Virus record (IMG/VR): IMGVR_UViG_3300025108_000030
Direction: 5' to 3' (one strand)
DNA from: an uncultured virus (IMG/VR IMGVR_UViG_3300025108_000030)
Taxonomy: Duplodnaviria > Heunggongvirae > Uroviricota > Caudoviricetes > Kyanoviridae
DNA length: 20,000 bases
Each line of letters begins with the position of its first letter. Position 1 is the stretch's first letter. The position numbers were made by a program, and so were the translations under genes. Positions 1-20,000 of this stretch are shown piece after piece. The notes beneath the pieces are model-generated. The model was not told the origin of the DNA. It did not search any database and worked only from the letters and a program-made list of their open reading frames with translations.

Positions 1-146
1 GGTTATACATTGGGGACGAGTCAGTGTCGCTCAACGAGCAAATGATCGAAGAGGGTTATGCTCATGCCTATGATGGAGGCACTAAGGATATGAATCTCGA
101 AGCACTGAAAGAGATTCGTCGTGAGCACGGCACATTAGTAGAGTAA
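1..146 (+). CDS. 3' end of a thermonuclease (SNase-like) family protein, partial
   Basis: Hand translation from position 3: LYIGDESVSLNEQMIEEGYAHAYDGGTKDMNLEALKEIRREHGTLVE*, stop TAA at 144-146. 'LNEQMIEEGYA' resembles the SNase C-terminal 'N..LV..G.A' motif. Confidence 0.65.
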   Translation, partial: LYIGDESVSLNEQMIEEGYAHAYDGGTKDMNLEALKEIRREHGTLVE

Positions 147-149
147 TAA

Positions 150-157
150 TATAAATA
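150..157 (+). promoter_or_regulatory. T4-type late promoter TATAAATA
   Basis: Exact T4 gp55 late consensus, intergenic, 27 nt before the ATG at 185. Confidence 0.8.
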
Positions 158-184
158 CCTTGGAGAAGTCCCAGGTTTATTTGC

Positions 185-1246
185 ATGTCGGAATTAAATG
201 TAGGAACAATTAATGCTACTAATGTCAACACTTCTAATGTAAGTGCTACGAGTGACGTTGATGTTGATGGGGACTTTACTATTCCCAATAAGACTAATAG
301 TACTCGTCCATCAGCACCTCCTACAGGTACAGTTATTCATAACACCGAAGAGGATAAGCAGCAAGTTTATAATGGTACTGAATGGAAAACTATTGGTGGA
401 GATATAGTTGCTACCCAATATAAGATTCAATGCTGGGGTGCTGGTGGTGGCGGTGGAACTAGTGGTGGATGGAGTTATGGTGCCGAAGGTGGCGGTGGTG
501 GATATATTGAAGCAAATGTATCGGGACTGACGTCAGGAAACACTCTTTACATTCGTGTCGGTGAAGGTGGATTAGTTAATGGTACTCGTATGTCGTATGG
601 TGGTGGCGGTGAAGCAAACCGCGCTGGTGGTGATAATAGGTATGGTTCTAATGGTGGTGGTGCAACTGGGGTATTCCTTGGATCTGTAGCTCATGGTAAT
701 ACAATACTGATTGCTGGTGGTGGAGGTGGCGGCGGATCATCCAGAAACCAAGAGGGTAATATTGGTGGTGCTGGTGGTGGTCCTACTGGTCAAGATGGCG
801 TTTCTGCTTATGATGATAAGTGGCAATATCGTGGCAGAGGTGGTGGAGCAACTGAAGGTGGTAGAAATAACCAGCAGGGAGCTTCGTATTCAGCTCAAGC
901 ATTAGAGGGAGGATCTGCTGCATCTAATGGTTATGGTGGCGCTGGTGGCGGAGGATATTATGGCGGCAGTGCTGGAGGTTACTCTGAACAGCACACAATG
1001 GCAGGTGGTGGCGGTGGATCTGGATATGCAGATTCCACATATTGTAATGATGTGCGAAACTATCGTGGAGAATATCGTATGCCAGCTGGTGCTGGTGAAG
1101 CTGGATATCCTGGTGGTGGTCTTTCATTTGGCGGTAATTCTAATGCATCTGCTGGTGGTCATGGATACTGTAGAATTACAGATGCTAATGGGACAGTAAC
1201 AACTTATACATATACAGGTTCGGATGTAACTATAACAGTACCATGA
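185..1246 (+). CDS. Glycine-rich putative virion/tail-associated protein
   Basis: 353 aa. N-terminal 'RPSAPPTGTVIHNT...QVYNGTEW' resembles phage fibre/structural protein motifs. C-terminal domain starts 'CWGAGGGGG' with many GGGGG runs. Preceded by a late promoter. Confidence 0.7.
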   Translation: MSELNVGTINATNVNTSNVSATSDVDVDGDFTIPNKTNSTRPSAPPTGTVIHNTEEDKQQVYNGTEWKTIGGDIVATQYKIQCWGAGGGGGTSGGWSYGAEGGGGGYIEANVSGLTSGNTLYIRVGEGGLVNGTRMSYGGGGEANRAGGDNRYGSNGGGATGVFLGSVAHGNTILIAGGGGGGGSSRNQEGNIGGAGGGPTGQDGVSAYDDKWQYRGRGGGATEGGRNNQQGASYSAQALEGGSAASNGYGGAGGGGYYGGSAGGYSEQHTMAGGGGGSGYADSTYCNDVRNYRGEYRMPAGAGEAGYPGGGLSFGGNSNASAGGHGYCRITDANGTVTTYTYTGSDVTITVP

Positions 1247-1416
1247 TCTTTGACTTGAGTGTGGATGACTATGCAATCATCCTAAATGCATTACATTACT
1301 ATAAAAAAACTGAGAAGAAAGGTAATTTCAAACAGTATAATGAGGAGAGAATAAATAAATTAAGGGATAAAATGGCGTATCAACTTATCCCTAGTCCTGA
1401 AAGTGAACCGACATAA
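1243..1416 (+). CDS. Small hypothetical protein (57 aa), not in the ORF track
   Basis: MIFDLSVDDYAIILNALHYYKKTEKKGNFKQYNEERINKLRDKMAYQLIPSPESEPT*. Overlaps the upstream gene by ATGA and the gp17 start by TAATG, filling the gap exactly. Confidence 0.75.
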   Translation: MIFDLSVDDYAIILNALHYYKKTEKKGNFKQYNEERINKLRDKMAYQLIPSPESEPT

Positions 1417-3065
1417 TGAGTACCTCTGACGTATATCTTGGTAATCCCAATCTAAAGAAAGCGAATATTGCTCAGGAGTTTTCTCCTGAGGAAGTAGAAG
1501 AATATTTAAAATGTGCAGATGATCCCGTACATTTTATTCTTAATTATATCAAGATCGTTTCTCTAGATGATGGTGTCATACCTTTTACTATGTACGACTT
1601 TCAAGTCGATATGGTAAAGAGTTTTCATGACAATAGATTTAATATTGCCAAGTTGCCTCGGCAGTCTGGTAAGTCTACTATCGTTACAGCATATCTTCTT
1701 TGGTATGTTCTATTCAATCCCAATGTTAATGTAGCAATCCTCGCAAACAAAGCAGCGACTGCTCGTGAGATGTTAGGTCGCTTGCAACTTAGTTATGAAA
1801 ATCTTCCCAAATGGCTCCAGCAAGGTATCCTCCAATGGAACAGGGGATCATTGGAACTGGAGAATGGCAGTAAAATTCTGGCTGCATCTACTTCCGCTAG
1901 TGCCGTCAGGGGCATGTCTTTTAATGTCATTTTTCTGGACGAATTCGCGTTTGTTCCGAACCATATTGCTGACCAGTTCTTTTCATCTGTGTATCCTACT
2001 GTATCTTCTGGTAAGTCTACAAAGGTAATTATCATCTCCACGCCACATGGGATGAACATGTTCTATAAGTTGTGGCATGATGCAGAAAAAGGCAAGAACG
2101 AATATCTCCCAACTGAAGTACATTGGTCACAAGTTCCTGGTAGAGATGCTGCATGGAAAGAGCAGACTATTAAGAACACCTCAGAGCAGCAGTTCAAGGT
2201 TGAGTTTGAGTGTGAGTTTCTTGGTTCTGTTGATACACTGATTAGTCCTACTAAGTTAAGGACTATGCCATATGTAGATCCTATAGCACAAAATAAGGGA
2301 CTTGCAATTTATGAGAGAGTGATTCCAGAGCATAACTATATTATTACGGTTGACGTTGCTAGAGGAACATCTAATGATTACAGTGCATTTGTTGTAGTAG
2401 ATACGACAACTATGCCATATAAAGTAGTTGCAAGATATAGAAATAACGAGATCAAACCTATCATTTTTCCCAACATCATTATTGATGTTGCAAGAAATTA
2501 TAATCAAGCATATATTCTATGTGAGGTAAATGATATTGGTGGGCAAGTAGCAGATATTATTCAGTTTGATTTAGAGTACGAAAACCTTTTAATGGCAGCA
2601 ATGCGTGGTCGTGCTGGACAACAATTAGGTCAAGGGTTCTCTGGTAAGAAGACACAACTAGGTGTCAAGATGTCTAGTGCTGTTAAGCAGGTTGGATGTT
2701 CTAACCTCAAAGCATTGATTGAAGAGGATAAACTTATCATTCCTGATTATGAAACCATTGCCGAATTGACTACCTTTATTGTCAAGGGACAGTCGTTTGC
2801 TGCAGAAGATGGTTGTAATGATGACCTTGCTATGTGTTTGGTTATTTTTGCCTGGATGGCAATGCAAGAGTATTTCAAACAGATGCATGATAATGATGTG
2901 AGGCAACGCATCTATGATGATCAGAGAGAATCGATTGAACAAGATATGTCACCATTCGGTTTTATTAGTGATGGTATGGAAGATGAATACTTTGCGGATG
3001 CACAGGGAGATGTTTGGCAGGTTGCGGAATATGGGGATAAGTCTTATATGTGGGAGTTTAGGTAA
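1416..3065 (+). CDS. gp17: Terminase large subunit
   Basis: 549 aa. 'YLGNPNLK' N-terminus, Walker A 'PRQSGKST', Walker B 'IFLDEFAF', 'STPHG' coupling motif, nuclease 'VDVARG' and 'DDLAM'. Lies before the tail sheath gene. Confidence 0.97.
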   Translation: MSTSDVYLGNPNLKKANIAQEFSPEEVEEYLKCADDPVHFILNYIKIVSLDDGVIPFTMYDFQVDMVKSFHDNRFNIAKLPRQSGKSTIVTAYLLWYVLFNPNVNVAILANKAATAREMLGRLQLSYENLPKWLQQGILQWNRGSLELENGSKILAASTSASAVRGMSFNVIFLDEFAFVPNHIADQFFSSVYPTVSSGKSTKVIIISTPHGMNMFYKLWHDAEKGKNEYLPTEVHWSQVPGRDAAWKEQTIKNTSEQQFKVEFECEFLGSVDTLISPTKLRTMPYVDPIAQNKGLAIYERVIPEHNYIITVDVARGTSNDYSAFVVVDTTTMPYKVVARYRNNEIKPIIFPNIIIDVARNYNQAYILCEVNDIGGQVADIIQFDLEYENLLMAAMRGRAGQQLGQGFSGKKTQLGVKMSSAVKQVGCSNLKALIEEDKLIIPDYETIAELTTFIVKGQSFAAEDGCNDDLAMCLVIFAWMAMQEYFKQMHDNDVRQRIYDDQRESIEQDMSPFGFISDGMEDEYFADAQGDVWQVAEYGDKSYMWEFR

Positions 3066-3076
3066 GGATCCAAAAA

Positions 3077-3084
3077 TATAAATA
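3077..3084 (+). promoter_or_regulatory. T4-type late promoter TATAAATA for gp18
   Basis: Exact consensus in the gp17-gp18 gap. Shine-Dalgarno AGGAGA at 3115-3120. Confidence 0.85.
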
Positions 3085-3128
3085 ATCCTAGACAACCGAT
3101 GTTGGAATTAATCTAGGAGACTTAAACA

Positions 3129-5381
3129 ATGGCAGTCAATCAATCCTCGCCAGGGGTAGTCATTCAGGAAAGAGACCTGACGACAATCACTTCACTATCA
3201 AGCGCAAACGTTGGAGTTCTTGCAGCACCATTTGAACTTGGTCCAGTAGAAGAGATTGTAAACATCTCTACCGAAAGAGAATTAGTTGAGCAATTTGGTA
3301 AGCCAAATGACTACAACTACGAGTACTGGTACACTGCTGCTCAGTATTTGAACTACGGTGGCATCCTTAAGACCGTTCGTGTCAACTCGACCGCTTTGAA
3401 AAATGCAGTTGATACAGGTTCTGCTCCCCTGATTAAAAATCTTACAGATTATGAAACCACTATTGAAAATGCAAACAACACTTGGTCTTGGGCAGCAAAA
3501 ACTGCAGGAACCAAAGGTAATTCTATCGGTGTCTTCGTAACTGATGCTGGTGCTGACCAGATTGCAGTTATTCCTGCTCCAGGTTCAGGTAATGAGTTTG
3601 AGTTTGTTAACGACGCTGCAGTAACTGCTGCTTCTGGTGCTGCTGGTAAAGTCTTCAAGTATAGTATTGTATTAACTGTCACATCTGTTGTTGGCGACTT
3701 CGTTCCTGGCACTAGTACAACTGTTGCCATTTCTGGTTCTAACGAGACTGTTAATGTTCTTGCTTGGGATCCTGCTAACAAAAAACTGGAAATCGGTCTT
3801 CCTGCTGGTGGTGTAACTGGTATCATTGCTGATGCACAAGTTGTAACTCAGGGCACTAATACTGCTGAAGTTGCTACTGCTGGCATCGAACGCAGATTGT
3901 ATGTTGCCAAGAATAAGGATAGCATCGACTTTGCTGCTGCAGATAGCATCGAAGATACAAACAGCAACGCTGCTGTTATTACTTCCGTTCGTGGTGAGTA
4001 TGATGAGCGTGAGTATCTGCCTGGTGTAAAGTGGATCAACACTGCTGCTCGTCCTGGTACTTCCCAGTGGACAACTACTGCTGGTGGTTTCCGTGATGAG
4101 ATGCACGTCTTAGTTATTGACATTGACGGTGCTATCACAGGAACAGCAGGTGCTCTTCTTGAGCGTTTCATTGGTGTTTCCAAAGCATCGGATGCCAAAA
4201 CTTCTGTTGGTGAGACCAACTATTATGCAGAAGTTATCAAGCAGCGTTCAGCGTATATCTACTGGGGTGAGCACGAGACCACATTGTTCTCTGCAGGCGC
4301 AAGTGCTTCCGATGGTACTTGGGGTTTAGCAGCATCTTCTCGTCAGTTTAATCTGGTGCGTTCCGTTGCTGGTACAACAGACTATCCTGCTGGTCGCACA
4401 ACAATTGGTTCTGCTAGCAATGCTACCGCATACTATCGTCTTGCCAATGGTGCTGACTATACACTATCTGGTGGTACATATTCAGTCGCCAACAGCGATC
4501 TTGCTACTTCATACGAATTAATTGCTGATCCAGAATCACAGACTGTTGACTTCATCTTGGCAGGTCCTTCTGGTGCTGATGATCCCTCCGCTATTGCCAA
4601 GGTTACTTCATTGGTTAATATCGTTGAAGAGCGTCGTGACTGCATGGTATTTGTTTCTCCTCGTAGAGGAAATGTCATTGGAGTTTCTAACTCTACAACT
4701 GCAACATCAAATATCATCGATTTCTTCGATCAACTGCCTTCCTCCTCTTACGCAGTATATGATTCTGGTTATAAGTACATCTACGATAAGTACAATGATG
4801 TTTATCGTTATGTCCCTTGTAACGGTGACGTTGCTGGTCTTTGCTTACAGACAACTGAAGTCGCAGAACCTTGGTTCTCACCTGCTGGTTTCCAGCGTGG
4901 TAACTTGAGAAATGCAATCAAACTTGCATATACTCCTAACAAGACTCAACGCGACCGTTTGTATTCTGCTCGTGTCAATCCGATCGTTTCTTTCCCTGGT
5001 CAGGGCGTAGTTCTTTACGGTGATAAGACTGCACAAGGTTTCGCTTCTGCATTCGATCGTATCAATGTTCGTCGCTTGTTCCTCACGATTGAGCGTGTAA
5101 TCAGCGGTGCTGCTAAGGCACAACTGTTTGAACAGAACGATGAGTCACAACGCGCATTGTTCCTGAACATTGTCGAACCTTATCTTCGCGATGTTCAAGG
5201 TCGTCGTGGTGTAACTGACTTCTTGGTTAAGTGCGACACTCAGAACAATCCTCCCGAATCTGTTGATCGCGGTGAGTTCTATGCTGAGATCTTCGTCAAG
5301 CCCACACGCACTATTAACTACATCACACTAACATTCGTTGCCACCAGAACTGGTGTTGCATTCAACGAAGTTGCTTCCTGA
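3129..5381 (+). CDS. gp18: Contractile tail sheath protein
   Basis: 750 aa. 'SPGVVIQERDLT' N-terminus, 'PWFSPAG', 'FDRINVRRLF', 'KPTRTINYITLTFVATRTG' C-terminus, all typical of T4 gp18. Confidence 0.97.
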   Translation: MAVNQSSPGVVIQERDLTTITSLSSANVGVLAAPFELGPVEEIVNISTERELVEQFGKPNDYNYEYWYTAAQYLNYGGILKTVRVNSTALKNAVDTGSAPLIKNLTDYETTIENANNTWSWAAKTAGTKGNSIGVFVTDAGADQIAVIPAPGSGNEFEFVNDAAVTAASGAAGKVFKYSIVLTVTSVVGDFVPGTSTTVAISGSNETVNVLAWDPANKKLEIGLPAGGVTGIIADAQVVTQGTNTAEVATAGIERRLYVAKNKDSIDFAAADSIEDTNSNAAVITSVRGEYDEREYLPGVKWINTAARPGTSQWTTTAGGFRDEMHVLVIDIDGAITGTAGALLERFIGVSKASDAKTSVGETNYYAEVIKQRSAYIYWGEHETTLFSAGASASDGTWGLAASSRQFNLVRSVAGTTDYPAGRTTIGSASNATAYYRLANGADYTLSGGTYSVANSDLATSYELIADPESQTVDFILAGPSGADDPSAIAKVTSLVNIVEERRDCMVFVSPRRGNVIGVSNSTTATSNIIDFFDQLPSSSYAVYDSGYKYIYDKYNDVYRYVPCNGDVAGLCLQTTEVAEPWFSPAGFQRGNLRNAIKLAYTPNKTQRDRLYSARVNPIVSFPGQGVVLYGDKTAQGFASAFDRINVRRLFLTIERVISGAAKAQLFEQNDESQRALFLNIVEPYLRDVQGRRGVTDFLVKCDTQNNPPESVDRGEFYAEIFVKPTRTINYITLTFVATRTGVAFNEVAS

Positions 5382-5398
5382 TAATAGTTAACATAACT

Positions 5399-5425
5399 AA
5401 GAGACCTTACGGGGTCTCTTTTTTT
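5399..5425 (+). terminator. Intrinsic terminator after gp18
   Basis: GAGACCT-TACG-GGGTCTC stem-loop (UNCG-type loop) followed by T7. Confidence 0.85.
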
Positions 5426-5444
5426 GTCTGAAAATATGATTTGT

Positions 5445-5452
5445 AATAAATA
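5445..5452 (+). promoter_or_regulatory. Late promoter variant AATAAATA for gp19
   Basis: ATAAATA core just downstream of the terminator, 31 nt before the gp19 ATG. Confidence 0.75.
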
Positions 5453-5483
5453 CTAGGGACAGAGACACCTGAGCAAAAAAACA

Positions 5484-6059
5484 ATGGCAAAAAGAGGAAC
5501 TATTGACGATTTTAAAGCAAATGTCGCTTCGGACTTTGCGCGTCCTAATCTATTCCAAGTAGACTTAAACTTCCCACAAGGAATCATTAACAATTCTAGT
5601 CTGATTGAACTTGGTAAGTTCACTGTTCGTGCAGCGAATCTTCCCTCTTCCCAGATCGGTGTTATTGAAGTTCCTTTCAGAGGAAGAGTCCTGAAGATTG
5701 CAGGCGACAGAACGTTTGAACCATGGACCATTACCGTTCAGAACGATAGTCAGTTTGTTCTGCGTGATGCATTTGAACTTTGGGCATCCAGCATTCAAGC
5801 ATACAACGAAAACTTCACTCAAGCAGGTGGTCTCGGAGATGCTGATGATGCTACTGGATACTTCGCTGACATGACTGTTCATCAGTTAGCACGCGATATC
5901 AAAGATGGAGAGTCCCCCAAGATTCTTAAGTCTTACAGATTCTACAATGTATTCCCAAGTGCAATCGCTGCTATCGATCTTGACTTCGGTAACAACGATG
6001 CTATTGAAGAGTTCACTGTTGAACTTCAGACTCAGTACTGGACTCCTGTACAGGGTTGA
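5484..6059 (+). CDS. gp19: Tail tube protein
   Basis: 191 aa. 'ARPNLFQV', 'PFRGRVLKIAGDRTFEPWTITV.ND', 'IEEFTVE' motifs. Between sheath and portal genes. Confidence 0.96.
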   Translation: MAKRGTIDDFKANVASDFARPNLFQVDLNFPQGIINNSSLIELGKFTVRAANLPSSQIGVIEVPFRGRVLKIAGDRTFEPWTITVQNDSQFVLRDAFELWASSIQAYNENFTQAGGLGDADDATGYFADMTVHQLARDIKDGESPKILKSYRFYNVFPSAIAAIDLDFGNNDAIEEFTVELQTQYWTPVQG

Positions 6060-6069
6060 TTGAATCCTT

Positions 6070-6077
6070 GATAAATA
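6070..6077 (+). promoter_or_regulatory. Late promoter variant GATAAATA for gp20
   Basis: ATAAATA core in the gp19-gp20 gap. Confidence 0.7.
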
Positions 6078-6104
6078 GAACAGGACCAGTTACTTAGAAA
6101 TATA

Positions 6105-7709
6105 ATGTCTCAGCTCTTCGGTTTTTCACTGGAAAGAGCAAAGAAGGTCCCCAAGGGGCCTTCTTTTGTTCAAAAAGATAGTATGGATGGTTCGCAACCT
6201 ATTGTAGGTGGCGGATATTATGGATATTCCGTTGATTTTGATGGTGTTGTTCGTAATGATTATGAACTCATTTCTCGCTACAGAGAAATGGTAATGCAAC
6301 CAGAATGTGATAGTGCAGTTGACGATATTGTCAACGAAACTATTTGCGGTAACTTTGATGATGTACCAGTAGAGGTTGAACTCTCCAACCTTAAGGCGTC
6401 GGATAAAATTAAAAAACTAATTAGAGAAGAGTTTGAAACTATTCTCAGTTTACTAGACTTTGAAAATCGTTCCTATGAAATTTTTCGTAGGTGGTATGTA
6501 GACGGAAGACTTTTTTATCATAAAGTAATCGACCCCAAGAATCCTGCTGGTGGTCTTGCCGAATTGCGATATATCGATCCTCGCAAAATCCGTAAGGTCA
6601 CTGAGTATGAGCAGAAGAAACCCGATCAAATGCGTGGGTCTGATTTAAATCAGCAACTGACACAAAAGGCAGCAGAGTATTTTCTATACAATCCAAAGGG
6701 ATTAAAGAATTCTACAAATCAGGGTATGAAAATTACCACTGATTCTGTCACCTATTGCCACTCAGGTATTCAAGACCTGAACAAATCTATGACTCTTAGT
6801 CACCTTCACAAGGCGATCAAAGCAGTCAACCAACTGAGAATGATTGAAGATTCTCTGGTTATCTATCGTTTGAGTAGAGCACCCGAGCGTCGTATTTTTT
6901 ATATTGACGTTGGTAATCTTCCCAAGAATAAAGCGGAACAATATCTTCGCGAAGTTATGGGACGCTATCGTAACAAAATGGTTTACGATGCAAACACTGG
7001 TGAGATTAAAGACGACAAGAAGTTTATGTCCATGATGGAAGACTTCTGGTTACCTAGACGCGAAGGTGGTCGTGGTACAGAAATCTCCACACTCCCTGGT
7101 GGTCAGAATCTTGGTGAACTTGAGGATGTAAAGTACTTCCAGAAGAAACTTTATAAGGCACTCAATGTTCCTTCCTCTCGTTTAGAAACAGAAACGACTT
7201 TTAATATTGGTCGTGCTGCTGAAATTACTCGTGATGAAGTTAAGTTCCAGAAGTTTATCGCTCGTCTTCGCAAGCGTTTCTCAGAACTCTTTACAGATCT
7301 TTTAAAAACACAACTCATTCTTAAGGGCGTCATGTCTCTTGAAGAATGGGAAGAGATGAAGAATCACATTCAGTTTGACTTCATTGCTGATAATTACTTC
7401 ACTGAACTAAAAGAGATTGAAATCCGCAACGAAAGGATGAACCAAGTTGCTGCTATGGATGCTTATGTTGGTAAGTATTTCTCTGTAGAATATATGCGTC
7501 GTCAGGTTCTGAAGCAAACAGACATTGAGATTAAGGAGATTGATGAACAAATCGCCGCTGAAATGGAAGCAGGTATTATTGCTGATCCTATGGCGGAAAT
7601 GGATCCTGCTATGGATGCTGGCGGTGAAGGTGCCCCAGCAGCAGAAGTAGATCCAAATGCACAGGAATCTTCTGTTGATCCTGGAGATGTCCGCAGAGGA
7701 GAATTTTAA
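6105..7709 (+). CDS. gp20: Portal vertex protein
   Basis: 534 aa. 'RRWYVDGR', 'YRLSRAPERRIFYIDVGNLPK', 'EDFWLPRREGGRGTEISTLPGGQNLG', 'ITRDEVKF' are hallmark g20 motifs. Confidence 0.98.
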   Translation: MSQLFGFSLERAKKVPKGPSFVQKDSMDGSQPIVGGGYYGYSVDFDGVVRNDYELISRYREMVMQPECDSAVDDIVNETICGNFDDVPVEVELSNLKASDKIKKLIREEFETILSLLDFENRSYEIFRRWYVDGRLFYHKVIDPKNPAGGLAELRYIDPRKIRKVTEYEQKKPDQMRGSDLNQQLTQKAAEYFLYNPKGLKNSTNQGMKITTDSVTYCHSGIQDLNKSMTLSHLHKAIKAVNQLRMIEDSLVIYRLSRAPERRIFYIDVGNLPKNKAEQYLREVMGRYRNKMVYDANTGEIKDDKKFMSMMEDFWLPRREGGRGTEISTLPGGQNLGELEDVKYFQKKLYKALNVPSSRLETETTFNIGRAAEITRDEVKFQKFIARLRKRFSELFTDLLKTQLILKGVMSLEEWEEMKNHIQFDFIADNYFTELKEIEIRNERMNQVAAMDAYVGKYFSVEYMRRQVLKQTDIEIKEIDEQIAAEMEAGIIADPMAEMDPAMDAGGEGAPAAEVDPNAQESSVDPGDVRRGEF

Positions 7710-7713
7710 TTAA

Positions 7714-7720
7714 CTAAATA
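7714..7720 (+). promoter_or_regulatory. Probable late promoter variant CTAAATA
   Basis: TAAATA core in the short gap after gp20. The same variant recurs at gene boundaries at 9759, 11621 and 18838. Confidence 0.55.
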
Positions 7721-7742
7721 ATACTAATAATGGATACTTATT

Positions 7743-8066
7743 ATGCCGAGTGATATTGCAAACCAAATAGTTCAGCAAATTTTTAGTGATGACAAAGCGA
7801 AAGCAATTGACTCCATTAATGACGCTTTAGCATCTTCAACGTATGATGCTATTCAAGCACAAAAAGTTCAGTATGCTCAGAGTATGGGTTTTGAGTTAGA
7901 TCAAACCGCGCAGGATTCAGCAGATGAAATCGCTGATAGTTTGCCAGACGGTTCTGAGAATGCTCAAGATGTTGAAGTTGATGGGCGTATGCCGCATGAA
8001 CCCCCTACTGATGAATTAGAACAACCTGTAGAAACCCCCGAAGAAGACAATGAAACTGATAGCTGA
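7743..8066 (+). CDS. Acidic protein, probable prohead core component (positional analogue of T4 gp67/gp68)
   Basis: 107 aa, strongly D/E-rich C-terminus, located between gp20 and gp21. Function inferred from synteny only. Confidence 0.6.
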   Translation: MPSDIANQIVQQIFSDDKAKAIDSINDALASSTYDAIQAQKVQYAQSMGFELDQTAQDSADEIADSLPDGSENAQDVEVDGRMPHEPPTDELEQPVETPEEDNETDS

Positions 8067-8694
8067 AGAAATTACTCAAGTAGATTTTCTCTGCGAAGAG
8101 AAAGAAGGCAAGAAGAATTACTTCATCGAAGGTATCTTCTTACAGGCAGAACTGCAGAACCGCAATGGTCGCATGTATAAATTACCAACTTTACAACGTG
8201 AAGTTGCTAAATACAGCGAGAACTATATTCAAAAAGGGCGTGCTCTTGGAGAATTAGGTCACCCCGATGGTCCTTCCATCAATCTTGATAGGGTGTCACA
8301 TAAGATTGAATCTCTCAAAGAAGATGGAAACAACTTCATTGGTAGAGCAAAAATCCTTGATACCCCCATGGGTAATATTGCAAAGAACCTTCTTTCTGAA
8401 GGCGTCAGTCTTGGCGTTTCCTCTAGAGGCATGGGTTCTTTAGTCAAAAAAGAGGGTTGCAATGTCGTCGCAGATGACTTTATGCTTGCAACCGCTGCAG
8501 ATATTGTAGCAGATCCATCTGCTCCCGATGCATTTGTAGACGGTATTATGGAAGGAAAAGAGTGGGTTTGGGACAATGGCATTCTCAAAGAGTCTGCTAT
8601 TGCCGAGATCAAAACTCAAATTGATCAAGCAACTATTATCAATCTGCAGGAGCGTAAAATCTCCGCGTTTGCAGCATTTTTAAAGAGTTTGTGA
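8050..8694 (+). CDS. gp21: Prohead core scaffold protease
   Basis: 214 aa. 'IEGIFLQAE..NRNGRMY', 'ALGELGHP', 'GVSSRGMGS', 'DIVADPSAPDAFV' motifs. Confidence 0.97.
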   Translation: MKLIAEEITQVDFLCEEKEGKKNYFIEGIFLQAELQNRNGRMYKLPTLQREVAKYSENYIQKGRALGELGHPDGPSINLDRVSHKIESLKEDGNNFIGRAKILDTPMGNIAKNLLSEGVSLGVSSRGMGSLVKKEGCNVVADDFMLATAADIVADPSAPDAFVDGIMEGKEWVWDNGILKESAIAEIKTQIDQATIINLQERKISAFAAFLKSL

Positions 8695-8696
8695 TT

Positions 8697-8704
8697 TATA
8701 AATA
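8697..8704 (+). promoter_or_regulatory. T4-type late promoter TATAAATA for gp22/gp23
   Basis: Exact consensus directly after the gp21 stop. Confidence 0.85.
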
Positions 8705-8743
8705 ATAAAAGATAACGCTACTATGCATAACGGAGAATATCAA

Positions 8744-9766
8744 ATGTCTGAGACCCTCGACAAAAACTTAGATAATATGGAGTCTGTGACCGAAGGTTCC
8801 AACGCAGTTACTAAAGATGCTAAACCTGGCGAGAAGATTGATACTTCTGGCAATGGAAATGCACCTTGCGTAGTTGATGTTACCTCGGATTCTGAAGAAG
8901 GCGCTAAAGGAACTAAGAACGCAGGCAAGTCTGCAGCAGCACCTGTAGGTAAAGCACCTGTTCCAAGCACTAAGCCAAGTGACGCATCTGCTAAAATGGA
9001 GGAAACGGAAAGTGAAGAAGAAGTCCTCGCTGAAACCGACCTCGACTTTACTGAAGATGTTGACGCTCTTGTCGCTGGTGAAGACCTCTCAGAAGAGTTC
9101 CGTTTAAAAGCAGCAACAATCTTTGAAGCAGCTGTAACCAGTCGTGTTAACAAAGAAGCAGCAGCTTTACAAGAAGCGTATGAATCAACGCTGACTGAAG
9201 AAGTCGAAAAGATTCAAACAGAATTGGCCGAGAAGGTTGACGATTACCTCACTTATGCCGCTGAATCCTGGATGAAAGAGAATGCTCTCCAGGTTGAGCA
9301 TGGCATTAAGACTGAGATGGCAGAGTCATTCTTCAACGGTCTAAAAGGTCTTTTCCTTGAGCATAACTTTAGCGTGCCCGAGGAAAAATTCAACATGCTT
9401 GATGGCATGGTTGGAGAAATTGATGAAATGGAAGCTAAACTCAACGAGCAAATCGACACTAATATTGCTTTGAACAAGCGTATTGGTGAGTTTGTAAAAA
9501 TGGAAATTGTGAACGAATGCGCTACTGGTCTTGCCGAAACCCAAAAGGAAAGGCTTCACCAATTAGCAGAGGGTGTTGAGTTTGAAACTGAAGAAGACTT
9601 TCAACAGAAGGTCGAAACGATCAAGGAATCCTACTTCACTAGAAAGGCTGAACTTGCAGAATCTGTAGGCGACCCCACTGAAGAAGCATCGGCTCCCCTT
9701 GTCGAAGAAACAACTAGCGGCTCAATGTCGAAATACGTTGATGCAATTGCTCGTTGGTCTAAATAA
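8744..9766 (+). CDS. gp22: Prohead core scaffolding protein
   Basis: Acidic coiled-coil protein with 'LSEEF..KAATIFEAAV', 'VDDYL.Y..E.WM.EN', 'IKESYF'. Start moved from 8723 to ATG 8744 because GGAGA lies at 8732-8736. Confidence 0.93.
   Translation: MSETLDKNLDNMESVTEGSNAVTKDAKPGEKIDTSGNGNAPCVVDVTSDSEEGAKGTKNAGKSAAAPVGKAPVPSTKPSDASAKMEETESEEEVLAETDLDFTEDVDALVAGEDLSEEFRLKAATIFEAAVTSRVNKEAAALQEAYESTLTEEVEKIQTELAEKVDDYLTYAAESWMKENALQVEHGIKTEMAESFFNGLKGLFLEHNFSVPEEKFNMLDGMVGEIDEMEAKLNEQIDTNIALNKRIGEFVKMEIVNECATGLAETQKERLHQLAEGVEFETEEDFQQKVETIKESYFTRKAELAESVGDPTEEASAPLVEETTSGSMSKYVDAIARWSK
9759..9765 (+). promoter_or_regulatory. Probable late promoter CTAAATA for gp23, overlapping the gp22 stop
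   Basis: TAAATA core about 40 nt before the gp23 ATG. SD GGAGA at 9795-9799. Confidence 0.55.
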
Positions 9767-9804
9767 TTAATTAACTTATTCTACTTTTTAATTCGGAGAT
9801 ACAA

Positions 9805-11178
9805 ATGTCTTTACGTCAACTCCAGGAGAAGTGGGCACCCGTTCTGAATCACGATGCTCTTCCAGAGATTCAAGATTCCCACAAGCGCGGCGTCATCGCT
9901 CAACTCCTCGAAAACCAAGAGAGAGCACAAGTCGAAGAAGGTCAAATCCTTAACGAGACTCTACAAACAACTGGCTACACTGGTGCCAGCACAGCGACAG
10001 GTCCTGTTGCAGGTTTCGACCCTGTACTGATCAGCCTCATCCGTCGCTCCATGCCTCAGCTTATCGCTTATGATATTGCTGGTGTTCAACCAATGACTGG
10101 TCCTACTGGACTGATCTTCGCAATGCGTACCAACTATGGTTCCGAGCGCGATCCTAATGCTTCTGGTTACGATGAAGCATTCTTCAACGAGCCTAACGCT
10201 GGTTTCTCTGGCGGTCCTGGTGCATACGATCCTGGTGCGTCTGACGCAACCAACGATGCAGAAGGTAACAACCCTGCTCTCCTCAATGATGGTTCACCTG
10301 GAACCTATGAGTTGACTGGTGATGCTCAAGGCATGTCAACAGCAACCGTTGAGGGTCTTGATGACTCTGCAGCGAACACGGCATTCCGTGAGATGGGTTT
10401 CTCGATCGAGAAAGTCACTGTAACCGCCAAGGCACGCGCCCTGAAGGCTGAGTACAGCATCGAGATGGCACAAGACCTGAAGGCAATTCATGGTTTGGAT
10501 GCTGAAACTGAACTGGCAAACATCCTCAGCACAGAGATCCTTGCTGAAATCAACCGCGAAGTCGTTCGTACTATCGTAGTTAACGCTGTTGCTGGTGCTC
10601 AGAACAATACCGCTACTGCTGGTATTTTCGACCTCGACGTTGACTCCAACGGTCGCTGGTCTGTTGAGAAGTTCAAAGGTCTTCTTTTCCAAATCGAAAG
10701 AGATGCTAACGCTATCGGTCAGCAAACTCGTCGCGGGAAAGGCAACATCCTGATCTGTTCTGCCGACGTTGCTTCTGCACTGGGCATGGCTGGTGTTCTT
10801 GACTACACCCCTGCTCTTGCTGGCAATAACGCCCTTACAGGTGTTGATGATACCTCCAGCACACTGGTTGGTACACTCAACGGTCGTATCAAGGTCTATG
10901 TTGATCCTTACTCTGCAAACGTTGCAGACAAGCACTTCTATGTTGCTGGTTATAAGGGTACTTCACCTTATGACGCTGGTCTGTTCTATTGCCCATATGT
11001 TCCTCTTCAGCAGGTTCGTGCAATCAACCCTAACACCTTCCAACCAAAAATCGGTTTCAAGACTCGCTACGGCATGGTCTCGAACCCCTTCTCTGGTGGT
11101 CTTACCCAAGGCAGCGGTGCTCTTACCGCCAACGCCAACAAGTACTACCGTCGTGTACAGGTTGCCAACCTTATGTGA
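9805..11178 (+). CDS. gp23: Major capsid protein
   Basis: 457 aa. 'LQEKWAPVL', 'GVQPMTGPTGLIFAMR', 'ARALKAEYS.E.AQDLKAIHGLDAE', 'FQPKIGFKTRYG' motifs. Confidence 0.98.
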   Translation: MSLRQLQEKWAPVLNHDALPEIQDSHKRGVIAQLLENQERAQVEEGQILNETLQTTGYTGASTATGPVAGFDPVLISLIRRSMPQLIAYDIAGVQPMTGPTGLIFAMRTNYGSERDPNASGYDEAFFNEPNAGFSGGPGAYDPGASDATNDAEGNNPALLNDGSPGTYELTGDAQGMSTATVEGLDDSAANTAFREMGFSIEKVTVTAKARALKAEYSIEMAQDLKAIHGLDAETELANILSTEILAEINREVVRTIVVNAVAGAQNNTATAGIFDLDVDSNGRWSVEKFKGLLFQIERDANAIGQQTRRGKGNILICSADVASALGMAGVLDYTPALAGNNALTGVDDTSSTLVGTLNGRIKVYVDPYSANVADKHFYVAGYKGTSPYDAGLFYCPYVPLQQVRAINPNTFQPKIGFKTRYGMVSNPFSGGLTQGSGALTANANKYYRRVQVANLM

Positions 11179-11218
11179 GTCAGGTTGTTGTGGGGCAGGA
11201 TGTCCCACATGCCCTTTC

Positions 11219-11244
11219 AGACCTCCTACAAGGGGGTCTTTTTT
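11219..11244 (+). terminator. Intrinsic terminator after gp23
   Basis: AGACCTCCT-ACA-AGGGGGTCT 9-bp stem (one G:U) followed by a T run. Confidence 0.85.
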
Positions 11245-11299
11245 ATGCCTAGGTATAAATTAGTAGGCAATAATATTCGTTGCATAAAGTTAGTATTTC

Positions 11300-11328
11300 C
11301 TGACAAACTAGTATAGATAGTATAGAAT
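11300..11328 (+). promoter_or_regulatory. Sigma70-like promoter CTGACA-N17-TAGAAT
   Basis: -35 CTGACA at 11300-11305, -10 TAGAAT at 11323-11328, spacing 17, each box 5/6 to consensus. Overlapped by a tandem 9-mer TAGTATAGA x2 (11309-11326). Confidence 0.55.
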
Positions 11329-11394
11329 TACGAGGTGAACAAATGAACCCAAATTTCATTTATATTATGTACTGCAATCACGAACGGAAAAACT

Positions 11395-11553
11395 ATGAAC
11401 AACCTCGCTTCTAGAAATCAGTTATACGAATGGTCACACTTTGAGGATTCTATCGAATTAGAAAAAATAAACGATTACTACGAATGCCTAATTGAATGTA
11501 CAGATACACATCAAGCATCATGTAAAAGAATCTGCAAGGAAGTGCTTATGTAA
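11395..11553 (+). CDS. Small cysteine-rich protein (52 aa; CX3C-X7-CX3C), not in the ORF track
   Basis: MNNLASRNQLYEWSHFEDSIELEKINDYYECLIECTDTHQASCKRICKEVLM*. GGA at 11386-11388 as a weak SD. Bounded by a promoter and a terminator. Confidence 0.8.
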   Translation: MNNLASRNQLYEWSHFEDSIELEKINDYYECLIECTDTHQASCKRICKEVLM

Positions 11554-11589
11554 GTCATATACATACTATACCGTGTGAAGGAAGTGAAC

Positions 11590-11616
11590 GAGGTCTCTAT
11601 TGGGACCTCTTTTTTT
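11590..11616 (+). terminator. Intrinsic terminator after the Cys-rich ORF
   Basis: GAGGTCTC-TATT-GGGACCTC 8-bp stem followed by T7. Confidence 0.85.
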
Positions 11617-11620
11617 GTAC

Positions 11621-11627
11621 CTAAATA
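11621..11627 (+). promoter_or_regulatory. Probable late promoter CTAAATA for the oxygenase-gp3 operon
   Basis: Directly after the terminator, 22 nt before ATG 11650. No other late motif seen ahead of gp3. Confidence 0.55.
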
Positions 11628-11649
11628 TCTTTAGATAGAATGATTCATT

Positions 11650-12240
11650 ATGATTACCGATAGTAAATTTGAAGATTTCATCGGCATCTTTGATACCGAA
11701 TATGATACTTCAGATCTTATTGAGTATTGGGAGTACCAAAATAAATGTGGTGCTACCTTTAATCGAAAAGGATTGTTTGGTAAAGAACGAAAAGCACATG
11801 CAAGAATTGATAACAGTTTAGTTACTGAAGAGTTTATGCTCGATCACACTTGCGGTTATCAATATATGAGAGCATACAATGAAGTTATTTCTACTTGCTT
11901 AGGTAAGTACATTGATAAGTATGAACAACTTTTACATTATAGATATCAACAAGTTTATCTAAACGTGCAGAAAACTTTGCCTCAGCAAGGTTATCATGCT
12001 TGGCATGACGAGAGAGGATCGATGGGGTGTAATCGAAGGGTTGCAGCAACTATGATGTATCTCAATGATGTTGATGAGGGTGGAGAAACTGAGTTTTTAT
12101 ATCAATCTAAAAGATATAAACCAGTAAAGGGAAGAGTCCTTATTTGGCCAGCAGGTTATACTCATGTTCATAGAGGCAACCCTCCACTATCGGGCGAAAA
12201 ATACATCGCCACTTCTTGGTTAGAAAACATAAACGCATAA
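11650..12240 (+). CDS. 2OG-Fe(II) oxygenase superfamily protein
   Basis: 196 aa. 'GYHAWHDE' (HxD/E), 'MMYLNDVDEGGETEF', 'WPAGYTHVHRGNPPLSGEKYIATSW' match cyanophage prolyl-hydroxylase-like oxygenases. Confidence 0.92.
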   Translation: MITDSKFEDFIGIFDTEYDTSDLIEYWEYQNKCGATFNRKGLFGKERKAHARIDNSLVTEEFMLDHTCGYQYMRAYNEVISTCLGKYIDKYEQLLHYRYQQVYLNVQKTLPQQGYHAWHDERGSMGCNRRVAATMMYLNDVDEGGETEFLYQSKRYKPVKGRVLIWPAGYTHVHRGNPPLSGEKYIATSWLENINA

Positions 12241-12241
12241 A

Positions 12242-12790
12242 ATGGCAAACTGGTACGACGATCAATTAACAAACAGAAACTTTTTGTCCCCCATCGGATT
12301 CATATTCGTTTTGGATAAGGCAAACAAGGTATCATTTCTGTGTCAAAAAGCAGAGATTCCACCTATTGCATTAGGAGATGTTCAGATTCCAACTAGAGGA
12401 TTAGTTCCAATTCCTGTTGAAGGGAACATGCGTTATAACGATTTCACTATGGATTTTATCGTAGATGAAAACTTAGAAAACTACATGCAGATCCATAACT
12501 GGATGCGTGGATTAGGTACTCCTCAAGAGTTGAAAGAAAGAAAACTTTGGAATGATAAGTATCAGAAAGACCCTACAAGAGATGCAAGATTTTCAGATGC
12601 AACTCTTCAGGTTTTGAATAACAACAACATTGCAAACTTCGATGTTGTCTTTAAAGATATGTTCCCTGTAGAGTTATCTACTCTATCATTTGATGTTACT
12701 GGTTCTGATAACGATTATTTTATTGCATCAGCAACATTCAAATATACTTTATATGAGATTAGAAACGTTAACAGTCAGACCAGACGATGA
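12242..12790 (+). CDS. gp3: Tail completion / sheath stabiliser protein
   Basis: 182 aa. 'NRNFLSPIGF', 'FIVDENLENY..IHNWMRGLG.P', 'SDATLQVL', 'FKDMFP..LS.L.FD' motifs. Usual position between gp23 and uvsY. Confidence 0.9.
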   Translation: MANWYDDQLTNRNFLSPIGFIFVLDKANKVSFLCQKAEIPPIALGDVQIPTRGLVPIPVEGNMRYNDFTMDFIVDENLENYMQIHNWMRGLGTPQELKERKLWNDKYQKDPTRDARFSDATLQVLNNNNIANFDVVFKDMFPVELSTLSFDVTGSDNDYFIASATFKYTLYEIRNVNSQTRR

Positions 12791-12954
12791 CTAGTTGGAA
12801 ACATCGCGCTCTAGAAGACCCCAATTTAAAGTATAAGCACGCTAGAATTATTATTAATGGCCCAAAGTCCTTGTCTCAGGCATGGATATTACAAGCAATG
12901 AAATTGAAGTATAGTTATGAATCTCGAATCGCTACAAGAAATGTGGAAGACTGA
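12787..12954 (+). CDS. Small basic hypothetical protein (55 aa), not in the ORF track
   Basis: MTSWKHRALEDPNLKYKHARIIINGPKSLSQAWILQAMKLKYSYESRIATRNVED*. ATGA overlap with the gp3 stop and 38-nt overlap with the uvsY start. Confidence 0.65.
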   Translation: MTSWKHRALEDPNLKYKHARIIINGPKSLSQAWILQAMKLKYSYESRIATRNVED

Positions 12955-13345
12955 TTCCGTATTGGATGATGATCTACATGATAATGACTCTTTGAAAATT
13001 CCTCAACTCCATGCAAAATATATGGAGTATTACAATACTTTCTCACTTATGAAGAGTGAGAAAGAGATTGAGTTGAATCGGATTACTAGAGAGAAATGGT
13101 TATATTACAAGGGAAAGGCACCTGCAGCAATCTACAAGGAGATGCCTTTTGATTTAAAACTTACAACTAAAGAAGAGATATCAATGTTCATCGCTGCTGA
13201 TGAGGACATTGGAAAGATTCAGTACAAGATAGGATATATAAGTCAAGTCCTATGTTTCCTGGATGGTGTGCTACGACAAATTAACAATCGTAGTTTTCAT
13301 ATTAAAAATGCTATCGAGTGGAAAAGATTTCAATCTGGTATGTAA
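12917..13345 (+). CDS. uvsY: Recombination mediator UvsY
   Basis: 142 aa. 'SLKIPQLHAKY', 'WLYYKGKA', 'I.NRSFHIKNAIEW.RF' motifs. Directly upstream of uvsW. Confidence 0.9.
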   Translation: MNLESLQEMWKTDSVLDDDLHDNDSLKIPQLHAKYMEYYNTFSLMKSEKEIELNRITREKWLYYKGKAPAAIYKEMPFDLKLTTKEEISMFIAADEDIGKIQYKIGYISQVLCFLDGVLRQINNRSFHIKNAIEWKRFQSGM

Positions 13346-14815
13346 ATGACTGACCTTGTAATAAAAAAGAAGAATGAAGTCTATCTCAAGATAGACGCAG
13401 AACCTCATGTCAATTACGAATTAGCAGATTACTTTTGCTTTGAAGTTGAGTCTGCAAAGTATATGCAGAAGCAACGTCGTTGGAAGGGATGGGATGGAAA
13501 GATTCGTTTATACTCACCTGCAACAGGAGAGATCTATTGTGGTCTTCTAGACTACCTATTAGAGTGGGCGGATGAAAAGAAGTACAACTACAAATTTCAA
13601 GACTGTAAGTTCTTTGGACATCCTCTAGAGCAGAATGAGTTTATCACTCCTCAGGGTGTTGTAGGTTTTGTAAAGTCTCTTCGGTTGCCTTATCCCGTTC
13701 GGGATTATCAGTATAAAGCAATATACGAGGCACTAAAATATAATAGAAGACTTTTATTATCACCGACAGCTTCTGGAAAGTCTCTGATGATTTATGCATT
13801 AGTACGCTTTCATGTAAATGCAAATAGAAATGTTCTTATTGTAGTCCCTACAACATCTCTAGTGGAGCAGATGTATAAAGACTTTGAAGAATATGGATGG
13901 ATGGCGTCCGAAAACTGCCACAAAATATATGCGGGGCAGCAAAAATATACGGACCATCAGGTGGTAATTACCACTTGGCAATCTATCTATAAGGAACCTC
14001 GTAAGTGGTTTGATAGGTTTGACGTAGTTATTGGTGACGAGGCACACCTTTTCAAAGCTAAATCTCTGACTTCTCTTATGTCTAAGATGCATGAATGTAA
14101 ATATCGTATTGGATTTACAGGAACTCTTGATGGTGCAAATGTCAATCAATTAGTTTTGGAGGGTGTCTTTGGAAGGTGTTCCCAAGTAACACGAACTGCT
14201 CAACTAATGCAGGAAGGACATGTTGCCAAATTAAAAGTAAAGATTGTTCTAGTGAAGCATGAGGAAAAACTGTTTGAAGGATATCAAGATGAGATCGGAT
14301 ACCTTGTAGAACATGAAGGTAGAAATAAATTCATTCGTAATCTTGCTTGTGATCTGAAGGGAAATACTCTAGTGCTATTCAACTATGTAGAGCGTCATGG
14401 GGTCCCTCTTTACGAGATGATAAATAGTTACACCGAAAGACCAGTACATTTTGTACATGGTGGTGTAGATGTTAACGACCGTGAAGACATCAGATTGCTA
14501 ACTGAACAGTCTGACAATGCTATCATTGTTGCTTCTTACGGTACTTTTTCCACAGGCATCAACATCAAAAGATTACACAACGTTATTTTTGCAAGTCCTT
14601 CAAAGTCCAGAGTTCGCAACCTACAATCTATAGGTCGTGTTCTAAGGAAAGGCGAAAATAAATCTCAAGCAACATTATATGATATTGCTGATGATATCTC
14701 TACCGATAGAGGTAACAACTACACACTCAACCATTTAATGGAAAGAGTTAAAGTGTACAATCAAGAAAAATTTAATTATGAAATCATAGATGTCAACTTA
14801 AAAACTTATGATTAA
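13346..14815 (+). CDS. uvsW: SF2 RNA-DNA/DNA helicase UvsW
   Basis: 489 aa. 'WDGKIRL', Walker A 'SPTASGKS', 'DEAH' box, 'FSTGINI', 'QSIGRVLR'. Confidence 0.96.
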   Translation: MTDLVIKKKNEVYLKIDAEPHVNYELADYFCFEVESAKYMQKQRRWKGWDGKIRLYSPATGEIYCGLLDYLLEWADEKKYNYKFQDCKFFGHPLEQNEFITPQGVVGFVKSLRLPYPVRDYQYKAIYEALKYNRRLLLSPTASGKSLMIYALVRFHVNANRNVLIVVPTTSLVEQMYKDFEEYGWMASENCHKIYAGQQKYTDHQVVITTWQSIYKEPRKWFDRFDVVIGDEAHLFKAKSLTSLMSKMHECKYRIGFTGTLDGANVNQLVLEGVFGRCSQVTRTAQLMQEGHVAKLKVKIVLVKHEEKLFEGYQDEIGYLVEHEGRNKFIRNLACDLKGNTLVLFNYVERHGVPLYEMINSYTERPVHFVHGGVDVNDREDIRLLTEQSDNAIIVASYGTFSTGINIKRLHNVIFASPSKSRVRNLQSIGRVLRKGENKSQATLYDIADDISTDRGNNYTLNHLMERVKVYNQEKFNYEIIDVNLKTYD

Positions 14816-15221
14816 TTACGCAAGACATGATGAAGAATTCTACGGAGTTTTCAAACTCCTCAATGGTGAGGAAGTTTTAGGTAAAGCAGTGCTTACAGAA
14901 GATGATGGAGAAACCTTAGTGTTTATCCAAGATCCTGTTTGCACCCAAGTAGTTCATAAAGAACTCGACGAAGGAAAACTAGTTCGTGGAGTAGGGTTTT
15001 CTAAATGGATGCAGTTTTCTAATGAGGACTTCTTTATTTTACGTGAGAAGGATATTCTTACGGTAACCTCAATGAGTAAAGAAGTTTCATACTTATACGA
15101 AGCTTTTATTCTTAGTGAAGATGACGAGAAGTCATCTAAAAAAGATCTAGAACCCGAGATGGGTTACCTAGGTAAAATTAATGAAGCAAGAAAGCTCTTA
15201 GAGAAGATCTATAGAAGCTAG
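14808..15221 (+). CDS. Hypothetical protein between uvsW and gp55 (possibly Sm-like fold)
   Basis: 137 aa. 'KLLNGEEVLGK' beta-rich N-terminus and 'MGYLG.I.EARK.LEKIY' C-terminus. Overlaps the uvsW stop. Confidence 0.75.
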   Translation: MINYARHDEEFYGVFKLLNGEEVLGKAVLTEDDGETLVFIQDPVCTQVVHKELDEGKLVRGVGFSKWMQFSNEDFFILREKDILTVTSMSKEVSYLYEAFILSEDDEKSSKKDLEPEMGYLGKINEARKLLEKIYRS

Positions 15222-15246
15222 TAGTTCTCTGAACCCTTACATGGTT

Positions 15247-15275
15247 ATTCTACAGAGACTTGACGATTCTGTCAA
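15247..15275 (-). promoter_or_regulatory. Antisense sigma70-like promoter TTGACA-N17-TAGAAT
   Basis: Plus-strand TGTCAA 15270-15275 is TTGACA on minus. Plus-strand ATTCTA 15247-15252 is TAGAAT on minus. Spacing exactly 17. Confidence 0.55.
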
Positions 15276-15287
15276 GTATGTTATAAT
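15260..15287 (+). promoter_or_regulatory. Sigma70-like (early/middle) promoter for gp55-gp47-gp46
   Basis: TTGACG (15260-15265), N16, TATAAT (15282-15287) with extended -10 TG at 15279-15280. Confidence 0.8.
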
Positions 15288-15307
15288 ATTAACAAAGCAG
15301 ATAACAT

Positions 15308-15844
15308 ATGAAAACCACTGTTAAAAAACAAAAACAACATTATGTTGACAATCAAGAGTTTCTTGCTGCAATAATTGTATATAAAAAGAAACTCATTTCT
15401 GCTGCAGAGAAAGAGATTCCTGGATTTCAAGATCTTCCCCACAACAAACAGGTGCAAGCTCTTAAGAAATGGGATAGTCCTAAGAAACCCAGAGTCAATA
15501 ATTATATTGGTGGGTGCTTCTTAAAGATTGCAACTCACCTTTCATATCGTCCTAACTTCATTAACTACATGTATAAGGAGGATATGATTTGCGATGGCAT
15601 TGAAAATTGCATTCAATACATCAATAACTTTGATCCTGACAAATCTAAAAATCCGTTTGCATACTTTACACAGATTGTATACTATGCATTCTTAAGAAGG
15701 ATTCAAAAAGAAAAAAGACAGATGGAGATCAAAGACAAGATTCTAGAGAAATCTGGTTACGATCACGTCTTTAGTATTGACGGGGATGTAGATACAGGGT
15801 ATAATCAGATCAAGTCCCGTGTGGAGATGAACTCGAAACGATGA
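15308..15844 (+). CDS. gp55: Late transcription sigma factor
   Basis: 178 aa. 'HYVDNQEFL', 'CFLKIATHLSYRPNFINYM', 'DGIENC.QYI.NFDP.KS.NPFAYFTQI.YYAFLRRIQKEK'. Confidence 0.95.
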   Translation: MKTTVKKQKQHYVDNQEFLAAIIVYKKKLISAAEKEIPGFQDLPHNKQVQALKKWDSPKKPRVNNYIGGCFLKIATHLSYRPNFINYMYKEDMICDGIENCIQYINNFDPDKSKNPFAYFTQIVYYAFLRRIQKEKRQMEIKDKILEKSGYDHVFSIDGDVDTGYNQIKSRVEMNSKR

Positions 15845-16872
15845 AGATCTTATTGATTACGGACCAACACTTTGGTGTTCGTAACGACAATCAGTATTTT
15901 ATTGAGAGTTATAGAAAATTTTATACCAAGGTAGTTATACCGTACATCGAAAAGTTTAACATCGAGCAAGTGATTGCTCTTGGAGATACTTTTGATAAGC
16001 GTAGGTCAATCAACTTCATGTCTCTGGAAGCAGCAAAGGACATGTGGTTTGATCCTTTAAGTAAACTAGGTGTACAAATGCGTATGCTAGTAGGTAACCA
16101 TGACATATATTACAAAAATACTTTGCGAGTTAATGCCCCAAGTGAGTTACTTGCAGGGTACACAAACATCAGTGTCATCGATAATCCCACCACTGCTGTT
16201 TACGATGGTCTTCCTATACTCCTTCTGCCTTGGATTTGCGATGAAAATCGTGCAGCAGTTCTTGAAGAAGTAGGAACTACTAAAGCAGAAGTATGCATGG
16301 GACACTTAGAACTTAATGGTTTTGAAGCACACCCTGGACATGTAATGGAAAGTGGTATGGATAAGAATACGTTCTCAAAATTTAAGAAAGTATTTTCTGG
16401 ACACTATCACATGAAATCTAGTAAAGGTAATGTGTCTTACTTGGGTAATCCATACCAGTTATATTGGAATGACTATGGATGTAAAAGAGGGTTCCATGTA
16501 TTTGATACCGACACTCTGAGAACAACTTTTATTAGAAATCCATTTGACACTTTCCATAAAGTGTACTACAATAATGGAGTAAGTTTGCCAGATTCTAGCG
16601 AACTACAAGGAGCATATGTCAAACTGATCGTAGAAGAGAAGGGAGATTATGCAAAGTTTGATTACACAGTCAATCAACTTCAATCAATGTCTTTGGGTGA
16701 TTTAAAAATCATCGAAGACCTTAATGCAGAAGTCTCTAGTGATTCGGTGTTGGAAACCGAAGACACTATGACTCTCCTAGATAACTACATAGATGAAATA
16801 GATCTTAAGGTTAGCAAAACTAATGTTAAGAATCTAATGAGATCCCTATACATGGAAGCATCTGAAATCTAA
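15841..16872 (+). CDS. gp47: Recombination endonuclease subunit (Mre11/SbcD-like)
   Basis: 343 aa. Metallophosphoesterase motifs 'TDQHFG', 'LGDTFD', 'VGNHD', 'GHLE', 'SGHYH'. Confidence 0.95.
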   Translation: MKILLITDQHFGVRNDNQYFIESYRKFYTKVVIPYIEKFNIEQVIALGDTFDKRRSINFMSLEAAKDMWFDPLSKLGVQMRMLVGNHDIYYKNTLRVNAPSELLAGYTNISVIDNPTTAVYDGLPILLLPWICDENRAAVLEEVGTTKAEVCMGHLELNGFEAHPGHVMESGMDKNTFSKFKKVFSGHYHMKSSKGNVSYLGNPYQLYWNDYGCKRGFHVFDTDTLRTTFIRNPFDTFHKVYYNNGVSLPDSSELQGAYVKLIVEEKGDYAKFDYTVNQLQSMSLGDLKIIEDLNAEVSSDSVLETEDTMTLLDNYIDEIDLKVSKTNVKNLMRSLYMEASEI

Positions 16873-17120
16873 TGTTCGTTCTAACAGACACAAACTCAGG
16901 CGGTATCTATGCCGTAAACAGCAAAGATAAAATCAAAACTGTTACTGTATTTGAAGATCGTGACGACGCAGAACGGTATGTACAACTACTACTTGCCGAT
17001 GATTATGAAGATGAACTAGAAATTTTTGAAGTTGACAAAGACGTTGTTGCTATCAACTGTAACACATACGGATATAGTTATTCCGTTATTGAAAAAGATG
17101 ATCTGATTGTCCCCCCGTAA
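16872..17120 (+). CDS. Small acidic hypothetical protein between gp47 and gp46
   Basis: 82 aa, 'FEDRDDAERY..LL', 'DDLIVPP'. TAATG overlaps at both ends. Confidence 0.8.
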   Translation: MFVLTDTNSGGIYAVNSKDKIKTVTVFEDRDDAERYVQLLLADDYEDELEIFEVDKDVVAINCNTYGYSYSVIEKDDLIVPP

Positions 17121-18841
17121 TGATTACATTTGAAACCATCCGCTGGAAAAACTTTCTTTCAACAGGAGACCAGTGGACTGAGATTGATTTTTGCGAGTCA
17201 TCCTCAACACTTATTGTAGGTTCTAATGGCGCAGGGAAGTCCACTATGTTGGACGCCCTGTGTTTTGCTTTGTTTGGAAAAGCATTCCGTAAGATTAACA
17301 AACCTCAACTAGTTAATAGCATCAACGAAAAGGATGCCAAAGTAGAAGTTACGTTTAGTATTGGTAGTGAGGAGTACCGTGTATTCCGAGGTATTAAACC
17401 TAATGTCTTTGAACTTTACAAAAATAATAAACTGGTTGATCAGGATGCAGCAACCAAAGACACGCAAAAGTATCTTGAGCAATCCGTACTCAAACTTAAC
17501 TATAAGTCATTTACCCAAGTTGTCATTCTTGGTTCTAGTACCTTTGTCCCCTTCATGCAACTTTCTGCCTCTCATAGGAGAGAGGTGATTGAAGATCTAC
17601 TAGACATTAATATCTTCTCGAATATGAATGGTCTTTTGAAAGATCGTATTCGTGCATCACAAGGTCAAAGTAAAGATTGTTCTCACATGTTGACTCTTGC
17701 CGAAGGTAAAGTCCATGCTCAGAAAAAATTAATCTATTCTCTTGAAGAAGTAAATCAGAATCGTCAAGAAGAAAAACAGAAGAAGTATGATGAGAATCTT
17801 TCTCTCATGAAGAAAGTGCATGAAGATAAGTATATTGTAGAGAAAGATATTGAAGATACCGAAAGTAAAATTGGTGACTATGATGCCGCAGCAAAAACTT
17901 TATCATCTTTGCGTCAAGGTCAGTCAGATAGAAAATCCCAACTAAAAATTATCTCTAAAGACCTGAAGTTTTTCAAGGGACATGATGTATGTCCTACATG
18001 TACACAAGATATTAGTGGTGCCTTTAAGGATACTCAAATTGATAAATTGACAAACTCTGGCAAATTAGTTGCTGAAGAGATTGTTCAATTCAATGTAGAT
18101 GTTACTGAAGCGACTCAGATTGTGACTGAAATTTCTGAACAGTCTATGAAACTTAAAGAACTTTCCAGTAACCTTACTGCACTTGACCGTGACTACGTTA
18201 GACTAGAGTTTGATAATCTTCGCATTAAAGATGAACTTGTAAAGTTGCAGGAACATACTCCTAACATCGATAAAGAAAAAGAACATCTACAAAATGTTGA
18301 AGATGAGTATGCAAAAACAAAAACTGATTGTGCATCAGTCAGTCAGAGATTAGATGAGTTCCATGTGATTTCTTCACTGCTCAAAGATTCTGGAATCAAA
18401 AGTAGAATCATCAAAAAATATATTCCCATTTTCAATCAACTAATTAATAAGTATCTCCAATCAATGGACTTCTTTGTTAACTTCACACTCGATGAAGAGT
18501 TCAATGAAGTCATCAAGAGTCGCTTCAGGGATGAGTTTTCATATGCATCATTCTCTGAAGGTGAGAAGCAGAAGATTGATTTAGCACTTCTGTTTACTTG
18601 GCGTGAAGTTGCTCGTATGAAAAATAGTGTTGCTACTAATTTACTCATTCTTGATGAGGTGTTTGATAGTTCGCTAGATGCTGCTGGTACTGGAGAACTT
18701 CTTCAGATTCTTCGTGGTCTTGGAAAAGATACTAATGCGTTTGTTATATCACATAAAGGAGACATTCTTGTTGATAAGTTCTTACGAACACTGAAGTTTG
18801 AAAAGATCAATAATTTTTCAAAGATGTCGGATGAGTCCTAA
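17120..18841 (+). CDS. gp46: Recombination endonuclease ATPase subunit (Rad50/SbcC-like)
   Basis: 573 aa. Walker A 'GSNGAGKST', coiled coils with zinc hook 'CPTC', signature 'FSEGEK', Walker B 'LILDEVFD', 'ISHK'. Confidence 0.96.
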   Translation: MITFETIRWKNFLSTGDQWTEIDFCESSSTLIVGSNGAGKSTMLDALCFALFGKAFRKINKPQLVNSINEKDAKVEVTFSIGSEEYRVFRGIKPNVFELYKNNKLVDQDAATKDTQKYLEQSVLKLNYKSFTQVVILGSSTFVPFMQLSASHRREVIEDLLDINIFSNMNGLLKDRIRASQGQSKDCSHMLTLAEGKVHAQKKLIYSLEEVNQNRQEEKQKKYDENLSLMKKVHEDKYIVEKDIEDTESKIGDYDAAAKTLSSLRQGQSDRKSQLKIISKDLKFFKGHDVCPTCTQDISGAFKDTQIDKLTNSGKLVAEEIVQFNVDVTEATQIVTEISEQSMKLKELSSNLTALDRDYVRLEFDNLRIKDELVKLQEHTPNIDKEKEHLQNVEDEYAKTKTDCASVSQRLDEFHVISSLLKDSGIKSRIIKKYIPIFNQLINKYLQSMDFFVNFTLDEEFNEVIKSRFRDEFSYASFSEGEKQKIDLALLFTWREVARMKNSVATNLLILDEVFDSSLDAAGTGELLQILRGLGKDTNAFVISHKGDILVDKFLRTLKFEKINNFSKMSDES

Positions 18842-18844
18842 ATA
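18838..18844 (+). promoter_or_regulatory. Probable late promoter CTAAATA overlapping the gp46 stop
   Basis: Same variant as 7714, 9759 and 11621. Followed by SD GAGGAG at 18854-18859. Confidence 0.5.
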
Positions 18845-18866
18845 AACTTGATTGAGGAGAAAACTT

Positions 18867-19181
18867 TTGCTTTCTACACAGTACCGACTGCGCTTAGAGT
18901 TCATTTGTAAATGTATTGCCAATGGTGAAGAGGTAAAACTAGATGACATGATCTGGGCAGAGAAGTTGGCAAAGTCTCATACAACTGCTAGAGACTGGTT
19001 ACAAAAAGCACGAAGACAATCTTCTCAAGAAATTGAAGAAGGTAGTACCGACGATTTTCTGAATAGGATGGGACTAGGAGATCCCGACCCATCCAATCAT
19101 AGAAAGGGATTCACCGATGCTGACGATATCAAGAGTTGGTTTCACCAAGACAAACCTGATGACTGGAGGCAAAGAGATTAA
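18867..19181 (+). CDS. Hypothetical protein (104 aa, TTG start)
   Basis: MLSTQYRLRLEFICKCIANGEEVKLDDMIWAEKLAK...DWRQRD. The TTG at 18867 is 7 nt after GAGGAG, a better start than 18852. Confidence 0.8.
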   Translation: MLSTQYRLRLEFICKCIANGEEVKLDDMIWAEKLAKSHTTARDWLQKARRQSSQEIEEGSTDDFLNRMGLGDPDPSNHRKGFTDADDIKSWFHQDKPDDWRQRD

Positions 19182-19357
19182 TGCCAAGTGAATTTGATTA
19201 CGTCGAAGCACCTACAGAAGGTGAAGTTGATAAGTGGGGATTTACAATCAAACCTGCTATTAGCGATAACGAATTGATTCGTAGATGTCTACGCAATGCT
19301 CCTTGCGGTTGTGACAAAAAACAAGTTGAACGAGTGATCCAACAATACTATGACTAA
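19181..19357 (+). CDS. Small hypothetical protein (58 aa)
   Basis: MPSEFDYVEAPTEGEVDKWGFTIKPAISDNELIRRCLRNAPCGCDKKQVERVIQQYYD*. TAATG coupling to the upstream gene. Confidence 0.7.
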   Translation: MPSEFDYVEAPTEGEVDKWGFTIKPAISDNELIRRCLRNAPCGCDKKQVERVIQQYYD

Positions 19358-19454
19358 GAAACAATACAAACAATTGCTGCTAGATCATTTCACAGAGCAG
19401 TTAGATAAACTGACAGCGAAGGAACTGAAGGAACTTGCTGCGAGACATACATGA
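19350..19454 (+). CDS. Small hypothetical protein (34 aa)
   Basis: MTKKQYKQLLLDHFTEQLDKLTAKELKELAARHT*. 8-nt overlap upstream, ATGA overlap downstream. Amphipathic helical pattern. Confidence 0.6.
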   Translation: MTKKQYKQLLLDHFTEQLDKLTAKELKELAARHT

Positions 19455-19582
19455 AGGATTATGTCTGTATCCCCATGTGGGATCCCATTTTCGAGATGAT
19501 GCGCTATCATTGGGTACACAAGTCAGAAAGGGATCCTGAGCAATTCGTGAAAAATCTTAACCCAGAGCAAGAACGGTTATGA
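19451..19582 (+). CDS. Small hypothetical protein (43 aa)
   Basis: MKDYVCIPMWDPIFEMMRYHWVHKSERDPEQFVKNLNPEQERL*. ATGA overlaps at both ends. Confidence 0.65.
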   Translation: MKDYVCIPMWDPIFEMMRYHWVHKSERDPEQFVKNLNPEQERL

Positions 19583-19878
19583 GCAGTAAGATGCTGTTCT
19601 TAGTTGATGCTGGCAACGGCAGATGTATCACTCATGATGGGTACATTCAACTCGGCAGTTTCTCTCATACCGTAGAGAAACATCTTGAATTAAATCCAGA
19701 ACAAGAATGGCAGGTAACATACTGGATGCCAGATCCATTCTGTATCAGATACCCAAGAGCAAACTATCAGCATACTATGAAGGCGAACGAGGGTTCACCT
19801 AGAACTGATAATGCTTTAGATAGTCGTCCTAGAGACTTCCCAGATCAACCAACCGAAAGACTAGAGAGAACACTATGA
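19579..19878 (+). CDS. Hypothetical protein (99 aa)
   Basis: ORF track. Coupled by ATGA overlaps at both ends. Confidence 0.75.
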   Translation: MSSKMLFLVDAGNGRCITHDGYIQLGSFSHTVEKHLELNPEQEWQVTYWMPDPFCIRYPRANYQHTMKANEGSPRTDNALDSRPRDFPDQPTERLERTL

Positions 19879-20000
19879 AGATGTGGGAGACAGAATGCTC
19901 TGGTTGCGGTAAGATGATACCAGCAAATCAATGTCCTCAAGTCGGATGCTATGTTCCATCCGAGAATAAATATAAGAATTCACTATGCAAACCCTGTTGG
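19875..20000 (+). CDS. Putative small zinc-finger protein, partial
   Basis: MKMWETECSGCGKMIPANQCPQVGCYVPSENKYKNSLCKPCW... with CxxC...CxxC pairs. Runs off the end of the window. Confidence 0.65.
   Translation, partial: MKMWETECSGCGKMIPANQCPQVGCYVPSENKYKNSLCKPCW

Follow-up and report, generated by a model that had tools for sequence, protein, structure and literature searches.

AgvB and AsxR of E. coli O157 are prophage-encoded anti-sRNA sponges, the targets of which are Hfq-dependent regulatory sRNAs, and 3′ETS-leuZ is an sRNA from a tRNA-operon spacer that sponges sRNAs as well. Pairing with tRNAs is known from T-box leaders, from the retroviral primer-binding site together with an A-rich loop, and from tRNAs with complementary anticodons, and complementarity to the seven bases of an anticodon loop gives stable complexes. 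Small RNAs of phages are little known and those of cyanophages hardly at all; listed cyanophage examples are CfrI, PhotoRC-II, wcaG, manA, glnA, and abiF (PMC9964418). Host copies of Yfr2/Cyano-1 (RF01701) start with GUGUGAGGAGU(G), a perfect complement of the Yfr1 motif that is related in sequence to the phage seed described below. According to PMC6778093, Yfr2 out-competes Yfr1 targets in vitro.

Here, we analyzed a short conserved element of a T4-like Synechococcus myovirus. The window, i.e. the whole stretch of DNA that was analyzed, comprises 20,000 nt and contains the following features around the element:

9805 to 11178, + strand: gene of the major capsid protein gp23 (PF07068, 5.4e-147)

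11219 to 11239, + strand: gp23 terminator hairpin

11254 to 11394, + strand: module head with the late promoter TATAAATT (11254-11261), a highly conserved leader, and a 23-codon upstream ORF

11395 to 11553, + strand: 52-aa Cys-rich ORF with the stop codon TAA at 11551-11553 and a twin CX3C motif (ECLIEC ... SCKRIC)

11558 to 11569, + strand: weak promoter-like stretch, in which TATACATA (11558-11565) is overlapped by the -10-like TACTAT (11564-11569)

11571 to 11586, + strand: conserved core CCGTGTGAAGGAAGT(G), delimited by conservation and by exact complementarity to host tRNA-Val(CAC)

11573 to 11586: GTGTGAAGGAAGTG, between the 52-aa Cys-rich ORF and the intrinsic terminator

11590 to 11616, + strand: intrinsic terminator with an 8-bp stem and a 4-nt loop (11590-11609), followed by a T7 run (11610-11616)

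The upstream ORF of the module head is preceded by the Shine-Dalgarno (SD) sequence GAGGTG, extends from the ATG at 11343 to the stop codon at 11412-11414, and overlaps the start of the 52-aa ORF. The latter matched no Pfam family and has 259 confirmed relatives in IMG/VR; in S-RIM12 and Syn33, its annotation reads hypothetical protein. The core is located inside its 3′UTR. The terminator stem-loop reads GAGGTCTC-TATT-GGGACCTC, and in the predicted fold of 11571-11616 (-14.6 kcal/mol) the core stays unpaired; it is predicted to be either the single-stranded 5′ seed of an sRNA or a 3′UTR element. An intrinsic terminator combined with an unpaired seed, as in trans-acting base-pairing sRNAs, is thus present in the window. 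TATACATA differs by one mismatch from the late promoter TATAAATA, with 5 nt between its end and the core, and a sigma-70 scan of the window called no promoter at 11558-11569.

Conservation was followed in an alignment of nine phages from five genera and in two anchored sets of relatives. In the alignment, the module head (11254-11394) is nearly invariant, and TACCGTGTGAAGGAAGTG is kept in eight of the nine phages, including ACG-2014a, the terminator stem of which is unrelated; in the ninth phage, a 9-nt deletion still leaves CCGTGTGAAGGAGGT. The ORF-anchored set (80 loci, 53 distinct downstream sequences), which was assembled without using the motif, contains the exact 13-mer in 21 and an A-to-G variant in 2 sequences, while 28 have none and 2 are cut off. 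In many relatives, the gp23 stop codon directly precedes the core cassette; there, the gp23 C-terminus (...YYRRVxVxNLM*) is followed by TGATATAAT and then by the core. Anchoring at the gp23 stop plus TGATATAAT gave 109 loci with 64 distinct sequences, 55 of which have a core-like element and 51 the exact 13-mer. Across phage genera, linkers and terminator stems are wholly replaced, whereas core and hairpin are kept, and GTGTGAAGGA (10 nt) is the sole stretch invariant among all sRNA-like variants compared. The core is therefore conserved far beyond chance. Among named phages, the cassette is found in five of ten isolated on Synechococcus, exact in Syn9, Syn19, S-SM1, and S-SSM5 and as a variant in S-SM2, and in none of six isolated on Prochlorococcus, a host split that is not statistically significant. 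Half of the Synechococcus phages tested are without the element, S-PM2 being one of them.

The 112-kb phage record contains no second copy of the core and, bar one chance match, no complementary target site with up to three mismatches. ARAGORN found only a tRNA-Arg (111367-111442) in this record, and the flanks of the core have no similarity to tRNA that would mark it as a tRNA gene or remnant. Rfam covariance models gave no match over the whole window at the gathering score, and only chance terminator look-alikes at E values up to 10 in 11150-11700. As text strings, the core and its complement were absent from the literature searched, and searches for cyanophage small RNAs in connection with tRNA or anticodons, and for phage sRNAs in connection with host shutoff, returned nothing relevant.

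The RNA context was analyzed in 92 low-GC IMG/VR contexts of the core. In 68 of them, a promoter-like element (52 of the -10 type, 16 of the late type) ends 4-9 nt upstream, which would place the seed near +1 of an own promoter, whereas the window has only TATACATA/TACTAT; a hairpin of -8 kcal/mol or stronger follows the core in 88 of the 92. The perfect late promoter TATAAATA ends 6 nt before the core in L134, L145, L146, L156, L164, Syn19, and S-SM1, while other relatives have CTAAATA 5-6 nt or TGnTATAAT or TTGACA-N17-TATAAT 4-9 nt before it. A short promoter-to-terminator RNA is the commonest IMG/VR architecture of the element, the equivalent start in the window being at about 11570-11572. 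Approximately 22 contexts lie within phage tRNA arrays, where the core stands in the leader before tRNA-Gly or tRNA-Leu, or 1-2 nt past the 3′ end of tRNA-Thr or tRNA-Asn. With both kinds of placement, the core is always at a predicted RNA 5′ end. The original prediction had named TATACATA, TACTAT, GTGTGAAGGAAGTG, and the terminator, all of which are present where it had put them, and stronger conservation of the element than of its flanks, which it had set as a check, was borne out by the nine-phage alignment and by both anchored sets. Its late-promoter reading of TATACATA agrees with the perfect TATAAATA that relatives have at the same place. It had further proposed an sRNA of about 45 nt starting near 11571 or, alternatively, a 3′UTR element; conservation of the core and the architecture of the relatives support this idea of an RNA with a 5′ seed. 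The promoter of the window is weak, and the sigma-70 scan passed it over.

The reverse complement of the core (15 nt) occurs without mismatch and exactly once per genome in five of five marine Synechococcus genomes, with a chance expectation of about 0.005 per genome, and always within a 72-nt tRNA-Val with the anticodon cac. The core is antisense to canonical positions 25-40 of this tRNA, which take in the anticodon stem with its 5′ strand and 2 nt of its 3′ strand as well as the entire loop in between. The exact match extends over 16 nt in the window and 17 nt in Syn9, where the core lies at 119,422-119,436; in an exact-match scan with host tRNAs, the 16-nt match was the longest in the phage genome G000 outside tRNA genes. 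The duplex of core and tRNA-Val(CAC) reached -31.0 kcal/mol compared to -12.0 (sd 2.6) for shuffled sequences, none of 5000 being as good, and was the minimum over 37,304 sampled phage genome windows; the net cofold gain after unfolding both RNAs was -17.6 kcal/mol, with RNAduplex and cofold both ignoring the tight fold, modification, and abundance of the tRNA and its mostly EF-Tu- or ribosome-bound state. The target is conserved too: the 18-nt anticodon arm is invariant in 58 of 64 host-family genomes that measure 2.0 Mb or more, and of 57 smaller genomes, which have the size typical of Prochlorococcus, only 6 contain it. Contiguous complementarity beyond chance and a conserved target are hence both found for tRNA-Val(CAC).

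Complementarity extends beyond the core and through its variants. Of the 92 contexts, 68 have a G immediately 3′ of the core, which pairs with C25, and 69 have a T immediately 5′ of it, which pairs with A41. A subfamily of 21 distinct contexts reads TTCCTTACGTGTGAAGGAAGTG, which compared with the perfect 22-nt antisense has 19 identical positions, 2 wobble-compatible ones, and 1 mismatch. The natural variant A8G (L141, L188, L541) keeps the tRNA pairing by G.U, and the same holds for the deletion of the S-RIM12 RW04 lineage, which gives ...GGAGGT. The phage tRNA-Val(UAC) encoded beside the core in L195, L196, and L271 does not pair with it (-9.7 and -8.6 kcal/mol). A comparison of 43 host tRNAs with the phage genomes G000, Syn9, S-SM1, S-SM2, and S-PM2 revealed no other anti-tRNA seed above control level, so that the element is a single case and not a class. 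Covariation counts did not clearly support co-evolution of seed and tRNA: sRNA-like cassettes whose seeds match the compensated anticodon stems of other cyanobacteria were found in 3 of 106 (GGCAG, for CTGCC arms) and 2 of 94 contexts (GGTAG, for CTACC arms), but the control seed GGACG, which matches no observed stem, also in 3 of 94, all from one lineage, and a doubly compensated variant in 0 of 101.

The best reading, which we hold tentatively and at slightly less than even chance, is that 11571-11616 encodes an anti-tRNA-Val sRNA. A small phage RNA would originate from 11571-11616, transcribed from the weak late-type promoter in front of it or forming the 3′ end of the Cys-rich ORF mRNA, with the first 15-16 nt, CCGUGUGAAGGAAGU(G), single-stranded and the terminator hairpin following. 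Pairing of the seed would begin at the anticodon loop (UUCACAC, 7 nt) and proceed by invasion of the 5′ strand of the stem, whereupon tRNA-Val(CAC) may be sequestered or marked for cleavage. Thereby, decoding of GUG, the commonest valine codon of the host and one almost unused by the phage, would be slowed, so that late in infection translation of host mRNAs would be braked in a codon-selective manner. Expression of the RNA, its binding to the folded and modified tRNA, and its effect on translation are what we infer from sequence.

With respect to codon usage, 48% of the valine codons in a sample of host ORFs are GUG, compared to 6.7% for the phage and 0 of 29 for gp23, and the host/phage ratio of 7.1 is the largest among the eight four-fold codon families. 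In the element-free S-PM2, GUG makes up 7.8% of the valine codons, and carriers avoid GUG no more strongly; since S-PM2 avoids it equally, AT-richness alone accounts for the low GUG usage of the phages. In addition, tRNA-Val(UAC) and tRNA-Val(GAC) are present in the host, and as tRNA-Val(UAC) may read GUG by wobble, any effect of a loss of tRNA-Val(CAC) would be blunted. In its widest form, the proposal is that a widespread, previously undescribed cyanophage sRNA, present in post-gp23 cassettes and in leaders and trailers of tRNA operons, disables tRNA-Val(CAC) by seed pairing and starves host mRNAs (48% GUG) while sparing those of the phage (7%), i.e. an RNA-based codon-selective shutoff. As a whole, we consider this rather unlikely.

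The alternative that survives best is a cis-acting or protein-binding RNA element without an RNA target in trans, its likeness to the tRNA being a relic of an inverted tRNA-Val fragment. Examples would be a 5′ stabiliser or SD-like ribosome pad (AAGGAAGUGA), a processing signal for RNase E, J, or P, or a site for an Sm-like protein; taken jointly, we give them a modest chance of being right. A role at the ribosome would suit the purine-rich, SD-like core, in which both natural variants create GGAGG, but the 3′ tail of host 16S rRNA pairs with it only weakly (-10.0 kcal/mol, a value that 12% of shuffles reach), GUGUG and CC would be left unexplained, and in the sRNA cassettes nothing translatable follows the core. 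Processing or protein binding would fit the location of the core, which invariably coincides with an RNA end or a processing site, in some cases immediately past the 3′ end of a tRNA, and an Sm_like protein (PF16243, 1.2e-44) is encoded in the same window at 14808-15221, 3.2 kb downstream of the core; a PDB sequence search with this protein gave no match. A relic would not be preserved exactly over 15-17 nt next to promoters, linkers, and hairpins that were replaced. That only 10 nt are common to all variants, and that covariation counts were low for matching and control seeds alike, is in keeping with a cis-acting element.

The original prediction had proposed that the element is a sponge for the host sRNA Yfr1. 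As such a sponge, or as a mimic of Yfr2, GUGUGA-A-GGA-A-GU would pair with ACUCCUCACAC, which is unpaired in Yfr1 of the host, and with the same motif of Yfr10; it would titrate Yfr1 in the way the host's Yfr2 RNAs do and de-repress Yfr1 targets, such as the som porins and ppa, during infection. The postulated pairing with two single-A bulges was reproduced by RNAduplex with four Synechococcus Yfr1 RNAs (5+3+4 pairs), so that all 11 bases of the Yfr1 motif and one more can pair. The duplex energy of -15.7 kcal/mol, however, compares to an average of -13.3 (sd 2.6) for 5000 shuffled sequences, 18.5% of which were at least as good; the idea fails because the duplex is no better than shuffled sequence, the benchmark set in advance. 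With a net cofold gain of -12.1 kcal/mol, binding would be physically feasible, and Yfr1 pairing of the core ranks in the top 0.14% of phage genome windows, but 52 of 37,304 sampled windows bind Yfr1 as well as the core does, which extrapolates to roughly 300 other equal sites in the 112-kb phage fragment. The invariant GTGTGAAGGA spans 9 of the 11 motif bases, and host Yfr2/Cyano-1 has the same architecture, with the Yfr1-complementary motif at the extreme 5′ end and a hairpin after it; the in vitro competition by Yfr2 (PMC6778093) also counts in favor of a sponge. The covariance models, which scored host Yfr copies at 42.7-67.8 bits, detected no likeness to Rfam Yfr1 (RF01116), Yfr2, or Cyano-1 (RF01701) in the phage element. 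Moreover, a Yfr1 sponge under selection should converge on the perfect complement, which none of the seed variants from the examined loci has. Pairing with Yfr1 does not account for the conservation of the two bulged A, of CC and G on either side, and of the 22-nt subfamily, a contiguous partner over 15-17 nt is available instead in tRNA-Val(CAC), and none of six Prochlorococcus phages carries the element despite the presence of Yfr1 in most Prochlorococcus (PMC2190773). Taken together, a function as a Yfr1 sponge or Yfr2 mimic appears improbable. Membership in Yfr2/Cyano-1 itself was rejected, as the near-perfect complement of ACUCCUCACAC is not found and the majority forms of the phage all have two inserted A.

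Very improbable is a DNA-level pseudo-attachment or recombination site copying the anticodon-arm core of tRNA-Val(CAC) for an integrase or mobile element: in the viral contig L311, the 3′ part of a Synechococcus-type tRNA-Val(CAC), starting at position 26, adjoins unrelated DNA, resembling an attachment junction with an identity block that begins at the boundary of the core, and elsewhere the module has differing neighbor genes, with an HNH endonuclease gene in Syn33, but the core identity ends within the 3′ stem strand (canonical 40/41), short of the 3′ end of the tRNA, which would thus be destroyed upon integration, and the orientation to promoter (68 of 92) and terminator (88 of 92) is fixed, which a DNA site does not need, while the natural variants are of the wobble type. 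No T4-like cyanomyovirus is known to integrate. An attP of a tRNA-targeting integrase was likewise rejected, as only L311 has an attachment-type block, and so was a T-box leader, for which Rfam gave no match.

The element is short and extremely conserved, is not in Rfam, and occurs in isolates that can be grown and engineered (Syn9, Syn19, S-SM1, S-SSM5); methods for engineering cyanophages are established (PMC8776855). If binding to tRNA-Val(CAC) is true, it would be the first demonstrated case of a phage RNA that targets a host tRNA through antisense pairing, and it would link three long-noted observations on cyanophages, namely AT-rich codon usage, tRNA genes of their own, and shutoff of the host. 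Even with Yfr1 or another target, it would be a case ready for testing of how the most abundant marine phototrophs are manipulated by phages at the RNA level.

Compared with the systems introduced above, the putative anti-tRNA-Val RNA resembles AgvB and AsxR as a short phage-borne RNA proposed to inactivate a host non-coding RNA by base pairing; unlike in these cases, the best partner here is a tRNA, the phage is lytic, and the host is mostly without Hfq, the latter according to PMC2518516. With 3′ETS-leuZ it shares that in about 22 contexts it lies in the leader or trailer of a phage tRNA operon, from which it would be freed by tRNA processing, but here a host tRNA is what the spacer RNA is complementary to, and the element additionally occurs by itself as a cassette with promoter and terminator. 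As in other tRNA-pairing RNAs, one particular mature tRNA is predicted to be contacted by direct Watson-Crick pairing at its anticodon loop, whereas the phage RNA has no T-box fold and no evident contact with the acceptor end, would pair into the anticodon stem (15-22 nt), and would be trans-acting and phage-encoded. The host Yfr2/Cyano-1 RNAs are, like the predicted phage RNA, short primary transcripts with a purine-rich 5′ seed followed by a hairpin; the phage RNA differs from them by a single terminator hairpin without the Yfr2 body and without a covariance-model match, and by two extra A in its seed, which spoil the pairing with Yfr1 but complete the antisense to tRNA-Val.

The source phage of the window is a T4-like cyanomyovirus (family Kyanoviridae; parent IMG/VR virus record of 111,931 bases). 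Its region 11150-11700 shares 92% identity with Cyanophage S-RIM12 and Syn33 (Brizovirus) and matches 186 phage records, nearly all of them from Synechococcus phages. Using Pfam, a late structural block (terminase, sheath, tube, portal, prohead protease, scaffold, gp23) was identified, followed 3′ of gp23 by a 2OG-Fe(II) oxygenase, UvsY, UvsW, an Sm-like protein, and nuclease-type ORFs with SMC_N/AAA and Metallophos matches, which we take to be gp46/gp47-like. The element analyzed here consists of a short conserved core and a downstream hairpin. The original prediction had proposed it as a phage sponge for the host sRNA Yfr1, and every string named there was found in place. The features of the region are listed here:

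9805-11178, + strand: gp23 (Pfam)
11254-11414: head of the Cys-rich ORF module with its late promoter TATAAATT
11395-11553, + strand: 52-aa Cys-rich ORF, ending at 11553
11558-11565: late-promoter-like stretch TATACATA
11564-11569: -10-like TACTAT
11573-11586: core string GTGTGAAGGAAGTG
11590-11609: terminator stem-loop with 8-bp stem, followed by seven T
14808-15221: Sm_like protein, 3.2 kb 3′ of the sRNA-like element (PF16243, E 1.2e-44)

The 52-aa ORF carries a twin CX3C pattern (ECLIEC ... SCKRIC) and has 259 confirmed IMG/VR relatives; Pfam gives no family for it, and it is without annotation in the S-CAM8 and ACG-2014 records. Its neighbors vary by genus (2OG-Fe oxygenase, gp3; an HNH endonuclease upstream in Syn33). 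Across five phage genera, the module head shows higher conservation than the ORF proper. Within the head lie a leader of ~80 nt, which holds a sigma-70-like CTGACA-17-TAGAAT, and a 23-codon upstream ORF, which has a strong Shine-Dalgarno sequence and runs into the beginning of the main ORF; the head may act as regulatory leader or in translational coupling. AAGGAAGTG is present twice, 41 nt apart, at the ORF end (11537-11545, codons K-E-V) and in the core (11578-11586); this may be a trace of the origin of the 3′UTR element, or chance.

Related phages conserve the core above its flanking sequence. Aligning nine phages that represent five genera showed TACCGTGTGAAGGAAGTG to be identical in eight, among them ACG-2014a, whose terminator stem is unrelated; in the ninth (S-RIM12 RW04 lineage), one 9-nt unit is deleted, leaving CCGTGTGAAGGAGGT. 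Two locus samples selected independently of the motif agreed with this. Anchoring on the small ORF yielded 80 IMG/VR loci with 53 distinct downstream sequences, among which 21 contained the exact 13-mer GTGTGAAGGAAGT and two GTGTGGAGGAAGT, while in 28 the terminator directly follows the stop codon and two are cut off. Anchoring on the gp23 stop codon plus TGATATAAT yielded 109 loci (64 distinct), with a core-like element 5-9 nt downstream in 55 (exact 15-mer in 24, ACGTGTGAAGGAAGT in 21); most of the nine without core are unrelated chance pattern matches. Conservation ends at the core, with linkers and hairpins freely exchanged, and the 10-mer GTGTGAAGGA is the only part common to every sRNA-like variant. 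The element is absent from Rfam, and the core sequence had no match in the literature searched.

An exact 15-mer search of IMG/VR returned at least 119 loci in at least 100 distinct contexts. Among the matches listed, seven of eight GC-rich contexts are evidently chance occurrences in coding DNA, a few low-GC matches are likewise coding, and one (L274) represents a genuine tRNA-Val(CAC) gene on the opposite strand. In 68 of the 92 low-GC contexts among these matches, a promoter-like element stops 4-9 nt short of the core, 52 being of the -10 type (TGn or a complete TTGACA-N17 precedes many of them) and 16 of the late TATAAATA type; in 88, a hairpin of -8 kcal/mol or lower lies within 48 nt of the core. 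The two usual homes of the core in T4-like cyanophages are the 3′ sides of the Cys-rich ORF and of gp23. About 22 contexts among the matches listed sit in phage tRNA arrays, where core and hairpin make up a leader ahead of tRNA-Gly(UCC) or tRNA-Leu(UAG), or the core begins 1-2 nt past the 3′ end of tRNA-Thr(UGU) or tRNA-Asn. In every setting, the core thus lies at a predicted RNA 5′ end, made by initiation or by tRNA processing. Therefore, the proposed ~45-nt RNA starting near 11571 is well supported by comparison with relatives, which carry a perfect TATAAATA in place of TATACATA; the window's own promoter at TATACATA/TACTAT is weak, and a sigma-70 scan of the window called none ahead of the core, so that here the core may act mainly as 3′UTR.

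Core promoters in ten tRNA arrays (L195, L196, L204, L225, L239, L259, L268, L272, L285, L297) combine TTGACA, an inverted-repeat spacer (GACAnnnn...nnnnTGTC), which may be an operator, and TATACT. In 21 distinct gp23-downstream contexts (L438-L546 set, e.g. L440), TTCCTT before the core can pair with AAGGAA of the core, so that gp23 mRNA made by read-through could form a hairpin of 6 bp and a 7-nt loop. RNA initiated at the A after the TATAAT box would lack this hairpin, and therefore masking of the seed may be confined to the long mRNA.

The observation thus holds, and a small RNA is a good idea for it; we tentatively prefer an anti-tRNA-Val(CAC) RNA, judging from complementarity. Each of five Synechococcus genomes contains ACTTCCTTCACACGG, to which the conserved 15-mer is perfectly complementary, exactly once and with zero mismatches, always within a 72-nt tRNA (Rfam 65.6 bits; ARAGORN: tRNA-Val, anticodon cac). 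It takes in A26, the anticodon stem's 5′ strand (CUUCC), the entire loop (UUCACAC) and G39-G40, and the match extends to 16 nt in the window and 17 nt in Syn9. A tRNA remnant was ruled out, because similarity to tRNA-Val(CAC) is confined to the anticodon arm. The duplex reaches -31.0 kcal/mol, the minimum of all sampled phage windows and a value attained by 0 of 5000 shuffles (mean -12.0, sd 2.6), and the net cofold gain after unfolding cost is -17.6 kcal/mol versus -12.1 for Yfr1. Flanks extending the pairing are frequent in the 92 low-GC contexts among the matches listed (G after the core in 68, T before it in 69), and natural A-to-G core variants give G.U pairs. The 21-member subfamily TTCCTTACGTGTGAAGGAAGTG, compared with the perfect antisense of 22 tRNA positions, has 19 matches, two wobble-compatible positions and one mismatch. 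On the host side, the 18-nt arm is unchanged in 58 of 64 host-family genomes of at least 2.0 Mb and present in just 6 of 57 smaller ones. The cassette occurs in Syn9, Syn19, S-SM1 and S-SSM5, with a variant in S-SM2; its distribution (5/10 Synechococcus-isolated versus 0/6 Prochlorococcus-isolated phages) is suggestive, not significant.

Among Val codons, the share of GUG is 48% in 36 sampled host ORFs but 6.7% in 58 phage ORFs, and gp23 uses it for 0 of 29. No other of the eight four-fold codon families compared has a host/phage ratio as high as this one (7.1). A late, abundant phage RNA could tie up tRNA-Val(CAC) or trigger its cleavage, and given this codon bias such a loss would harm host translation far more than phage translation. 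A phage tRNA-Val(UAC) gene is present in some core-carrying arrays, and the anticodon arm of this tRNA shows no pairing with the core. tRNAs for GNN codons generally carry little bulky anticodon-loop modification, and stable complexes form between loops that are complementary over seven bases. Against the anti-tRNA reading, tRNA in the cell is folded, carries modifications and is bound by proteins, two further tRNA-Val genes are present in the host, the element is absent from half of the Synechococcus phages tested, and S-PM2, which lacks it, avoids GUG equally. No other anti-tRNA seeds were found in five phage genomes. A test for covariation of seed and anticodon arm did not tell matching seeds from a control. 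Other cyanobacteria have compensated anticodon arms (CTACC..GGTAG, CTGCC..GGCAG, CTTCG..CGAAG), and sRNA-like cassettes with matching seeds exist for GGCAG (L572, L624, L626, plus L573, L628) and GGTAG (L763, plus L669, L740), but the control seed GGACG, which fits no observed arm, also occurs in one lineage (L941, L958, L988), and a doubly compensated seed in 0 of 101 contexts.

Less probable is a cis-acting, processing or protein-binding role of the core, the last in keeping with the Sm-like protein encoded by the phage. A PDB sequence search gave no match for this protein; an Sm-like pentamer is known from a cyanophage (cited in an excerpt of PMC3710371), and since most marine picocyanobacteria lack Hfq according to the abstract of PMC2518516, it could be a chaperone of phage small RNAs. 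A Shine-Dalgarno-like or stabilizer role is weak, as pairing with the host 16S 3′ tail yields -10.0 kcal/mol, a value that 12% of shuffles also reach.

Titration of Yfr1 now appears improbable. Yfr1 genes were taken from four marine Synechococcus genomes, which were reached via the S-RIM12 psbA gene, motif search and Rfam RF01116 (motif and gene order: excerpt of PMC2190773). RNAduplex reproduced the proposed pairing, in which the seed engages 12 bases of Yfr1, the complete ACUCCUCACAC motif among them, and two single A residues bulge out; the invariant GTGTGAAGGA also fits (9 bp, one bulge). This pairing lies in the top 0.14% of the phage genome (equalled by 52 of 37,304 sampled windows), but its -15.7 kcal/mol is ordinary for a purine-rich 19-mer, with 18.5% of 5000 shuffles (mean -13.3, sd 2.6) as good or better. 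The sponge reading thus does not pass the energy test that the original prediction set for it, and it is outcompeted by the perfect, conserved antisense match to tRNA-Val(CAC), the better partner. A DNA attachment site is highly unlikely, as identity never extends to the tRNA 3′ end and core orientation is fixed relative to promoter and terminator. The eighth GC-rich context, L311 (IMG/VR contig 3300046171-type locus; core at locus 251-265), is a viral contig on which the 3′ part of a Synechococcus-type tRNA-Val(CAC) (position 26 through the 3′ end) adjoins unrelated DNA; the arrangement resembles an attachment junction for an element integrating into that gene.

Among known systems, the interplay of Yfr1, Yfr2 and Yfr10 is the subject of PMC6778093, excerpts of which do not mention a phage sponge. 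Rfam detected no Yfr1 or Cyano-1 likeness in the phage element, and the perfect Yfr1 complement GUGUGAGGAGU, with which host Cyano-1/Yfr2 RNAs start, is in none of the phage seed variants seen. Among the marine Synechococcus copies, L091, L093, L097 and L108 begin with this perfect complement and others (L099, L114) merely with GUGAGGAG; therefore, Yfr1-sponging capacity may differ between the Yfr2 paralogues.
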